Shown piece by piece: positions 1 to 64,000 of a DNA stretch of 64,000 nucleotides (within the stretch, counting starts at the first letter, position 1; every line of letters starts with the position of its first letter). The notes under the pieces are model-generated. The model did not search any database. It worked only from the letters and a program-made list of their open reading frames with translations, and was not told the origin of the DNA. The position numbers and the translations under genes are program-made. Source of the DNA: Candidatus Bathyarchaeia archaeon (lineage in GTDB: Archaea; Thermoproteota; Bathyarchaeia; Bathyarchaeales; Bathycorpusculaceae); the NCBI GenBank assembly GCA_049516875.1, contig JBEKSS010000006.1:1-64000 (forward strand). Reading direction: 5' to 3'.

Positions 1-2283
1 GGTGGGACTCAGTATAGGTGTATTGGTTGGACTGGGTCTGGGAGTGTGGCTTCTGGAAGTGGCGTCACTACAACATTCACGATTAACGCGGTTTCGAGCA
101 TAACTTGGAACTGGCAGACTCAATATTACCTAATGGTGTCTTCTCCTTATGGAACAGTTGGTGGTCAGAGTTGGTATGATAGCGGTGCAACAGCATATGC
201 GACGTTGGACATGGGTTCTATAGATCATGGGAATGGAACAAGCCACTTGTTTACAAACTGGAATGTTGACGCTTTAGGAACGAGCTATGTCCAGAGCGAT
301 CCCATATCAATGAATGGACCGAAAACCGCGTTGGCAATCTGGAAGACACAATACAATGTAACTCTTACTCATACAGGCCTAGATATATCAGCCTCCGGGA
401 CGGTTGTAATCGTCAACAGTAGCTCAATAAGTTTCGGACAATTGCCATATAACATCTGGGTGGACAGCGGGAGTTCAGTAACCTACTCTTACAACAACGT
501 TTCCAGCTCAACCGCTGGGAAACAGTTCGTTTTGATTGGCGTGACAGGTCTACCCTCCCCAGTGACCGTGACAAGTCCATTGTTGGTTACGGGAAACTAC
601 AAGACCCAGTACCAGGTAACCTTCAACCAAACAGGAGTTGGTTCAGACTTCACAGGAACAGTAGTGAATGTTGATTTGAGCGGATACACGATCACTTCTC
701 TCCCAGTTCCGTTCTGGTGGGACAACGGTTCCTCACACACCTTTTCGTTCTCTTCACCATTAGTCGTAGACATAAGCAAACAATACAACTGGATCTCCAC
801 CTTAGGGTTGACAACATTGCAAAGCGGAACGCTGACTGTTACAGGCTCTGGAAGCGTAACAGGCAACTATGTTGTCGAAAACAAACTCCAGATTACGTTC
901 AGCCAAACCGGAGTCACCCCGGACTTTACAGGCACCGTGGTAACTATTGACGGAAGCAACTTCAACGTGACAGCACTCTCATCATCTTTCTGGTGGGACG
1001 TAAATTCAGTTCACACCTTCGCTTACCAATCGCCTCTAGTAGTCAATCCAAATGCTAAACAATACATCTGGTTTGGCACAACGGGGCTGTCAACACTGCA
1101 AAGCGGTAACACAACAGCAACAACGTCCGGAAGCATAATAGGAAACTACAAGACACAATACTGCCTGAGTCTTGCTACAAGCCCGCCAAGCGTCACCACT
1201 CCCTCAGGCGCCGGGTGGTACGATGCTGGAACCAATGCTACTATATCAACAACTGCTTTCGTTGAGATAGTGCCTGGTTCTTCACGGTACAGGTTCAACG
1301 GTTGGACAGCCGCAGACATGACTGAGATACAAGATCTTACCAGATCACCGACTACAGTGTCGATGGATCAGGGCAAAACGGTTACAGCTAGCTACGTTGT
1401 CCAGTACAATCTAACGTTTAACCAGGTTGGTGTTGGTTCCGACTTTTCTGACACTATTGTGATGGTAGACGGAATAAACTACACCGCTAGTGGTCTTCCA
1501 GTCTCGTTCATGTGGGACAATGGTTCTATCCACACTTTCTCTTTCGTTTCTCCGCTGAGTGCCTCGAAACAATACGCTTGGATGTTCACATCAGGGCTGT
1601 CAACATCCCAGGCCGACTCAATAACAGTTTCCGCCTCAGGCAATGTAGCTGGCAACTACGCCGTCACCTACGCACTTACGATCACGGCAACCACAGGTGG
1701 AGCGACCAACCCAGCAGTTGGAGTCCATGTCTATCCAAGTGGATCAACAGTTCAGGTTACTGCACTTCCAAATACAAACTACCAATTTGACCATTGGGAA
1801 CTGGACAGCGTAAATGTAGGCGCAGGCAACCCCTACTCAGTTCTCATAAGCACGGATCACACGTTGAACGCTGTTTTCAAACCTGTCCCCCCTGCCCTGT
1901 CAGTGTCTATAAATCCGCTTTCAGGCATGATACAAATAGGCCAACCATTGACCTTCAACTCAATAATCAGCGGAGGAGCGCCACCATACAGTTACCAATG
2001 GTATCTCGATGGGACTTCCTTTACAGGAGCAACTTCAAGCAGCTGGACATGGACGCCTCAGCACGCCAGTCTGCACTTTGTTTACGTGAAAGTCACCGAT
2101 TCCAATGGCGCCACGGCACAATCTGAACTTGCTACAATAACAGTCACTTCGACTCCAGTTCCTGTTGGAGGATACTCAATCTCATTCGCTAGACCAAGCG
2201 TGCTAGTGAGCATAGTCGCGTACGTGGCGGTCGCCGCCCTGTCAGCAGCAGTGCTAAGCGCAAGGAAGCGCAAAAGAAAATAG
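1..2283 (+). CDS. Large cell-surface/S-layer-like glycoprotein (5'-truncated) with Thr/Ser-rich beta repeats, InlB-B-like repeat, PKD domain and C-terminal TM anchor
   Basis: Frame is open from base 1. Repeated ~95-aa units ((Y/L)xxTFxQxGV...DF.GTVV..D...WWD..S.HTF); PKD-like YSYQWYLDG; ends PVGGYS, a hydrophobic helix and RKRKRK. Confidence 0.8.
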   Translation, partial: GGTQYRCIGWTGSGSVASGSGVTTTFTINAVSSITWNWQTQYYLMVSSPYGTVGGQSWYDSGATAYATLDMGSIDHGNGTSHLFTNWNVDALGTSYVQSDPISMNGPKTALAIWKTQYNVTLTHTGLDISASGTVVIVNSSSISFGQLPYNIWVDSGSSVTYSYNNVSSSTAGKQFVLIGVTGLPSPVTVTSPLLVTGNYKTQYQVTFNQTGVGSDFTGTVVNVDLSGYTITSLPVPFWWDNGSSHTFSFSSPLVVDISKQYNWISTLGLTTLQSGTLTVTGSGSVTGNYVVENKLQITFSQTGVTPDFTGTVVTIDGSNFNVTALSSSFWWDVNSVHTFAYQSPLVVNPNAKQYIWFGTTGLSTLQSGNTTATTSGSIIGNYKTQYCLSLATSPPSVTTPSGAGWYDAGTNATISTTAFVEIVPGSSRYRFNGWTAADMTEIQDLTRSPTTVSMDQGKTVTASYVVQYNLTFNQVGVGSDFSDTIVMVDGINYTASGLPVSFMWDNGSIHTFSFVSPLSASKQYAWMFTSGLSTSQADSITVSASGNVAGNYAVTYALTITATTGGATNPAVGVHVYPSGSTVQVTALPNTNYQFDHWELDSVNVGAGNPYSVLISTDHTLNAVFKPVPPALSVSINPLSGMIQIGQPLTFNSIISGGAPPYSYQWYLDGTSFTGATSSSWTWTPQHASLHFVYVKVTDSNGATAQSELATITVTSTPVPVGGYSISFARPSVLVSIVAYVAVAALSAAVLSARKRKRK

Positions 2284-2313
2284 GCTCGCCGTCTCATTCT
2301 TTCTCAGACAGAA

Positions 2314-3285
2314 ATGAAGAGCAAGTCTGCCAGAGGTCGTTCCTTAACGGCTAGAAGTGAGAAAAAACCCCCAAAGAAGGAGACCATGATGCCTTCAAGG
2401 AAACAATTGGTCATGCTTCTTGCAATTGTGATTCTTGTAGTGTCCACAGCTTCCGTGCTTTCATTCTTGCGCCCTCAATCGCAACCGCTTAGTTTTTCTC
2501 TCAACGCCGCAATAATTGACCAGTTAGGGGAGGAAATTCCAAACCCCACTTTTGTAAACAATGCCAAGGCAATCTTGGAGAGTCACAGGTTCAACGTCAC
2601 GTACAATAATGGAACACTGGATGTTGATTTCTTCAAGAAACTCGCCGAGTACGACTATGGAATAATAATACTGCGAGCCCATTCCGCGCTCAGGGATGAC
2701 AACTCTACCGTAGATTTATTTACGTCTGAACCTTGGGGCGACGGTTCAGCCCACCTCGAAGACCAGCAAAATGAGCTGGTCGTCCAGGGAATCCTCAACT
2801 ACTCAGGGGCTCAGAAGGAGTATTTCGCATTAACCTCGAAGTTCATAGAAAGTTTAGAGGGCACGTTTCCAAGTAGCATCGTAATTGCAATGGGCTGCAA
2901 CACCTTGGTTCCCAAACTTGAGCAGATGGCTGGGGCCTTCCTAGATAGAGGCGCGAAAGCCTACATTGGGTGGGATGGTTATGTTGGAAATGGGGATACG
3001 GACAACGCAACCATAGACTTGCTGAAACGGCTGCTTGTTTACAATGAAACACTGTCCGATTCTGTCAAGGGCCTATATGATTCAACGTATGGAAGCAAAA
3101 TGGCATACTACCCAGAGGCAACTAGAGACTTAAGGATATCCGACTTGGCCGCACGCATTTCGACAACTTCTCAACTTCAGTCAGCGTTACTGACTCGTCT
3201 ACTTGAGGCTAGAGTTGACCCCGTTGACAGGAGGCTAAAGTATCTTAGAAGCGGCTTGAGGCAGATTGACTTGTCAGACGCTTGA
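2314..3285 (+). CDS. Membrane-anchored hypothetical protein, possible caspase-hemoglobinase (gingipain/C25-like) fold
   Basis: N-terminal TM helix; IIILRAHS ... IVIAMGC ... GAKAYIGW pattern resembling a His/Cys dyad. Confidence 0.5.
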   Translation: MKSKSARGRSLTARSEKKPPKKETMMPSRKQLVMLLAIVILVVSTASVLSFLRPQSQPLSFSLNAAIIDQLGEEIPNPTFVNNAKAILESHRFNVTYNNGTLDVDFFKKLAEYDYGIIILRAHSALRDDNSTVDLFTSEPWGDGSAHLEDQQNELVVQGILNYSGAQKEYFALTSKFIESLEGTFPSSIVIAMGCNTLVPKLEQMAGAFLDRGAKAYIGWDGYVGNGDTDNATIDLLKRLLVYNETLSDSVKGLYDSTYGSKMAYYPEATRDLRISDLAARISTTSQLQSALLTRLLEARVDPVDRRLKYLRSGLRQIDLSDA

Positions 3286-3589
3286 AACGCCTTGAGACAG
3301 TGAAGCTCAGTTGGTCGCGAAGGCTGTTACCTGTCAGGCTTAGCTTCTGCAGTCTCTTGGTTTCACCTGCCAGGTCTGTGTCCTGCAGGACCTCAGCTAT
3401 CCATTTTTCAAAGTCTCCACGGTAGAGGTGAAACTCCAAGGATTTGACATTAACCTCGTTTATTTTTTCCATGAACTCCTTAAGGGAAGATGCGCTTATT
3501 CCAGTGTAGTTTCCGATTGAAGTGAAGAAATAGAACGCTTTCTCCCTTGGAACTGTCTTGAGAATTCTTGAACTCGTATCTAGCGTCAT
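3245..3589 (-). CDS. DUF5752-like protein
   Basis: KAFYF...SASSLKEF...SLEFHLYRGDFEKWIAEVL motif. Confidence 0.7.
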   Translation of the reverse strand: MTLDTSSRILKTVPREKAFYFFTSIGNYTGISASSLKEFMEKINEVNVKSLEFHLYRGDFEKWIAEVLQDTDLAGETKRLQKLSLTGNSLRDQLSFTVSRRFKRLTSQSASSRF

Positions 3590-3621
3590 AACTGTTCGTT
3601 CACTGATATCGCGTATCTCTT

Positions 3622-4155
3622 TTATAAATGTAATCTTTCCGACCCATTCGTGATTGAAAATTGGGTTTCCTTGAACTTCTTTGTAACCAATGACGTACGG
3701 ATTCTTAAAACACCTGTCAATGGTGCAATCGAATTAGCTATGATTTCATGCAGGTCTTCTTGACTTGTTGCAGTGACTTTTGCAATGATTAGAAGCTCTT
3801 CAGAGAGCGAGGTGTAAACTTCAAGAACCCCGGGCAAGGCGGCCAATTTCTCTGCAACCCTTTCAGTTTCTTTTGGGTCTGTGTAAACAGTCATTATCGC
3901 AGCGATGTTTCTTATCCCAATCTTTTCGACATCTATGGTGGCTGTGTAGTTCTTTATCACCTTTTGCTGCTCCATTTTTCTTATTCTATCATAAACTGTT
4001 GAATGAGCTATTCCCAACCGTTTGCCTATCGCTCCATATGTCTCCCTAGAATCCTTCTGCAGGGCTCGCAAAATCTCTATATCTGTAGCATCCAAAGACA
4101 CCGCATTATTCTTGAGTTTCATTTTTGTTTGATCTCCACTACTTTTAATAGTCAT
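3622..4155 (-). CDS. Lrp/AsnC family transcriptional regulator
   Basis: LDATDIEILRALQKDSR HTH followed by a RAM domain. Confidence 0.9.
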   Translation of the reverse strand: MTIKSSGDQTKMKLKNNAVSLDATDIEILRALQKDSRETYGAIGKRLGIAHSTVYDRIRKMEQQKVIKNYTATIDVEKIGIRNIAAIMTVYTDPKETERVAEKLAALPGVLEVYTSLSEELLIIAKVTATSQEDLHEIIANSIAPLTGVLRIRTSLVTKKFKETQFSITNGSERLHL

Positions 4156-4391
4156 ATCAGAATTTATCCTTATTGTCGGAGAAATGTAGCTCTTTCCTTG
4201 TGTTTCCGTCAGAAATTTCTCGCGTTGCCTTTCTGCAAATTTGTGTGAAATATAGGCTTATGTCTACAAAACTGCAAGTTTTTGGCGTCCAAGTCTTCAT
4301 TTTTGCGGAAAACGTTGACAAAAACACTTAAATTTGCGATTGACAGACTAGAACATTATTCTAGAAGATCATTCGGGTTCGGGGCAAAGGT

Positions 4392-4889
4392 ATGAAAATG
4401 TCCAAGATATGGGAGATTGTCGACAATTTCAAGCGTTTTTGCAGAATGCGGGGCTGGAGAACATCCGAAAGCGAAGATTGGGTTGAGTTGAATGATGACT
4501 ATCATAATTTTCTCTGGACCAGAAGCGTCACTCCGTCTTCTTTCAAAGTAATAATTTCCAACAGAAAATGCGTGGTCCGAGAAGGCTTGTCTTACAGTGT
4601 TGTTGAGGCATCTCATTTGGCTTGGCTTTTCTCAGAAGTTCCCTCAAAAGATCTGGTAAGGACAGTTTTTGAGAACCCAGAGCTTTCTAGACGCATAGCT
4701 ATCTTTGATTTCAGTCCATTGCTGGAGGGAAGAAGTCTCTGCGTCAAACTAAACAATACGGATAGCCCTGTTTTTCGGGAATTCGAGGCTTTCCTTCAGA
4801 GTGAATTGAAAGTCAAAGTTGAGCCTCTTCAATTCTTTTCTGATTCGAAAATTAAGGTGAGCGGTAACATATTGCCGGAACTTGCCTAA
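4392..4889 (+). CDS. Hypothetical protein
   Basis: 165-aa ORF divergent from the Lrp gene; TATA-like cttaaat upstream. Confidence 0.65.
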   Translation: MKMSKIWEIVDNFKRFCRMRGWRTSESEDWVELNDDYHNFLWTRSVTPSSFKVIISNRKCVVREGLSYSVVEASHLAWLFSEVPSKDLVRTVFENPELSRRIAIFDFSPLLEGRSLCVKLNNTDSPVFREFEAFLQSELKVKVEPLQFFSDSKIKVSGNILPELA

Positions 4890-4952
4890 TTGCGGCGAAT
4901 TTCAAAGGGTTGATAAAGGAAAGGCTTGCAAGATAGTATCTGTGAAAGGAAA

Positions 4953-5564
4953 ATGTCAGAAGATGCTGAAAAAATAAAGCGGCTTATCACATTCAAGAAA
5001 AAGCTTGAAAATAAAATTGAAGAAATGAGTTCTGACCTTAAAGATTCGCAGGCTATGCTTGAAACCATAAGCTCTATTCTTCTCGAAAAGGGATTTAGGC
5101 GCCCAGAAGTCACCGAGGGGTTGACCAAGACCGGAGCTTTGCCATCGGGAGAAAGTGTCGATGAGAGGGAGCCTGGGCCTTCCTCTCCTGAGTCGCACGT
5201 GGAATCTGAAAATGTCACGCCGCTGAAAACCATGACAGGCGAGCTTCTTGCTACCCTCTATGTGAGCAAAGACTCATTGCGTGTGGTGCCAACTGAGGGC
5301 AAAGATTTTGACATTAATACCCCGCCTTTCATGCATTTCCTTGTGGAAAGAGTCTTGCTGAAGATGCAGGAAAGGGACAGCGAGCTCGCTAGAGCTGGAC
5401 AGCTGTCTCCTGACAAGGTTTTCTGCTACAGTATTGCTCGAGAAGGAGATATTATCCGCGAAATAGTGATTAACAATTCTGATTCGGATCGACTAAGGGA
5501 GCTTAAGTCAAGCATCCGTTGGACGCTAGAGAAAATGTATGAGAAAATGAAGAGTCAGAGTTAG
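4953..5564 (+). CDS. Hypothetical protein with N-terminal coiled coil
   Basis: ATG at 4953 after a purine-rich stretch; C-terminal RLRELKSSIRWTLEKMYE. Confidence 0.7.
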   Translation: MSEDAEKIKRLITFKKKLENKIEEMSSDLKDSQAMLETISSILLEKGFRRPEVTEGLTKTGALPSGESVDEREPGPSSPESHVESENVTPLKTMTGELLATLYVSKDSLRVVPTEGKDFDINTPPFMHFLVERVLLKMQERDSELARAGQLSPDKVFCYSIAREGDIIREIVINNSDSDRLRELKSSIRWTLEKMYEKMKSQS

Positions 5565-5570
5565 AAGAGG

Positions 5571-6143
5571 TTATTTCGAACGGTCAAAATAGATGCTCTT
5601 GCCCCTTGCCGAAAGCGGGATCCCCATGATAATTGTTGCTTGAGGTAACAACTTCAGTTTTGATGCTGCCGTTCCTGCTCGATACATTATGCGGTTATCG
5701 ACGTTGAACATACTTGCTATTTTTGCAGCCGACCCTAAGGATATTCCTAGGTCCAAAGCTTTGAAGATGCATGTAGGGCCGACAAAATCCTTGCCAAGCT
5801 TCTTCTTTGCCTTGTCAAATTCCTGGCAGCCCTCGTAGCCACAGCTTCCACAGTTGAGACCAACGCTTCTGTCCCCTCTGACGCCTATGAGAACCACCGC
5901 ATAAGAGTCTTTAACGTTCTTTGCGTCTCGCTTGAACCCTTCAATCTTCCTTTCATCCGCTATCTCTTCCATTTTGTCTGCGATGACAGCTTTTTCTTCT
6001 CCGTAGACGATCAATGTCATAATATCATCTAGACCTGCGGTTTTGGGAGCTGTTCTGGCGGCTGTCAACATGAGCCGAGCTGCTTCCAAGGTAGCTTCTT
6101 TCTCCCCGTTTTCGCTTCGGATGGTTGGCGGGCTCATTTTCAC
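5571..6143 (-). CDS. DUF2148 ferredoxin-like domain protein
   Basis: AARTAPK, NCGSCGYEGC, DLGISLGSA and VDNRIMY motifs. Confidence 0.85.
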   Translation of the reverse strand: MKMSPPTIRSENGEKEATLEAARLMLTAARTAPKTAGLDDIMTLIVYGEEKAVIADKMEEIADERKIEGFKRDAKNVKDSYAVVLIGVRGDRSVGLNCGSCGYEGCQEFDKAKKKLGKDFVGPTCIFKALDLGISLGSAAKIASMFNVDNRIMYRAGTAASKLKLLPQATIIMGIPLSARGKSIYFDRSK

Positions 6144-6216
6144 ACCTGATCTATTTGTTGAATAAACAGTTCTAGAAAAGGTTGGCTACGCTTAAGAGTT
6201 TTGACCTCGCCAATTC

Positions 6217-6345
6217 CTAGGGGAAGATTTTTTTCAACAGGTCCAATATTGCATTGAGCTGGCCTGTGTAGATTCCCACGGTCAATAAAGAAACACCTAG
6301 GAGAAGCATCAACGCGCCTATCATCCGACGTTCTGGTATGTCCAT
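6217..6345 (-). CDS. Small membrane protein, 42 aa (not in ORF track)
   Basis: MDIPERRMIGALMLLLGVSLLTVGIYTGQLNAILDLLKKIFP*, starting 7 nt after the thioredoxin stop. Confidence 0.55.
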   Translation of the reverse strand: MDIPERRMIGALMLLLGVSLLTVGIYTGQLNAILDLLKKIFP

Positions 6346-6352
6346 GCTTCAG

Positions 6353-6775
6353 CTACTCCAAGTGCTTCCTTAAGGTGGCTTCAATATATTTCTTTTGGAC
6401 ACATCCAACTATCCTGTCAACTTCTTCGCCTTTCTTCATTATCAACATGGTTGGAATGCTAAAAACCTGAAAACACTCCGCAATCTGGGGATTCTCATCG
6501 ACGTTAAGCTTTCCAACAAGAATTTTGCCTGTATATTCCCTAGCCAGCTCTTCAATCGTCGGGGCCAGAGCTTGGCATGGACCACACCATGCAGCCCAAA
6601 AATCAATCAGCGCCAGCGCATGTTTTTCGGTTATTTCCTTGAAGTTCGAATCGGTCACGTGAACAGGTTCATCATTCATTTCTTGTTTCTTCTCCCTCAA
6701 CTCTGTCAGTTTCTTCTCCCTTATATGTTCTAATTCCTCTTTGTCTGATGCAGGCCGTTCGTTTTCACTGCTCAT
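6353..6775 (-). CDS. trxA: Thioredoxin
   Basis: [10 protein letters not shown] active site; cis-Pro SIPT. Confidence 0.95.
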
Positions 6776-6779
6776 CTTT

Positions 6780-7211
6780 TCATCTGCGATGCTTTAAAGA
6801 ATCTTGCAGGGCTTTAAGTTTTTTGTAACCCTCTGCCGGATCCGTGATTTCTGCCGCCAGCTTTTCGAATGGACACGTCGCTGGCTTACAGTTGTCGAAT
6901 ATGTTTTCCACTAGCTCATCCCATTCGGCGTGAAGGGCGTTTTCTTCAAACAATTCTTTTGCTTCTCTGCTCATGACCGACGCATAGATTCCTTGAATTC
7001 TTGCGTAAAGGCATAAGAGTGCAACTGCTTTCCCAACGATCTTGTCTGCGGCAGACGCTCCGTCAAGCCGTTCCCCGAGTTCTTCAACCGCCCTCAGAAA
7101 GCCTGAAATTCCATGAGATGCCGTATCGAAGAGTATCTGTTTGCCCTTTACGATGGTAAGTGTCGACCCCTCTTCTTTAAGATGTTTCTTTGCGATTCTC
7201 AGGTCTTCCAT
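6780..7211 (-). CDS. DUF1893 (TM1506-like) protein
   Basis: [12 protein letters not shown] and CPFEK motifs; start moved to ATG 7211. Confidence 0.8.
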
Positions 7212-7251
7212 ATCCAATCCAACATCGCTGAGGCGAACTATCTTAAAACAC

Positions 7252-7692
7252 CTATTCCTCTTCCAGCACAAAAAGCTGCTCTTCTTGCATTTCTGCGATC
7301 TCTGCGGCTAGCTGTTCAGCACTGGCTCCCTTTGACATCTCTTCAATCAACGTCTCGGCTACTTTAGTATTGACCGAAATCTTCATTGTTTTGTCTGAGC
7401 TTTGGAGTTTAAAAGTTGCAGTTATTTTCTTGGTCGATTTTTCAATTCTCAGTTTTTGATTTCCAACCGTGCAACCAGTAGAAGCTTGTATTCCGTCAAT
7501 AACACAGGAGAAGGGGGTGAAGAGGGGTGTTCTGATGCTCGCCTGCAGTTTGCAGCTGTTCTTGCTATCAAAGTCTAGACGTTTTCTTGCGATGTCTCCC
7601 ATTCGGACACCTATCACAAGGAAAGGACCTAGGTGTCCGTGCAGTTTGACAGCATTTTCAATGAGCAACGGGATCTCCTTATTCTCTGTCAC
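7252..7692 (-). CDS. FmdE family (formylmethanofuran dehydrogenase subunit E-like) metal-binding protein
   Basis: LHGHLGPFLVIG...SCVIDGIQASTGCTVGN. Confidence 0.88.
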   Translation of the reverse strand: MTENKEIPLLIENAVKLHGHLGPFLVIGVRMGDIARKRLDFDSKNSCKLQASIRTPLFTPFSCVIDGIQASTGCTVGNQKLRIEKSTKKITATFKLQSSDKTMKISVNTKVAETLIEEMSKGASAEQLAAEIAEMQEEQLFVLEEE

Positions 7693-8224
7693 CTTTAATC
7701 TTCCTCACGTTTGCCTTTTCCAAAGCTATTATTATGGGTAATGTTACTGCAAGTGCCAGTATTCCACCAACTAGAGTACATGCCCCCCAAAAGGTGAGCG
7801 CATATTGCAGTCCTCCCCCCGTGAAGAATATTATGATCAATACACCGGCAAGGTAGGCAGACAGCATCGTTACAATTGCTGTTATTGCCAAATTGCATCG
7901 TGCAATCCGGATTTTGTGATGATTTGCAAGCATCAGCACATCAAAGACGACTGCTGAGGCGGAAAAACAGAGTATCAAAGCAGGGGCCCCTAAGAGTATG
8001 GCAAATATTGAGCCTATTGTGCCAGCCAGCGAGCTTGTGCCGAACCGCCCAGTCACCCATGCCACAAGGAGCAATGTAAAGAAAACTCCAAAAGCATGCA
8101 GTACTGGAAGCTGCATAAGACTAAAACTGAGCGGTCCCAAAGTTAAGTTCATGACTATCCAAAGGGCGCAGAAGATGCCTGTCAGCGCAACGTCCACGCT
8201 TGTAAAATAGGACTTGTTTCTCAT
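7679..8224 (-). CDS. ECF transporter S-component-like membrane protein
   Basis: 181 aa, about 5-6 TM helices, N-terminal FTSVDVALTGIFCAL. Confidence 0.6.
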   Translation of the reverse strand: MRNKSYFTSVDVALTGIFCALWIVMNLTLGPLSFSLMQLPVLHAFGVFFTLLLVAWVTGRFGTSSLAGTIGSIFAILLGAPALILCFSASAVVFDVLMLANHHKIRIARCNLAITAIVTMLSAYLAGVLIIIFFTGGGLQYALTFWGACTLVGGILALAVTLPIIIALEKANVRKIKGDRE

Positions 8225-8236
8225 TCTGCTCGTTCA

Positions 8237-8264
8237 GTAACACCTTTTTGTGCAATAGTAACAC
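8237..8264. promoter_or_regulatory. Putative NikR operator
   Basis: GTAACAC-N14-GTAACAC between the divergent nikR and S-component genes. Confidence 0.55.
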
Positions 8265-8318
8265 TGTACTGCATAAGAACTTTATGCTCAGATACGCCTA
8301 AGAGTTGACTGTGAGAGG

Positions 8319-8726
8319 ATGCCCAAAATCAAGCGTGTAGGAGTAACATTCCCCCCAGACTTGCTGAAAGATTTTGACGAAATCATTGGAGCAACGGGTT
8401 ATCAGAATCGATCTAAAGCTGTTCAGGACGCGGTCAGAATGTTTGTGGCGGAAAGAAAGTTGCTTCAAAACGAGGCCGGAGATCAAGCAGGGCTTATGAT
8501 GTTGCTGTATGACCATGAGGCCATAGGGCTTGAAAGCGCACTCACGCATGCGCAACACCATTTTGCACGCATCATCTGCTCAACGATGCACATTCACCTA
8601 AGCGAAACAGACTGCCTTGAGGCAATAGCCGTTAAGGGCAACGCTGCTGAGGTTCGAAAACTGAGAGATCAATTGGCCTCCAAGAAGGGAGTGAAACTGC
8701 TTAAGATAATGGTTTTTTCCGTTTAG
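8319..8726 (+). CDS. nikR: Nickel-responsive regulator NikR
   Basis: RHH N-terminus (RVGVTFP...NRSKAVQDA); Ni ligands in QHH...HIHL...CLE. Confidence 0.93.
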   Translation: MPKIKRVGVTFPPDLLKDFDEIIGATGYQNRSKAVQDAVRMFVAERKLLQNEAGDQAGLMMLLYDHEAIGLESALTHAQHHFARIICSTMHIHLSETDCLEAIAVKGNAAEVRKLRDQLASKKGVKLLKIMVFSV

Positions 8727-8735
8727 CAATATCGG

Positions 8736-9644
8736 TTATTTAAGTTCAAACATTCTCTCCAAGGCTTTCCTAGCCTGCTTCGCAATTGGCTCAGGAACCG
8801 TGACCACGTATTTCTCTTCTTTCAATGCCGAGTAAAGCCTGTCAAGAGTGTTCAACTTCATGGTTGGACAGACAGCTTCTTCATAAGCCAGAAGAAACTT
8901 TTTCTGTGGGTTTTCTTTCCTCAAACGGTGCAGTATTCCTTCTTCTGTTCCCACAATAAAGGTCTCGGCGTCACATTCCTTTGCGTATCTACACATTTGA
9001 GAGGTGCTTCCTACGAAGTCAGCTTCTTTCTGCATTTCAAAGGTACATTCGGGATGCACCATGACTTTAGCCTCAGGGCATTGCATCTTAAGTATCTGAA
9101 CATCTTCGGGTTGAAAGAGCAAATGTGTTGGGCAGAATCCCCATTCAGGAATAGGAATCACAGTTTTTCCAGTCTTTCTCTGGACATATTCAGCCAAGTT
9201 GCGGTCCGGGCCGAAAAGCACCGTGTCAGCATCTAATGATGCTATCACTTCCACAGCGTTAGCCGACGTGCAACATATGTCGCAGTAAGCCTTGGCTGTG
9301 GCCAGCGTGTTTACATATAGAACGACTGGCGCAAGCGGATAATGCACTTTCCACCGCCTTATCTCTTCGACCGTGAGCATCTGTGCCATAGGACACCGTG
9401 CGCCTAGCATCGGTAGTAACACCTTTTTGTCAGGGTTTAAGATTGCCGCCGACTCTGCCATAAAGTCTACGGCAGAGAAAACTATCATTTTCGCTTCTTT
9501 CTCTTCCATGGCTTTCCTGCTAAGCTCTATGCTGTCACCAATGTAGTCCGCGATGTCCTGAACGTCATCCCTTTGATAATTGTGAGCTAAGATTATTGCG
9601 TTCTTTTCTTTTTTCAGCTTCAATATTTCGTCTGCAAGGGTCAT
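8736..9644 (-). CDS. nadA: Quinolinate synthase
   Basis: ILAHNYQ, FMAESA, CPMA, YVNT, CPTH, HPEC, CPTMK. Confidence 0.95.
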   Translation of the reverse strand: MTLADEILKLKKEKNAIILAHNYQRDDVQDIADYIGDSIELSRKAMEEKEAKMIVFSAVDFMAESAAILNPDKKVLLPMLGARCPMAQMLTVEEIRRWKVHYPLAPVVLYVNTLATAKAYCDICCTSANAVEVIASLDADTVLFGPDRNLAEYVQRKTGKTVIPIPEWGFCPTHLLFQPEDVQILKMQCPEAKVMVHPECTFEMQKEADFVGSTSQMCRYAKECDAETFIVGTEEGILHRLRKENPQKKFLLAYEEAVCPTMKLNTLDRLYSALKEEKYVVTVPEPIAKQARKALERMFELK

Positions 9645-9924
9645 AATTTCGCCTTAGACCACCGTCAGCGCAACGTTCTAACAATTCGGAGAGATATATG
9701 CATTTACCCATAAGTTTCCCTTTTCTCACCTTCTTTCTCAGGATTGGGAGTTTCATATCGGACCTGCCATGCAAACGCTTCGCTTAGGCTTACTGCGGGA
9801 CCTGATACAATAGAAATGTCACGATTTTAGGTCAACGAGCGAAGTTCAGATTAATTGAAGACGGCGCCTGCCCAAGGGCCATTACTCAAACAGATGAGTT
9901 GCAGAAGTTCTAATAATGTATGCG

Positions 9925-10038
9925 TTATGTCTGCCTTCTGCGGACTAGAGTCTCGTATATAATAAAATCTTCAAGAGCGAGTTCATTCTTGGAATCTTGA
10001 TTTCTCTTTTTGGCGTCTAATTCCGCTTTCTTTCTCAT
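9925..10038 (-). CDS. Possible 37-aa micro-ORF
   Basis: MRKKAELDAKKRNQDSKNELALEDFIIYETLVRRRQT* preceded by SD-like AGGTGG. Confidence 0.3.
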   Translation of the reverse strand: MRKKAELDAKKRNQDSKNELALEDFIIYETLVRRRQT

Positions 10039-10261
10039 GTTTTTTGACCACCTGTGATACAAAATACCACGTCGTAAATCGTAATATAAGGCTTTTCTGC
10101 CGAGTGTCCAACTGAGCTACAACAGAATATCTAGATACTAGCAAACTCCAAAACAGAAGCATAGTCTCTATAAAGTGTCATGCAAACTCTGCTTTCCAGC
10201 TCATTTGCCCTCAATTGGCCGCTCCTCGTTGTTAGAAATTCAATTGTCCAAGAATGCTTGA

Positions 10262-10382
10262 TGCAGCGGGCCGGATTTGAACCGGCGAACCCCTACGGGA
10301 AAGGATGGCTCATAGGGGCTATTTCAGGCCAACAAAACCGATCTTGAGTCCTTCACCTTTGACCTGGCTTGGTTACCGCTGC
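10262..10382 (-). tRNA. tRNA-Leu(CAA) with a 36-nt intron at 37/38 (intron 10307-10342)
   Basis: Acceptor stem GCAGCGG/CCGCTGC+A; anticodon stem AAGGA/TCCTT with loop CT-CAA-G|A; long variable arm; T-loop GGTTCAAATCC; CCA not encoded. Confidence 0.95.
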
Positions 10383-10414
10383 GTACAGTAGAGATTTTCG
10401 CTCTTTCTTATTAA

Positions 10415-10768
10415 TCATTTCCCGCTTTCTTGAATTGCGAATGACCTGTATGCTTGGATGAATTCCTTGGCAAAGGTGTCCGCGTACTTTTCAGTTCCTC
10501 TGTGCTTTGCATCTTTGCCCGTTCTCAGGTGATGATAAAACTCATGCAGAATAACGAATGGATCTTTCAATGTGTCACTGTTCATAACTGAAATCGTTCT
10601 CCTATTTGCATTGTAACACCCTAAAGCCTTCGTCTTACGCCTCTTGGGCAGACCGACTTTCAAAATGGGGATTTCTACACCATGTTCTTGGGCGAGAATT
10701 TCCAGTGCCTTCTCGACTCTCCCGTTCAAGATCAGCCAGACAATCATCGCCTTGAACTTCTGTTCCAA
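10415..10768 (-). CDS. Small HEXXH zinc metalloprotease-like protein
   Basis: LGCY...FVILHEFYH...TEKYADTFA. Confidence 0.65.
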   Translation of the reverse strand: MEQKFKAMIVWLILNGRVEKALEILAQEHGVEIPILKVGLPKRRKTKALGCYNANRRTISVMNSDTLKDPFVILHEFYHHLRTGKDAKHRGTEKYADTFAKEFIQAYRSFAIQESGK

Positions 10769-11041
10769 TCTGGATTCCTACCCTGATTTGTGCTACAGGC
10801 AACTAATATCTTGCGCACGGGTCTTCTAGGATTTTCCGGTTCGACAGGGTACACTGAAACATGTGACAAAGTACAAAAAGTTTATTAGACAGCTACGTTG
10901 TTACGTTTCTAGCTCCTTAAATATTGGTGAGCATTTTTCAAGTCGGAATGACCTAACACTTGGAGGAAATTGAGAATTTGAGGAAACCCGCATCCAGACG
11001 ATCTCATTCATTCAGATTAAATGTGAAGTTGCGGGAGATGG

Positions 11042-14000
11042 TTGGGATTGGCTGAGGTATCGAATGAAGACACGCACTTGTTGCTAAACGCCTTCTTTAA
11101 GGATAAGGGTTTGGTACGCCAGCATCTGGACTCCTATAATGAGTTTATAGACCGCGGCCTGCAAGAAGTGATCGATGAAATAGGCGAAATTCCGATAGAA
11201 GTTCCTGAGAGCCCTTACAAAGTCAAGCTAGGTCAGATTTGGATTATAGATCCTCAGACTAGAATAACTGGGCCATACGTTACAGAAGTGGACGGCACGA
11301 AGCATGAGATCTATCCCATGGAAGCAAGACTCCGAAATCTAACTTATGCAGCGCCTGTAGCCCTTGAAATGACACCTGTCATAGACGGTAGGGAACAAGA
11401 CACCGAACTTGTCTATATTGGGAATATCCCTGTAATGCTTAAGTCGAAACTATGCTTCTTGTCTCAACTTTCAAGAGAAGAGCTGATAGCATGCGGTGAA
11501 GATCCTGATGACCCAGGCGGCTACTTTGTGGTTAACGGTTCAGAACGTGTAATAGTAGCCATGGAAGACCTGGCGCCGAACCGCATAATCGTAGACCTTG
11601 ACGAGAAAGGAGCAACGCCGGTCTATCAATCAAAGATATTCTCGACAACGGTTGGTTTCAGGGCAAGGATAGAATTGAAGATAAAGTCTGACGGAGCGAT
11701 ATACGTTTCAATCCCGGGAGTGCCCTCGGAAATTCCGTTCGTTGTATTGATGCGTGCCTTAGGACTGCAATCAGACAAGGAGATAGCTGAATCAATTTCT
11801 CTGGACAAGGAGATACAAGGCGCCTTAGAGCCTTCTTATGAAAAAGCCTTAGGAGTAGATAACGCAAAAGATGCAATCTTATTTGTAGGAAATCGTGTTG
11901 CACATGGGCAGGTAGAAGAATACCGCGTCCAAAAGGCTGAAGCTGCAATAGACAAGAACTTTTTGCCACACATAGGCAGAACGGATCAAACCAGAAGAGA
12001 CAAGGCATTGTTCTTGAGCGAAATGGCGTGCAGAGCAATTGAACTGCAGCTTGAAAGGCGAAAAACTGATGACAAGGACCACTTCAAGAACAAGCGGCTG
12101 AGGCTTGCGGGGCCTTTGCTTGCAGATCTCTTCAGGGTGGCCTTCAGAAACCTCACCCGAGACATTAAATATCAACTCGAACGTATCGGCGTGAAGGGGC
12201 CGATAATAACTGTTTCAGCGGCGGTGCGCCCTGGAATTATCGCAGAAAGATTTCAGCATGCGCTTGCAACAGGAAACTGGGGAAGAGGAAGAGTCGGCAT
12301 AACTCAGCTTCTGGACAGGACGAATCACATCTCCACGTTGAGCCATATGCGTAGACTGCAGTCACCGTTGAGCAGGAGCCAACCGAACTTTGAGGCAAGA
12401 GACCTGCATGCAACCCACTGGGGTCGCTTATGCCCCAACGAAACGCCTGAGGGCTCAAACTGTGGTCTGGTCAAGAACCTAGCATTGTCTGCAACTATCT
12501 CGGTTGGCATAAACCCGGATAAGATAAAGCAATTGCTGTTTGGTTCTGGTGTTCAGCCAGTACTCGAGGCAGATGAACGCTTGAGGCTTTCTGGCTCGAA
12601 AGTTTTTGTTGATGGAAACATAATTGGGTATTTTGGCTCGCCTGCTGAACTAGCTCGGGACTTTGTTGAAAGGAGAAGAAGAGGAGAAATATCGACCGAA
12701 GTCAACATAGCTTATTTCACAAAAGCCAAGGGCGAAAGAGAAGAATTGTACGTCAATTGTGACGAAGGAAGGGTCAGGCGTCCTCTTATAATCGTTGAAA
12801 ACGGTGTTCCCAAACTTCGACCCGAGCATGTGGAAAAGATAGCTTCGGGCGAATGGTCATGGGAGGACCTAGTGAAAAATGGTATCATCGAGTATCTAGA
12901 CGCTGAGGAAGAGGAAGACGCCTACATTGCCTTACACCCTAAAGAGCTAACCCCAGAACACACGCACTTGGAGATTGCAACGTACACAATTCTTGGCATC
13001 TGTGCCTCTACTATCCCCTATGCAGAACACAACCAATCACCACGCAATTCCTACCAAGCTGCAATGGCAAAGCAAGCCCTAGGGGTTTATGCGACAAATT
13101 TCCAGCAACGCGTGGACTCGCGTTCACACATTCTGCATTATCCGCAAGTGCCCATAGTTGAGACGGCTTTGATGGAGACAATGGGCTACAAGCTCCGGCC
13201 GTCAGGCCAGAACTGTGTCGTAGCTGTTCTCTCGTACGAAGGCTACAACATGGAAGACGCCTTGGTGTTCAACAAAGCCTCGATAGAGAGAGGTTTGGGC
13301 CGCTCAACCTTCTATCGTATATATGAGGCGGAGTGCCGTCAGTACCTCGGCGGATTAAAGGACAAGTTTACGTTGCCAGAGGCTGGAACACGGGGGTACA
13401 GAGGTGAACAGTATTATCGGCTGCTTGAGCCGGACGGAATAATCGGTCTTGAGGCAGGGGTTGCAGGTGGCGACGTCCTCATCGGCAGAATCAGCCCGCC
13501 CCGATTTCTTGAAGAATACAAGGAATTCGAGGTGAAAGGCCCTTCGATGCGCGACACTTCGGTGGACATGCGTCCTTCAGAAACCGGTATTGTTGACGCC
13601 ATCTTCATAACAGCATCGGGAGAAGGGAGCAAGCTGGTCAAGGTGAGAGTTCGTGACCAACGTATCCCAGAACTGGGCGACAAGTTTGCTTCTCGGCACG
13701 GACAGAAAGGTGTCATTGGCTTAGTAGTTCCTCAAGAAGACATGCCATTTACGGAAGATGGCATCGTTCCAGACATAATAGTCAATCCGCATGCTATCCC
13801 CTCAAGAATGACTGTCGGACAATTCATTGAATCAATCGCTGGAAAAGTGGCCTCCATGAGAGGTAGCCCTGTTGACGGAACTCCCTTCTCGAATGAAACG
13901 CCCGACCAACTTAGAAAAGAACTTGTCAAGCTGGGTTACAGCAACACTGGTAGCGAGGTCTTCTACAGCGGCGTTACAGGTGAGAAGTTCGTCGCGGACA

Positions 14001-14413
14001 TTTACGTCGGGGTCATACACTATCAGAAGCTGCATCACATGGTTGCCGACAAGATTCATGCAAGGGCCAGAGGACAAGTTCAGATGCTGACGAGGCAACC
14101 TACCGAGGGAAGAGCCAGAGGCGGGGGTCTGAGGTTCGGTGAAATGGAACGCGATTGCCTTATTGGTCATGGAGCCGCAATGCTTCTGAGAGACAGACTG
14201 CTGGAGGAGTCAGACAAATACACTCTCTACATCTGTGAAACTTGCGGACACATAGCCTACTATGACATGAAACAAAGAAAATATGCGTGCAAACTCTGCG
14301 AAGATAAATCGAAAATCTCTCCAGTCGTGGTCTCATACGCCTTTAAGCTTCTGCTACAAGAGTTGATGAGTCTTTGCATATCACCCAAATTAAAGCTCAA
14401 GGAGAAAGCGTAA
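11042..14413 (+). CDS. rpoB: DNA-directed RNA polymerase subunit B (Rpo2), unsplit
   Basis: GGYFVVNGSERV, GDKFASRHGQKG, GGLRFGEMERD, C-terminal Zn ribbon. Confidence 0.99.
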   Translation: MGLAEVSNEDTHLLLNAFFKDKGLVRQHLDSYNEFIDRGLQEVIDEIGEIPIEVPESPYKVKLGQIWIIDPQTRITGPYVTEVDGTKHEIYPMEARLRNLTYAAPVALEMTPVIDGREQDTELVYIGNIPVMLKSKLCFLSQLSREELIACGEDPDDPGGYFVVNGSERVIVAMEDLAPNRIIVDLDEKGATPVYQSKIFSTTVGFRARIELKIKSDGAIYVSIPGVPSEIPFVVLMRALGLQSDKEIAESISLDKEIQGALEPSYEKALGVDNAKDAILFVGNRVAHGQVEEYRVQKAEAAIDKNFLPHIGRTDQTRRDKALFLSEMACRAIELQLERRKTDDKDHFKNKRLRLAGPLLADLFRVAFRNLTRDIKYQLERIGVKGPIITVSAAVRPGIIAERFQHALATGNWGRGRVGITQLLDRTNHISTLSHMRRLQSPLSRSQPNFEARDLHATHWGRLCPNETPEGSNCGLVKNLALSATISVGINPDKIKQLLFGSGVQPVLEADERLRLSGSKVFVDGNIIGYFGSPAELARDFVERRRRGEISTEVNIAYFTKAKGEREELYVNCDEGRVRRPLIIVENGVPKLRPEHVEKIASGEWSWEDLVKNGIIEYLDAEEEEDAYIALHPKELTPEHTHLEIATYTILGICASTIPYAEHNQSPRNSYQAAMAKQALGVYATNFQQRVDSRSHILHYPQVPIVETALMETMGYKLRPSGQNCVVAVLSYEGYNMEDALVFNKASIERGLGRSTFYRIYEAECRQYLGGLKDKFTLPEAGTRGYRGEQYYRLLEPDGIIGLEAGVAGGDVLIGRISPPRFLEEYKEFEVKGPSMRDTSVDMRPSETGIVDAIFITASGEGSKLVKVRVRDQRIPELGDKFASRHGQKGVIGLVVPQEDMPFTEDGIVPDIIVNPHAIPSRMTVGQFIESIAGKVASMRGSPVDGTPFSNETPDQLRKELVKLGYSNTGSEVFYSGVTGEKFVADIYVGVIHYQKLHHMVADKIHARARGQVQMLTRQPTEGRARGGGLRFGEMERDCLIGHGAAMLLRDRLLEESDKYTLYICETCGHIAYYDMKQRKYACKLCEDKSKISPVVVSYAFKLLLQELMSLCISPKLKLKEKA

Positions 14414-14414
14414 C

Positions 14415-17400
14415 ATGGCTGTTGAAGAAATAATCCATAAGGTCATAGACGAAATTCATTTTGGCCTGTTTTCGCCGCAGGACGTGCGCAAGCTTTCAGT
14501 TGTGGAGGTCCAGACACCCGACACTTACGACGAAGACGGCGCGCCAATCACGGCTGGGTTGATGGATGGTAGACTTGGAACCCTTGAGCCAAGACAGAGA
14601 TGTAAGACATGTGGCAACACAGCGATTCGCTGTCCAGGCCATTTCGGCCACATAGAACTCGCAGTTCCGATAATACACATAGAATTTACAAAGATAATGT
14701 ATGATCTTCTCAAGTCTACTTGTCGGAATTGCGGGCGCATACTGCTTCCTGATGAGACCATTAAGAAAGTTCAAGCGAGGGTTGAAAAGACTCGGGAGCT
14801 CTTGGGTCTGGTTCCGGATGAGGTTTTTAAAACGATTATGCAAGAGACAAAGAGGAAGCAATGTCCTCACTGCGCGGCTGTGCAGTTCAAGATAACTTTC
14901 GAGAAGCCCACGAAATTCAGCGAGCAAATCCCCGAAAGCGGTTCAGAACCCTTGACGCCAAGCATGGTTCGGGAGAGAATGGAGCGTATACCAAACGAGG
15001 ACCTTCAACTATTAGGGTTTAATCCAGAAACTGCCAGGCCGGAATGGATGGTTCTGCAAGTTCTGCCAGTTCCTCCTGTTTATGTTCGTCCATCGATAAC
15101 GTTGGAATCAGGCATCCGTTCAGAAGACGACTTGACACATAAACTTGTGGATATAATTCGAATCAACCAAAGACTGAAGGAAAACATGGATGCAGGAGCT
15201 CCAACACTCATAATCCAAGATCTATCAGAGCTTTTGCAGTACCACGTGACAACATACTTCAACAACGAAGCCTCCGGAATACCGCCGGCGAGGCACCGCT
15301 CTGGACGAGCACTGAAGACTCTTTCACAAAGACTAAAAGGAAAGGAAGGAAGGTTCAGGAGCAACCTTTCAGGCAAAAGAGTGGATTTCTCAGCGCGGAC
15401 AGTGGTCTCTCCTGATCCGAATCTCGACATAAATGAAGTCGGTGTCCCGCTGGAAATTGCCATGCGCTTGTCTGTTCCTGAAAAGGTCACCGAATGGAAT
15501 ATTGAAGAAATGCGAAAACTTGTCGGTAACGGACCTGAGAAGTACCCTGGCGCCCTTTACATCATCAGGCCGGACGGCAAACGGATAAGGCTTGAGTTTG
15601 TTGTTGATAGAGAAAAGATTGCTGAGGCCATTGAATTAGGCTTCGTGGTGGAAAGGCATCTTAGAAATGGTGACATTGCCATTTTCAATCGTCAACCTTC
15701 GCTTCACCGGATGTCAATAATGGCACATTATGTACGCGTGTTACCCTACAAGACGTTCCGTCTGCATCTATGTGTCTGTCCTCCATACAACGCGGACTTC
15801 GACGGAGACGAAATGAACTTGCACGTGCCTCAAAGCGAGGAAGCAAGAACAGAGGCACTTCTGCTTATGCAGGTTCAAGATCAAATCTTATCTCCTAGGT
15901 TCGGAGGTCCAATAATAGGTGCTATACGGGATTTCATAACTTCTGCGTATTTGTTAACGAGAAAGTCAAACTACTTGACGCGAAACGAAGTCAATAAGCT
16001 GTTGTTGGCAGCGAAATACGAGGGCATTTTGCCCGAACCAAAGATTAAAGCGCCTCAACCGCTCTGGAGCGGGAAACAGATTTTCAGCCTGTTCCTGCCG
16101 AAGGACATGAACTACATTTTGAAGGCAAACATCTGTCAAGGATGCGTAAAATGTTTGGAAGAGGAATGCCAATACGATGCCTACGTGACCGTGAAGAACG
16201 GTGAACTAGTGAGCGGAGTTATAGATAGACGATCGATAGGGGCTGAGCAATCTGAAAGTCTTCTGCACAGGATAATAAAGGATTATGGAACCCAGGCTGG
16301 AAGAGAGTTTCTTAACAAAATAACGAGGATGTTGAAGCTTTTCATATCGATGCGAGGTTTCACTTATTCATACGACGAACTAGTTTTGTCTCCGAAGGCC
16401 GAAGACAGAATAGGAAAAACCATGGAAAGGATAGAGAAGAAAATAGAGGAGTTGATTGAAAGCTATCGCAAAGGCACGCTGCCTAGGCTTCCTGGCCAAA
16501 CGATTGAAGACTCGTTTGAAATATACGTGATGAATGAACTGGCAAAGGCAAGAGACGAATCTGGGAAAATAGCTGATGAGGACTTCACTTTGGAAAACTC
16601 GGGCATAGTAATGACACGGACAGGTGCAAGAGGTTCAAGCCTGAACATCGGCCAAATAAGTGCGTGCGTGGGACAGCAAGCTGTACGTGGAAAGAGGATT
16701 CTGCGCGGATATGTAGATCGCGCTTTGCCACACTTCAAGGCTGGAGATCAACGTCCAAAAGCGAGGGGTTTCGTTTACTCGTCGTATCAACATGGACTCG
16801 ACGTCATCGAGTTCTTCTTCCACGCGATGGGTGGAAGAGAAGGTCTGGTTGACACAGCTGTTAGAACTCAGCAGAGCGGATACATGCAAAGAAGACTGAT
16901 AAACGCGCTTGAACACATACGCTTGGAATATGATGAGACGGTGAGAAACTCTGCTGGCGACATAATTCAATTCCAATACGGGGAAGACGGTGTTGACCCC
17001 GCCAAGAGCGACCATGGAAAGGCCGTGAACGTAAGCCGTCTTGTTGACCAAATCAGAATCGCTAAGGAGAAAGGAAGACCTGCATCAGCTGAATTCATCA
17101 GAAAGGAATTGAAAAAGGTTGAAAGTCAACTCACGCCCATTCTCATGGACGAGCTTAAGCAGAACTTGGTCAAGTACAAGTTGAATACGGCGAGCGTTGA
17201 GAAAGCAATCAGGTTGACTGTTGAACACTACAAACGTGCTCTGATGGAGCCAGGTGAGGCTGTGGGCATAGTTGCAGCACAATCAATCGGTGAACCAGGC
17301 ACTCAGATGACGCTGAGGACATTCCACTACGCTGGAGTCAAGGAGCAGAACGTGACCTTAGGCCTGCCGAGACTGATTGAAATAGTTGACGCTAGGAGAA

Positions 17401-18236
17401 TTCCATCGACTCCGGTGATGACGATCTATCTGAGTCCTGAATGTAGGAAGAATCGGGAAGCTGCAGTGAAGATTGCCCGCGACATAATCTATACTACTCT
17501 GGAGAACGTGGCTGAAGCGGTCTACATAGACCCCGTGCATGACGAGATAGTGATTGAACCTAACAAGACTATGATGGAAGATCGTGCAATAACGATGCAG
17601 GAGCTGAAGGACAGACTACAAATACCTAATTGCACCACAAAGGCAAAGGGAAACAGCATACGTGTACAGCCTAAGAAGGTCGAAACAATCAAGAAACTGC
17701 TTGGCAAAGTCTCTGTGTTCCACGTTAAAGGTGTTCCTGGGATAAAACGGGTGCTGGTCAGCGAGGAGCATGGAGAATGGGTCATCAACACAGATGGGTC
17801 AAACCTGCCTAAGGTTTTGGAAGTTCCCGGCGTAGATACTTCAAGGACAACAACGAACAACGTCCATGAAATCGCCAAGACCATAGGGATTGAAGCTTCT
17901 AGGAACGCTTTGATGCATGAAGCCAAAGGCGTTTTGGAAGAACAAGGATTAGACGTTGATAATCGCCACGTGATGCTTGTTGCAGACATGATGACGTCCA
18001 CTGGCGAGGTTCAACAAATTGGCAGACATGGTATAAGCGGAAAGAAATCAAGTGTCTTGGCCAGGGCCGCCTTTGAGATAACGGTTCCAAACATTGTTGA
18101 GGCAGCCGTCAAGGGAGAAAGCGACCCGCTGGCAGGCGTGACCGAAAACGTAATAGTCGGTCAGTCAATACCGATTGGCACAGGGCTCGTTGAGCTGTTC
18201 ATGTCAACGTTCGAAAAGAAGGAGACGAAGAAATGA
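14415..18236 (+). CDS. rpoA1: DNA-directed RNA polymerase subunit A'/A'' fused (Rpo1)
   Basis: NADFDGD catalytic motif, plus the A'' motifs GEPGTQMTLRTFH and ENVIVGQ in the same 1273-aa ORF. Confidence 0.98.
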   Translation: MAVEEIIHKVIDEIHFGLFSPQDVRKLSVVEVQTPDTYDEDGAPITAGLMDGRLGTLEPRQRCKTCGNTAIRCPGHFGHIELAVPIIHIEFTKIMYDLLKSTCRNCGRILLPDETIKKVQARVEKTRELLGLVPDEVFKTIMQETKRKQCPHCAAVQFKITFEKPTKFSEQIPESGSEPLTPSMVRERMERIPNEDLQLLGFNPETARPEWMVLQVLPVPPVYVRPSITLESGIRSEDDLTHKLVDIIRINQRLKENMDAGAPTLIIQDLSELLQYHVTTYFNNEASGIPPARHRSGRALKTLSQRLKGKEGRFRSNLSGKRVDFSARTVVSPDPNLDINEVGVPLEIAMRLSVPEKVTEWNIEEMRKLVGNGPEKYPGALYIIRPDGKRIRLEFVVDREKIAEAIELGFVVERHLRNGDIAIFNRQPSLHRMSIMAHYVRVLPYKTFRLHLCVCPPYNADFDGDEMNLHVPQSEEARTEALLLMQVQDQILSPRFGGPIIGAIRDFITSAYLLTRKSNYLTRNEVNKLLLAAKYEGILPEPKIKAPQPLWSGKQIFSLFLPKDMNYILKANICQGCVKCLEEECQYDAYVTVKNGELVSGVIDRRSIGAEQSESLLHRIIKDYGTQAGREFLNKITRMLKLFISMRGFTYSYDELVLSPKAEDRIGKTMERIEKKIEELIESYRKGTLPRLPGQTIEDSFEIYVMNELAKARDESGKIADEDFTLENSGIVMTRTGARGSSLNIGQISACVGQQAVRGKRILRGYVDRALPHFKAGDQRPKARGFVYSSYQHGLDVIEFFFHAMGGREGLVDTAVRTQQSGYMQRRLINALEHIRLEYDETVRNSAGDIIQFQYGEDGVDPAKSDHGKAVNVSRLVDQIRIAKEKGRPASAEFIRKELKKVESQLTPILMDELKQNLVKYKLNTASVEKAIRLTVEHYKRALMEPGEAVGIVAAQSIGEPGTQMTLRTFHYAGVKEQNVTLGLPRLIEIVDARRIPSTPVMTIYLSPECRKNREAAVKIARDIIYTTLENVAEAVYIDPVHDEIVIEPNKTMMEDRAITMQELKDRLQIPNCTTKAKGNSIRVQPKKVETIKKLLGKVSVFHVKGVPGIKRVLVSEEHGEWVINTDGSNLPKVLEVPGVDTSRTTTNNVHEIAKTIGIEASRNALMHEAKGVLEEQGLDVDNRHVMLVADMMTSTGEVQQIGRHGISGKKSSVLARAAFEITVPNIVEAAVKGESDPLAGVTENVIVGQSIPIGTGLVELFMSTFEKKETKK

Positions 18237-18568
18237 TAGACATAGACAAGGCAATTTCAACAGCGGTAAAAACCGGCAAGGTTTCTCTCGGAGCAAGCTC
18301 CGCCGTACAAAACGCTCAAACAGGCAAAGCTAAACTCATAATCCTAGCCGGAAATTGTCCAGAAAGCGTTCGTGCAGACGTAGAGTATTATTCTAAGCTC
18401 TCAAAAGTTCCACTGATAATCTATAAGGGTTCATCCTTGGACTTGGCTGCTGTGTGCGGCAAACCCTTCAGCGTCTCAGCGTTAAGTATAAGAGAGCAAG
18501 GCGACTCAGAAATCCTGAAGTTAACGGAAACCACTGAACCTCAGGAACCCAGTGGAGGAAATGAATGA
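18233..18568 (+). CDS. rpl30e: 50S ribosomal protein L30e
   Basis: AVKTGKV.LG...CGKPFSVSALSI; canonical position after rpoA. Confidence 0.95.
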   Translation: MIDIDKAISTAVKTGKVSLGASSAVQNAQTGKAKLIILAGNCPESVRADVEYYSKLSKVPLIIYKGSSLDLAAVCGKPFSVSALSIREQGDSEILKLTETTEPQEPSGGNE

Positions 18569-19002
18569 CTACCGGAATAAAGTTCACGAGCACAGAAATG
18601 CGATACATCGCACTTTTTGAAAGCATAACCAGCGCAAGCGTCAAAGACTGCATAATCGACGAAGAGCAGGGACGAGTGCTCTACGTTGTCGGGCAAGGCC
18701 AAGTCGGCGTTGCGATTGGAAGAGGTGGGAGAAACATTCACACTCTAGAGAGGATGACTGGGAAGAAACACGAAATAATCGAGTATGCGGAAGAACCTGC
18801 ACAGTTCATCAAGAACGCTTTGAAACCGGCGTTAGTCAAAGAAGTTCGCTTGACTGAAAGGCCTGATGGCAAAACAATAGCGGTTGTGGCTGTGAACCCC
18901 AAGGACAAAGGCGTTGCCATAGGAAAGAACGGCAGAAACGCCGAACGGTTGCGTTTCTTGGTTAAGAGATACTTCCAAATACAAAACGTCAGCATAACAT
19001 AG
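18565..19002 (+). CDS. nusA: Archaeal NusA
   Basis: Two KH domains (AIGRGGRN, AIGKNGRN). Confidence 0.95.
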   Translation: MTTGIKFTSTEMRYIALFESITSASVKDCIIDEEQGRVLYVVGQGQVGVAIGRGGRNIHTLERMTGKKHEIIEYAEEPAQFIKNALKPALVKEVRLTERPDGKTIAVVAVNPKDKGVAIGKNGRNAERLRFLVKRYFQIQNVSIT

Positions 19003-19021
19003 ACCCAAAGAAGGTTACATT

Positions 19022-19201
19022 ATGAAAAGGCCCGGGGTGCTTGCTGTATGCTCTCTGTTCTTGGTGTTTGCCTTAGTCAGAGTTGTTCATGCTGCAGATG
19101 AAACATTTGGCGAGCAGTTCTTAGGCAGTCCGCTACTCATCCTTGTCGCTGTAATGATTGTTGCTGCCTTGGCTTCTTTGTATCACAGGATAAGAAAGTA
19201 G
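19022..19201 (+). CDS. Small secreted/membrane protein, 59 aa (not in ORF track)
   Basis: MKRPGVLAVCSLFLVFALVRVVHA-ADETFGEQFLGSPLLILVAVMIVAALASLYHRIRK*: signal peptide, TM helix and basic tail. Confidence 0.65.
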   Translation: MKRPGVLAVCSLFLVFALVRVVHAADETFGEQFLGSPLLILVAVMIVAALASLYHRIRK

Positions 19202-19213
19202 AAAGCGAAAAAG

Positions 19214-19774
19214 CTATGATTCAGTTCTCAGAAGCAGATCCACAAGCGCGTTTTGGTCTACTTCCGCGCGTGTTCTCCAGTCTAGGTACAATTGCTCGTT
19301 CTCGTCTTCGGCCAAGTACCCGTATCTAACATATCTGTCAATGTTGATGCCGACTTTCCATCCAGGAAGTTTTTCCCGTAGCAGTTCTTCAACTTCCTTT
19401 CTCGAGGATTTCCCTTTCTTAGATATTATGTAAGCAATAGCGATTGCAAGTCCTGCAAGGTCGTCTATTCGCCAACCTATCATTTTTGTTTCTTTTGGCG
19501 TCAGTTCCCCCCGTAATTCTATGAGGAATCTGGCTTTGTCCAACTGTTCCTGAGTAGGTTTTTCGACTTGTTTTTCTTCTTCGAAAACAGTTTTGACTTG
19601 CAGGTCCAGCGGTTTCAAGTAGTCATCCAAGATTTTCAGAACTTTTATGTAATCAGCGCCTATTGTTTTTTGAAGCTCCCATCCCTTGACTCCGGGTTTT
19701 TTGTGCCTTTTGTAAAATAGCATGTGGGTGGTTCTTTTGAGCTTGCTTGCATAGTAAGCCTTCCTTTTACTCAC
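19214..19774 (-). CDS. Putative KITE subunit (tandem winged helix, Nse1/Nse3/ScpB-like)
   Basis: LAGLAIAIAYIISKKG...EVEELL...YGYL...LYLDWRTRAEV; third gene of the SMC operon. Confidence 0.6.
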   Translation of the reverse strand: MSKRKAYYASKLKRTTHMLFYKRHKKPGVKGWELQKTIGADYIKVLKILDDYLKPLDLQVKTVFEEEKQVEKPTQEQLDKARFLIELRGELTPKETKMIGWRIDDLAGLAIAIAYIISKKGKSSRKEVEELLREKLPGWKVGINIDRYVRYGYLAEDENEQLYLDWRTRAEVDQNALVDLLLRTES

Positions 19775-19775
19775 T

Positions 19776-20597
19776 CTATGTCCCCTTCTTCCATTTCTCC
19801 CAGTCTTCTGCGGTCAGGGCTATTGGAATCGACACCAATTGTTTGTTGCCGGTTCTAATCACTGGTTTTTCATAAGGCACTATGAACATTTCTTCTTCTA
19901 ACGGATGAATTTCCAACGTTGCGTAGCCGTACGTGACCAAAAAGCTTGTCATGAAGGCTCTGTTCACAGTCTCCTTGTAGGTCTCCGCATAGACAAAACT
20001 CTGGTACCGAATCTTTCCGTTCTCACCTTTTTTAGCAACTTCGTTCTTCAGTTCTTGCCAAAAGTTGTCCAATTCTTGGGAAAAGGTCTTGTCACGCAAG
20101 ATTCTCTGATTGACGAGTTCTTCCCTAGTTGCAGTGCCTGACCCGATTTCTGTCGGAGTCATTTCATTCCATCTTTCATTCAGCGGAACTAAGCTTTCCC
20201 AGTATCTCAGTGCCTCTGCCAGACTTTGAATTGAGATCTGCTCTAACTCAACTATTGGATGCCAAACCTTAACGAAGGTCCTAACGATGTCCACCTTTTC
20301 TAGGCGTCTGATTTTCTCGTCCAGCAGAAACGGATCTGCGTAGAGCGTTGTTGAGCGGTGTTTGACCCATTCGCTCTGAAGCGTTATGACGGAAGCCAGC
20401 TGATGTATTGTTTCAGCGTCCAAACACAAGTCTTCGGGAATCTTCCATTCTGGAAAGTATTTTTTTACTGTGTCTATGTTGTCTTTGACGTCTACAAGGA
20501 ACGGGTCAAGTGAGCGTCCTTCAATGGATTTACATGTTTCGATTATGCGTTGAAGTTTCTCTCTGCCGAGCTTTTTCTGCTCTTTCTCAGGAAGCAT
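19776..20597 (-). CDS. Putative kleisin (ScpA/Nse4-like)
   Basis: N-terminal LDPFLVDV (cf. ScpA DPWDID); C-terminal winged helix ETVNRAFMTSFLVTYGYATLEI...EEMFI; start overlaps the SMC stop. Confidence 0.65.
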   Translation of the reverse strand: MLPEKEQKKLGREKLQRIIETCKSIEGRSLDPFLVDVKDNIDTVKKYFPEWKIPEDLCLDAETIHQLASVITLQSEWVKHRSTTLYADPFLLDEKIRRLEKVDIVRTFVKVWHPIVELEQISIQSLAEALRYWESLVPLNERWNEMTPTEIGSGTATREELVNQRILRDKTFSQELDNFWQELKNEVAKKGENGKIRYQSFVYAETYKETVNRAFMTSFLVTYGYATLEIHPLEEEMFIVPYEKPVIRTGNKQLVSIPIALTAEDWEKWKKGT

Positions 20598-22549
20598 TAG
20601 GCGACCTCTCGAATTATCGATTTGCCGTCAATGTTTTGTACGGTGATTATGTTCACGTCTTCCTTTGCGAACGTTATTTGGCTAGGTGTTATTATGACGT
20701 ATTGAGCGCTTGAGTCGTTCACCGTTGAGATTAGCATCTGGGCAATTAGCTCCCGGTTCTTTGGATCCATGTGAATGTCGTATTCATCGACAGCACGGAA
20801 AGGTGAGCGAACATGTTGCTGTAAAGCCAGAAGGAAGCTCATTGTTGCTGTTGTTCTTTCCCCGCCGCTTTGAGTATAGGCGTCCAGTGGAACTGGTTTG
20901 CCTCCTTTGAAGCCTACCAGTATTTCCAGCCCAGCTGCTTCTATGTCGTTCTCGTTGGCAAGCCTGACCTCACCGTGGGCTTGCGATTGAACTAAGATTT
21001 TCTGATACTCAAGGTTAACGCGGTCTAAGAGGTTCTGTATGACGGTTCGCCAAGACTGCATCCTTGTCTTGACTTCTTCCAATGTTTTCTCGCGGTTTTC
21101 GGCAACTAGTTGAGCTTTTTCTTTCAATTCCAAGTAAAGCTTTGAGTAAGATTCGTACATACGCTCTATGTCCTCTGAAACGTCAGATAGTGCAGCCAGG
21201 TGTCCTTCTGTCAGCCTTATCTCATCTAGAACTTCTCCCGCATCCTTCATTACTGCAATTCTGATGCCAGATTGCTCCGCTTTCTTCGTTGATTCTTCCA
21301 CTCGTGTTCGTGCATCCGACAGTGCTCTTTCTGACCCCTGCAAATTGGCCTTTGTGGTATCCATGCGATACTGCAGCAAGGCCAGTTTTATTCGGCTTTC
21401 TAAGACTTGGTTGTTAACTTTTTCGACTGCCTCTTCCTGTTCGTGGGTTTTCGCTTCGTTCCCGGTTATCTGGGTGTTTAACTTTGACAGTTGCTCATTG
21501 GAGTTCTGTACTAGATCTTTTAGGTTTTCACTTTTCAGAAGCTTGAACTGTGAATTCACTATGGGTAAGCGGTCTGCTTTAGCAGACGGGTTCTCGAGGA
21601 TGTCATCGATTATCGCGGTTTCTTTCAGCAGTTGTTCACATAGCGAAATCGTGGATGTGTTTGCTGCTTTTTCACGTTCCAAGCCTAGGCGTTCATCAAA
21701 GAGAATCTTCCATTCATTCTTCAGTTTTCCATTCTCATACTGCTGGCTTTCTAGATTGCCCTTGACCGATTTTTCCTCTTCTTCTATTTGACTCAGAGTC
21801 TCATGTTCCTTCTTTCTGTCAGCTTCTAACTGTCTGAGTGTTTCCTCTCTTCTTGCCACTTCTGCCCAGCCAAGCTCCCTTTCGAGAAATCTTCTCTTTG
21901 TCTGCAGCTGTTTCTTCTCTTGGTACCTGTCGTATTGTTCCCTCCAGTAGTTAAGCGTCTGCTCAGCTGACTCCAGAAGCTTGCCCATAGAGTCTTCTTG
22001 GCTAAAAATACGAGTTAGCTTTCTCTGGGCTTGCAGTACATTTTCACGGTAAGGCTCAAGTCCAACGGCCGCTTCGACTATGCGCAGCTTTTCTTGTATG
22101 GAAAGCACTGTGAACTGTTCAACCATGCTCTGATGCATAATGATGAGTATGTTGTCCGGATCAACGCCTAGTTTGCCCAGAAGCCTTTCAACATCGTTTT
22201 TCGTGACAGCTCGGTTTTCAAGTTCAAACCAGTAGTTACCGTCACGCCGTAAGACCCTTGTGAGAAAAATCTGGTCCTTATTGAATTTCGGCACAGGCCT
22301 GTTCTTGCCTGCCCCGCTGTTATCCAGAATCAAAGTAACGCGGCCTTGCTCCTTATCCCAACGTATCAGGTCGCTGAGTTTCCTGGAGCGCTCCGTGTAA
22401 GATTGTCCTAGGGCCACGGAAATAGCGAGCAACAGCGACGATTTTCCCGAGCCGTTCGGTCCGCAAATAACATTCACGCCGGACCTGAAGGGTACCCTAG
22501 CATACTCGTACGACATGAAGTTTTCCAGGATGACCTCTTGGATCAGCAT
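20597..22549 (-). CDS. Short SMC-family ATPase, SMC5/6/coalescin (ClsN)-like
   Basis: LENFMSY, Walker A GPNGSGKS, Q-loop IMHQ, coiled coils, signature QSGGE, Walker B/D-loop SPFRAVDEYDIHMDPKNR. Confidence 0.9.
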   Translation of the reverse strand: MLIQEVILENFMSYEYARVPFRSGVNVICGPNGSGKSSLLLAISVALGQSYTERSRKLSDLIRWDKEQGRVTLILDNSGAGKNRPVPKFNKDQIFLTRVLRRDGNYWFELENRAVTKNDVERLLGKLGVDPDNILIIMHQSMVEQFTVLSIQEKLRIVEAAVGLEPYRENVLQAQRKLTRIFSQEDSMGKLLESAEQTLNYWREQYDRYQEKKQLQTKRRFLERELGWAEVARREETLRQLEADRKKEHETLSQIEEEEKSVKGNLESQQYENGKLKNEWKILFDERLGLEREKAANTSTISLCEQLLKETAIIDDILENPSAKADRLPIVNSQFKLLKSENLKDLVQNSNEQLSKLNTQITGNEAKTHEQEEAVEKVNNQVLESRIKLALLQYRMDTTKANLQGSERALSDARTRVEESTKKAEQSGIRIAVMKDAGEVLDEIRLTEGHLAALSDVSEDIERMYESYSKLYLELKEKAQLVAENREKTLEEVKTRMQSWRTVIQNLLDRVNLEYQKILVQSQAHGEVRLANENDIEAAGLEILVGFKGGKPVPLDAYTQSGGERTTATMSFLLALQQHVRSPFRAVDEYDIHMDPKNRELIAQMLISTVNDSSAQYVIITPSQITFAKEDVNIITVQNIDGKSIIREVA

Positions 22550-22737
22550 CGATGTTTTTGCCCTCTAGGTAGCATTACTAAAGGCTAAAATCTCTTATTA
22601 AAGCAATTAGGCGGAGTTTCAATCAAAGCAAATGTGAAACACAGCGGCAGTTTTACACGGAAACCTACAGACCAGAAGTGACAAGCTTAAAATCTCTTAG
22701 AGGAAGTAGTCTAACTGTAGGGCCGAGGGTTTCAGGG

Positions 22738-23433
22738 ATGGTTGTTGGCGGAAAGATTTTCAAGCTTTCAGATACTCTTCCCCTAGCGGAAGTTGCGTCC
22801 AGGCTTCAAGGTTATCGTTCTGAGGAATCTTATGAAGAAGGAGACTCCAAATTCACACTGGTCACTGAGGTCGTCGGTCTTCTTCCAAAAGAAAACATGC
22901 TGAAGGGTGTCTACTCGCATGATTACGTGATTCAGGTTTTTCACCGTGGAAAAATAATACCGACGCCCCGAACGGTTGAAGCTCTCTTCAGCTTTGCTCA
23001 GCAAGAGGACACAATGTTCTTGACGATAGTTGAGAAGAAACGCATAGCCAATTTCATTGCAAACAAGCTGAGCGAAATACTATTTGAGAAGATTGGAGGT
23101 GTACTGGAGGCTCGAATTCCACCTGAAATCCTGAAGGAATTTCACCTCAAGAATCCAGAGGATACCAAGATTACTTTCTTCGACAACGTCGACATTCCAA
23201 ACGTGGACAAGCTTTCCCTTTATGGACCGGACCTGATAAACACTCCCATCTTCGAAGACTACGGCAAACACGGCGACCTGTGGTACGTGGTTGCAAGATC
23301 GAAAGAATACGGCTACGTGGTGGGCATAACACGAGACGCTTCGGTGACAATCTTCAATCTAACAGAGAAAGAACGGTACCTTGAATACGTAGCAAAGGAG
23401 ATTTACCCACTAGCCTCCGAAGAAAAGAAATAA
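22738..23433 (+). CDS. Conserved archaeal hypothetical protein, divergent from the SMC operon
   Basis: ORF 22678..23433; start moved to ATG 22738. Confidence 0.75.
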   Translation: MVVGGKIFKLSDTLPLAEVASRLQGYRSEESYEEGDSKFTLVTEVVGLLPKENMLKGVYSHDYVIQVFHRGKIIPTPRTVEALFSFAQQEDTMFLTIVEKKRIANFIANKLSEILFEKIGGVLEARIPPEILKEFHLKNPEDTKITFFDNVDIPNVDKLSLYGPDLINTPIFEDYGKHGDLWYVVARSKEYGYVVGITRDASVTIFNLTEKERYLEYVAKEIYPLASEEKK

Positions 23434-23480
23434 TCATGTGAGTGGCTTTCTAAGTCAAAGCATCTTGTTCCGACAAGACT

Positions 23481-24011
23481 CTAGTACTCGATTCCTTTTC
23501 GAGCTTGGAGACCTTTGCTGAATGGGTGTTTAATTTCCTTCAACTCTGTGACAAGGTCTGCAAGCTCTATTATCTCTTCTGGCGCGTTGCGGCCAGTTAG
23601 AACGATCTCGACGTTTTCGGGTTTCTTCTTTATCATTTCCACAACGTCCTGCAGTTTTATCAGTTTCAGGTGTAAGGCAACGTTGATTTCGTCGAGGACA
23701 ACAACGTCATATTTTCTGCTTTCTATGATTTCTTCAGCTAGTTTGAGTGCTTTTTCCGCGAGTTTGACATCTTCTTTTTCGGGTGGTTTCGACGTTATGA
23801 ACTTGCCTCTTCCAAAGGCTTTCAACGTGAGGTTTGGAAGTCTGTCCACTACGTGGAGTTCGCCGTAGTCGAATCCGCCCTTGATGAACTGAACCACGTA
23901 AACCTTAAGCCCTCTTCCTATTGCTCTGAGCGCAAGACCCAAAGCCGCTGATGTTTTGCCTTTTCCGTTTCCGGTGTAGACTTGGACGAGTCCTTTTTCA
24001 AGCTTGGGCAT
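23481..24011 (-). CDS. cobO: Cob(I)yrinic acid a,c-diamide adenosyltransferase (CobO/BtuR)
   Basis: YTGNGKGKTSAA, VLDE, LTGR, KHPF...ARKGIEY. Confidence 0.95.
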   Translation of the reverse strand: MPKLEKGLVQVYTGNGKGKTSAALGLALRAIGRGLKVYVVQFIKGGFDYGELHVVDRLPNLTLKAFGRGKFITSKPPEKEDVKLAEKALKLAEEIIESRKYDVVVLDEINVALHLKLIKLQDVVEMIKKKPENVEIVLTGRNAPEEIIELADLVTELKEIKHPFSKGLQARKGIEY

Positions 24012-24963
24012 TCTTGATCGCCTTTTTGACGAGTTTTTCAGCTGCAGAGGTTGGATCTATCTTCTTCTCAAGGATTTCGTGGAGAAGTTCGTCAAATTTC
24101 CCCTCTCTTTTGAGTTCGTCAATCAGTGTTCTGGATATTCTTTCTTTTATGGCCTCTAGGAGCTCATCCTCAGCCTTGGTTTTTAACAGGTTTTCCCTGC
24201 ATACTATATCGCCTTCGAGGAAGCATCTGTGTTCTTCCAGTTTTTCGATGAGTTCTGGAACGCCTTCGCCCGTCAGGGCCACTGTTTTCAGGACGGGCGG
24301 CTTCCATCCGCCTTTCTTGTTGCTCAACTGAAGCATTGCTTGAATGTCCATTGTAGTCTTGTTTGCGTTTTCTCGGTCAGCCTTGTTTACCACGAATATG
24401 TCGGCTATTTCCATTATTCCGGCCTTTATCGCTTGTATCTCGTCTCCCATCCCTGGGGCGTGCATGACAACTATTGTTTGCGCCACTTTGACAATTTCCA
24501 CCTCAGATTGACCGGCACCAGTAGTTTCAACTATCACTACGTCCTTTCCGGCTGCGTCCAGTATCTTGGCAGCGTCTTTCGTCGCTTTCGATATTCCGCC
24601 TGCGTAGTTGCGGGTTGCCATGCTTCTAATGTAAACGCCCTCGTCTGTGCTCAGTTCCTGCATGCGGATCCTGTCGCCTAAGAATGCCCCCCCAGTGAAC
24701 GGACTTGTAGGGTCTACGGCAATGATGCCCACCGTTTTGCCCTTTCGTCTGTACTCGCGGACGATTTTCTCAATCAGAGTGCTTTTTCCAGCACCGCCAG
24801 CTCCGGTCAACCCTACAACGTGGGCCTTACCTGTATGTGGGAAGATTTGAGAAATCAGTTCTTGTGCTTCAGGCATGCCGTTCTCAATGATCGTTATCGC
24901 TTTCGCTATGCTTCTGCGGTCTCCTTTCAGAACTCCGTTGACGATTTCTTCAGTTTTCGTCAA
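23998..24963 (-). CDS. meaB: Acyl-CoA mutase-associated GTPase MeaB
   Basis: GAGKST, VDPTSPFTGGAFLGDRIRM, ETTGAGQSE, NKAD. Confidence 0.95.
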   Translation of the reverse strand: MTKTEEIVNGVLKGDRRSIAKAITIIENGMPEAQELISQIFPHTGKAHVVGLTGAGGAGKSTLIEKIVREYRRKGKTVGIIAVDPTSPFTGGAFLGDRIRMQELSTDEGVYIRSMATRNYAGGISKATKDAAKILDAAGKDVVIVETTGAGQSEVEIVKVAQTIVVMHAPGMGDEIQAIKAGIMEIADIFVVNKADRENANKTTMDIQAMLQLSNKKGGWKPPVLKTVALTGEGVPELIEKLEEHRCFLEGDIVCRENLLKTKAEDELLEAIKERISRTLIDELKREGKFDELLHEILEKKIDPTSAAEKLVKKAIKNAQA

Positions 24964-24985
24964 AATTTCCGCACATCGTAAGGGA

Positions 24986-25393
24986 TTAGTCTCTTTTCGG
25001 GAGGTTGTCCATCACGTACTGTATTATCTCTTCCGTCGTAGTTCCTGGCCCAAAGATTTCTTTTATTCCCAGCTTTTTCATTTCAGACACATCTTCTTCG
25101 GGGATTATTCCTCCGGCAAAGACCATCACGTCCGTTAAGCCTTGCTTCTTCAAGACTTCCATTATTCTTGGGAAGAGAGTCCTGTGTGCCCCCGAAAGAA
25201 TGCTTAGACCTATGACGTCCACGTCTTCCTGTAGGGCGGTTTCAGCGATTTGTTCCGGGGTCTGTCTTAGACCTGTGTAAATCACTTCCATGCCGGCGTC
25301 TCTGAGGGCTCTTGCAACAACTTTGGCGCCTCTATCGTGGCTGTCAAGGCCCGGTTTGGCGATTAGAACTCTTATTTTTCTTGCGTCTTGCAT
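24986..25393 (-). CDS. Acyl-CoA mutase B12-binding small subunit
   Basis: [10 protein letters not shown] (DxHxxG), SILSGAH, GGIIP. Confidence 0.95.
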
Positions 25394-25405
25394 TTTTTCG
25401 CCTCT

Positions 25406-27088
25406 TCAAATTACAATTAGCTCTTTGTATTCTCCATAAACTTTCCGCAGCACGTTGCAGATTTCGCCAAGCGTCGCATAGGCTTTGACTGCTTCAATTA
25501 TTGCGGGCATGAGGTTTTCATCTTTTTCTGCTGAACGCTGAAGCTTGTCGAGTGTCTCCTCAACTCTCCTGCTGTCTCGCGTTTTTTTCAGGTTCTGAAG
25601 GTTGGCGAGTTGTTCTTTTTCAGCCTTTGGATCCACCCTCAAAAGCTCCATTGGATATTCTTCTTTCTCGATTTGGTAGTCGTTTACTCCAACTATTGTC
25701 CGTTTCCTGTCATCTACCTCTTTCTGGTGTTTGTAGGAGCTGTCAGCAATTTCCTTTTGGAAAAATCCGTTTTCTATGGCGACTATGGCCCCACCCATGT
25801 TATCTACCTTCTGAATGTACTCCATTGCTTTTTCTTCCATTTCGTTTGTTAAAGCTTCAACGTAGTATGAACCCGCTAATGGGTCGGTCGTGTTTGTTGC
25901 GCCGCTTTCATGGGCTATTATCTGCTGTGTTCTCAGTGCAACTCTGACGGCATCTTCGCTCGGAAGCGCTAAGGCTTCGTCGAACGAGTTTGTATGCAAT
26001 GATTGTGTTCCTCCTAGAACTGCTGCTAGGGCTTGGATTGTCGTGCGAGTGATGTTGTTTAACGGTTGCTGTGCTGTAAGTGTGCATCCAGAAGTTTGAA
26101 CGTGCATGCGCATCCACATCGACCTTGGGTTCTTGGCGTGAAAACGTTCTTTCATAAGCTTGGCCCAAAGTCTTCGGGCAGCTCTAAACTTGGCTAGTTC
26201 TTCGAAAAAGTCGTTGTGCGAGGCAAAGAAGAACGACAGTCGGTGGGCAAAGTCATCAACTTTCAGTCCCCTTTGCAGAGTGGATTCCACGTAGGTTATT
26301 CCATCATAAATGGTGAACGCGAGTTCTTGCACGGCGTTTGCCCCTGCCTCTCTGATGTGATACCCGCTTATGCTTATGGGATTCCACTTTGGCAAGTGTC
26401 GCGCGCAGTACTCTATGATGTCCGTGGTGAGTTTGACAGAGCTTTTCGGCGGGTATATGCACAGTTTCTGAGCGAAATATTCTTTCAGATTGTCGTTTTG
26501 CGTTGTTCCGCCGAGTTTTTCTCTTGCTACGCTTTGCTCGTGGCCTACCGCAACGTACATGGCCAGCAGCATGGCTGCAGGTCCATTTATGGTCATGGAC
26601 GTTGTGACTTTGTCAAGCGGAATTCCATCCAGCAAAACTTCCATGTCTTTGAGTGACGAAATCGCCACTCCACATATGCCGACCTCGCCTTTCCCCATCG
26701 GGTGGTCCGAGTCGTAGCCCATTATGGTTGGATAATCGAAGGCGACGCTCAAGCCTGTCTCGCCTTCTTTAAGAAGGTACTTGAAACGCTTGTTCGTCTG
26801 TTGCGCTGTGCCAAACCCTGAAAACTGCCGCATCGTCCAGAAGCGCCCACGGTACATCGTAGCGTGTACGCCGCGTAGGAAGGGGTACTCCCCAGGGAAG
26901 CCTAAGTCTCGCATGTAGTCTAGCTCTTTGACATCCTCAGGCGTGTACAACCGTTTAATCAGCATGTTAGAGGTGTTTCGGAATTCGTTTTTCCTTTCAC
27001 TGGATTGTCTAATCCAGTTTGGCAAAGTTGTCTGTTCCCAACGTTCACGTTCTTTCTTTAACTCATCGATTTTTCTCTTTTCAAACAT
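25406..27088 (-). CDS. Acyl-CoA mutase large subunit, isobutyryl-CoA mutase-type specificity residues
   Basis: PGEYPFLRG, WTMRQFSG, LKEYFAQK, ISISGYHIREAG, GTQSLHTN. Confidence 0.9.
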   Translation of the reverse strand: MFEKRKIDELKKERERWEQTTLPNWIRQSSERKNEFRNTSNMLIKRLYTPEDVKELDYMRDLGFPGEYPFLRGVHATMYRGRFWTMRQFSGFGTAQQTNKRFKYLLKEGETGLSVAFDYPTIMGYDSDHPMGKGEVGICGVAISSLKDMEVLLDGIPLDKVTTSMTINGPAAMLLAMYVAVGHEQSVAREKLGGTTQNDNLKEYFAQKLCIYPPKSSVKLTTDIIEYCARHLPKWNPISISGYHIREAGANAVQELAFTIYDGITYVESTLQRGLKVDDFAHRLSFFFASHNDFFEELAKFRAARRLWAKLMKERFHAKNPRSMWMRMHVQTSGCTLTAQQPLNNITRTTIQALAAVLGGTQSLHTNSFDEALALPSEDAVRVALRTQQIIAHESGATNTTDPLAGSYYVEALTNEMEEKAMEYIQKVDNMGGAIVAIENGFFQKEIADSSYKHQKEVDDRKRTIVGVNDYQIEKEEYPMELLRVDPKAEKEQLANLQNLKKTRDSRRVEETLDKLQRSAEKDENLMPAIIEAVKAYATLGEICNVLRKVYGEYKELIVI

Positions 27089-27236
27089 CGTAGTGTTCTG
27101 CCCCCAATAATTGACCTATGTGCTGCCTTGAGTTACTATCTTCATTAGCTTAGAAAGATATTTTATTATCGGTCCAAGACGCATGAGAACAATCGGCTAG
27201 GTTGCCGTCGTTCAAGCCGGGTTGCTGGGAAAATCT

Positions 27237-28355
27237 TCAATTGCGAAATTCCAGCAGACCAGCTGACGCGGAGAATCCCCATCCGTAACCAAGCATCAGT
27301 ATGGTGTCTCCTCTTGCGAATTCGCTCGTCGAAACTATTCTGTCAAGAATGAAGGGCAAGCTTGCTCCGGCTAGGTTGCCGTTGTTTCTGAGCACTTCAT
27401 GTGACTCTCTGAGTTTTTCCTTTTCAGCGCTATGGTGTTCAGCCAAAGCGTCCAGTATCTTTTCGCTGCCCGTGTGAACCGCCCACTTCTTCGCAGCTTT
27501 CATTCTATTCTTTGCTTCCTTTCCAAACAATCTGTCAAGCGCTAGACTCGTGTACTTGACTCCTAGGTCTGGAATTTCCTTGCCAAGATGTGAATGGAAG
27601 CCGAACTTGAACGGTTCGTCTAAAAAGGAGAGTCTGGCATAACCAGCCAAATAGTCCTTTGAATCGATATTCGTTACTTCAACAATTTCGTCAACCTTCA
27701 AACCCTCACTCTTATTCGACACGACGGCGGCGGCCACGCCGTCCCCGAACAGGAAAAACTGCATCGTGGCCACCCATTTCCTCAGCTCCATTTGCTTTCT
27801 TCTGTTGTCTTTTATCGAGCCAATCTTACCGATTTCCATCACGTCTTCCAGCCCTCGTACCTGGTTTTGGAACCAGTATGAACTTACTCCTGAGATGCAA
27901 ATCAGCACATTGTCTTTCGGGTGCATAGCAAGATAGTCTTCCGCGAGTTGCAATGCCTTCATAAAAGCTGTGCTCGCTATTCCTTGCGCGTTAACGTGTC
28001 TAACGCAAGGATCCAGGCCTAGCTGCGGTACTAACAGCTGGCTGAGGCCGGGGCTTAGGAAGGGGTTCGTGTCGTAGGCAGTGATTAGATAGTCTACGTC
28101 TCCAGAATAGAGATCGGCTCTTTGGATGGCTTTCTGGCAGGCCTCAGAGCACAGGTCAATGAGGTTGGTTTCGTCCATCAGGGTTTCTGGTTCTGTTGTG
28201 AGAGCTGATTGGCTGATGAGACAACGTTTTGAAACTCCCAGGTTAAGCACGTTTTGTACGACGGGTTCTGGAAGTTCGCACGGGAACTCTTCTAACAGTT
28301 TTTTGGTTGAGTATTCATTCGGGGGGAGGGCGGTTGACAATTGTATGATTTGCAT
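27237..28355 (-). CDS. Type III polyketide synthase (chalcone synthase/KAS III fold) with Ser at the catalytic Cys position
   Basis: TALPP, QGIASTA, FLFGDG, WAVHTGS, NGNLAGAS, GYGWG; start moved to ATG 28355. Confidence 0.8.
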   Translation of the reverse strand: MQIIQLSTALPPNEYSTKKLLEEFPCELPEPVVQNVLNLGVSKRCLISQSALTTEPETLMDETNLIDLCSEACQKAIQRADLYSGDVDYLITAYDTNPFLSPGLSQLLVPQLGLDPCVRHVNAQGIASTAFMKALQLAEDYLAMHPKDNVLICISGVSSYWFQNQVRGLEDVMEIGKIGSIKDNRRKQMELRKWVATMQFFLFGDGVAAAVVSNKSEGLKVDEIVEVTNIDSKDYLAGYARLSFLDEPFKFGFHSHLGKEIPDLGVKYTSLALDRLFGKEAKNRMKAAKKWAVHTGSEKILDALAEHHSAEKEKLRESHEVLRNNGNLAGASLPFILDRIVSTSEFARGDTILMLGYGWGFSASAGLLEFRN

Positions 28356-28893
28356 ATCAGATACGAAGCCTGAAGAAATTATAAAAGGATGACTGTCCTG
28401 CATGCGCCAAGTCGATTTCAAGTCGTTTTCTTGTGAACGCAACCTGTGACATCTTCCAAAAGAATCATGGTTCCTGGTCAAGAGTGTTATACTTGTTGTG
28501 GAACGGACAACAGAGCATGCGCTTTTTGTTGAATCATATTTGTATCATATAGTAGACCGGGGGGAGGGTCTCTGAGCACACACATACCGGAAATTGGAGA
28601 ACCTTGAATGGTGCGTGTGGGGTCTTAGGGTTTCGGAATCATAGACTGTTTGATATTGAGCGGAGGAAAAATCCTGTGGGCATTGCTCGCGTTTTGGCGA
28701 TTACAACTACGTAGAACCGCACGTTCTGAGGCTTGAAATAGCAGTTTGACTTGCAATCCTTGGCTGAATACGTGTGGCGCACATCTACAACAATGGCGTC
28801 GGCGGACACGCACAGAAAATACCCTTGCCCATCACAAATGTCTTATAGTCCTTGAAATCCACTAACTACATCTTCCCATATTGAGGTGGAGAA

Positions 28894-30186
28894 TTGAAAA
28901 AAGTCGGAATAGTCGCAGGCAGCATTTCACGATTTGATCTTCCTAGACATACGTTGCAAGAAGAAATGTGCGCAGAAGCAGTCAAAATGATACTTGACGA
29001 CGTTCCAGAACTGGAACTCGGCGACTTCTTGAGGAAAGGTTACGCGTGTTGCTACTCATATTTCAGTGACATTCTCGAACAGCAGCAGTGCATGCATTGG
29101 ATAATCAACGACTACCTGGGCTTAAGCGGCGTTCCCTCCTACAGAGTTGAGTCGGGAGGAGCAACTCCAATAGACGCAATAATAAACGCGGCGTTGTGGA
29201 TACGTTCAGGCATGTTCCCAGTGGTTCTCGTGGTCGGCTGGGAAAAAATGAATGAACTGCCAATCCAAAAAGTCAACGAGGCAATAGCAATAGCCGGAGA
29301 CACAGACTGGGACTTCGTTTCAGGCTTCACGTACAACGCTTTCTACGCAACCATGGAAGCAAGGCGGATGCACGTTTACGGAGACAAAGAGGAAGACCTC
29401 GCTGAAGTGTCGGCCATGTGCCACAACAACTCCCTTGACAACCCCTATGCCCAATGGCCAGCTCAGCATGGCTTCACAAAAATCACGGTGGACGATGTGT
29501 ACAAATCACGTTTGATATCTTGGCCATACCGAAACTATGAATGTGCAATGACAAGTGAAGGGGCATCTGCCGTGTTGTTGGCGAACGAGGAAATGACGAA
29601 GAAGCTGACTGACAATCCCACATGGATCACTGGCATAGGCTTCGGTAGCGACACTATGAGAGTCGGAGACCGCCCAGACAACCCCGCATGGAAAGGATTG
29701 TATCCAGAAGATGAAAAGATTTGGCCGAAGACCATTCCAAAACCGATGTCGCCCTATCCAGATCTGCTCAACTTTGGCTCTCTGAGAGTGTCTGCTAGAA
29801 TGGCCTACAAAGACGCTGGAATCAAGAACCCGCGGAAGGAAATCAGCTTCGTAGAAATCTTCGACCCGTATGCAGGAGTAGTACTAGCCGGGTTAGAGGA
29901 TTTTGATTTCTGCAAGAGAGGCGAAGGCAAGAAAATGGTTCGCGAAGGCATAATCAAGCCCCACGGAGAACTTCCCTGTCAGCTCAGCGGAGCGCTGACA
30001 GCACAAGGACATGCTGTAGGCTCAACGTCAATCGCGCAAGTCGTCGACAGCCACTGGCAGCTCAGCAACCAGATAGGAAAGAAATGGGGCGCACCGGGCA
30101 GACAGCTAAGCAAGCCGAAGAAGGCTTTCATTCACGGACACGGCGGCACAGGATGCCAAGCAGGCGTAGTAGTCTTGGAGGTGTAA
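28894..30186 (+). CDS. Thiolase-fold protein lacking the nucleophilic Cys (non-canonical, Ltp2-like)
   Basis: RVESGGAT in place of ExACAS; GWEKM, EIFDPY, GHAVG. Confidence 0.85.
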   Translation: MKKVGIVAGSISRFDLPRHTLQEEMCAEAVKMILDDVPELELGDFLRKGYACCYSYFSDILEQQQCMHWIINDYLGLSGVPSYRVESGGATPIDAIINAALWIRSGMFPVVLVVGWEKMNELPIQKVNEAIAIAGDTDWDFVSGFTYNAFYATMEARRMHVYGDKEEDLAEVSAMCHNNSLDNPYAQWPAQHGFTKITVDDVYKSRLISWPYRNYECAMTSEGASAVLLANEEMTKKLTDNPTWITGIGFGSDTMRVGDRPDNPAWKGLYPEDEKIWPKTIPKPMSPYPDLLNFGSLRVSARMAYKDAGIKNPRKEISFVEIFDPYAGVVLAGLEDFDFCKRGEGKKMVREGIIKPHGELPCQLSGALTAQGHAVGSTSIAQVVDSHWQLSNQIGKKWGAPGRQLSKPKKAFIHGHGGTGCQAGVVVLEV

Positions 30187-30191
30187 AAGGG

Positions 30192-30881
30192 GTGAAGCAA
30201 CCAGGACCAGAGAAATTGCTGAAGGAAAAGAAGATCGATGAAAAACACTGGAGAGAATGGGAACGCAAAGGCGGTTGGACACCTGAAGGCTGGAAAATAG
30301 TGGAGATGAACGACGGACCAACACTGAATGAATTGAAACCAGAAAAGTTTTTGATTGTTCACAGACCTCACGGCAGCTTGTTCCACCACAGCTACGGCAA
30401 AGTGTCACAGTTCTTCATAGGAATTTTGGAAGGAAAACTCTACGGGACAAAGTGTCCAAAATGTGGACTAGTATATTGCCCGCCAAGAGCACACTGCTTC
30501 AACCCGAAATGTAGGCTTGAAGAAACGGAATGGGTCGAGCTTCCGAAGAAAGGAGAGATCCACTCGTACACGGTTATGGCAATCGCTTGGCCTTCAATGG
30601 CACATCTGCAACCGTTAGTGGGCGCAATGGTAAGAATCGACGGCACAAACACCTGTTTACCTATGACAATGCGAGACGTAGACCCTGAAAAAGTGAACAT
30701 TGGTCTAAAAGTCAACATAAACATGTCCAAACAGCCCAAAGGAGACCTGTTAGACGTATACGCAACTCCAGCAGAAGAACCGGTAGCTCCGAAGAGAACA
30801 CCAGAAGAACTGAAGCGCTTCAGAGAAGACATGGAGAAAACGCGAGCCTGGGTCAAAAAAACCTTCGGCGAAAAGAAATAA
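30192..30881 (+). CDS. DUF35 (Zn-ribbon/OB-fold) protein with extensions
   Basis: GTKCPKCG...PPRAHC...C; GEIHSYTV; GTG 30192 follows the thiolase stop. Confidence 0.88.
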   Translation: MKQPGPEKLLKEKKIDEKHWREWERKGGWTPEGWKIVEMNDGPTLNELKPEKFLIVHRPHGSLFHHSYGKVSQFFIGILEGKLYGTKCPKCGLVYCPPRAHCFNPKCRLEETEWVELPKKGEIHSYTVMAIAWPSMAHLQPLVGAMVRIDGTNTCLPMTMRDVDPEKVNIGLKVNINMSKQPKGDLLDVYATPAEEPVAPKRTPEELKRFREDMEKTRAWVKKTFGEKK

Positions 30882-31041
30882 TCTCCCTTACCTTTTTTCA
30901 CATATCAGAACCTTGCTTCCTTGGCTTCTGCAGAACTTCTCTCTCAGAGAAAAACTGAGTGCAGCTGAAGAAACTTAAATATCCGTTTCGGCTTTAATCA
31001 CTTCTTCACGTAACCTTTCGTAATGTGGGGAGACATCTCTA

Positions 31042-32214
31042 TTGAACGGCAAACCGTTGGTCTCGATAGTTTCTGTTGGTCTCTCAAAGTTTGGAAAACT
31101 TGAAGGACTTTACGCGAGAGAGATCTTTGCGGAAGCAGCCAAAGAAGCCTTTGACCGTTGTCCGAAATTGGATCCCAAGAATGATATTCAGGCCCTTTAC
31201 GTAGGTCATATGGGTGAATCCTATGAGCATCAAGGACACACTGGCGCCACAGTGGCAGACTGGATAGGGTTGGGGCATGTTCCTGCGACAAGGACGGAAG
31301 CAGCGTGTGCCTCTTCCGGTGTAGCCTTGAGAACTGCTATTTGTGCTGTGCGTTCGGGCCTCAGCGATGTTGTTATGGTGGGAGGCGTTGAGAAAATGAC
31401 TCATAGGCCCACGGCAGAAGTGACCGAGTATCTTGCTATGGCTTCGGATTATCCCTTTGAACAATGGAATGGCATGACTTTTCCAGGATTGTACGCCTTG
31501 ATGGCTACTGCACACATGCACGAGTACGGGACGACTGAACGACATCTTGCCATGATTGCTGTGAAGAATCATTTTCACGGAAGCCTGAATCCAAAGGCAC
31601 ATATGCAGAAAGAGATAACACTCGAAACCGCTCTGTCTTCACGCGTCGTAGCTTGGCCTCTTAACCTTTACGATTGCTCTCTCATCACCGACGGCGCCAG
31701 CTGCTTAATATTGACCAAGCCAGAACTAGCCAGAAAATTCACAGATATGCCAGTCAACATCGTTGGAAGCAGTCAGGCAGGTGACACTATAGGATTATAT
31801 GAAAGGAAGAGTCTAACGTCCCTTGCGGCTGCCAAGATGGCCGCCAAGAAAGCATATGAAATGGCCCAAGTCAACCCAGAGGAAATTGACGTAGCTGAAG
31901 TTCACGACTGCTTCACGATAGCCGAATTAATAGCCTACGAAGACCTCGCTTTTTGCAAGCCGGGCCAAGGCGGTAGTCTGATTGAGAGGGCAGAGACGAA
32001 ACTGGGCGGAAGAATACCTGTGAACACGAGTGGCGGGTTGAAAGCTAAGGGGCATCCTGTTGGGGCTACGGGCACAGGCCAGGCCTACGAGATCTATTTG
32101 CAGTTGACTGGGCAAGCGGGTAAGAGGCAAGTTAAAGATGCAGAAATCGGTTTGACGCATAACGTCGGCGGTTCAGGTGCAACTGCTACGGTTCACATCT
32201 ACAGGAGAGGATGA
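31042..32214 (+). CDS. Acetyl-CoA acetyltransferase (archaeal thiolase)
   Basis: TEAACASS, GVEKM, EVHDCF, KGHPVGATG, HNVGG. Confidence 0.93.
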   Translation: MNGKPLVSIVSVGLSKFGKLEGLYAREIFAEAAKEAFDRCPKLDPKNDIQALYVGHMGESYEHQGHTGATVADWIGLGHVPATRTEAACASSGVALRTAICAVRSGLSDVVMVGGVEKMTHRPTAEVTEYLAMASDYPFEQWNGMTFPGLYALMATAHMHEYGTTERHLAMIAVKNHFHGSLNPKAHMQKEITLETALSSRVVAWPLNLYDCSLITDGASCLILTKPELARKFTDMPVNIVGSSQAGDTIGLYERKSLTSLAAAKMAAKKAYEMAQVNPEEIDVAEVHDCFTIAELIAYEDLAFCKPGQGGSLIERAETKLGGRIPVNTSGGLKAKGHPVGATGTGQAYEIYLQLTGQAGKRQVKDAEIGLTHNVGGSGATATVHIYRRG

Positions 32215-32618
32215 GAACGACCGAACAAGCGCCATTCACGATAGAACAGTTCTACAAGCATATCAACCAAGGGAAGCTGTTAGGAGGCATGTGCACGAAG
32301 TGTGGGAAGGTGCATCTTCCGCCGAGGCCTCTGTGCGACAATTGCTATTCGCAAGACTTCGAATGGACCGAAATTCCTGCAAGAGGAAAGCTGTTAACTT
32401 ACACGGTCATCCACATTGCTCCGGTCCAATTTCAGTCAATGGCTCCATACGCAATGGGCATCGTCCAACTTACGGATGGCTTAAAGATGCCAGGGATGAT
32501 CAGAGGGATAGCGCTGGAACAGATTAAGATAGGAATGGAACTGACGATGGACTTTGGAACATGCGCGGCTACTCAGCCTTGGCCGCAATGGCCTAGATAC
32601 TACTTCAAGCCAGCCTAA
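32211..32618 (+). CDS. DUF35 (Zn-ribbon/OB-fold) protein
   Basis: CTKCG...PPRPLCDNC; GKLLTYTV. Confidence 0.9.
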   Translation: MRTTEQAPFTIEQFYKHINQGKLLGGMCTKCGKVHLPPRPLCDNCYSQDFEWTEIPARGKLLTYTVIHIAPVQFQSMAPYAMGIVQLTDGLKMPGMIRGIALEQIKIGMELTMDFGTCAATQPWPQWPRYYFKPA

Positions 32619-33337
32619 CTTGATGTTAGGTTTGCCTGCCTTTTTCGGTTCTGTTTTGCGACCAGTTTGGTGGTTTTTATTAGGCTGGGCAGGTCCGCAA
32701 TTGACGTGACAAGGTAGTTCGCTCCAGCGTTCATCAGTTCTTTCTGAGTAGAAACTCCGGTTGACAAACCGACGGCCATGACCTTCAGTTCTCTGGCACA
32801 TTCCATGTCGCGTGTTGCGTCTCCGACAAGCAACGCTTCTTTGGGACTGAGTTTCAAAGCTTTCAAAACAGCTTCCAAATGTTCACCGCTAGGTTTAACA
32901 TGTTTCACCTTGTTGCGGGGAATTACTACATCAAAGAAATCGGCGATTCCAAATCGTTTCAGGATGTAACTCGTGGATTTTTCGCTATTAACCGTGCACA
33001 GCCCGATTTTTAAACTCATTTCCTTCAGAATTTTCAATGTTTCAACCACGCTTGGAAGCAGACTCGTGGTCTTTGCTGACTCCAACTCATGTCTTTCAGC
33101 TATGGCCAGAGCTTCGTTGCGCACTTTCTCTATTGTTCTCGTGGATTTGCCACTGTTCTTCAGGAAAATCTCAGTTTTGTTTAACATATCGAATATGCTC
33201 TCATTCACGAACAGAACCGATCCCGGCACACCAGTTCTTATGAGGAAACTTCTGACTTCTGACCTTAACGTCATGTAATCAAGGTTGAAGGCTGCAATAG
33301 TCCCGTCCAAATCGAAGATCACGGCCTTTGTGGTCAT
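32615..33337 (-). CDS. HAD family hydrolase
   Basis: FDLDGT, KP and VGD motifs. Confidence 0.9.
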   Translation of the reverse strand: MTTKAVIFDLDGTIAAFNLDYMTLRSEVRSFLIRTGVPGSVLFVNESIFDMLNKTEIFLKNSGKSTRTIEKVRNEALAIAERHELESAKTTSLLPSVVETLKILKEMSLKIGLCTVNSEKSTSYILKRFGIADFFDVVIPRNKVKHVKPSGEHLEAVLKALKLSPKEALLVGDATRDMECARELKVMAVGLSTGVSTQKELMNAGANYLVTSIADLPSLIKTTKLVAKQNRKRQANLTSS

Positions 33338-33480
33338 TGATTCTCACTTAAGCCTCATGAATTTGGAGGCTCTAATCACTTTTCTGTCGAGATATACTTT
33401 ATGGTAACAACATAGGCGCGCAGTGCCATTGAGGGCAAACCGAATATTCCTCTCCAAACGTAAATTGTTGTTGATGCGCT

Positions 33481-33705
33481 ATGAACCTTGAAGATTGCGT
33501 GAAAGAGACGCTGTGGCCGATATTGATTGAGACAGTACACTCGCTGGTTATGTATCCAAATCACAAGGCCTACACAAGAGAAGTCATTCTTTCCGAAAAG
33601 CCTGAGACAATGCCTACGGATTTGGCGGCTAGGTTGAAGATTTCATTAGGTGAGGCTCTGGTAATATTGTACGAACTGGCCGAGGAGAAGAAGGCTGCCC
33701 CTTAG
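33481..33705 (+). CDS. Small hypothetical protein, possible HTH
   Basis: 74 aa; PTDLAARLKISLGEALVILYEL. Confidence 0.65.
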   Translation: MNLEDCVKETLWPILIETVHSLVMYPNHKAYTREVILSEKPETMPTDLAARLKISLGEALVILYELAEEKKAAP

Positions 33706-33832
33706 AGGCTGGAGTTCGAGTTTGCCTACAGACGTGATTTAGCAGGTTTTGTGCCTTCTGGTTACTTTGTTGAGTCGAGTGCCTTGATCATACTCTGCAC
33801 GCACGAATATTATTCGTTCAATAGATTCATTC

Positions 33833-34174
33833 TCATGACACTGCAATCTGTTTTTCGCGGCAAACGGCTTCAGCCTCAATCTTATTTGCAGTGTATCCAA
33901 ACACTCCGAATAGAGTTTCACCGGTAGAAAACAGCATTCACATATTCCTTTGCATCATAACGCCTATTAGGCTTTAGCAGCTAAACAGCGGTAACCCTCT
34001 CCTCAATCCATCCAGATTCAGCGTTGGTAATCACATATTGAACTGTCCTTCCCAGATGCACTTCAAAACCAGTCTTTTTCAATCGTGGCTATAGCGTGAA
34101 GCAGACTTTGAAAGTCATTTGGCAATCAATAGCTCTAGCACATCAACCTTACCTTCAACCAGCTTGTCAGCACA
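33833..34174 (-). pseudogene. Decayed C-terminal fragment of a family B DNA polymerase (PolB2-like)
   Basis: Stitched frames ADKLVEGKVDVLELLIAK*LSKSASRYSH / LKKTGFEVHLGRTVQYVITNA...ERVTAV*LL...YDAKEYV / MLFSTGETLFGVFGYT; two stops and two frameshifts. Confidence 0.65.
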
Positions 34175-34315
34175 GTTTCATGGCCCGCGCGAAAACAGAT
34201 AAGCGTTTGCCGGAGAAATGCCTCGCAAAACTTGGAGAGAATAGGTTAAAGCAAACAATCATAGCTTCAAAAAGAAAACGTAAACATTCTTAAAACCAAT
34301 GGGTAGTAATGTTTT

Positions 34316-35701
34316 GTGGCTGAGCAAATGAAAAAACCGCAGTTTGACTTTGTCGACGAGGCAAACATGAACCTTCTAACTGATTTTTACGAGCTGACAA
34401 TGTGCGCCAGCTATTTTGGAAACAGAAGAAACGAAACTGCAACCTTCGACCTGTTCATAAGAAAATTGCCGCCGAACAGATCCTACTTTATCTTCGCTGG
34501 GCTTGAACAAGTGCTGCTTTTCCTCGAAAACATGAAATTCAGTGAAGAACACATCAACTACCTGAGGGAGAAGAGACTAAGCGAGGAATTTTTGCAATAT
34601 CTACGGGGCTTCAAGTTCACTGGGGAAGTGTGGTCTGTTTCCGAAGGAACAATAGTTTTTCCTGAGGAGCCATTAATCAGAGTGACTGCGCCGATAATAG
34701 AGGCTCAGCTGATTGAAACCTTCATCCTGAACACGGTGAACCTTCAAACCATGATTGCTACCAAAGCTTCAAGGGTTGTCTGGGCGGCAGGGGGCAGATC
34801 CATAATAGAGTTCGGCTTGAGAAGAACGCAGGGAACAGACGCTGGGATGAAAGCCGCGAGATGCAGTTACTTGGCAGGAGCCGACGGAACTTCTAACGTG
34901 CTGGCAGGCATGAGATACGGTATTCCCATGTTCGGGACGATGGCGCATTCCTATGTAATGTTCTTCAATAAGGAGATAGATTCGTTCAGAGCCTTTGCCA
35001 AAACCTTTCCGCAGACTTCCACTTTCTTGATAGACACTTATGACGATTTGAAGGGTGCGGAAAACGCAGCCGTAGTTGCGAAAGAACTTGAGAGAAAAGG
35101 TTACAGGCTAAACGCGGTCAGGCTGGACAGTGGGAACCTGCTGAGCACAAGTGAGAAGGTCAGGCAGATTCTTGATAACTACGGCTTGGATTACGTGAAG
35201 ATATTTGCAAGTGGCGACTTGGACGAATACGTCATTGAAAAGCTTGTGAGAGAGGGAGCGAAAATTGATGCTTTCGGTGTGGGAACGAGGATGGGCACGT
35301 CCCTCGATAGGCCCTACGTGGACGTTGTCTACAAATTGTCGGGCAAGGTTGAAAAAGGAAGCTTTGTTCCAGCGATGAAATTAAGCAAGGGGAAAGTAAC
35401 GTTGCCAGGAAGGAAACAAATCTTCCGACAGAGAGACAAAAACAGAAGATATGCCAAGGACATAATAGGGTTGGAGGATGAAGAGATTGAGGGAGAGCGT
35501 CTTCTGGGGAAAGTCATGATAGGCGGTCGGATAACCTATGAAATGCCCACGTTGGAACAAATGAGGAAGGCAACGCTGAAGAATCTCTCAGAGCTTCCAG
35601 AGAAGTACAAAAGGTTGAGAGATCCATCCTCGTACCCTGTTGAACTGAGCCGCAGGCTAAGCAATATCAGAAGCCAGGTCGTGAATCGGCTAAGAAGCTA
35701 G
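34316..35701 (+). CDS. pncB: Nicotinate phosphoribosyltransferase
   Basis: LLTDFYELTM, EFGLRR, GTMAHS, IDTYD, VRLDSG. Confidence 0.95.
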   Translation: MAEQMKKPQFDFVDEANMNLLTDFYELTMCASYFGNRRNETATFDLFIRKLPPNRSYFIFAGLEQVLLFLENMKFSEEHINYLREKRLSEEFLQYLRGFKFTGEVWSVSEGTIVFPEEPLIRVTAPIIEAQLIETFILNTVNLQTMIATKASRVVWAAGGRSIIEFGLRRTQGTDAGMKAARCSYLAGADGTSNVLAGMRYGIPMFGTMAHSYVMFFNKEIDSFRAFAKTFPQTSTFLIDTYDDLKGAENAAVVAKELERKGYRLNAVRLDSGNLLSTSEKVRQILDNYGLDYVKIFASGDLDEYVIEKLVREGAKIDAFGVGTRMGTSLDRPYVDVVYKLSGKVEKGSFVPAMKLSKGKVTLPGRKQIFRQRDKNRRYAKDIIGLEDEEIEGERLLGKVMIGGRITYEMPTLEQMRKATLKNLSELPEKYKRLRDPSSYPVELSRRLSNIRSQVVNRLRS

Positions 35702-35876
35702 GGAAGCATTGCCATTGCGGCGAAGCCAGTGTTGCTGGTTTGGCTTCAGTCGAAAAAACTTGTGCGTGAGGGTTCGACTGTTGTTTGTGAGGGTTGCATG
35801 GTTTCAGCTTGGAACGGCTTCAAGGTCGCTGGGCCTTTCATGTTGCGGGACATTAAAAGAGTGGGGGGTGGGACTT

Positions 35877-36293
35877 TTAGATTATTGGTTTCGGCTCTTC
35901 GAGTTTTCTTAGAAAGGGACGTAGAGCTGAGTGGTGAACGCTCTCTTCTGGCAAATCGTTCTTGGATATTCCGGGTGTGCCTATTTTTCTGCATATGAAG
36001 TTGAGCGAGTCTTCTGTGAAGTTTAACAGGTTTTGGCCTTCAGTCGTCAGTTTGTATACTTTTCTAGGTCTTTCAGTGCTCATGTTCCATTCGCTTTTGA
36101 CAAATCCCTTTTTCTCCAGCGTTCCCAGAAGAGGATAGATGGTGCTTGGTCCGAAGTACACTCCGAAGGCTTTTCGGATTCTTGTGATTATTTGGTAGCC
36201 GTGCATGGGCTGTCCGTTTAGGAATTGGAGTATTATCAGGTCCAGCAGGCCTTTCATCAGTTTGGCCTGAACTTCTTTTGTGTTGTTTATCAT
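35877..36293 (-). CDS. PadR family transcriptional regulator
   Basis: MHGYQII...STIYPLL..LE.KG...RKVYKLT; start moved to ATG 36293. Confidence 0.9.
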   Translation of the reverse strand: MINNTKEVQAKLMKGLLDLIILQFLNGQPMHGYQIITRIRKAFGVYFGPSTIYPLLGTLEKKGFVKSEWNMSTERPRKVYKLTTEGQNLLNFTEDSLNFICRKIGTPGISKNDLPEESVHHSALRPFLRKLEEPKPII

Positions 36294-36494
36294 GGTGCCT
36301 TTCCTTCTTTTGTGTTGTTTTGTCCAACAGTATTGTTGTTGGACGTGGATACGACATGTCCTCTGTATGACATATCTTGAGTCTTTATAGAGACTAAACA
36401 ACGATATAAAGCTTCATGCTTACGTAAGACATAAGAAAGCATAAAGAAGCATACTGAAAAGTCCACTTCGAACATAACTCTAATAAGCCGAAGC

Positions 36495-36863
36495 ATGAAC
36501 CAGTACAGAATGAGACACAAGAAGAACGTGAAAGAATTGGCAGAAGCTTACAAAGAAGGAATTGTACAACGCATCACCAGAAACCTGCTCGACATCCAAA
36601 TGCTAAGACTCATCCAAACGCAGCCGATGTGGGGCTACATGATAAAGAAACAAGCAGAAACAAGATTCGGCGTAAAACTGAGGCATGGGGCACTGTACCC
36701 GTTGCTAAATGCCTTGGAGCGTGAAAGCTTCCTGACAAGCCAAAACCAAAGACAGGGCGGAAGAACAAGAAAAGTGTACACGCTGACCAGGAAGGGACAA
36801 CAATACATAGAAGCGTACAACAGCGTCCTGAAAGAACAACTAGAACGTCGAGACATGAAGTAG
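36495..36863 (+). CDS. PadR family transcriptional regulator
   Basis: MWGY...GALYPLLNALE...RKVYTLTRKG. Confidence 0.9.
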   Translation: MNQYRMRHKKNVKELAEAYKEGIVQRITRNLLDIQMLRLIQTQPMWGYMIKKQAETRFGVKLRHGALYPLLNALERESFLTSQNQRQGGRTRKVYTLTRKGQQYIEAYNSVLKEQLERRDMK

Positions 36864-36926
36864 ATGTTATGCTTTTGAAGCCGTTGCTGTCAGGTCTTAA
36901 ATAGAACTAGTAGCTAACATAAAATC

Positions 36927-37925
36927 ATGGGACCAAAAAAAGGCAGAAAGCTATCCGTAGTTGTTATGGAAGAGCTTCAGGAAAGAAGCAACAGGGGGCT
37001 TGAATTCGCAAAGAAAACCATGCTGGCAGAAAGGATTGAATACGAAAAACTGCGGAAGGCATTAGAGCATTATGTTAAGAACTGGAATGATTTCACTCAT
37101 CCAGGACTGTTTTCATTAGCTTGTGAGGCAGTTGGAGGGCGTCCGGACAACGCAGTGCAGGTTCAAGCAGCTATCGCCCTGTTGGCTGCAGCCTTTGACA
37201 TACATGACGACATCATCGACGGATCAGAACAGAAACATGCCGTACCCACGGTTTTTGGAAAATATGGAAAAGACATAGCGCTTCTATTGGGAAACGCGTT
37301 CCTGATAAAGGGATTTGCACTATTCTGCGTGTCAACAGAAGCCTTAGCTCAGAAAGACGCTCGGAAAGTCATTGAAGCGTTACAAGCATCTCTGTTCGAA
37401 CTTGGCAATGCTCATGCTATGGAGTTGAACCTGAAAGGAAGAATTGACGCCGAACCGGCAGAATACATGCGAGTTGTGGAAATGAAAGCCTCAGGCATCG
37501 AGGCTGACATGTGGATTGGAGCCAAAGTCGGAGGAGGGGCAGACAAAGAAGTTGAAGCATTGACAAAATATGGGAGAAACTTGGGGACTCTGGCCACGTT
37601 GAGAGAAGAGTTCGTCGATGTTTTCGAGGTTGAAGAGTTGAATCAACGGATTCGTGGCGGATATTTGCCCATTCCGATTCTATACGCTATGCAAAATGAA
37701 GAAACGAAGGAAAGGCTGAACAAGCTGATTGCAAAAGGAAAAGCGACAAGGAGTGATACTGATGATATCGTCGGAACAGTTTTCGACGACAAAGAAGTAA
37801 TAAAGCTCAGAAAAGTTATGGCCGACCTTGTGAATGAAAGCGTTCATCTAACCTCAAGCATACGCAACAGAAAGTTAAGGACGCAACTCGCCAACCTAGC
37901 TTCCTCTACGATAGAAGACTTGTAG
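36927..37925 (+). CDS. Polyprenyl synthetase-like protein with degenerate motifs
   Basis: FARM HDDIID present; RRG loop replaced by QKHA; SARM replaced by LREEFVD. Confidence 0.8.
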   Translation: MGPKKGRKLSVVVMEELQERSNRGLEFAKKTMLAERIEYEKLRKALEHYVKNWNDFTHPGLFSLACEAVGGRPDNAVQVQAAIALLAAAFDIHDDIIDGSEQKHAVPTVFGKYGKDIALLLGNAFLIKGFALFCVSTEALAQKDARKVIEALQASLFELGNAHAMELNLKGRIDAEPAEYMRVVEMKASGIEADMWIGAKVGGGADKEVEALTKYGRNLGTLATLREEFVDVFEVEELNQRIRGGYLPIPILYAMQNEETKERLNKLIAKGKATRSDTDDIVGTVFDDKEVIKLRKVMADLVNESVHLTSSIRNRKLRTQLANLASSTIEDL

Positions 37926-38344
37926 GATCTATGGGAACAAGATTCTTACAGGAACGTCTCTTTTCTTTGCCTTCTTCATCTCTATCCCTCACAAGTATAT
38001 GTGTAGAACACATCTACTACTTAAGAGTTGCTCTGAACATGAATCTGAGCTGGTCCATTTTGAAAAATGTTTTTTTTCCAAAAGCAGTTGGCACGCGCGT
38101 ATGAAGTCAAACTCGTGTCTTCGAACGGTAACACGTTCCTCAGAACCGGCATAGCTCCAGCTTGAGCGCGTGCTATTGTCTGATTGTGTTTTGTCGGACG
38201 TGAACCTATAATCTTATTTGTCAAGCTACCAACCTAATACGAAGGAGGTGGTTTCGAACGATCTTAACATTACTGCTTCTTCTAGCAGAGGTCTCAGATC
38301 AAGAAATTCTTGATGCTCTACATCAAGTCACGAATGAAATTGCC

Positions 38345-38569
38345 ATGTTCATGTGGATGTATGCGGCAATCTGGATTCCTATGTTCGGGGCTCTCATAGC
38401 GATTTCTGTCCTGAATTACTTGCAGTACAAGAGGATGCTGCAGAAATCAAATGAGGAGGAAGCGCGGAATATTGTGTTGAGAAAGGACCTCTATGAACGT
38501 ATGGTTGAAAGAGGGGGGGACATTGAAACATACGTGAACACCGTTGTTGAAAAGTCTTTGAAGAAGTAG
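38345..38569 (+). CDS. Small single-TM protein (may start earlier, near 38258)
   Basis: TM helix plus charged tail; frame open upstream to a strong SD AAGGAGGTG at 38242-38250. Confidence 0.6.
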   Translation: MFMWMYAAIWIPMFGALIAISVLNYLQYKRMLQKSNEEEARNIVLRKDLYERMVERGGDIETYVNTVVEKSLKK

Positions 38570-38759
38570 AGCTCAAGAAGTAAGAAATAGAGCGAGAGCA
38601 AACGATGATCTATAATGATGGGTATCTACATGTAGGCGAAATGCTGTTTGGTTAAGTGAGCGTCTTATTTTCTAAGAGTTGTGTAGACCGCGAATAAAGA
38701 TGCTGCCTAAGAAATGTTTTATCTATGAAACGTGATTCATTAATGGGTCGCATCAAGGA

Positions 38760-39980
38760 ATGCGTTTCACAGAGGTCTTCAGATCAAAGATCAACTTGAA
38801 ACAGTTTGCTCCCGCATTTGTCATCGTGTTGAACACTTTCATATGGTACACGTTGACCTATCAAATGTTCAGCATCGCCGTAGACAGTCTAGCTGTATCC
38901 GGTACTGAAAAATTAATGATTTTTGCCATGTACTTCATAGGAACTGCCTGTTCTGCACTTCTGGGAGCCACGTTCCTACGGTGTACTCGAAAGACCTACC
39001 TCTTATTGTGGATGCTTGCAGGGGCACTGATGACAGCATCGTTGATCACTATCCCAAACAACAGTACCCTATTCAATGGCCCTATCTTGTTCTTCCTAGG
39101 AGTCTCTCTTGGAACAGGCTTCCCATCATGCTTGGCCTATTTTGCTGATGCAACGACTGTCGAAACCCGAGGGACTTGTGGAGGAATAACATGGGCCGCT
39201 GTCGGTGTAGGCACCCTTATTTTGGCTTTGTTTGTAAGCAGTCTCGACCTTTACCTAACCTTTCTGACCCTTGCAGTCTGGAGAGCGCTTGGCTTCGTGG
39301 CCTTCTTCCTCATGACAAGGAGAACCAGAAAAGTCCAGCAAACGCGAACTCCTGTTACCTATTATTCTATTCTCGCCAGAAGAGACATGATTCTGTATTT
39401 GATTCCTTGGATCATGCTTTCGCTGGTCAATTTTACGGAAACCCCAATTCTGGAGAGATTGTTAACGGATTCCTATGTTTTGGTAGGATTCGTCGAATTC
39501 GCATTAGCAGGAATCTTTGCACTAGTAGGTGGCATCCTGGCAGATATCGCAGGCAGAAAACGCGTCATAATAACAGGTTTCGTCATGCTAGGCATCGGAT
39601 ACGCTGTGCTAAGCTTCTCTTCGGGACTGCCCTTTTCTTGGTATTTGTACACTGCTTGTGATGGAATCGCCTGGGGAATGTTCAGCTCAGTTTTTTTCAT
39701 AACCTTATGGGGAGACCTTGCTCAGGACCATGAGAAAGCTAAGTATTATGTACTTGGTGGTCTTCCTTTTCTTGTCTCTGGTTTTTTGGCAGTAGTAGTC
39801 AAACCCTATGTTGAGCTTATAAGCACAATTGCATCATTCTCTCTGGCTAGCTTCTTTCTTTTCTTGGCCGTCTTGCCGCTAATGTACGCGCCCGAAACCT
39901 TGCCAGAAAAGGAGATCAGGGACAGGGAACTGAAAGACTACATTGAGAAGGCGAGGAAGGTCAAGGAGAAATATGATTAG
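38760..39980 (+). CDS. MFS transporter
   Basis: About 12 TM helices; GILADIAGRK motif A; C-terminal APETL. Confidence 0.88.
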   Translation: MRFTEVFRSKINLKQFAPAFVIVLNTFIWYTLTYQMFSIAVDSLAVSGTEKLMIFAMYFIGTACSALLGATFLRCTRKTYLLLWMLAGALMTASLITIPNNSTLFNGPILFFLGVSLGTGFPSCLAYFADATTVETRGTCGGITWAAVGVGTLILALFVSSLDLYLTFLTLAVWRALGFVAFFLMTRRTRKVQQTRTPVTYYSILARRDMILYLIPWIMLSLVNFTETPILERLLTDSYVLVGFVEFALAGIFALVGGILADIAGRKRVIITGFVMLGIGYAVLSFSSGLPFSWYLYTACDGIAWGMFSSVFFITLWGDLAQDHEKAKYYVLGGLPFLVSGFLAVVVKPYVELISTIASFSLASFFLFLAVLPLMYAPETLPEKEIRDRELKDYIEKARKVKEKYD

Positions 39981-40070
39981 GGTATAGTGCTCCTTTGTGC
40001 TGTTAGGCGAGAACCTCTCATTTCACATATTTCTCGTTGCTCGCGCACATTCTAGGCGAAAGATATATCA

Positions 40071-40502
40071 ATGCTTGCTAGCAGTCTACAGAATGGAAGT
40101 TCAATGCCATCCGGGCAGTTAAGAATTTTCGCGGTTGCTTGGAACATGATGTGGGGCTTATGTTACATCTTAGTGGCAATTTTTGCGCCAGGCATCGCTG
40201 GAGAGGAGCCCTTAATTGGAGGCATTTTCTATGGGTCGGTGGGGGTTTTTGTTTTAATAGCTGTATGGTTATTGTTTGGGTCACATGCAACAATTGGGCG
40301 AATGGCCTTATTTATATTAGCTGTCTTTGAGGTTTGGGGTGGTGTTGTGTCATGGACAGGCATAGTACTATGGCAGGTGCCTTTCCCAAACAAGGAATTC
40401 TTTCAAGTTAGTATGGCTTTTGCTGATCTGCTCAGCGCTACTTTTATGTTCACTTTGTGTCTGAGCAATGATTCTGGCAGGGTAGCTCACCCTGAACCAT
40501 AG
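40071..40502 (+). CDS. Hypothetical 4-TM membrane protein
   Basis: Four hydrophobic segments. Confidence 0.55.
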   Translation: MLASSLQNGSSMPSGQLRIFAVAWNMMWGLCYILVAIFAPGIAGEEPLIGGIFYGSVGVFVLIAVWLLFGSHATIGRMALFILAVFEVWGGVVSWTGIVLWQVPFPNKEFFQVSMAFADLLSATFMFTLCLSNDSGRVAHPEP

Positions 40503-40766
40503 GAGATAATTTTGTAAGTCATAAGTGCATGTTTCCTTAAGTAAGGCAAATGAGGGCTGCAAAACATTGAACAAATCAGCTAGGATTCTCTATGTCCGAA
40601 TTGCATTATCTTTTGCCATTTTCTTTTTTGGGAATGAGCTTCCGCTGACGTAGGCTCTTCAGAAAAAAGATCAGGGATAGAGAACGGTGGATATATGGAG
40701 AAAGGCAATGATTAACGAAAAATAGGTTTAAAAACAGGGGCCTTCTCTTTCTTGAATCGGAGAGGC

Positions 40767-40901
40767 ATGTTCTTTCATGTTATACTGACGACTAAGTGTA
40801 ATTCGCAGTGCATGTACTGCTTTGGCGAGGCATGTGAAGATGTTGATGAAGATTTTTCGGATTTTGAAGTCGACTATTCATTGCCAACCAAGATTAACTA
40901 G
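40767..40901 (+). pseudogene. Truncated N-terminal copy (44 aa) of the downstream radical SAM gene
   Basis: MFFHVILTTKCNSQCMYCFGEACEDVDEDFSDFEVDYSLPTKIN* versus MFFHVILTTECNSQCRYCFGEALDDLDEDFSDIEVDYSLPRNMS. Confidence 0.9.
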
Positions 40902-40919
40902 CGCGCATGGTTGTTCCTA

Positions 40920-41311
40920 AATTGGCTAAAAAATGGTTTTTATTCTTCTTTTGGAGTTTGGGGACAGTTTCAGGTTTCGTGCGCGCGCGCCTTACTTCAC
41001 AGACTACCCGACCTTGATAATCATGGATAGCCTACTCCATGCAATGATTGAACAAGATCCAAAGACAAGCATGAGCAAGTTCGTCAAGTACAACGTTCCA
41101 AAGTTCCTAGAAAGCCTGACAAAAAATAGAAAAGCCCGCGCCAGCCGATAATAACCGCGTTCGAATCAGATTGACAAAGCCCGTGCAATTCAAACATGAT
41201 TAGCTAAGAACGTACTTAAATGCGATAACCATTTTCAGCGCGCGCGCCAGTAACTCTGATAGGGTTCGTTCCCTTGCGCTTTGCGATGAGCCATTTTCGT
41301 TTTAGCCAATT
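40920..41311. mobile_element. Possible MITE-like/degenerate element bounded by inverted repeats
   Basis: AATTGGCTAAAA (40920-40931) and TTTTAGCCAATT (41300-41311), with extra AAATGG/CCATTT complementarity; internal (GC)n runs; no transposase or clear TSD. Confidence 0.45.
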
Positions 41312-41428
41312 ATGTGAGTAAGTCATGTGGGCTCAAAAGAAAAATCGTGAATGACGCACAGGACTCACTTTGAGAACCGAAGATGCAACAAACCATTTAT
41401 GGTAATACTCACATGATTCTTTCGGTGA

Positions 41429-41812
41429 TTGGAAATGGTTCTGTTGGTCAAGGACATCAATTGGGAAAAGTGGAAACAAGAAATACTGAAACAAAAGAGT
41501 TTCATTGACAAATATGGCGATGAATATAAAGAAATAATCCTTGGCGAAGTGTCCGATCTCACTCCTTCTGGTAGCCATCGTGACTTTGGTAGACCTGCTC
41601 GCAATCTCCTAGCGACAGGTTCGTATGGAGGTTATCTAAAGACATCTCAACTTGGTTCTCGCCCGCCTACTCAGGATGAGCAAGAAGATAGTGCTTGGTG
41701 GAGAGACTTGCGTAATGAGGGGAAAAAACATCAAATCTACATAACACCTTCAGACAAAGACCGCAAGATCATCGTGGCTGGAATGAAGATAAAAGATAGA
41801 TCAGAAACGTGA
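41429..41812 (+). CDS. Hypothetical protein inside the inserted segment
   Basis: 127-aa ORF in locally AT-richer sequence; no family recognised. Confidence 0.55.
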   Translation: MEMVLLVKDINWEKWKQEILKQKSFIDKYGDEYKEIILGEVSDLTPSGSHRDFGRPARNLLATGSYGGYLKTSQLGSRPPTQDEQEDSAWWRDLRNEGKKHQIYITPSDKDRKIIVAGMKIKDRSET

Positions 41813-41931
41813 TTCATTTCTCTTAGTAGTCATCCGACGATTTTTTACATGAACCCAAATCCGACGGAGACTTTACAGAACCAAGGAAAAATACACTTAA
41901 GAGCCGGAATTCTTACTTCCAGGTGGGAAAC

Positions 41932-43056
41932 ATGTTCTTTCACGTGATACTTACCACCGAATGCAATTCACAGTGCCGATACTGCTTTGGCGAAGCATTG
42001 GACGATTTGGATGAGGATTTCTCAGACATTGAAGTTGATTATTCCCTTCCTAGAAACATGAGTTACGACGTTGCTTTGCTGGACAAGCTGTGCCAGCGAG
42101 ACAATGACTGTGTCTTGACGTTCTACGGTGGAGAACCTTTGATCTGTGTTGACAAGATCAAGCAGATCATGGATAACGTTAGGGCCAAGCTCTTCATGGT
42201 TCAAACTAACGGCCTGCTCCTAGACCGCTTGGAACCAGAATATGTGAACCGCTTTCACACGATCCTGGTTTCCATAGACGGTGATGAGGCGTTGACTGAC
42301 TTCTACCGTGGAAACGGAACGTTCAAGAAGCTCATTAGCAACTTGAAGCTGATTAAACGAAACGGTTTTCGCGGTGAACTAATAGCCAGAATGACGGTGA
42401 TGGAGCAGACCGAAATATACAAGCAGGTCAGATGGCTCTTGGAGAATGACGAGTTTCCATTCACTTCAGTGCACTGGCAGTTGAACGCGGGATTCTGGAA
42501 GAACGATTTCTCAAGGAGAGATTTCAAGCGGTGGAGCGAAGAAAACTATGATCCCGGGATCAGGAAGTTGGTCGGATTCTGGGTTGACACCATGGAAGAG
42601 GAGGGCGTTGTGTTGCGCCTTTATCCGTTCCTGGGGATAGCTGAATCGCTTCTTTCAGGCGAAGAGAAGACCCTTCTGCGGTGCGGGGGAGGATGGATAA
42701 ACTATGCCATACAAACAGACGGTTACATTGTTCCCTGTCCAACAATGTGGGGAATGAAAGACTACTATCTCGGGCACGTCGCCAGCGCAGACCCTTTGAA
42801 ACTGAAAAAAGTCCATATTGGTCAACCATGTACTAAATGCGACGCCTTCAATTTATGTGGCGGCCGATGCCTATATGCAATCGTGACTAAACGTTGGAAC
42901 CCAGAAGCATACGGACAGATATGCAGTACAGTTCGCAACCTGATACAAACAGTCTCTAGCGAAGTTCCTAGGATAAGAGAACTTATCGATATGGGGAAAG
43001 TCATACCCACGGATTTTGAATACATGAAATACAATGGATGCGAGATAATTCCCTAA
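41932..43056 (+). CDS. Radical SAM/SPASM protein (AF0577/TIGR04084-like)
   Basis: CNSQCRYC, FYGGEPL, QTNG, SIDG; SPASM CGGG...PCP...CTKC...CGGRC...C; ends GCEIIP. Confidence 0.88.
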   Translation: MFFHVILTTECNSQCRYCFGEALDDLDEDFSDIEVDYSLPRNMSYDVALLDKLCQRDNDCVLTFYGGEPLICVDKIKQIMDNVRAKLFMVQTNGLLLDRLEPEYVNRFHTILVSIDGDEALTDFYRGNGTFKKLISNLKLIKRNGFRGELIARMTVMEQTEIYKQVRWLLENDEFPFTSVHWQLNAGFWKNDFSRRDFKRWSEENYDPGIRKLVGFWVDTMEEEGVVLRLYPFLGIAESLLSGEEKTLLRCGGGWINYAIQTDGYIVPCPTMWGMKDYYLGHVASADPLKLKKVHIGQPCTKCDAFNLCGGRCLYAIVTKRWNPEAYGQICSTVRNLIQTVSSEVPRIRELIDMGKVIPTDFEYMKYNGCEIIP

Positions 43057-43107
43057 GAAACGATGTCTGGAAAACCATTATTAGGTTAGTTTCACAAATC
43101 ACTACTG

Positions 43108-43443
43108 GTGGTTTGCATGTCTGTGACTTTGCGTGATGCTCAGCATTTGTGTTGGAAGAATTTTAAGAAAATCAATGAGAAGCTTGACCCTGAGCGGGGT
43201 AAGATGTGGACACCATTTGTCATGGTCACTGACTTGCTTGAGGAGGCTGGGGAGGCGGCTGCCGTGGTTAAAGGGCTGGAAGGGTTCAAGCCGCCTGAAA
43301 AACCCAAGACAAAGGAGATGCTGGCCACCGAACTCTCAGACCTGCTCTACATAATATTCGTTCTGGCAGAACACTACGGCATAGAACTCGAAGACTCGTT
43401 TCTCCAAACCGTAAACGATTACATACTCAGGTTCATAAAATAA
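43108..43443 (+). CDS. MazG-like nucleotide pyrophosphohydrolase
   Basis: LLEEAGEAA...ELSDLL. Confidence 0.85.
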   Translation: MVCMSVTLRDAQHLCWKNFKKINEKLDPERGKMWTPFVMVTDLLEEAGEAAAVVKGLEGFKPPEKPKTKEMLATELSDLLYIIFVLAEHYGIELEDSFLQTVNDYILRFIK

Positions 43444-43599
43444 GATTGTATGAACGCACGCTGTGTACGCCTGCAGTACGTATCGAATCTCGACATATGT
43501 CAAGCTGCGAAACAAGCTCTATATTAAGTCATACGATATGATATGTAGATAAGTACAACTTGAGAACAGTTGAACACAAATACAAAAGGTGTAAGTCAT

Positions 43600-44040
43600 A
43601 TGGAGAATCTGTCCCCATCAACCAAGTACAAACACAAGGCATGTTCAGATCCAGATTTGATAGAAGTGCAAAGCGTTTCTTGTGAAGTGCATGCATCAAA
43701 GGAGTCGTCGCTGCTCAATCGTGGTTTCGAGAAGCTGTTGCTGGACGCGGTAGATGAAGGGCTTGCTTGGCTTGGTGAGTCGGCAAGTCGGGCGATCTAC
43801 TATCATTTAGAAAACGATTTCAACATCAAAAGGCAGGACATTCCCTGCAAGATTGAAGGGTTCGCAGATGCGATCGAGAAAATTTTTGGGGCCGCAGCCG
43901 GGCTTCTTGAGATTGAAATAATGAAGAAGCTACATGAGAAGGTTGGAGACTCTTTCAGATATTTTCCAGAACAAAAAAACTTGGTGTTCACCGAGTACAT
44001 TAAGACCATTAAATTTTTGGATCTGAACAAGCTCCTTTGA
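43600..44040 (+). CDS. Hypothetical protein (archaeal small helical domain, DUF3227/NitrOD-like)
   Basis: LLDAVDEGL..LGES...IYYHLE...FADAIEKIFG...LLEIEI. Confidence 0.6.
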   Translation: MENLSPSTKYKHKACSDPDLIEVQSVSCEVHASKESSLLNRGFEKLLLDAVDEGLAWLGESASRAIYYHLENDFNIKRQDIPCKIEGFADAIEKIFGAAAGLLEIEIMKKLHEKVGDSFRYFPEQKNLVFTEYIKTIKFLDLNKLL

Positions 44041-44237
44041 TTGACCATTCTTGCTTGGCTCGTGGATGCTGATCTGTACGTCTAACATTCTACGCCTACT
44101 CATCGACACAATACCTATTCTATTAAGCACGTATCTCTAGTTTCTTTTGCTTTTGAGATAAGATGGCTTCACAACTGTTCGCACAAACTAGCGAGCGCGA
44201 AACGATTACGTACTGAGGTTCATCAAGTAGAATTGCA

Positions 44238-44984
44238 TTAAACCTTTATGCCTGAAAATGTTTGCAGCGCAGGGTATTTCATACCGTACCTTTCTATCAG
44301 CAGGCCGAGGCTTCTCTCTACAGCCTCATCGAACCAGACTTGAGCGAACCCCAGGTCTTGTTTTGCCACTTCTGGCGAAAACCAGATGTTTGTATCAACG
44401 ATTTTTGTTTGAATTTTTGTTAGCTTGGCGTTTTTCATTGCTTCAACTATTTCATCTGGTCTGAAAAAGCAGTCTCCACTTTCCTTGTGAAGCCTTATGT
44501 AGATTTCTTCAGCCTTGTTTCTTGCCTTCGTACTCAACTCAGTGAGGCAAACCTTTCCGTCCTTCTTGACGATGCGAGCCATCTCTTTCACAATTTTGGC
44601 CATGTTCTCTGGATGCCTTAGCTCCTCAAGAAGGCGGTAACTCACAACCATATCGGCAACTCCGTTGGATATGACGCCTTTGAGATCAGCTGCATCCTTC
44701 TTAACGAGAGTAACTTTTTCCTTGACCTTATATCTATCCAGTCGTGCCCTAAATTCTTCTAGGTGCTCATCCGAATCATCAACAGCGGTCACTTGTCCGC
44801 TTGCGCCGACGGCTCTTGCTACTGAAGCGGTGAAGCCTCCTTGTCCACAGCCTACGTCGACAACTGTCATGCCTCTCTTTGCACCGATTTCTCTTGCAAG
44901 CTTCAGTTTTAGGTTAAATATGGCATCTTCAAGGCTTTTTGAATTAGTAATAGTCCACATCATCCACACATTCTTGCACTTCAA
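44238..44984 (-). CDS. Class I SAM-dependent methyltransferase
   Basis: VVDVGCGQG motif I. Confidence 0.88.
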   Translation of the reverse strand: MKCKNVWMMWTITNSKSLEDAIFNLKLKLAREIGAKRGMTVVDVGCGQGGFTASVARAVGASGQVTAVDDSDEHLEEFRARLDRYKVKEKVTLVKKDAADLKGVISNGVADMVVSYRLLEELRHPENMAKIVKEMARIVKKDGKVCLTELSTKARNKAEEIYIRLHKESGDCFFRPDEIVEAMKNAKLTKIQTKIVDTNIWFSPEVAKQDLGFAQVWFDEAVERSLGLLIERYGMKYPALQTFSGIKV

Positions 44985-45015
44985 AGAACTGCAGAACCGA
45001 AAAAAGGAGAAGAGT

Positions 45016-45285
45016 TTATGCCTTCTTGTATACCATATCGGTTTCTCTGACGCGTTGCATCACTTTCAGGCCTATGCTTTGTCCTGGCTCAGCCCTCTGG
45101 ACATTCTCATGCTCAATCTGCATCGAATCAACGCGTTGCTCAAAATCCGTTGTCGGACCCTTAATGGCTATAGTGTCACCTACGCTCAAGGCAGCCTTAA
45201 GCTCGATAACTGCGACGTTGATCTTTGAGAAGAAGTGCGTTATTCGTCCAACTTCTACAAATTTCTCTTCGCCCAAACATTTCAA
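45016..45285 (-). CDS. Stand-alone EF-Tu domain-2-like beta-barrel protein
   Basis: VGRITHFFSKINVA...LSVGDTI...SMQI...GQSIGLKV. Confidence 0.8.
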   Translation of the reverse strand: MKCLGEEKFVEVGRITHFFSKINVAVIELKAALSVGDTIAIKGPTTDFEQRVDSMQIEHENVQRAEPGQSIGLKVMQRVRETDMVYKKA

Positions 45286-45322
45286 CCTCTACAAGTACTA
45301 GGAGCATTTTATAATAAATAAC

Positions 45323-46612
45323 TTATTGAATGACGCTGCTTTCGAGGTATGTTGGAAAGGCTCTTATGATTTTTGCGGGCACGAACTTGCCAATCAGCTT
45401 GGAAGCGCACTTAACCGCAACCGGTTTGTAGGAAAAATTCCGACCAACCCAAGAACCTGGAACCTTGCCAACTTCGTCTACCAGAATCCCCCCACTCCAA
45501 CCAACCCAACGCTGATTGTTCATAAGCGAAAGCCTCTTGGCCAATGTGCTTGCCATGGTGCTTCTGCGTTTGATTTCTGACAAGGGCACAGAGTCCTTTT
45601 GCATTTTAGCTGCAGCTGTCTTCGGTCTCGCGAAGAACTTCGAGACGTTCACTATGTCAGGCGTAACCTCTTCTATCAACTGCAAAGTCCTTTGGAAAGC
45701 CTCTTCGGTTTCACCCGGAAAACCGCAAATCACATCCGTAGCCAAGGTTATGTCGGGGAACCTTGCTCTGAAAGCTTCTACTACCCTTTTGAAGTCGTTA
45801 ACACAGTAGAATCTTCGCATGCACTTCAAAACGTCATCGTCTCCGCTTTGCACAGGCAGGTGAATGAACTTGAAGATTCTATCATCCTGAAAAGCTTGGA
45901 CCAGCTCTTCTAGGATGTCTAAGGCATTGTTAGGAGTCATCATACCTACGCGAACCCTGAAGTCCTCATCAATCCTGCATAAGGCGTGAAGCAACGTAGC
46001 AAGGTTCGCTCCTTTGTCTTTACCATAGCACGCAGTGTCCTGTGAAGTGATCCAAAACTCTCGCAAACCCGAGGCCAGGTCTTCCCTAACCCTTCCTACG
46101 ATGTCTTGGATGTCGTAACTCCTCAAACGCCCTCTGGCAAAAACCACACAGCAATAAGCGCATGAGCCCAAACAGCCATAGTTTATGGGAACGATGCTTG
46201 TCACCGGATTTGACTGCAATCGAGGAAGATTTAGCTTGGGAAGGTCATTCAGAGTTTCTTCAAGGGCAATTACCTTCTCACCTTTTGAAACACGATTCAC
46301 AACTTCAACAATTCCTTCACCTGCCGCTGGACCCATAGCTCCGCTGAAGGACACCTCCTGCTGCAACCTTTCAAAATTGATCAAGGGCAAGCACCCAGCA
46401 ACGATCAATTTTTTTTCCAGAGGAATCCGCTTGGAAATCTCAATCATGCGATTCTCAGTGGGTCCCTTAACCGCACAAGTATTCAAAACAATCACGTCAG
46501 CCGATGAAACAGAACCTACCAGCTTGTACCCTGCACGCGCAAGACAGCCTGCTAGGATGGCCCCATCAGCGAAGTTTGTTGAACAACCGAAACTCTTGAC
46601 AAGAACTCGCAT
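45323..46612 (-). CDS. tRNA t6A37 methylthiotransferase (archaeal MiaB-like/e-MtaB)
   Basis: FGC..N, NTCAV, GCLGSCAYC, HLPVQSG, C-terminal TRAM domain; start at ATG 46612. Confidence 0.92.
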   Translation of the reverse strand: MRVLVKSFGCSTNFADGAILAGCLARAGYKLVGSVSSADVIVLNTCAVKGPTENRMIEISKRIPLEKKLIVAGCLPLINFERLQQEVSFSGAMGPAAGEGIVEVVNRVSKGEKVIALEETLNDLPKLNLPRLQSNPVTSIVPINYGCLGSCAYCCVVFARGRLRSYDIQDIVGRVREDLASGLREFWITSQDTACYGKDKGANLATLLHALCRIDEDFRVRVGMMTPNNALDILEELVQAFQDDRIFKFIHLPVQSGDDDVLKCMRRFYCVNDFKRVVEAFRARFPDITLATDVICGFPGETEEAFQRTLQLIEEVTPDIVNVSKFFARPKTAAAKMQKDSVPLSEIKRRSTMASTLAKRLSLMNNQRWVGWSGGILVDEVGKVPGSWVGRNFSYKPVAVKCASKLIGKFVPAKIIRAFPTYLESSVIQ

Positions 46613-46818
46613 TGTATTCCCATCACGATACGTTAAATGCTTCAACAAGAAATAAAAACATAAGGGTTGGCGCTTAGAGGAATTTACAGAAATCTGAAAT
46701 GGAGCGTACACAAGCTTTAAAAAGGCATGGCTAGGCATATCTGTCACATATTTATAGCATGTTATACAGCACTATAAGTTTGAAAATCGCTTTTCATGCT
46801 GCCTTGGAGGGAGATGAG

Positions 46819-46974
46819 TTGAAGCTAATCACTCTTTACGTGCCTGAGACCTATCTTAAGGCGTTGGATCAGCTTGTAGGCGAAAGGTTTTACCCGAACA
46901 GGGCGGAGGCAATTCGCGTGGCTATCCGTGACCTGATCAATGATGAGCTTTGGCGGAGGAACCGAGTTGGCTGA
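46819..46974 (+). CDS. Ribbon-helix-helix protein, CdrS-like
   Basis: MKLITLYVPE...FYPNRAEAIRVAIRDL directly upstream of and overlapping ftsZ; SD GGAGG before the TTG. Confidence 0.85.
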   Translation: MKLITLYVPETYLKALDQLVGERFYPNRAEAIRVAIRDLINDELWRRNRVG

Positions 46975-48079
46975 AATGCACCCTGCTGAAAACGCTTTGA
47001 AGTACAGTTGGCATTTTTCTGGAAGTGAAGGGATCAGGCAGCCTGGTTACTGTCGAATAGTGGTTATTGGTGTCGGCGGGGCGGGAAACAACACGGTGAC
47101 GCGACTGATGGAAGCTGGCATAACGTGCGCGGAGTGCATTGCAATAAACACGGACGCCCTTCATCTGAACGTCTCGAAAGCAAATCAGAAGATGCTGATA
47201 GGCGAGAAACTCACTAAGGGACTAGGAGTTGGTGGCGATCCGAAACTTGGCAAGGTAGCCATCGAGGAGTCAAAGAAACGTGTTGAAGATATGCTTTCAA
47301 ACGTCGACATAGCGTTCATAACAGCTGGTTTGGGTGGCGGAACGGGGACAGGTGCAGCTCCAGTTATCGCTGACATAGCTAGGCGGAAGGGAGCAATCAC
47401 TGTCGGCGTTGTAACCACGCCATTCCGTATTGAAAAGGGGAGAAACGAATATGCAGCCATCGCTCTGAGCGAAATGCGGAGAAGATGTGACACAGTGGTG
47501 GTTATTGACAACAACAAGCTCATGCAACTCGTACCACAGCTGCCGATAAGTGAAGCTTTCAGGGTTGCAGACCAAGTCCTAGCAAACATGATCAAAGGCA
47601 TTGTTGAGACAATCTCAACTCCTAGTTTGATTAATCTAGACTTTGCAGACTTCAAGACAATCGTCAGCCGCGGAGGAGTAGCCGTCGTTGGAGTAGGCGA
47701 ATCTGATGCACCAAACAGGGCAGAAGAGGCAGTGCGTAATGCCCTGAGGACACCATTGTTGGACGTCGACTATGCAGGAGCCACAGGAGCCTTGGTGCAC
47801 GTTACTGGTGACAATCAGATGACGATCGAGGAGGCAAATCGTGTTGGTGAAATAGTGACCGAGATGATGGACTGCAATGCTCTGGTCATCTGGGGGGCAA
47901 GGGTGAATCCGCAGCAAAACGGCAAACTGAAAGTGATGCTAGTCATGACAGGGGTAAACTCACCTCACATACTGAGTGGCTTCGGGACAATAGCGCCACG
48001 GCTCTTTAACTTGGAACCCTACGCAGAACCCGAAAAACCACTTAACGTGGACATAGGCCTTTACCAGATGGAAAACTAA
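46967..48079 (+). CDS. ftsZ: Cell division protein FtsZ
   Basis: GVGGAGNN, GLGGGTGTG, NLDFAD T7 loop. Confidence 0.97.
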   Translation: MAEMHPAENALKYSWHFSGSEGIRQPGYCRIVVIGVGGAGNNTVTRLMEAGITCAECIAINTDALHLNVSKANQKMLIGEKLTKGLGVGGDPKLGKVAIEESKKRVEDMLSNVDIAFITAGLGGGTGTGAAPVIADIARRKGAITVGVVTTPFRIEKGRNEYAAIALSEMRRRCDTVVVIDNNKLMQLVPQLPISEAFRVADQVLANMIKGIVETISTPSLINLDFADFKTIVSRGGVAVVGVGESDAPNRAEEAVRNALRTPLLDVDYAGATGALVHVTGDNQMTIEEANRVGEIVTEMMDCNALVIWGARVNPQQNGKLKVMLVMTGVNSPHILSGFGTIAPRLFNLEPYAEPEKPLNVDIGLYQMEN

Positions 48080-48113
48080 GTAATCCGTCCTTTTTTCCTT
48101 TCACTCAGGAAAA

Positions 48114-48755
48114 CTAGAGCTTTCTTTTGTTGATTGCAATTATTCTTTTCAGCCTAATCGCCAATGGTATTGATCTGCCGAAAGGTTGACACTGGCCTTC
48201 ACTTATCGCCTTGATAACGTCATCCACATCAGGCTCGGCATTTACCACAGTGTACGCACATCCAATTTCAGGACCATAGTGAGCGTCACTGCCCGCCAAA
48301 CGCGGCTTTCCAAGACGGGAAGCGATTTTCATGCTCTGCTTCACAGCATAGCTGAACGGAATTGCTGAGGAATTTATTACCTCGACAGCATCAAAACTGG
48401 AGTTGGTGTGTTTTCCCAAACTCCCTTTGAAAAGACCTATTGGGTGACAAGCTACTGCAATGCCGCCCGCATCGTGAATCCTGTTGACAGTTTCACTCGC
48501 GCTTAACTTTCCCGAGACTCGTTCGGTAACATTGAGCGCAACGACATGACCGTCTGAACTTGAAATCTCAATCCCTGGAATGATCAGAAAATCTGTTTCA
48601 GCAGCTATCTTTAATGCGCCGTCAAGCCTGTCATGATCTGTTATTGCCACTCCATCCAAACCGCGTTTCTTGGCGTAGAAAACAAGCTCTTCGGGCGTGA
48701 TCAACGAGTCGACCGAGTAGCAAGTGTGCACGTGCATGTCAATTTTCAATTGCAA
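48114..48755 (-). CDS. PHP-domain metallophosphoesterase
   Basis: DMHVHT, ITDHD, GIE, GSDAH. Confidence 0.9.
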   Translation of the reverse strand: MQLKIDMHVHTCYSVDSLITPEELVFYAKKRGLDGVAITDHDRLDGALKIAAETDFLIIPGIEISSSDGHVVALNVTERVSGKLSASETVNRIHDAGGIAVACHPIGLFKGSLGKHTNSSFDAVEVINSSAIPFSYAVKQSMKIASRLGKPRLAGSDAHYGPEIGCAYTVVNAEPDVDDVIKAISEGQCQPFGRSIPLAIRLKRIIAINKRKL

Positions 48756-48777
48756 GAGTTCACAGCCCGATTCTGCC

Positions 48778-50475
48778 TCAAGCAGCTTTTGCCAAGTTGG
48801 CTCTAATCTTCTCTAGTCTTTTTTCCAGTTCTTCTCCGTTAACATCTATCTTTTTGAACAGAGGCTTTGGCTTGGTTATTTTGTGGTTGGGCGGCAACGG
48901 TTTTAAGGCTTCATCCCACTCCTGTTCATGGACAGTTCCTGACAGGTTAAGGGTTTTCCAGATCTCTTCCGCAGCAAACGGAATGAAGGGGGCCGAAACT
49001 ATCGCCAAGGCTTTGGCTATCTGTGCCGCTACGTTGAAGATGTTTGCCGCCTCACGCCGATTATCTTTAAAAAGTTTCCATGGTTCTTTCTCGTTCAGAT
49101 ATTGGTTTCCAATGCGGCTGATGCCTATCATGAGGTTTGCGGCAGATTGCAGCCTGCAGTTCTCAATCTCGTTGGCGACTGTCTCCACCTTGTCCTTCAG
49201 AGTGTTGAGGGTTTGCTCAGCATCTTTATCAGGCGTTTCGAGTTTCGGAATTTCTCCGTTGAACTGCGTGCTGATGAATGTCAGTGTTCGGTGAACAAAG
49301 TTGCCGAAAGTGTCGTTCAGGTCTCCGTTGACCTTCTCAATGAATAGCTCCCATGAGAAGTTTGAGTCCTTAGTCTCAGGCCTCGTTGACATCAGGTAGT
49401 AACGCCAGTAATCTGCTGGGAAAAGCTCCAGCGCTTCGTCTACCCATATGCCGATTCTTTGGCTCTTTGAAGCTTTTTCGCCTTTGAACTGGAGGAATTC
49501 GGTTGTGGAAACGTTCCACGGCAAATTGTAATCTTCACCCGAAGCTAAGAGTAACGCCGGAAGGATTATCGTATGGAACGGAATGTTGTCTTTACCAATG
49601 AAGTACAGGGTCTTGGCTTCCTTGTCAAACCAGTATTGCTTCCATTGATCTGGTTCGTCACGGTTTTTGAAATACTCGATTGTCGCTGAAACGTAGCCTA
49701 AGACAGCCTCAACCCAGACGTACACTCTCTTGTCTTCAGCTCCTGGGAAAGGCGCTACAATGCCCCAGCTAATGTCTCTGGTAACCGCTCTAGGTTTCAG
49801 GCCTTCTTTCACCATGTTCAAGCTGAAGTTCTTGGCGTTGTCTGGCAACTGTTTATTGCCTTTCAAGTAGCTGCTGATTTCTTTTGAGAATCTTGGCAGA
49901 TCAAAGTACCAGTGAGTGGTTTTTCTTGTAACCGGCTTGCTTCTGCAGATTGCACAGTGCGGTTCAATTAGAAGTGTTGTTTCCAGTAATCGTCCGCACG
50001 CTTCACATTGGTCTCCGCGTGCGCGTTCATAACCACAGTATGGGCACTTACCTCCAACGTATCTGTCTGGCAGAAAGCGGCTACACTTCTCACAATAGAG
50101 CATTTCTGTTTCCTGAGTGAAAATGTAACCTTTGTTGTAGATTTTCATCAGGTGCTGTTGCACAAACTCATTGTGCACGGGGTTTTCGGTGCGCGTGTAA
50201 TTATCGAAAGAGAGACCCCATTTCTTGAACAATTCAACAATCTTCGCATGGTTCCTGTCGGTCAACTGCTTTGGTGAGATACCGAGTTTTATGGCTTCGA
50301 CTTCTGTTGGCGTTCCATGCTCATCCGACCCACTGACCATCAGCACCTCTTCGCCTTTCAACCTATAGTATCTGGCAACAACATCAGCAGACAAGCATTG
50401 CAAAACCGTACCTAGGTGGGGAAGGTAGTTCGCGTACGGCCAAGCAGAGGTTACCAAGATTTTTTCTCGTTTCAA
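48778..50475 (-). CDS. metG: Methionine--tRNA ligase (no C-terminal tRNA-binding domain)
   Basis: PYAN..PHLG, GSDEHG, Zn knuckles, FIGKDN, KASKS. Confidence 0.95.
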   Translation of the reverse strand: MKREKILVTSAWPYANYLPHLGTVLQCLSADVVARYYRLKGEEVLMVSGSDEHGTPTEVEAIKLGISPKQLTDRNHAKIVELFKKWGLSFDNYTRTENPVHNEFVQQHLMKIYNKGYIFTQETEMLYCEKCSRFLPDRYVGGKCPYCGYERARGDQCEACGRLLETTLLIEPHCAICRSKPVTRKTTHWYFDLPRFSKEISSYLKGNKQLPDNAKNFSLNMVKEGLKPRAVTRDISWGIVAPFPGAEDKRVYVWVEAVLGYVSATIEYFKNRDEPDQWKQYWFDKEAKTLYFIGKDNIPFHTIILPALLLASGEDYNLPWNVSTTEFLQFKGEKASKSQRIGIWVDEALELFPADYWRYYLMSTRPETKDSNFSWELFIEKVNGDLNDTFGNFVHRTLTFISTQFNGEIPKLETPDKDAEQTLNTLKDKVETVANEIENCRLQSAANLMIGISRIGNQYLNEKEPWKLFKDNRREAANIFNVAAQIAKALAIVSAPFIPFAAEEIWKTLNLSGTVHEQEWDEALKPLPPNHKITKPKPLFKKIDVNGEELEKRLEKIRANLAKAA

Positions 50476-50819
50476 AGTAACTCCCCAACATAATGTTTAG
50501 TTACAGATTACAGGATCTGTTACTTATGTACTGCGTTTTCAACGTAGAATACTGGTTTCCTAAGGTTTCTCGTTCACTTGGGCTTCCTCACCGCTTCACG
50601 TTCAATGTGCTACAGGAGATTTGAACACGGATTTCATGCTGTGAGCAATGTCTTTTTTTCACAGAATTTTGGGTTTTCTGAAGATAAGAATCAAGAGTCA
50701 CACGCGCAACTTGAACGAAATGTCTGGCGAACAAAAGGTCATTAAATGGCATTACCACAAAATAGGATGAAATGATGTGGATTTCGGTAGGCATGTTTCT
50801 AACTGAAATCACTCTGCTC

Positions 50820-50912
50820 AGCCTGCCCGAGCGCACTTGGATCATATTTGACCCATATACTGAACCCGAGGTAGGGCAGGTGTGTACACACTTGCGAAGT
50901 GCGCTCTGGATC
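50820..50912. ncRNA. Candidate structured RNA element (pseudoknot-like)
   Basis: CCTGCCC/GGGCAGG and GAGCGCACTT/AAGTGCGCTC interleaved, plus internal hairpins. Confidence 0.3.
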
Positions 50913-51036
50913 CGCTGAAATGTAACCCGCGCGAGGTGATACAGTTTGGTTATTAAGCATCTATTTCCTTGCTCCATATGTGTTAAATATGGCGGTTTCG
51001 TTAGTCTCGACGTGCCATGGTGGTGTAATAGACAAA

Positions 51037-51369
51037 ATGTTAGATGTGTTGATGTGGATTTTTTGGTTCCTTTTCGGTGCGTACAGCTTCTGGTTTTTGA
51101 CGCACGCCAAAAGATCGCAACCTTTGACATTGGATGAACTTGTTATTCTTTGGAAAATACATAAGCAACAAGCAAGATGCAACACACCACTGTCAAGAGT
51201 GAAGCCTATCATAGACTCGCGTTCGAACGAGTTTTCGGGGTTCAGGTGCGAGTGCGGCTACGAATATCAATCGAAACGCCTAATACTTCAGAGGCATGCA
51301 CTTGACAATAACATGTTTGCTGCAGTGTCTTCCAGCAACGGAGAACGATCGTCGCTTCTAAAGACCTAG
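51037..51369 (+). CDS. Membrane-anchored hypothetical protein with Zn-ribbon-like motif
   Basis: N-terminal TM helix; H...C and GFRCECGY. Confidence 0.65.
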   Translation: MLDVLMWIFWFLFGAYSFWFLTHAKRSQPLTLDELVILWKIHKQQARCNTPLSRVKPIIDSRSNEFSGFRCECGYEYQSKRLILQRHALDNNMFAAVSSSNGERSSLLKT

Positions 51370-51617
51370 CCTTGACTCGGACGGCTATGGATAAATTCAA
51401 AAGTGTCATTTGAACACTGTATCACTAGATCATGTTTAGGTTCGCTATTCTTCACACGGGTCAAGACGTCCAACCTGCTCAAGAAGGCGGTGACCAAATC
51501 ATCTACGAGAATTTCCTGCATTTCCCTTGAAAGCGTACTAATGTTCGCCTTGAAGACTTTGCCCATCTCAGTTGCAAGTGCTTTTCTCTGTTTGGCCGAA
51601 ATGTTCTGCCTCAACAA
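51366..51617 (-). CDS. Small hypothetical protein
   Basis: 83 aa; SD-like GGAGG before the TTG. Confidence 0.6.
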   Translation of the reverse strand: MLRQNISAKQRKALATEMGKVFKANISTLSREMQEILVDDLVTAFLSRLDVLTRVKNSEPKHDLVIQCSNDTFEFIHSRPSQG

Positions 51618-51911
51618 CCTTCCTCCATTTTAAGTCAAATGAGACCTGCGGCATTTAATTGGCTTATGAAGATGAAATATGAATTACCGATTAGGATGGC
51701 AATTCCTCTCCTAGGCTTCATATTCTTCTGTTCATTTTGGCTGTTCTCTTAGATGAAAAGGCTACGTTTTGACCAATGTAGTCCAAGCTTGTTTGTTCTG
51801 ACTTAAACAACACAACAGACAAGGCAATAACGTACATAGAATTGAGAGTAAGCATGAATCCGAGACCAAGAAATCGCCACTTCTCTGAATACTAAATGCA
51901 CTTCGTGTGCA

Positions 51912-52025
51912 TTAGGCGATTATCCAAGCGTCTGGATTCTGATATCTGACTTTAACAGTTCCATTCCAGATTATGTCTGCTAAGGCAAGAAAATCTCTGC
52001 TTGCGAGTCTTCTTTTTCTGTTCAT
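51912..52025 (-). CDS. Possible 37-aa micro-ORF
   Basis: MNRKRRLASRDFLALADIIWNGTVKVRYQNPDAWIIA*, followed by the hairpin AATGCAC..GTGCATT. Confidence 0.35.
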   Translation of the reverse strand: MNRKRRLASRDFLALADIIWNGTVKVRYQNPDAWIIA

Positions 52026-52116
52026 TTCCAGACACTGATAGACCTATTCGTAAATCACAATATTAACAAAATTTCAAGCATGCAAATATGTCGCAAATCG
52101 ATACGTCGAGTAGAAA

Positions 52117-53358
52117 TCAAGGCCGATTCTGCTTAATGCTCTCTTTCGCCAAACTAGGCAAAATTTCCCTTATTTTGGAAGCAGGGGCATTTGACCTAAT
52201 CCCTCGTGAACTGAAATGTGTTAGAGAAGCTTGAAAGCCTTCTCGTGTCAAGGCTTCAACCACTTTCTTGACGGGTGGAACTGGAAGGTTCAAGGAGTCG
52301 CACAGTCTGTCGACTACGTAATAAGTAATCGGCGCTTCAACTTCGGTTCTGATGACGGCGAGAATTCTTTGTATTTTATGCGCAAGCCCAAGTCTTCGCT
52401 GGTGGACTTCGTTTTCCATGAGTTCACAAAAACGCGAATCAAATAGTCTGCCAAGCCACAGAGGCCCGGCGATGTTGAGTTTTGACCCGCATTCGCTGCA
52501 TCTATCTGAGCGATGAACCATAAACATTTTGTCCACTTTTTCTCTGTGGAAACATTTGAAGCAGTGCAGTATGTACCCCATGTTTGTGATGCTTTCATCA
52601 GCGTTCTTGGCGCCATATTGTATGGTCGCATAGGCTCTGACGTAGTGTTCTGCTCGGTGACTGAAAACCAAGTTCACACCGATGTCGTGTTTTGCTGCCG
52701 TTGTGGTCAGGCAGCCGGCTAAGAGTCTTACGGCCAATTCATGGCAGTACTCCGTTCTCAGCGGTTTTCCTCCGTACTTTCTGATGCATGCCCTCGGATG
52801 TACTCCGCACAGAGGTGCCATGTCTGTTGCAGTTAGGGCTAGGAGGCCTCCGTTGCGTAATGCTCGGACGGCAGAGTCGAGGAAGCGCACTGGAGAGCCA
52901 AAGGGATCTATGTCTATTGCGTCAAATCGCCTGTGCGGTGCGCTGTGGCGGCTCAGAAGAAGATTTGCTTCTTCATGCTTCACAGTTACCTTTTCAGCTA
53001 ATCCGTTTAATCGCACGTTCAAGCTGGCGAGCCGGAAGGCTCTCTCGCTTATATCATTCATCACGGCCTTCTTGACACCTTCTACCTCCGCTGCGAAACG
53101 AATCCCTCTAAGCCCGCAGCCGGTCAGAGGTTCGCAAACAATGATTTCGCGGTTGACTATCCTTTGGTAGGCTTGCAGGGCTAGAACAGCTAGATCACGG
53201 TTCAATTCCATAACTGGGTTGTAGAACACGGGAGCTTTTGAGGGCGCGTAATCGGAGGGCAGCCTTACAAATGCTTCAAGCCTCGGGACGAGTGTCTCAA
53301 CCCTGCCTTCTTTGACTGTTACTGTTGGAAAATCAGGCTTCAAATCCTCGCGAGCCAT
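52117..53358 (-). CDS. trm1: tRNA (guanine(26)-N2)-dimethyltransferase Trm1
   Basis: VFYNPVMELNRD, GLRGIR, IDIDPFGSP, TATD. Confidence 0.95.
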   Translation of the reverse strand: MAREDLKPDFPTVTVKEGRVETLVPRLEAFVRLPSDYAPSKAPVFYNPVMELNRDLAVLALQAYQRIVNREIIVCEPLTGCGLRGIRFAAEVEGVKKAVMNDISERAFRLASLNVRLNGLAEKVTVKHEEANLLLSRHSAPHRRFDAIDIDPFGSPVRFLDSAVRALRNGGLLALTATDMAPLCGVHPRACIRKYGGKPLRTEYCHELAVRLLAGCLTTTAAKHDIGVNLVFSHRAEHYVRAYATIQYGAKNADESITNMGYILHCFKCFHREKVDKMFMVHRSDRCSECGSKLNIAGPLWLGRLFDSRFCELMENEVHQRRLGLAHKIQRILAVIRTEVEAPITYYVVDRLCDSLNLPVPPVKKVVEALTREGFQASLTHFSSRGIRSNAPASKIREILPSLAKESIKQNRP

Positions 53359-53436
53359 GATTTGTCTATTTCCTAGTTAAGATTACGAAAAACCCTTTTA
53401 GGCCAATATTAGACTTCTGGTTGCAGGGCGGGACTG

Positions 53437-53994
53437 TTGACGAAGAGAATATTGTTATTAACTGGCACCCCGGGCGTGGGAAAGACGTCGGTTCTGCTGA
53501 GAATCGTTGAGTCTTTGAAGGCCAAGGGCTACAAAGTTGGCGGTATGGTGAGCCGCGAGGTCCGAGTGGGGGGCGGTCGAGTGGGCTTCGAAATCCTTGA
53601 CCTGAACACGGGCAGAAAGGGTTGGCTTGCCCATGTGGGTCAAAAACAGGGTCGACAAGTTGGCAGGTACCGAGTGAACCTTGGAGATCTTGCCGGCATC
53701 GGCGTGGAAGCGATAACGAATGCTGTTACTAGATCTGACGTAATTATTATTGATGAAATCGGGCCGATGGAGCTTTGCTCTCCGAAGTTCAAGGAGGCTG
53801 TCAGAAAGGCTGCTGAGAGTCCGAAGCTCATAATAGGCGTTGTTCATTGGAAGGCAGCGGATAGCCTAATAGCTGAAATAAAGGGGAGGGACGATGCTGA
53901 AGTGCATTTGGTCACTCTTGAAAACAGGGGAAGCTTGCATGGGTTGGTGTTTGGACAAGCTCTTGATTTCCTTTCAGGAACTGCGCGAGAATAA
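53437..53994 (+). CDS. NTPase (THEP1/NTPase_1 family)
   Basis: TGTPGVGKT, IIDEIGPME. Confidence 0.92.
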   Translation: MTKRILLLTGTPGVGKTSVLLRIVESLKAKGYKVGGMVSREVRVGGGRVGFEILDLNTGRKGWLAHVGQKQGRQVGRYRVNLGDLAGIGVEAITNAVTRSDVIIIDEIGPMELCSPKFKEAVRKAAESPKLIIGVVHWKAADSLIAEIKGRDDAEVHLVTLENRGSLHGLVFGQALDFLSGTARE

Positions 53995-54047
53995 AGCATT
54001 ATTACTCTAAAGTTGAGATAGGCTTCTGAGAGACGAGATGGATTTCG

Positions 54048-54710
54048 ATGCTGATTGCTGGTGTGGACGACGCGGGACGCGGCGCCGTGATCGGGCCGTT
54101 GGTTATCGCTGGAGTTCTGGTAAAGGAAGAGGATTTGCCGAGGCTCAAGGAGTTGGGAGTCAAGGATTCGAAGCTGCTGTCTCCTCGTAGACGTGAGATT
54201 CTTGCTGTTGAAATCAGAAGGATTGCTGAGAACTTTAACGTGATGAAGCTTTCGCCGAGAGAAATCGATGTCGTTGTTAACAGCGGCAGAAAACTTCACA
54301 AGCTTAATTATCTGGAGGCACAGACGATGGCCAGGGTTATAGAAGCGCTCAGGCCGGACATTGTTTATGTTGACGCCTCGGATGTTCTGGAAGAGCGGTT
54401 TAAGCAGCACATTTTGGAGTGCATGTCTTTCAAGGTTAACATCATTTCGGAACACAAGGCTGACAGAAACTACGTTGTTGTGTCAGCAGCTTCGATAATC
54501 GCCAAGGTGGAGAGAGACGAAGCGATTGCAGAACTGGCGAAGACTTTGGGAGATTTTGGATCGGGTTATCCTTCAGACCCAAGAACGATGAGTTTTCTGA
54601 AAGAGTGTTGCGAAAAACTGGAGGAGTACCCGGATTATGTCAGAAAATCTTGGAAACCGGCCAAGAGAGTCAAAGACGAGAAAGGTTCTCAGCAGACAAG
54701 GCTTATCTGA
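54048..54710 (+). CDS. rnhB: Ribonuclease HII
   Basis: GVDDAGRG, KDSK, EHKAD, SAASIIAK, GSGYPSD; C-terminal PIP-like QTRL. Confidence 0.96.
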   Translation: MLIAGVDDAGRGAVIGPLVIAGVLVKEEDLPRLKELGVKDSKLLSPRRREILAVEIRRIAENFNVMKLSPREIDVVVNSGRKLHKLNYLEAQTMARVIEALRPDIVYVDASDVLEERFKQHILECMSFKVNIISEHKADRNYVVVSAASIIAKVERDEAIAELAKTLGDFGSGYPSDPRTMSFLKECCEKLEEYPDYVRKSWKPAKRVKDEKGSQQTRLI

Positions 54711-55653
54711 CGCTTGCGAGTAGATCTTCAGGGTTCTTGATTCTGGAAGCGTCCTCGCTGCTAATGCAAGGGATGTTTTTTTCTGGTTGCTGCTCGTCCT
54801 CCGTTATGAGTATTGGACGTGCCCGGGTGACTCTGCTGACACTCAGTATTTCATCCACCCTTTTGTCCAGTTCCAGTTCTTTCCTGTTTGCGATACCGCC
54901 GATTATCCTCATTCTCTCTTCTGGAGCGCTTATTACGAAATCAAAAGGTGCCCTCTTAACCGCTGTGACGTGATAGTGGACCCATCTTCTGAGAATCTTG
55001 CTGAGAATCCTGTTTCTTGCAAGCATAAGCTTTGCTGTCGTCAGCACGCACGATTTGCGTTGATTCTCTGGCTTCTCAAGAATGTTCACTGATTTTGCGA
55101 CTGGGATTCCCAGCGCCCAAATCAAGTTGTAAGCTGCCGTCACTGAGGCTTTCGCCATGCCCCGCTCGTAGCCGTAAATCGTTCTTCGGGACGTGCTCAC
55201 CATCTCAGCCACTTCACCTGCTGACAACCCTAGTTCCTGTCTTCTCCGTTTCAGTGCCTCGCGGTCAATCTCGACGTAGTAGCCGCCAGGATTGGCTTGA
55301 ATCAGTGGGCGTATGTTGTGAAGCACGACGTTCTTGAAGGTTCTTGGGGTGACGGCCAGAATATCGTGTCTCGTGTATACTGTGTCGTCTTGCAGGGGTT
55401 TTTCACGTGCTTCCTCGCCTATTAACAGGCAAGGCGCTGAGAAAGTTTCGGATATAGCTTTCAACTCTGTTGAATCGTTTGTTGAGAGGCTTCCGATGTC
55501 GGGTTGAACCCTCATGAAAATGAGAGTTTCACCTTTGCGGGCTGCAAGGTCGAAGCAGCTCGGCCGCGAACGGCAGGGTTCAGAAACAGTAAACCCGGCT
55601 TCTCTTAGTGTGGATTCTGCGGCTCTTAAGCCCATCCTCACCAAGCAAGCCAT
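54703..55653 (-). CDS. Archaeal HTH (Xre-type) transcriptional regulator, COG1395-like
   Basis: SCFDLAARK, GGYYVEID..LKRRR..GLS...SRRTIYGYERG, APFD. Confidence 0.85.
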   Translation of the reverse strand: MACLVRMGLRAAESTLREAGFTVSEPCRSRPSCFDLAARKGETLIFMRVQPDIGSLSTNDSTELKAISETFSAPCLLIGEEAREKPLQDDTVYTRHDILAVTPRTFKNVVLHNIRPLIQANPGGYYVEIDREALKRRRQELGLSAGEVAEMVSTSRRTIYGYERGMAKASVTAAYNLIWALGIPVAKSVNILEKPENQRKSCVLTTAKLMLARNRILSKILRRWVHYHVTAVKRAPFDFVISAPEERMRIIGGIANRKELELDKRVDEILSVSRVTRARPILITEDEQQPEKNIPCISSEDASRIKNPEDLLASVR

Positions 55654-55895
55654 GGAATCGCCACGTAGGATAACCCAGTGCAGTGAAGGATATAAACTAT
55701 ATGACGAGTATCACAATGGGAGGATGCCTGTGGTTAGACAGAAAGTGAACATATTTCACTGTCGAGCCATTTCAGAATCAAATGCAACAAACCTGAGTCG
55801 TGAATCTGGGCAGAAAGAAATAACAGTTACAAGAATGTTTTGAAGGTTGTCCCCATTTGTCAACACAATGAGCATGATTTGGTTGGCTTCCCAGG

Positions 55896-56597
55896 TCATG
55901 TATTGCTTTGAGCCACTATCATTGCGTGTGCCTTGTCGTAGGGTTCCAGGTACACAGTCTGTTCCGTGCGGAAACCGCGTTTTTCCAGCACTTTGATTTC
56001 GCGTTTGTAGATTTCTGATGGCTCTTTTGTCACGTCTATGCTTTGGGCTTTCACGGCCAGCATTATCCATCCTGAGTTCTTGAGGAACAGGTCGGCGTTG
56101 TCTGCTAAAATTTTTGCTTGCTCAGACTGGGCTATGTCGCAGTAGATGTCATCGACCTTTCTGGTGATGAATATCGCATATTTTTCTGGAAAGCGTGCAT
56201 CTTCGAGTATGGGCGACATGTTTAGCCTGTAATTGCACACGTTGTCCACTAGATCCCTTATTGATCTTGAAGCAAACTCTACGCAGTACACGTGGCCTTT
56301 TTCGCCTATTATGTCTGAAACGTGGCTGGCCGTTGTCCCTGAGGCTGCGCCCAGGTAAAGGACTGTGTGCCCCGGTTTTATCGGGATTGTGTTTAAACCT
56401 TTCAGAATTGCCGCGGCAAGTTTGCTTCTGAACGCGTCCCATACGCGGTATTCTGCGCCATCAAACCTTACGAGCCTTTCTCCGTAGACGTTCCTTCCGT
56501 GCGACAGGTTTTTTGTCGCGAGCCGTTGTGCACCTTCTTCAAGCATCACTTGATATACAGCTTGAAACTGGGGGTGTGGCTTTACCTTAACGTTCAC
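55896..56597 (-). CDS. flpA: Fibrillarin (box C/D 2'-O-methyltransferase)
   Basis: VYGE, RSKLAA, VLYLGAASGTT.SHVSD, LEPY. Confidence 0.96.
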   Translation of the reverse strand: MNVKVKPHPQFQAVYQVMLEEGAQRLATKNLSHGRNVYGERLVRFDGAEYRVWDAFRSKLAAAILKGLNTIPIKPGHTVLYLGAASGTTASHVSDIIGEKGHVYCVEFASRSIRDLVDNVCNYRLNMSPILEDARFPEKYAIFITRKVDDIYCDIAQSEQAKILADNADLFLKNSGWIMLAVKAQSIDVTKEPSEIYKREIKVLEKRGFRTEQTVYLEPYDKAHAMIVAQSNT

Positions 56598-57816
56598 GCT
56601 TATGCTTTCTCCACTTGTCCGTTCTAGGTTTCTCACTCCTAGTTTTCACAGCTGGCATTGGCGGAGGCTGATCGTATTTCTTGTGGATTTCGTCGATTCG
56701 TTTGTCCAGGACGGCTTTCAGTTCTGCTCCTATTTGCCTTCTTCCGAAAGCGTCCGCTCTCGTGGCTATGGCCAACTTCCCCGCCAGTGCCCTGGCAATT
56801 TTCCCCCTCTGCCATCTTTTCGCGTCATGTATCATGGTGTGCTGGAAGATCATGCCGTGTTTTGGCGGTCTTGTCCCTGTTTTCAGTGAACGGAACAGGG
56901 CTTTCTCGGCACCCAGTATCTGGATTGTGCTTGCAGGTCTTTTGGCAAGGTTTGTCAAACCTCCAGCTACTGCTATCAAACGTGCTCCTAGGAGGGAGCC
57001 TACCATGTACTTCGTGTTCGGTGCTACCTCCTCCATGGTTGAGTCAAGGTAGCCCTCCAGGTTTTGCCTCAACTGATACAGGCGAGTTACGTCTCTGCAG
57101 AGGGCTTGAATCTGGGCTAGGTCTGCTTCTGCGAGATCTGCGCCCATGGATTTTTCAGCCACTTTGGCGATTCCCTCAGCTTTCGCCTTCGGAACTTCCT
57201 CTTTTTCAAGTCTTTCAACCGTGAAATTCTCTTTGCTGCCAAGATCCACAACCAGGCGAGCGTAAGTCTCATGCTTTTCCAGCAGCCTGTCGAGTTCTGG
57301 AAAGTGTATTCCGTACCATTCTCTCACGCGTGCCATGAGCATGTTTATCGTCTTGTCCAGCTCATCGAGAGTCTGGATGGCTTGAGCTACAACCAGGTCT
57401 CTCTTCTCCACAGCGCCCTTAACCCGCAACTTGGCGGTTTCCACCGCGAAATCGTGCATCCACAAGCCGAAGTCCTTGGAGTTTCTTACGAAGCCTGTTT
57501 CTACCGCAATTGTTTCAGTTTTTGAACGAACCAGTTCTCCAGCTGGCGAACGTTTGTCAACCTCAACACTGACGTTGAATCTCCTTTCAACAGTTTTGGC
57601 AAGGCTCGGGTTCTCGAAAACGAAGGCGTCATAGCCTTTGTCCTTAAGAGTGTCCATCAGGCTTTGAATCGCATCAACCATTTTACCGGCCTCAATGTCC
57701 AAAAGCGTTTGGGCCGCGACCTGCGGTTTCTTTTGGAACAACGCCTTGTCGACGAGCTCGTTTTCTTCGTTGAAAGCCAGTATGCCGAAGGAACACTCAA
57801 TCAGCGTCACTTTCAC
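56587..57816 (-). CDS. nop5: Box C/D RNP protein Nop5 (Nop56/58)
   Basis: REWYGIHFPEL, PASTIQILGAEKALF, PKHG. Confidence 0.96.
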   Translation of the reverse strand: MKVTLIECSFGILAFNEENELVDKALFQKKPQVAAQTLLDIEAGKMVDAIQSLMDTLKDKGYDAFVFENPSLAKTVERRFNVSVEVDKRSPAGELVRSKTETIAVETGFVRNSKDFGLWMHDFAVETAKLRVKGAVEKRDLVVAQAIQTLDELDKTINMLMARVREWYGIHFPELDRLLEKHETYARLVVDLGSKENFTVERLEKEEVPKAKAEGIAKVAEKSMGADLAEADLAQIQALCRDVTRLYQLRQNLEGYLDSTMEEVAPNTKYMVGSLLGARLIAVAGGLTNLAKRPASTIQILGAEKALFRSLKTGTRPPKHGMIFQHTMIHDAKRWQRGKIARALAGKLAIATRADAFGRRQIGAELKAVLDKRIDEIHKKYDQPPPMPAVKTRSEKPRTDKWRKHKRER

Positions 57817-58072
57817 AACTTGTCCCTCAGCATCAACTAACCTCAGCTTTGTCTTTAATAAGGTATCGCAGCCTAACCTTGTTCGTCAGAGTCTTTTCTT
57901 TGTTGTTTTTGCATGGACTAGTGGCTGAGACTGAGGTAGAAAAATCTATTAAACCTAGGTTTAAACCACCGATGCAGCTTCCTTCACGCATTCTCATGGA
58001 AAAGCTAAAATAGGTTAAGCTCCGAGCTAATTTCCTACTTGTAAAGTGTTGTAGAGGAGGCGACAAGAGAAT

Positions 58073-58270
58073 TTGGATAAGAGGATTCTTGCTTTGGGCA
58101 TAGTGCTGATCATCATTGCTATAATGCTAGGCGCAGTTCAACATTTCGTCATGAACCTCTATGGCAGCACAGACAACAGATGGTACTTCTGGGGTTTGGT
58201 CGGAATCATCGGATTGATCGGCATCATCCTTGCAGCTTGCTCCTACATGAGGAATCCGAAGAAGCAGTAG
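58073..58270 (+). CDS. Small two-TM membrane protein
   Basis: 65 aa, two hydrophobic helices, SD GGAGG upstream. Confidence 0.65.
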   Translation: MDKRILALGIVLIIIAIMLGAVQHFVMNLYGSTDNRWYFWGLVGIIGLIGIILAACSYMRNPKKQ

Positions 58271-58483
58271 CGTCCTTGCTGTCGTTTGACAGTGAGGGAC
58301 GTCCAGCATTTTTTTAGTCTTAACATCCAGAAGGAGTAAAGCCGGATTTCCTCGGATATGTCTGTATTTCACGGAAAACTGGGTTTTGAGGCTCTTAGAA
58401 GTGCAAGCGATATATGCTTCGTCCGCAGAAAACAATGCTTTAATAATGAATATGTTATCGTTACTGAAAAGATGCTCGCGGGG

Positions 58484-59410
58484 ATGGGGTTGAAAGAAAG
58501 CGGTCTAACAATTGATCTGGCAGGTCTGCAACTTGCTAACCCGACTGTGCTGGCTTCAGGAATCTTGGGCTACTCCACAGAAACGTTGGAAAGGCTTGTG
58601 AAAGGCGGCGCTGGAGCAGTGGTCACGAAATCCATCGGACTAAGAGCGAGGAAAGGCTACGCAAACCCAACAGTTGTTCAGGCAAGCTGCGGCTTGATCA
58701 ACGCGATGGGACTGCCCAATCCTGGAATCGACGAATATGTCAAGGAATTTCGTCAGGCCAAAGACGTTCTTAATGTCCCCTCGATCATGAGCGTCTATGG
58801 CTATACAGCAGAAGAGTATGCAACCCTTGCCAAGAAAGCCACGGCTGCAGGTGCCGATGCTGTGGAACTCAACGTGTCGTGCCCTCACGTTAAGGATACT
58901 GGTTCAGAGATCGGACAATGCCCAGAAGTTCTCGATGAGGTTGTCAGAAAAGTCAGGGCCTCTGTCAGCAAGCCTGTTTTTGTCAAGTTGTCCCCTAACA
59001 TCACAAGCATGGCAGACGTCGCTGAAGTCGCAGTTAAGGCTGGTGCCGATGGTCTGACGATTATGAACACCGTTAAGGCGATGGCTATAGACGTTGAGAC
59101 TGCCATGCCGATTCTGGGTAACAGGGTTGGGGGGCTTTCAGGTCCGGCAATAAAGCCCATAGCGCTCAGGTGCGTGTACGACGTTTATGAACGCGTCAAG
59201 GTTCCAATCATGGGATGTGGGGGAATCGTGGACTGGCGTGACGCAGTGGAGTTTCTGCTTGCTGGGGCCTCGGTCGTTCAAATCGGCACAGCCATATCCT
59301 TCAAGGGGGCGAACGTGTTCAGAGGGGTCGCGCTCGGAATAGAAAGATATCTCCAGAGCAAACATTTCGAGAAGGTGGAGGAGATTGTCGGTTTATCACA
59401 TCGCAGCTAA
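58484..59410 (+). CDS. pyrD: Dihydroorotate dehydrogenase, catalytic subunit (family 1B)
   Basis: LASG, TKS, NAMGLPN, ELNVSCPH, GGLSG. Confidence 0.95.
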   Translation: MGLKESGLTIDLAGLQLANPTVLASGILGYSTETLERLVKGGAGAVVTKSIGLRARKGYANPTVVQASCGLINAMGLPNPGIDEYVKEFRQAKDVLNVPSIMSVYGYTAEEYATLAKKATAAGADAVELNVSCPHVKDTGSEIGQCPEVLDEVVRKVRASVSKPVFVKLSPNITSMADVAEVAVKAGADGLTIMNTVKAMAIDVETAMPILGNRVGGLSGPAIKPIALRCVYDVYERVKVPIMGCGGIVDWRDAVEFLLAGASVVQIGTAISFKGANVFRGVALGIERYLQSKHFEKVEEIVGLSHRS

Positions 59411-60215
59411 TCGACTAAGGACAACATCAATTTTGGCCGTCAAGGCCGAGAGTCCAACCGTAAAGACTTTCACCTTCAAAGACGCGCAGTGCGCCAAGGC
59501 CCAACCTGGCCAGTTCGTGATGCTTTGGATTCCCGGTGTGGATGAGATCCCCCTGAGCATACTTGACGCTAACGAAGACGGTCTAGTATCAGTGGCGGTC
59601 AAGAGGGTGGGCGAAGCAACACAAGCGTTGCACGAGGCAAAGGCAGGCCACTTCCTAGGAGTCCGCGGACCCTTCGGCAACAGGTTCGCCATGGTTAAAG
59701 GAAGGGTGCTCATGGTTGCAGGGGGTACAGGCACAGCCCCCCTGCTGTTTCTAGCCAAAAGACTGGGGCCCAGAATGGCGAGGGGTGTCTTCGTTCTGGG
59801 CGCAAAAACCATGAATGAAATGCTCTTCATGAATCAGCTTCAACAGATTCTGGGCAAAAGCCAAACCCAGCTCATAGCCTCGACCGAGGACGGCAGCTGC
59901 GGTGTCACAGGCTTGTGCACAGAGCCCGTGGAGCAGGTTTTGGCCAAAGAGAAATTCAACATCATCTACGCGTGTGGGCCCGAAAAGATGATTCGGGAAG
60001 TGTTCGAACTCGCAGAAGAAAATCGAACAAACCTAGAAGCAAGCCTTGAACGCCTGATGCGCTGTGCCATAGGCCTCTGCGGAAGCTGTACAATAGGCAA
60101 GTACCGCGTGTGCACAGACGGCCCAGTATTCACTTCAAAACAATTCAGAGAAGTCAAAACAGAGTTCGGAAACTCAAAACGCGATCCCACTGGACGAAGA
60201 ATACCCCTAGACTAG
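59385..60215 (+). CDS. pyrK: Dihydroorotate dehydrogenase electron-transfer subunit
   Basis: PGQF, RGPFGN, GGTG, ACGP, CAIGLCGSC...CTDGPVF. Confidence 0.93.
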   Translation: MSVYHIAANRLRTTSILAVKAESPTVKTFTFKDAQCAKAQPGQFVMLWIPGVDEIPLSILDANEDGLVSVAVKRVGEATQALHEAKAGHFLGVRGPFGNRFAMVKGRVLMVAGGTGTAPLLFLAKRLGPRMARGVFVLGAKTMNEMLFMNQLQQILGKSQTQLIASTEDGSCGVTGLCTEPVEQVLAKEKFNIIYACGPEKMIREVFELAEENRTNLEASLERLMRCAIGLCGSCTIGKYRVCTDGPVFTSKQFREVKTEFGNSKRDPTGRRIPLD

Positions 60216-60431
60216 ACAAGGGAGCGCAGACAAACCGCCTGCAAAACGTCCTCGCAGTGAACGATTTCCGGCCTTGTCCAAACAAAGATGCACCAAGATT
60301 GAGTATTCAGAGAGGTTTCCGCCGAGACGATCAAGCACAGAAGCTCTGTCACTCGTGTTTAGGAGCGATAAGTAAAGGTTATATGTTGCTGGCGCTATTC
60401 TGATGTGTTTGCGGGTGCAATGTGATGAAAG

Positions 60432-63400
60432 GTGACCGCCAAATTCGGAACTACTTCTGAAAAAGGCTTGACGGCAGATTATCGCCCGCTTGAACTTGAG
60501 AAAGAAATACGTGAATTCTGGGAAAGAAACCGTGTGCAACAGAAGCTGACGCTTTTCAAAGAGAAGAACAACAACGGCGTCTTGGGCTACGTGGAAGGGC
60601 CGCCTACGCTTAACGGCATACCCCATGTGGGTCATGCGAGAGGCCGCGTTATGAAGGATCTTCGCTACCGATGGAAAACGATGCAGGGCTACTACGTACC
60701 TTTCTGGGCCGGATGGGACTGTCAAGGCTTGCCAGTGGAGTTAGAAGTGGAAAAGCTGCTGGGAGTGAAGAACAAGCGGGAACTGCTGGAAAAAGTGGGA
60801 ATGGAACACTTCATACGGGAATGCAAGAAAGCCATAATGAAATATCATAAGGAATGGGTGGCAGTTGACAGCAGACTCGGCGTCTTCATGGATCATGGCA
60901 AGGCGTACTGGACCTACAAAGATGAGTATATTGAAAGGGAATGGCAAATCCTCAAGCGTGCTTGGGACCAAGGCCTGCTGGAAGAAGGATACTATGTGGT
61001 CGCCTACTGCCCAGGCTGTCAAACAAGCTTGAGCAGCGCAGAGGTAGGCTACGAAGGCGCATACAAAGTAGTCGAGGATCCGAGCCTGTACTTCAAATTC
61101 AAACTCGCCGGCAGGCGGGACGAGTACTTCCTCGTCTGGACGACTATGCCTTTCACCCTCATAACCGACACGATGCTGGCCGTGCATCCTGAAGCAGAAT
61201 ACGCGAAAGTCAAAGTCAACGAAGAAAAATGGATACTTGCCAAGCCACGCGTTCAGCCAGTCATGCAGGAGTTAGGAATGGAAAAATACGAAATGATAGA
61301 AACTGTGATGGGAAAAGACCTTGAAGGAACGGGGTATGACTATCCGTTCAAGGACATAGTTCCTGAACAAGCAGAGCTTGAGAAAAAACATCCACTTGTA
61401 CATAAGGTAATACTTGAAGACTTCGTAGACGTGAACACCGCAACAGGAGTCGTGCACCAATCGCCAGGAAACGGTGAAGAGGACTTTTTCGCTGCACAAA
61501 AAAGAGGCGTTCCAATCTTCGCACCCTTCGACGACGAAGTCAAGTTCACAAAAGAAGCGGGGGTTTTCAACGGCAAATTCGCAAGAGACACGGACGCCAT
61601 TGTGGTTGAGGAACTGCGAAAGAGAGGCCTACTCGTTTCAGCTGAAACCCTGAAACATGAATATCCAACGTGCTGGCGTTCCCACCACAAGCTTGTGTGG
61701 TTAGCTAGAAAAGAGTACTTTCTGAGGACTGACAGAATAAGCTCGAAAGTCTTGGAAGCGGCTGAGAGAGTGAACTACTTTTACGAAAGCCCAAGAAACC
61801 GTTTCATATCCTTCTTGAAAGAAGGCAAACCGTGGTGCATATCCCGAGAGCGAGTCTGGGGAGCACCATTGCCTGTATGGAAATGCGAAAAGTGCGGAAC
61901 ACAAACACTTGTGGCAAGCAAGAAAGAACTTCTCGCGAAAGCTCAAGAGGAGCCACAGGCAGACTTTGAACTGCACAAACCATGGGTAGACCGCATAACC
62001 TTCAAATGCGAAAAATGCGGAGGGGTAATGCGCAGAGAAGATTTCGTGCTCGACGCTTGGCACAACAGTGGAGCGTCACCCTACGCCAGATTCACGGATG
62101 AAGAATTCAAAAAGTACGTGCCAGTCGACTATCTCACAGAAGCCATGGACCAGACAAGAGGATGGGCAAACACGCTGCTCTTGGAATACGTTATACTGAC
62201 CGGAAAAGCAGAACCGCCCTACAGGGCGTTCCTGTTTCAGGGTCTAACCCAGGATGCCCAAGGCAGAAAAATGAGTAAGAGCCTCGGAAACGTGATAGAG
62301 GCAAATAAAGCACTGGAGAAATATTCCTCGGACGTTTTCAGATTTTACGTGCTGAGAAAATGTCCTCCGCCGGATTCAAACGATTTTGATCCTCAAGAAC
62401 TGAGCCGGCGTCCGTATCAAGTGCTGTCCACGTTGTACCATCTCAGTAGATTCTTCGCTCAAAACTCCGAATTCGACGGCTTTGATCCTGAAGAACACAC
62501 GCTTGAATCTGCAAAACGTGGAAAGCAGTTGAAAAGCCCAGACCTGTGGCTCCTTTCAAGGCTTCAACTAACAATAGAGACCTATACGGCAAAGCTGGAA
62601 TCATGCGAATTCAACGTAGCCCTCGCTGCATTGGAAGATGCGGTAATAGAAGATCTGAGCAGACTTTACGTGCCCATGGTTCGGAAGGAACTGTGGACAG
62701 ACGACCCAGAGACTCTGGGCAGAAGGCTCGCGGTGTACTCGACACTATGGTATGTGCTCAAAACTATAACGCTGCTCTTCAATCCCGTTACGCCTTGCCT
62801 CAGTGAGGCGCTGTATCAGAAGGTCTACAGACAACTCGACTCAACGCTTCCCGAAACAGTGAATCTTGAAGACTGGCCGAAACCCGACGAAAGACTTCGT
62901 GACAGGGCAACAGAGGAGGACTTTCAGACACTGTTCAGCACAGTGTCACTGGTCTATTCCGCGAGGCAGAATGCTAAGCTGAAGAGAAGATGGCCTCTCA
63001 GCAAGATAGTGATAGTGGCTCCTGAAAGAGTCCGCAGGGCCCTCAAGAACGTCGAAGACCAGCTCCTAGAACTGACAAACGTCAAAACCGTCGAGTACCC
63101 TGAAACGGCCCCTCAATATGTCGCCGCAGAAGGTTGGACATCCGCGTCCGAGCACGATACACAAGTCTTCTTAGACGCCCATCGTGACCAGAAACTACTT
63201 GGCGAAGGATTGATGCGAGACTTGGCCAGAAGAGTACAGGTCCTTAGGAAAGAACTCGGGTACATGCCAACCGACGTGCTAGACGCCGTCCACATAGCTG
63301 AACTTGACCAGGAAACCATCCAACTCCTTCAACCCTACCTGCAACACATGAAGGAGCTTACACGCACAAAGAACATCCATCTGCGAATCAAACGCGAAGA

Positions 63401-63488
63401 AACCGAGACAGAATGGCACGAGTCACAATTAGACGAAAAGAGAGTCTACATTGCAATCCGTGCGGAAAGCAGCAAGCAGTCGACATGA
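60432..63488 (+). CDS. ileS: Isoleucine--tRNA ligase
   Basis: EGPPTLNGIPHVGH, GWDCQGLP, WTTMPFTL, WCISRER, DQTRGW, KMSKS. Confidence 0.95.
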   Translation: MTAKFGTTSEKGLTADYRPLELEKEIREFWERNRVQQKLTLFKEKNNNGVLGYVEGPPTLNGIPHVGHARGRVMKDLRYRWKTMQGYYVPFWAGWDCQGLPVELEVEKLLGVKNKRELLEKVGMEHFIRECKKAIMKYHKEWVAVDSRLGVFMDHGKAYWTYKDEYIEREWQILKRAWDQGLLEEGYYVVAYCPGCQTSLSSAEVGYEGAYKVVEDPSLYFKFKLAGRRDEYFLVWTTMPFTLITDTMLAVHPEAEYAKVKVNEEKWILAKPRVQPVMQELGMEKYEMIETVMGKDLEGTGYDYPFKDIVPEQAELEKKHPLVHKVILEDFVDVNTATGVVHQSPGNGEEDFFAAQKRGVPIFAPFDDEVKFTKEAGVFNGKFARDTDAIVVEELRKRGLLVSAETLKHEYPTCWRSHHKLVWLARKEYFLRTDRISSKVLEAAERVNYFYESPRNRFISFLKEGKPWCISRERVWGAPLPVWKCEKCGTQTLVASKKELLAKAQEEPQADFELHKPWVDRITFKCEKCGGVMRREDFVLDAWHNSGASPYARFTDEEFKKYVPVDYLTEAMDQTRGWANTLLLEYVILTGKAEPPYRAFLFQGLTQDAQGRKMSKSLGNVIEANKALEKYSSDVFRFYVLRKCPPPDSNDFDPQELSRRPYQVLSTLYHLSRFFAQNSEFDGFDPEEHTLESAKRGKQLKSPDLWLLSRLQLTIETYTAKLESCEFNVALAALEDAVIEDLSRLYVPMVRKELWTDDPETLGRRLAVYSTLWYVLKTITLLFNPVTPCLSEALYQKVYRQLDSTLPETVNLEDWPKPDERLRDRATEEDFQTLFSTVSLVYSARQNAKLKRRWPLSKIVIVAPERVRRALKNVEDQLLELTNVKTVEYPETAPQYVAAEGWTSASEHDTQVFLDAHRDQKLLGEGLMRDLARRVQVLRKELGYMPTDVLDAVHIAELDQETIQLLQPYLQHMKELTRTKNIHLRIKREETETEWHESQLDEKRVYIAIRAESSKQST

Positions 63489-63728
63489 CTAGCGAAAGCT
63501 TCGAGTCTTCAAACCGCGCGGTTTATCTCACGGACAGGTCGGAAACTGCTGCCCAGACATGGCTCGTAGGGCCTCAGAATGTCGGTGTGAGGTCGTGTTT
63601 AGTGAACCAAGGCTGCATACGATACGCACGGAGGTTTGTAATGTTACAGAGTGGGAACATGCCTTTTAAAGCTCGCCTACGAGGAGTGAATTGGCGATGA
63701 AGTTCATTGGGCTTGGCGAGGGAGAAGC

Positions 63729-63848
63729 GTGGCTAGAAGAATTTTCTGCGACAAATGTGGACGCGAGTTGAAGTCTTCCGAGGTCGTTCAATTGCTGGAA
63801 TACGATTTGTGCACTGCATGCTGTAAGAAGGTTCTCGGAAGCAAATGA
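63729..63848 (+). CDS. Zinc-finger microprotein, 39 aa (not in ORF track)
   Basis: MARRIFCDKCGRELKSSEVVQLLEYDLCTACCKKVLGSK*; GTG start after GAGGGAG. Confidence 0.6.
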   Translation: MARRIFCDKCGRELKSSEVVQLLEYDLCTACCKKVLGSK

Positions 63849-64000
63849 TCCCAGAGACATGTAGACTTGCGTGCCTGTCCTAGCGCTTTCTCGTTAGACG
63901 CGGTCAATGTAGAATAGGTCCGCCGTGACATAGTTTGTTTGCGAGTGTAGAAAAGGGCGGCTGACTAGAACATTGTTTCATAAATTATTTATGAGAGGAA

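Follow-up and report, generated by a model that had tools for sequence, protein, structure and literature searches.

Gene P0001 (27237..28355, minus strand) of an uncultured peat archaeon of the Bathyarchaeia encodes a KAS III/type III PKS-like protein, as judged from its translation, Pfam, AF2 and Foldseek, in which serine occupies the position of the catalytic cysteine. The gene lies in the window, i.e. the whole stretch of 64,000 nucleotides that was analysed. Clade-wide conservation of the serine together with strong purifying selection shows that P0001 is not a broken gene, and its product is predicted to be a working, but chemically unusual enzyme. The reading favoured here, at a probability of about 0.4, is that P0001 is a CoA-dependent condensing enzyme with a Ser-His-Asn triad, which would act through an acyl-O-serine in short-chain acyl-CoA metabolism.

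The ORF is translated without a stop into 372 amino acids. The ATG at 28355 is likely to be the start codon, because most of the homologues are 368-372 amino acids long and an archaeal TATA-box-like element, TTTTATAA (28379..28386, minus strand), can be read from the sequence about 27 nt upstream of it; this element is the putative promoter element of the gene. Rfam at gathering thresholds gave no match anywhere in the window, and none of the 24 runs listed in a search for RNA evidence is an RNA holder. The earlier note had described the chalcone-synthase-type motifs as intact, and all of them are found in the translation: GIASTA (125-130), LFGDG (202-206), WAVHTG (291-296), GNLAGAS (326-332) and GYGWG (356-360), with His, Asn and Phe kept. 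HMMER alignment pairs Ser128 (codon AGC, 27972..27974), His294 (27474..27476) and Asn327 (27375..27377), all on the minus strand, with the catalytic Cys, His and Asn of the THNS chain 1u0m, and the DNA around Ser128, CAA GGA ATA GCG AGC ACA GCT TTT, reads Q G I A S T A F. When P0001 was aligned by MAFFT with 127 full-length representatives from a library of 1.84 billion proteins, the nucleophile column displayed Cys in 125 of the 128 sequences and Ser in three, namely P0001, P0134 (a 324-aa piece belonging to P0001's own clade) and P0186 (a distant protein), while the other triad columns displayed His in 128/128 and Asn in 127/128. The presence of Ser for Cys at this position is confirmed as real and far beyond chance.

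The AF2 model of P0001 (pLDDT 95.1, pTM 0.94) confidently predicts the α-β-α-β-α thiolase fold, in its CHS/KAS III branch, and the best Foldseek matches are the type III PKSs CylI, PKS11, THNS and PKS18 (TM ∼0.75-0.82, E 5e-27 to 1e-22). Sequence, HMMER alignment and Foldseek therefore agree with the earlier note as regards both the Ser (AGC) at the nucleophile position and the type III PKS-like fold. Pfam analysis revealed ACP_syn_III_C (41.2 bits, cut-off 26.6) and Chal_sti_synt_C (41.1 bits, cut-off 27); the Chal_sti_synt_N model is not matched, and FAE1_CUT1_RppA scores 18.4 against a cut-off of 27. None of the curated family models is reached, the best NCBIfam match being DpgA with 100 bits against a cut-off of 425, and the FabH (KAS III) models PRK09352 and TIGR00747 yielding 74.3 and 65.2 bits against 249 and 292, respectively. 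P0001 has the same fold as the type III PKSs (CylI, 8ysp/8yt0; M. tuberculosis PKS11, 4jat; PKS18, 1ted; S. coelicolor THNS, 1u0m; chalcone synthase), matches them in sequence at E values of 6e-13 to 1e-8, has in common with them the His, the Asn, the Phe of LFGDG and the C-terminal glycine loop, and like them implies no ACP. However, sequence identity is only ∼18-24%, the nucleophile is Cys in those enzymes and Ser in P0001, and the genomic context of P0001 consists of acyl-CoA mutase, thiolases and DUF35 proteins rather than tailoring enzymes. Of the Cys-His-Asn triad of the type III PKSs, His294 and Asn327 are present and the nucleophile is Ser128; the Gln which is the hallmark of KSQ domains at this position is absent, as all 162 clade sequences carry Ser.

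Serine is found at the nucleophile position in the query and its best 120 database matches (121/121; 65-98% identity), as well as in each of the 162 distinct sequences of the clade, which answers the question raised in the earlier note, whether orthologues keep the Ser, with the opposite of Cys in all close orthologues. Of the 50 Ser-type loci, 49 use AGC and one uses AGT, one step from the TGC/TGT of the Cys-type relatives. Ser128 is never replaced by Ala, Gly, Thr, Asn or Cys in the clade, even though Gly, Thr, Asn and Cys are each one nucleotide away from AGC; this invariance argues that the hydroxyl itself is needed. In the tree, the Ser group forms a single clade (SH-aLRT 98) whose stem is short (0.046) and which is nested within the Cys-bearing sequences of Bathyarchaeia; the nearest of these are 48-64% identical and form separate lineages outside the clade. 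These Cys-type orthologues and paralogues (e.g. P0122 and loci L048, L051 and L061) have the same length and the same His, Asn and Phe. The Cys to Ser swap (TGC-to-AGC) is shown by this sequence phylogeny to have happened once, in an ancestor within one Bathyarchaeial family. The dN/dS values are 0.09-0.19 in 10 Ser-clade pairs as compared to 0.11-0.24 in four Cys-type pairs, by which measure the Ser variant is kept under strong purifying selection. The codon at 27972-27974 is unchanged in contigs of four other metagenome runs from four studies, among the rows listed.

These observations leave a sequencing or assembly error, or a strain-specific dead allele, with a negligible probability. Such an origin would agree with a Ser codon only one nucleotide from Cys, but the codon is shared by 50 loci of separately assembled genomes, the contigs of the four runs show no difference there among the rows listed, and purifying selection is strong. 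The earlier note had offered a Ser-dependent enzyme, a decarboxylase or a dead allele; its fold, motifs and Ser stand, whereas the recently inactivated allele is refuted by Ser in 162/162 sequences, AGC/AGT in 50 loci and the dN/dS of 0.09-0.19, and the sequencing error which it had allowed for, by the 50 loci and the unchanged codon in the four runs.

The Ser and Cys groups are set apart by only six alignment columns (10, 101, 126, 128, 158 and 163), and His294, Asn327, Phe203 and Pro102 are invariant in the 128 sequences of alignment A1. Cys-type sequences read QGMAC and carry Cys101 and Asn158. The second pocket position changed from Cys is Ser101 (28053..28055, minus strand), directly before the invariant Pro102; position 101 is Ser in 134, Cys in 23 and Thr in five of the 162 Ser-clade sequences, and Cys in 17/17 of the Cys group. 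Positions 126 and 158 changed along with the nucleophile, and 101 followed later in most lineages. The pair 101-Pro102 is presumably equivalent to Met137-Pro138 of CHS, a cross-dimer cavity residue, and we take both 101 and 158 to be cavity residues from the alignment to 1u0m and the CHS/THNS numbering; by homology, the two would map to the substrate cavity. Comparison of the 162 sequences revealed that the Ser clade has not acquired a Cys at any other position; the four Cys at 26, 69, 73 and 153 are conserved in both groups. An adaptation to oxygen by shedding of oxidisable thiols was also considered, and is unsupported, as these four are kept in Ser and Cys groups alike.

The P0001 gene sits between a divergent thiolase/DUF35 operon and a B12-dependent acyl-CoA mutase operon. 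The latter, on the minus strand, comprises the mutase large subunit (25406..27088; Pfam MM_CoA_mutase) with Phe89, Ala116 and Gln207, the small B12-binding subunit (24986..25393; Pfam B12-binding, TIGR00640), a MeaB-type G-protein chaperone (23998..24963; Pfam MeaB, 309.8 bits) and an ATP:corrinoid adenosyltransferase (23481..24011; Pfam CobA_CobO_BtuR, 231 bits). The best PDB match of the large subunit is 2-hydroxyisobutyryl-CoA mutase (4r3u, 603 bits), with human MCM at 509 bits, and its Phe/Gln pair differs from the Tyr/Arg of the other mutase of the genome and of solved methylmalonyl-CoA mutases. The Arg of these mutases binds the substrate carboxylate, and its replacement by Gln suggests that the neighbouring enzyme probably does not handle methylmalonyl-CoA. 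The Phe/Ala/Gln signature is found in all 41 mutase matches of at least 77.5% identity that adjoin a PKS-like gene and span the signature positions, and, among loci with enough flank, the PKS-like gene is upstream of the same Phe/Gln mutase at 29/35 Ser-type and 3/9 Cys-type loci. Co-transcription of P0001 with the mutase is a candidate only, weakened by the spacer of 148 bp between the two genes and by the gaps of 109-5193 bp at other loci, some of which hold inserted genes.

On the other side, Thl1 (28894..30186, plus strand) is transcribed divergently from P0001 and is a thiolase-fold protein with Gly for the nucleophilic Cys (ESGGAT versus EAACAS; Pfam Thiolase_C_1; alignments to 7yvy and 6esq). 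The ESGGATPI stretch is present in 47/47 Thl1 matches of at least 55% identity. Thl1 orthologues (at least 89% identity) occur in 12 of 41 relatives, namely those in which the Ser-type gene is also present, and a divergent Thl1 orthologue was found at none of the 16 Cys-type loci. The next gene, DUF35L (30192..30881, plus strand; Pfam zf-ChsH2, OB_ChsH2_C), starts with GTG at 30192 after GGAGGTG and encodes a long DUF35 protein with Zn ribbon, OB fold and extensions at the N- and C-termini, its mean column identity being 89% in 37 sequences. Thl2 (31042..32214, plus strand; Pfam Thiolase_N, Thiolase_C_1) has the nucleophilic Cys (EAACASSG), as do 35/35 of its matches of at least 55% identity, and scores 508.9 bits with NCBIfam PRK06064, above the cut-off; the short DUF35S (32211..32618, plus strand; Pfam zf-ChsH2, OB_ChsH2_C) follows. 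Thiolase and DUF35 genes are found beside both Ser-type and Cys-type genes. DUF35 proteins scaffold archaeal thiolase-fold enzymes, according to 10.1101/2024.07.05.601840. The archaeal thiolase/HMG-CoA synthase/DUF35 assemblies, the fatty-acid-synthase complex of archaea and the PhlACB acylase of bacteria are likewise gene sets in which a thiolase and a DUF35 protein are joined by a second thiolase-fold enzyme that acts on CoA esters. The P0001 locus differs from the HMG-CoA synthase assemblies in that its third enzyme is type III PKS-like rather than HMG-CoA-synthase-like, and a complex of its products would be a putative one.

The genome is 97.5% complete. Its HMGCS-like gene and the thiolase of the latter are on contig C11, away from the P0001 locus, and no Cys-type paralogue of P0001 was found in it. 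No Biotin_carb_C domain was detected in the genome by a search that was positive in 13 of 14 control genomes, and the single carboxyltransferase, with transcarboxylase-type subunits, is encoded on contig C10; malonyl-CoA supply is therefore doubtful, and the extender unit uncertain. Methylmalonyl-CoA should be available through the Tyr/Arg mutase, epimerase and carboxyltransferase, all on C10. At least four Cys-type loci (L045, L052, L055 and L068) adjoin acyl-CoA dehydrogenase and/or ETF genes. The genomic context argues for short-chain primary acyl-CoA metabolism and not for polyketide natural products.

In the condensing reading, the gene product would be a functional, selection-maintained member of the thiolase superfamily, in its KAS III/type III PKS branch. 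Ser128, activated by His294, would be acylated by a short-chain acyl-CoA (C2-C4, e.g. acetyl-, butyryl- or isobutyryl-CoA), forming an acyl-O-serine ester; His294, Asn327 and Phe203 would decarboxylate a malonyl-type CoA thioester, methylmalonyl-CoA being the more plausible in this host, and the resulting enolate would attack the ester to yield a 3-oxoacyl-CoA. P0001 would then be an ACP-independent 3-oxoacyl-CoA synthase, combining DpsC-like chemistry with a type III PKS scaffold and a retained Asn, and may work alongside the neighbouring thiolase/DUF35 proteins and the Phe/Gln B12 acyl-CoA mutase. The operon context common to Cys- and Ser-types favours the same overall reaction in both over a new one. 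The substrate and product named are guesses, and it tells against condensation that oxygen esters are less electrophilic than thioesters.

The precedent for a serine nucleophile in a condensing enzyme is DpsC, a thiolase-fold, KAS III-like enzyme with a natural Ser, which, according to PMC12664062, has the triad S118-H297-D302, acylates itself and uses short acyl-CoAs for priming; in vitro, those that acylate it include butyryl- and isobutyryl-CoA. The likeness is one of analogy only, as DpsC couples its Ser with Asp where P0001 keeps Asn, a difference which also weighs against a condensing role. DpsC acts with ACP in actinomycete antibiotic clusters, whereas no ACP or KS/CLF genes were found among the scanned neighbours of P0001. 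DpsC is not among the 60 best of 152 PDB sequence matches to P0001, and the two serines therefore probably arose independently. Literature searches on Bathyarchaeial PKSs and on Ser-for-Cys KAS III or type III PKSs yielded, among the matches listed, no account of a natural type III PKS with Ser or of the family of P0001, and those on Bathyarchaeia with isobutyryl-CoA and on NphT7 in archaea returned nothing relevant.

The invariance of the decarboxylation residues along with loss of the acyl-carrying Cys could also indicate an enzyme that decarboxylates only, in which His294, Asn327 and Phe203 turn malonyl-, methylmalonyl- or ethylmalonyl-CoA into acyl-CoA in a KSQ-like manner; conservation of His, Asn and Phe is equally compatible with such a pure decarboxylase. 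CHS Cys164 mutants and Cys-to-Gln ketosynthases still decarboxylate, and methylmalonyl-CoA should be on hand via the C10 genes. This function nevertheless appears rather unlikely, since methylmalonyl-CoA is probably not a substrate of the neighbouring Phe/Gln mutase, a biotin-dependent carboxyltransferase set for the decarboxylation step is already encoded in the genome, and a Ser kept in 162/162 sequences, never replaced by Ala, Gly, Asn or Gln, is unexpected for a side chain without a role. Furthermore, Ser substitutions, unlike Gln, are not known to raise decarboxylase activity, and the occurrence of Cys- and Ser-types in the same operon context argues against a changed reaction. A methylmalonyl-CoA decarboxylase serving the adjacent mutase was considered in particular and demoted, on account of the Phe/Gln pair of that mutase and of the Tyr/Arg mutase, transcarboxylase genes and epimerase on C10.

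An acyltransferase or acyl-CoA hydrolase, in which the acyl-O-enzyme formed by Ser128-His294 passes its acyl group to water, CoA or another acceptor without a C-C bond being made, as in KAS III-like acyltransferases, is unlikely. Phe203 and Asn327, which presumably serve decarboxylation and enolate stabilisation, stay invariant, no acceptor-related gene is evident among the scanned neighbours, and a hydrolase wasting thioesters would be unexpected in a fermentative anaerobe. What speaks for it is that a Ser-His pair is classic acyl-transfer chemistry, that both cavity thiols have been lost (128, then 101 in most lineages), that the context is one of acyl-CoA metabolism, and that DpsC-like enzymes pass acyl groups directly, as stated in PMC12664062. 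The strict co-occurrence of P0001 with the highly conserved, Cys-less Thl1 (12/41 relatives) would also be expected of a non-catalytic structural partner of the thiolase/DUF35 proteins, resembling the inactive subunits of ketosynthase heterodimers. Such inactive partners usually lose catalytic residues, but the Ser clade keeps its Ser, His, Asn and Phe as well as the glycine loop without exception, its dN/dS (0.09-0.19) falls within the range seen for the Cys-type pairs (0.11-0.24), and the genome has no Cys-type paralogue for P0001 to pair with. A scaffold role is thus quite improbable, even with the scaffolding by archaeal DUF35 proteins reported in 10.1101/2024.07.05.601840.

At the level of the locus, a subgroup of one Bathyarchaeial family may possess a short-chain acyl-CoA module that is as yet undescribed and includes P0001, a proposal which we make tentatively and with more doubt than belief. 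Two of the module's three thiolase-fold enzymes would work without the canonical Cys (the Ser-His-Asn PKS-like enzyme, and Thl1 with DUF35L), and together with a new Phe/Gln mutase they would build or rearrange C4-C5 skeletons, e.g. linking acetyl-, butyryl- and isobutyryl-CoA. If so, P0001 would be the first natural oxygen-ester (acyl-O-Ser) condensing enzyme of type III PKS fold, in families where the catalytic Cys is treated as a defining trait of type III PKS and KAS III enzymes. The Ser-His-Asn clade and its close Cys orthologues in the same operon form a natural pair for a thiol-to-hydroxyl swap in Claisen chemistry, and could show which second-shell changes (126, 158 and 101) make Ser workable. 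Such genes would mislead any genome-mining tool by which they are annotated as 'chalcone synthase' or counted as polyketide clusters. Bathyarchaeia are abundant in peat and sediments, and this uncharacterised module of a PKS-like enzyme, a Cys-less thiolase, DUF35 proteins and a non-MCM acyl-CoA mutase probably bears on how they process short and branched acyl-CoAs.

The PKS-like gene (27237..28355, minus strand) reads open over 372 codons, and its translation contains all the motifs listed for it in the earlier note. The DNA at 27963-27986 reads CAA GGA ATA GCG AGC ACA GCT TTT and encodes QGIASTAF, with the AGC codon of Ser128 at 27972-27974 (minus strand). The proposed serine at the nucleophile position is confirmed by a HMMER comparison with PDB sequences, which places Ser128, His294 and Asn327 opposite the catalytic triad (Cys, His, Asn) of THNS. 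The top matches in this comparison are the type III PKSs THNS (1u0m), CylI (8ysp) and PKS18. The Pfam domains ACP_syn_III_C (41.2 bits) and Chal_sti_synt_C (41.1 bits) both score above threshold. None of the curated NCBIfam models is reached by the protein: the best, DpgA, gives 100 bits where 425 are required, and the scores with the FabH models lie far under their cut-offs. Built from an alignment of 128 sequences, the AlphaFold2 model is of very high confidence (pLDDT 95.1, pTM 0.94); its top Foldseek matches are CylI, PKS11, THNS and PKS18 (TM ∼0.8, 18-24% identity), with a FabH at rank 49. The protein belongs to the KAS III/type III PKS branch of the thiolase superfamily, with Ser at the nucleophile position, and is encoded by the single Chal_sti_synt_C gene of its genome.

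The source organism belongs to the Bathyarchaeia. Serine is present in the query and the best 120 of 742 database matches (121/121; 65-98% identical), and in all 162 Ser-group sequences obtained after adding locus-derived proteins and removing duplicates. Cys lies inside a QGMAC motif in 17 Bathyarchaeia relatives (48-64% identical), and in the wider library it occupies this column in 125 of 128 aligned full-length representatives. One distant KAS III-like protein of that library (P0186, 351 aa) has Ser at the nucleophile column and keeps His and Asn; it may be an independent Cys-to-Ser case. Species-representative genomes hold 46 Ser-type and 17 Cys-type loci; 60 of these 63 are titled Bathyarchaeota or Bathyarchaeia, while the remaining three (Acidoferrum, Acidiferrales and Woesearchaeota MAGs) are presumably binning noise. 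Of 401 genomes sampled from the class, 15 contain a DNA pattern for the Ser motif, every one of them from the family of the window, and a control pattern gave no match. Both types co-exist in three genomes: G010 (contigs C44 and C52) and the records of loci L022/L052 and L039/L066, the Cys-type copy at L066 being broken into two frames. In a genome of another family (G032), a remnant of 34 residues that matches the C-terminal end of the PKS-like protein (C9:30350-30451) adjoins a Thl1-like gene (59% identical, C9:31679-32950) and may be a decayed copy.

The serine had also been suspected of marking a recently inactivated allele or a sequencing error. When codons were counted in 67 of 73 loci, six with split or short matches being left out, Ser was encoded by AGC in 49 of 50 loci and by AGT in one, and Cys by TGT (9) or TGC (8). 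In a quick IQ-TREE analysis (LG+G4, SH-aLRT support only) of 74 sequences (44 of the Ser group, 16 of the Cys group and 14 distant representatives, three of which served as the root), the Ser group forms one clade (SH-aLRT 98) with a short stem (0.046), nested within Cys-bearing Bathyarchaeial sequences. A single Cys-to-Ser event took place, and Ser has been retained since then. Calculated pairwise with a Nei-Gojobori script of our own, dN/dS lies at 0.09-0.19 in 10 pairs from the Ser clade and at 0.11-0.24 in 4 Cys-type pairs. The Ser128 codon is also covered by contigs of four other metagenome runs in public archives (from peat, sediment and soil; four studies). Among the matches listed, besides which there are 24 weaker ones, none differs at 27972-27974, and the closest differences listed fall at 27956 and 28074. 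The invariance of Ser, its codons, the clade, the dN/dS values and these contigs together exclude error and decay and mark the variant as real and selected; an artefact is scarcely credible. A strain-specific mutation is likewise rejected, as all 162 distinct Ser-group sequences of this monophyletic clade carry Ser.

Only six alignment columns tell the Ser and Cys groups apart: column 10 (L in the Ser group, V in the Cys group), 101 (S in 134, C in 23 and T in 5, against C in 17/17), 126 (I/T/V/A against M), 128 (S against C), 158 (S/T against N) and 163 (Q against Y/I/H/N). Position 101 is immediately N-terminal to the invariant Pro102, and we take the pair to be the Met137-Pro138 element of chalcone synthase, which reaches across the dimer into the cavity of the partner. 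Position 158 presumably corresponds to the cavity residue Thr194 of chalcone synthase and Cys168 of THNS, going by the THNS alignment and the residue numbering of the two enzymes. The earliest-branching Ser subclade in the tree comprises L016, L017 and L022; Cys101 is still present in at least two of these, L016 and L017, as well as in L009. Its presence in first-branching lineages indicates that residue 128 was exchanged first, along with 126 and 158, and residue 101 later in most lineages. The Ser group has no newly gained Cys column; Cys26, 69, 73 and 153 are conserved and common to both groups, and His294, Asn327, Phe203 and Pro102 are invariant across 128 sequences including distant relatives. 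The column pattern is that of a remodelled, working active site whose His/Asn/Phe machinery is intact.

A TATA-like TTTTATAA box is read from the sequence ∼27 nt upstream of the PKS-like ATG (minus strand), within the intergenic region (28356-28893) that separates this gene from Thl1 and whose 538 bp are long for this genome. Upstream of the PKS-like gene and divergent from it are four genes, Thl1, DUF35L, Thl2 and DUF35S. Thl1 (28894-30186, plus strand) is a thiolase-fold protein matching PDB 6ok1 (E 3e-16), with Gly standing in for the nucleophilic Cys (ESGGAT, where thiolases 7yvy and 6esq read EAACAS). It is reminiscent of Ltp2 and Sal, thiolase-like aldolases that have no such Cys and partner with DUF35 domains, and at 89-96% identity across genera is far more conserved than its neighbours. 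The long DUF35 protein DUF35L (30192-30881, plus strand, 229 aa) likely starts at GTG 30192, after GGAGGTG; the listed ORF start at 30084 overlaps Thl1. DUF35L has a Trp-rich N-terminal and a charged C-terminal extension and a mean identity of 89% over 37 genomes. Thl2 is a normal thiolase with its nucleophilic Cys, and DUF35S is a short DUF35 protein. Elsewhere in the window, two divergent PadR-family regulator genes are followed by a polyprenyl synthetase gene (35877-37925); contig C11 of the genome carries an HMG-CoA-synthase-like gene and a thiolase.

The gene arrangement is conserved: where the upstream flank extends over 1.5 kb or more, 38 of 42 Ser-type loci have a divergent Thl1 orthologue within 1.5 kb, as against none of 16 Cys-type loci. 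Thl1 orthologues of at least 89% identity occur in 12 of 41 sampled relatives, the same genomes as the Ser-type gene or motif, a co-occurrence given as a pattern with no statistic because kin are not independent. At two Cys-type loci (L048 992-3282 and L051 2570-4853), two more thiolase-like genes lie directly upstream of the PKS-like gene and are likewise without the nucleophilic Cys (the stretches read FVGGGTG and, with gaps, SGDG); thiolase-fold proteins devoid of this Cys thus recur in the module. At least four Cys-type genes (L052 1332-3938, L055 7143-9317, L068 713-2879 and L045 5721-6998) adjoin a Bcd/Etf-like set of genes for acyl-CoA dehydrogenase and/or the alpha and beta subunits of ETF, and an acyl-CoA dehydrogenase is found at one Ser-type locus (L024).

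Downstream, a 148-bp spacer separates the PKS-like gene from a minus-strand operon encoding the large subunit of a B12 acyl-CoA mutase (25406-27088), its small B12-binding subunit (24986-25393), a MeaB chaperone (23998-24963) and a corrinoid adenosyltransferase (23481-24011). Where at least 5 kb of downstream flank is available, a co-directional mutase follows 29 of 35 Ser-type genes (gaps 109-5193 bp) as compared to 3 of 9 Cys-type genes. The best solved relative of the large subunit is the 2-hydroxyisobutyryl-CoA mutase HcmA (4r3u, 603 bits), followed by the MCMs of human (509) and Propionibacterium (480). In MCM the substrate carboxylate is bound by Tyr89 and Arg207; Phe80 and Gln198 are hallmarks of isobutyryl-CoA mutase, as Ile90 and Asp117 are of HcmA. 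The neighbouring mutase has Phe89, where MCM has Tyr and HcmA Ile; Gln207, as in HcmA, where MCM has Arg; and Ala116, as in MCM, where HcmA has Asp. This F/A/Q signature is found in all 41 signature-bearing mutase matches of at least 77.5% identity, each adjoining a PKS-like gene (38 Ser-type, 3 Cys-type). These residues indicate that the enzyme is not an ordinary methylmalonyl-CoA mutase. The substrate that it isomerises is probably a short acyl-CoA without charge, for instance butyryl- or isobutyryl-CoA, and the enzyme may represent an archaeal mutase of the isobutyryl-CoA type or a new specificity. The PKS-like gene is stably linked to the thiolase/DUF35 genes and the F/Q mutase.

A second mutase large subunit of the genome (G000, contig C10; 61% identical, Y/A/R) is encoded among genes for 12S carboxyltransferase, a 5S PYC_OADA subunit, biotin carrier, biotin ligase and methylmalonyl-CoA epimerase (locus L074, 3809-11676). 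This set resembles a methylmalonyl-CoA pathway of the transcarboxylase type. A scan of the genome, which is 97.5% complete, for a biotin carboxylase domain was negative, with positive results in 13 of 14 control genomes; a classical carboxylase is thus a doubtful source of malonyl-CoA.

The reading we prefer, with a probability of about 40%, is that Ser128 would carry the acyl group as an O-ester intermediate, from which a decarboxylative Claisen condensation would yield a 3-oxoacyl-CoA. In 162 sequences Ser128 is never Ala, Gly, Thr, Asn or Cys, each counted as one nucleotide step from AGC, which argues that the hydroxyl is needed. The occurrence of Cys- and Ser-types in the same pathway context further suggests that the overall reaction is kept, and DpsC illustrates that a condensing enzyme of the thiolase superfamily can work with Ser (PMC12664062). 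However, thioesters are better electrophiles than oxygen esters, the triad of DpsC has Asp rather than Asn (PMC12664062), and extender supply is in doubt. A pure decarboxylase, which would dispense with the condensation step, is an unlikely though serious competitor, and an acyltransferase or hydrolase, which would equally employ the Ser128 hydroxyl, is less likely still. A scaffold role, set beside a predicted working active site, is very improbable.

The protein resembles type III PKS and KAS III enzymes in fold and is predicted to work like them, but does not have their defining Cys-His-Asn triad. It shares Ser with DpsC but has neither the Ser-His-Asp triad nor the ACP context of that enzyme, and it is not a KSQ. 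Searches of open-access papers found no account of the Ser-type family or of a natural Ser variant; subscription literature may differ. The Ser-type protein is of interest to enzymologists and archaeal-genome annotators, and the gene module surrounding it may exceed the single residue in novelty.
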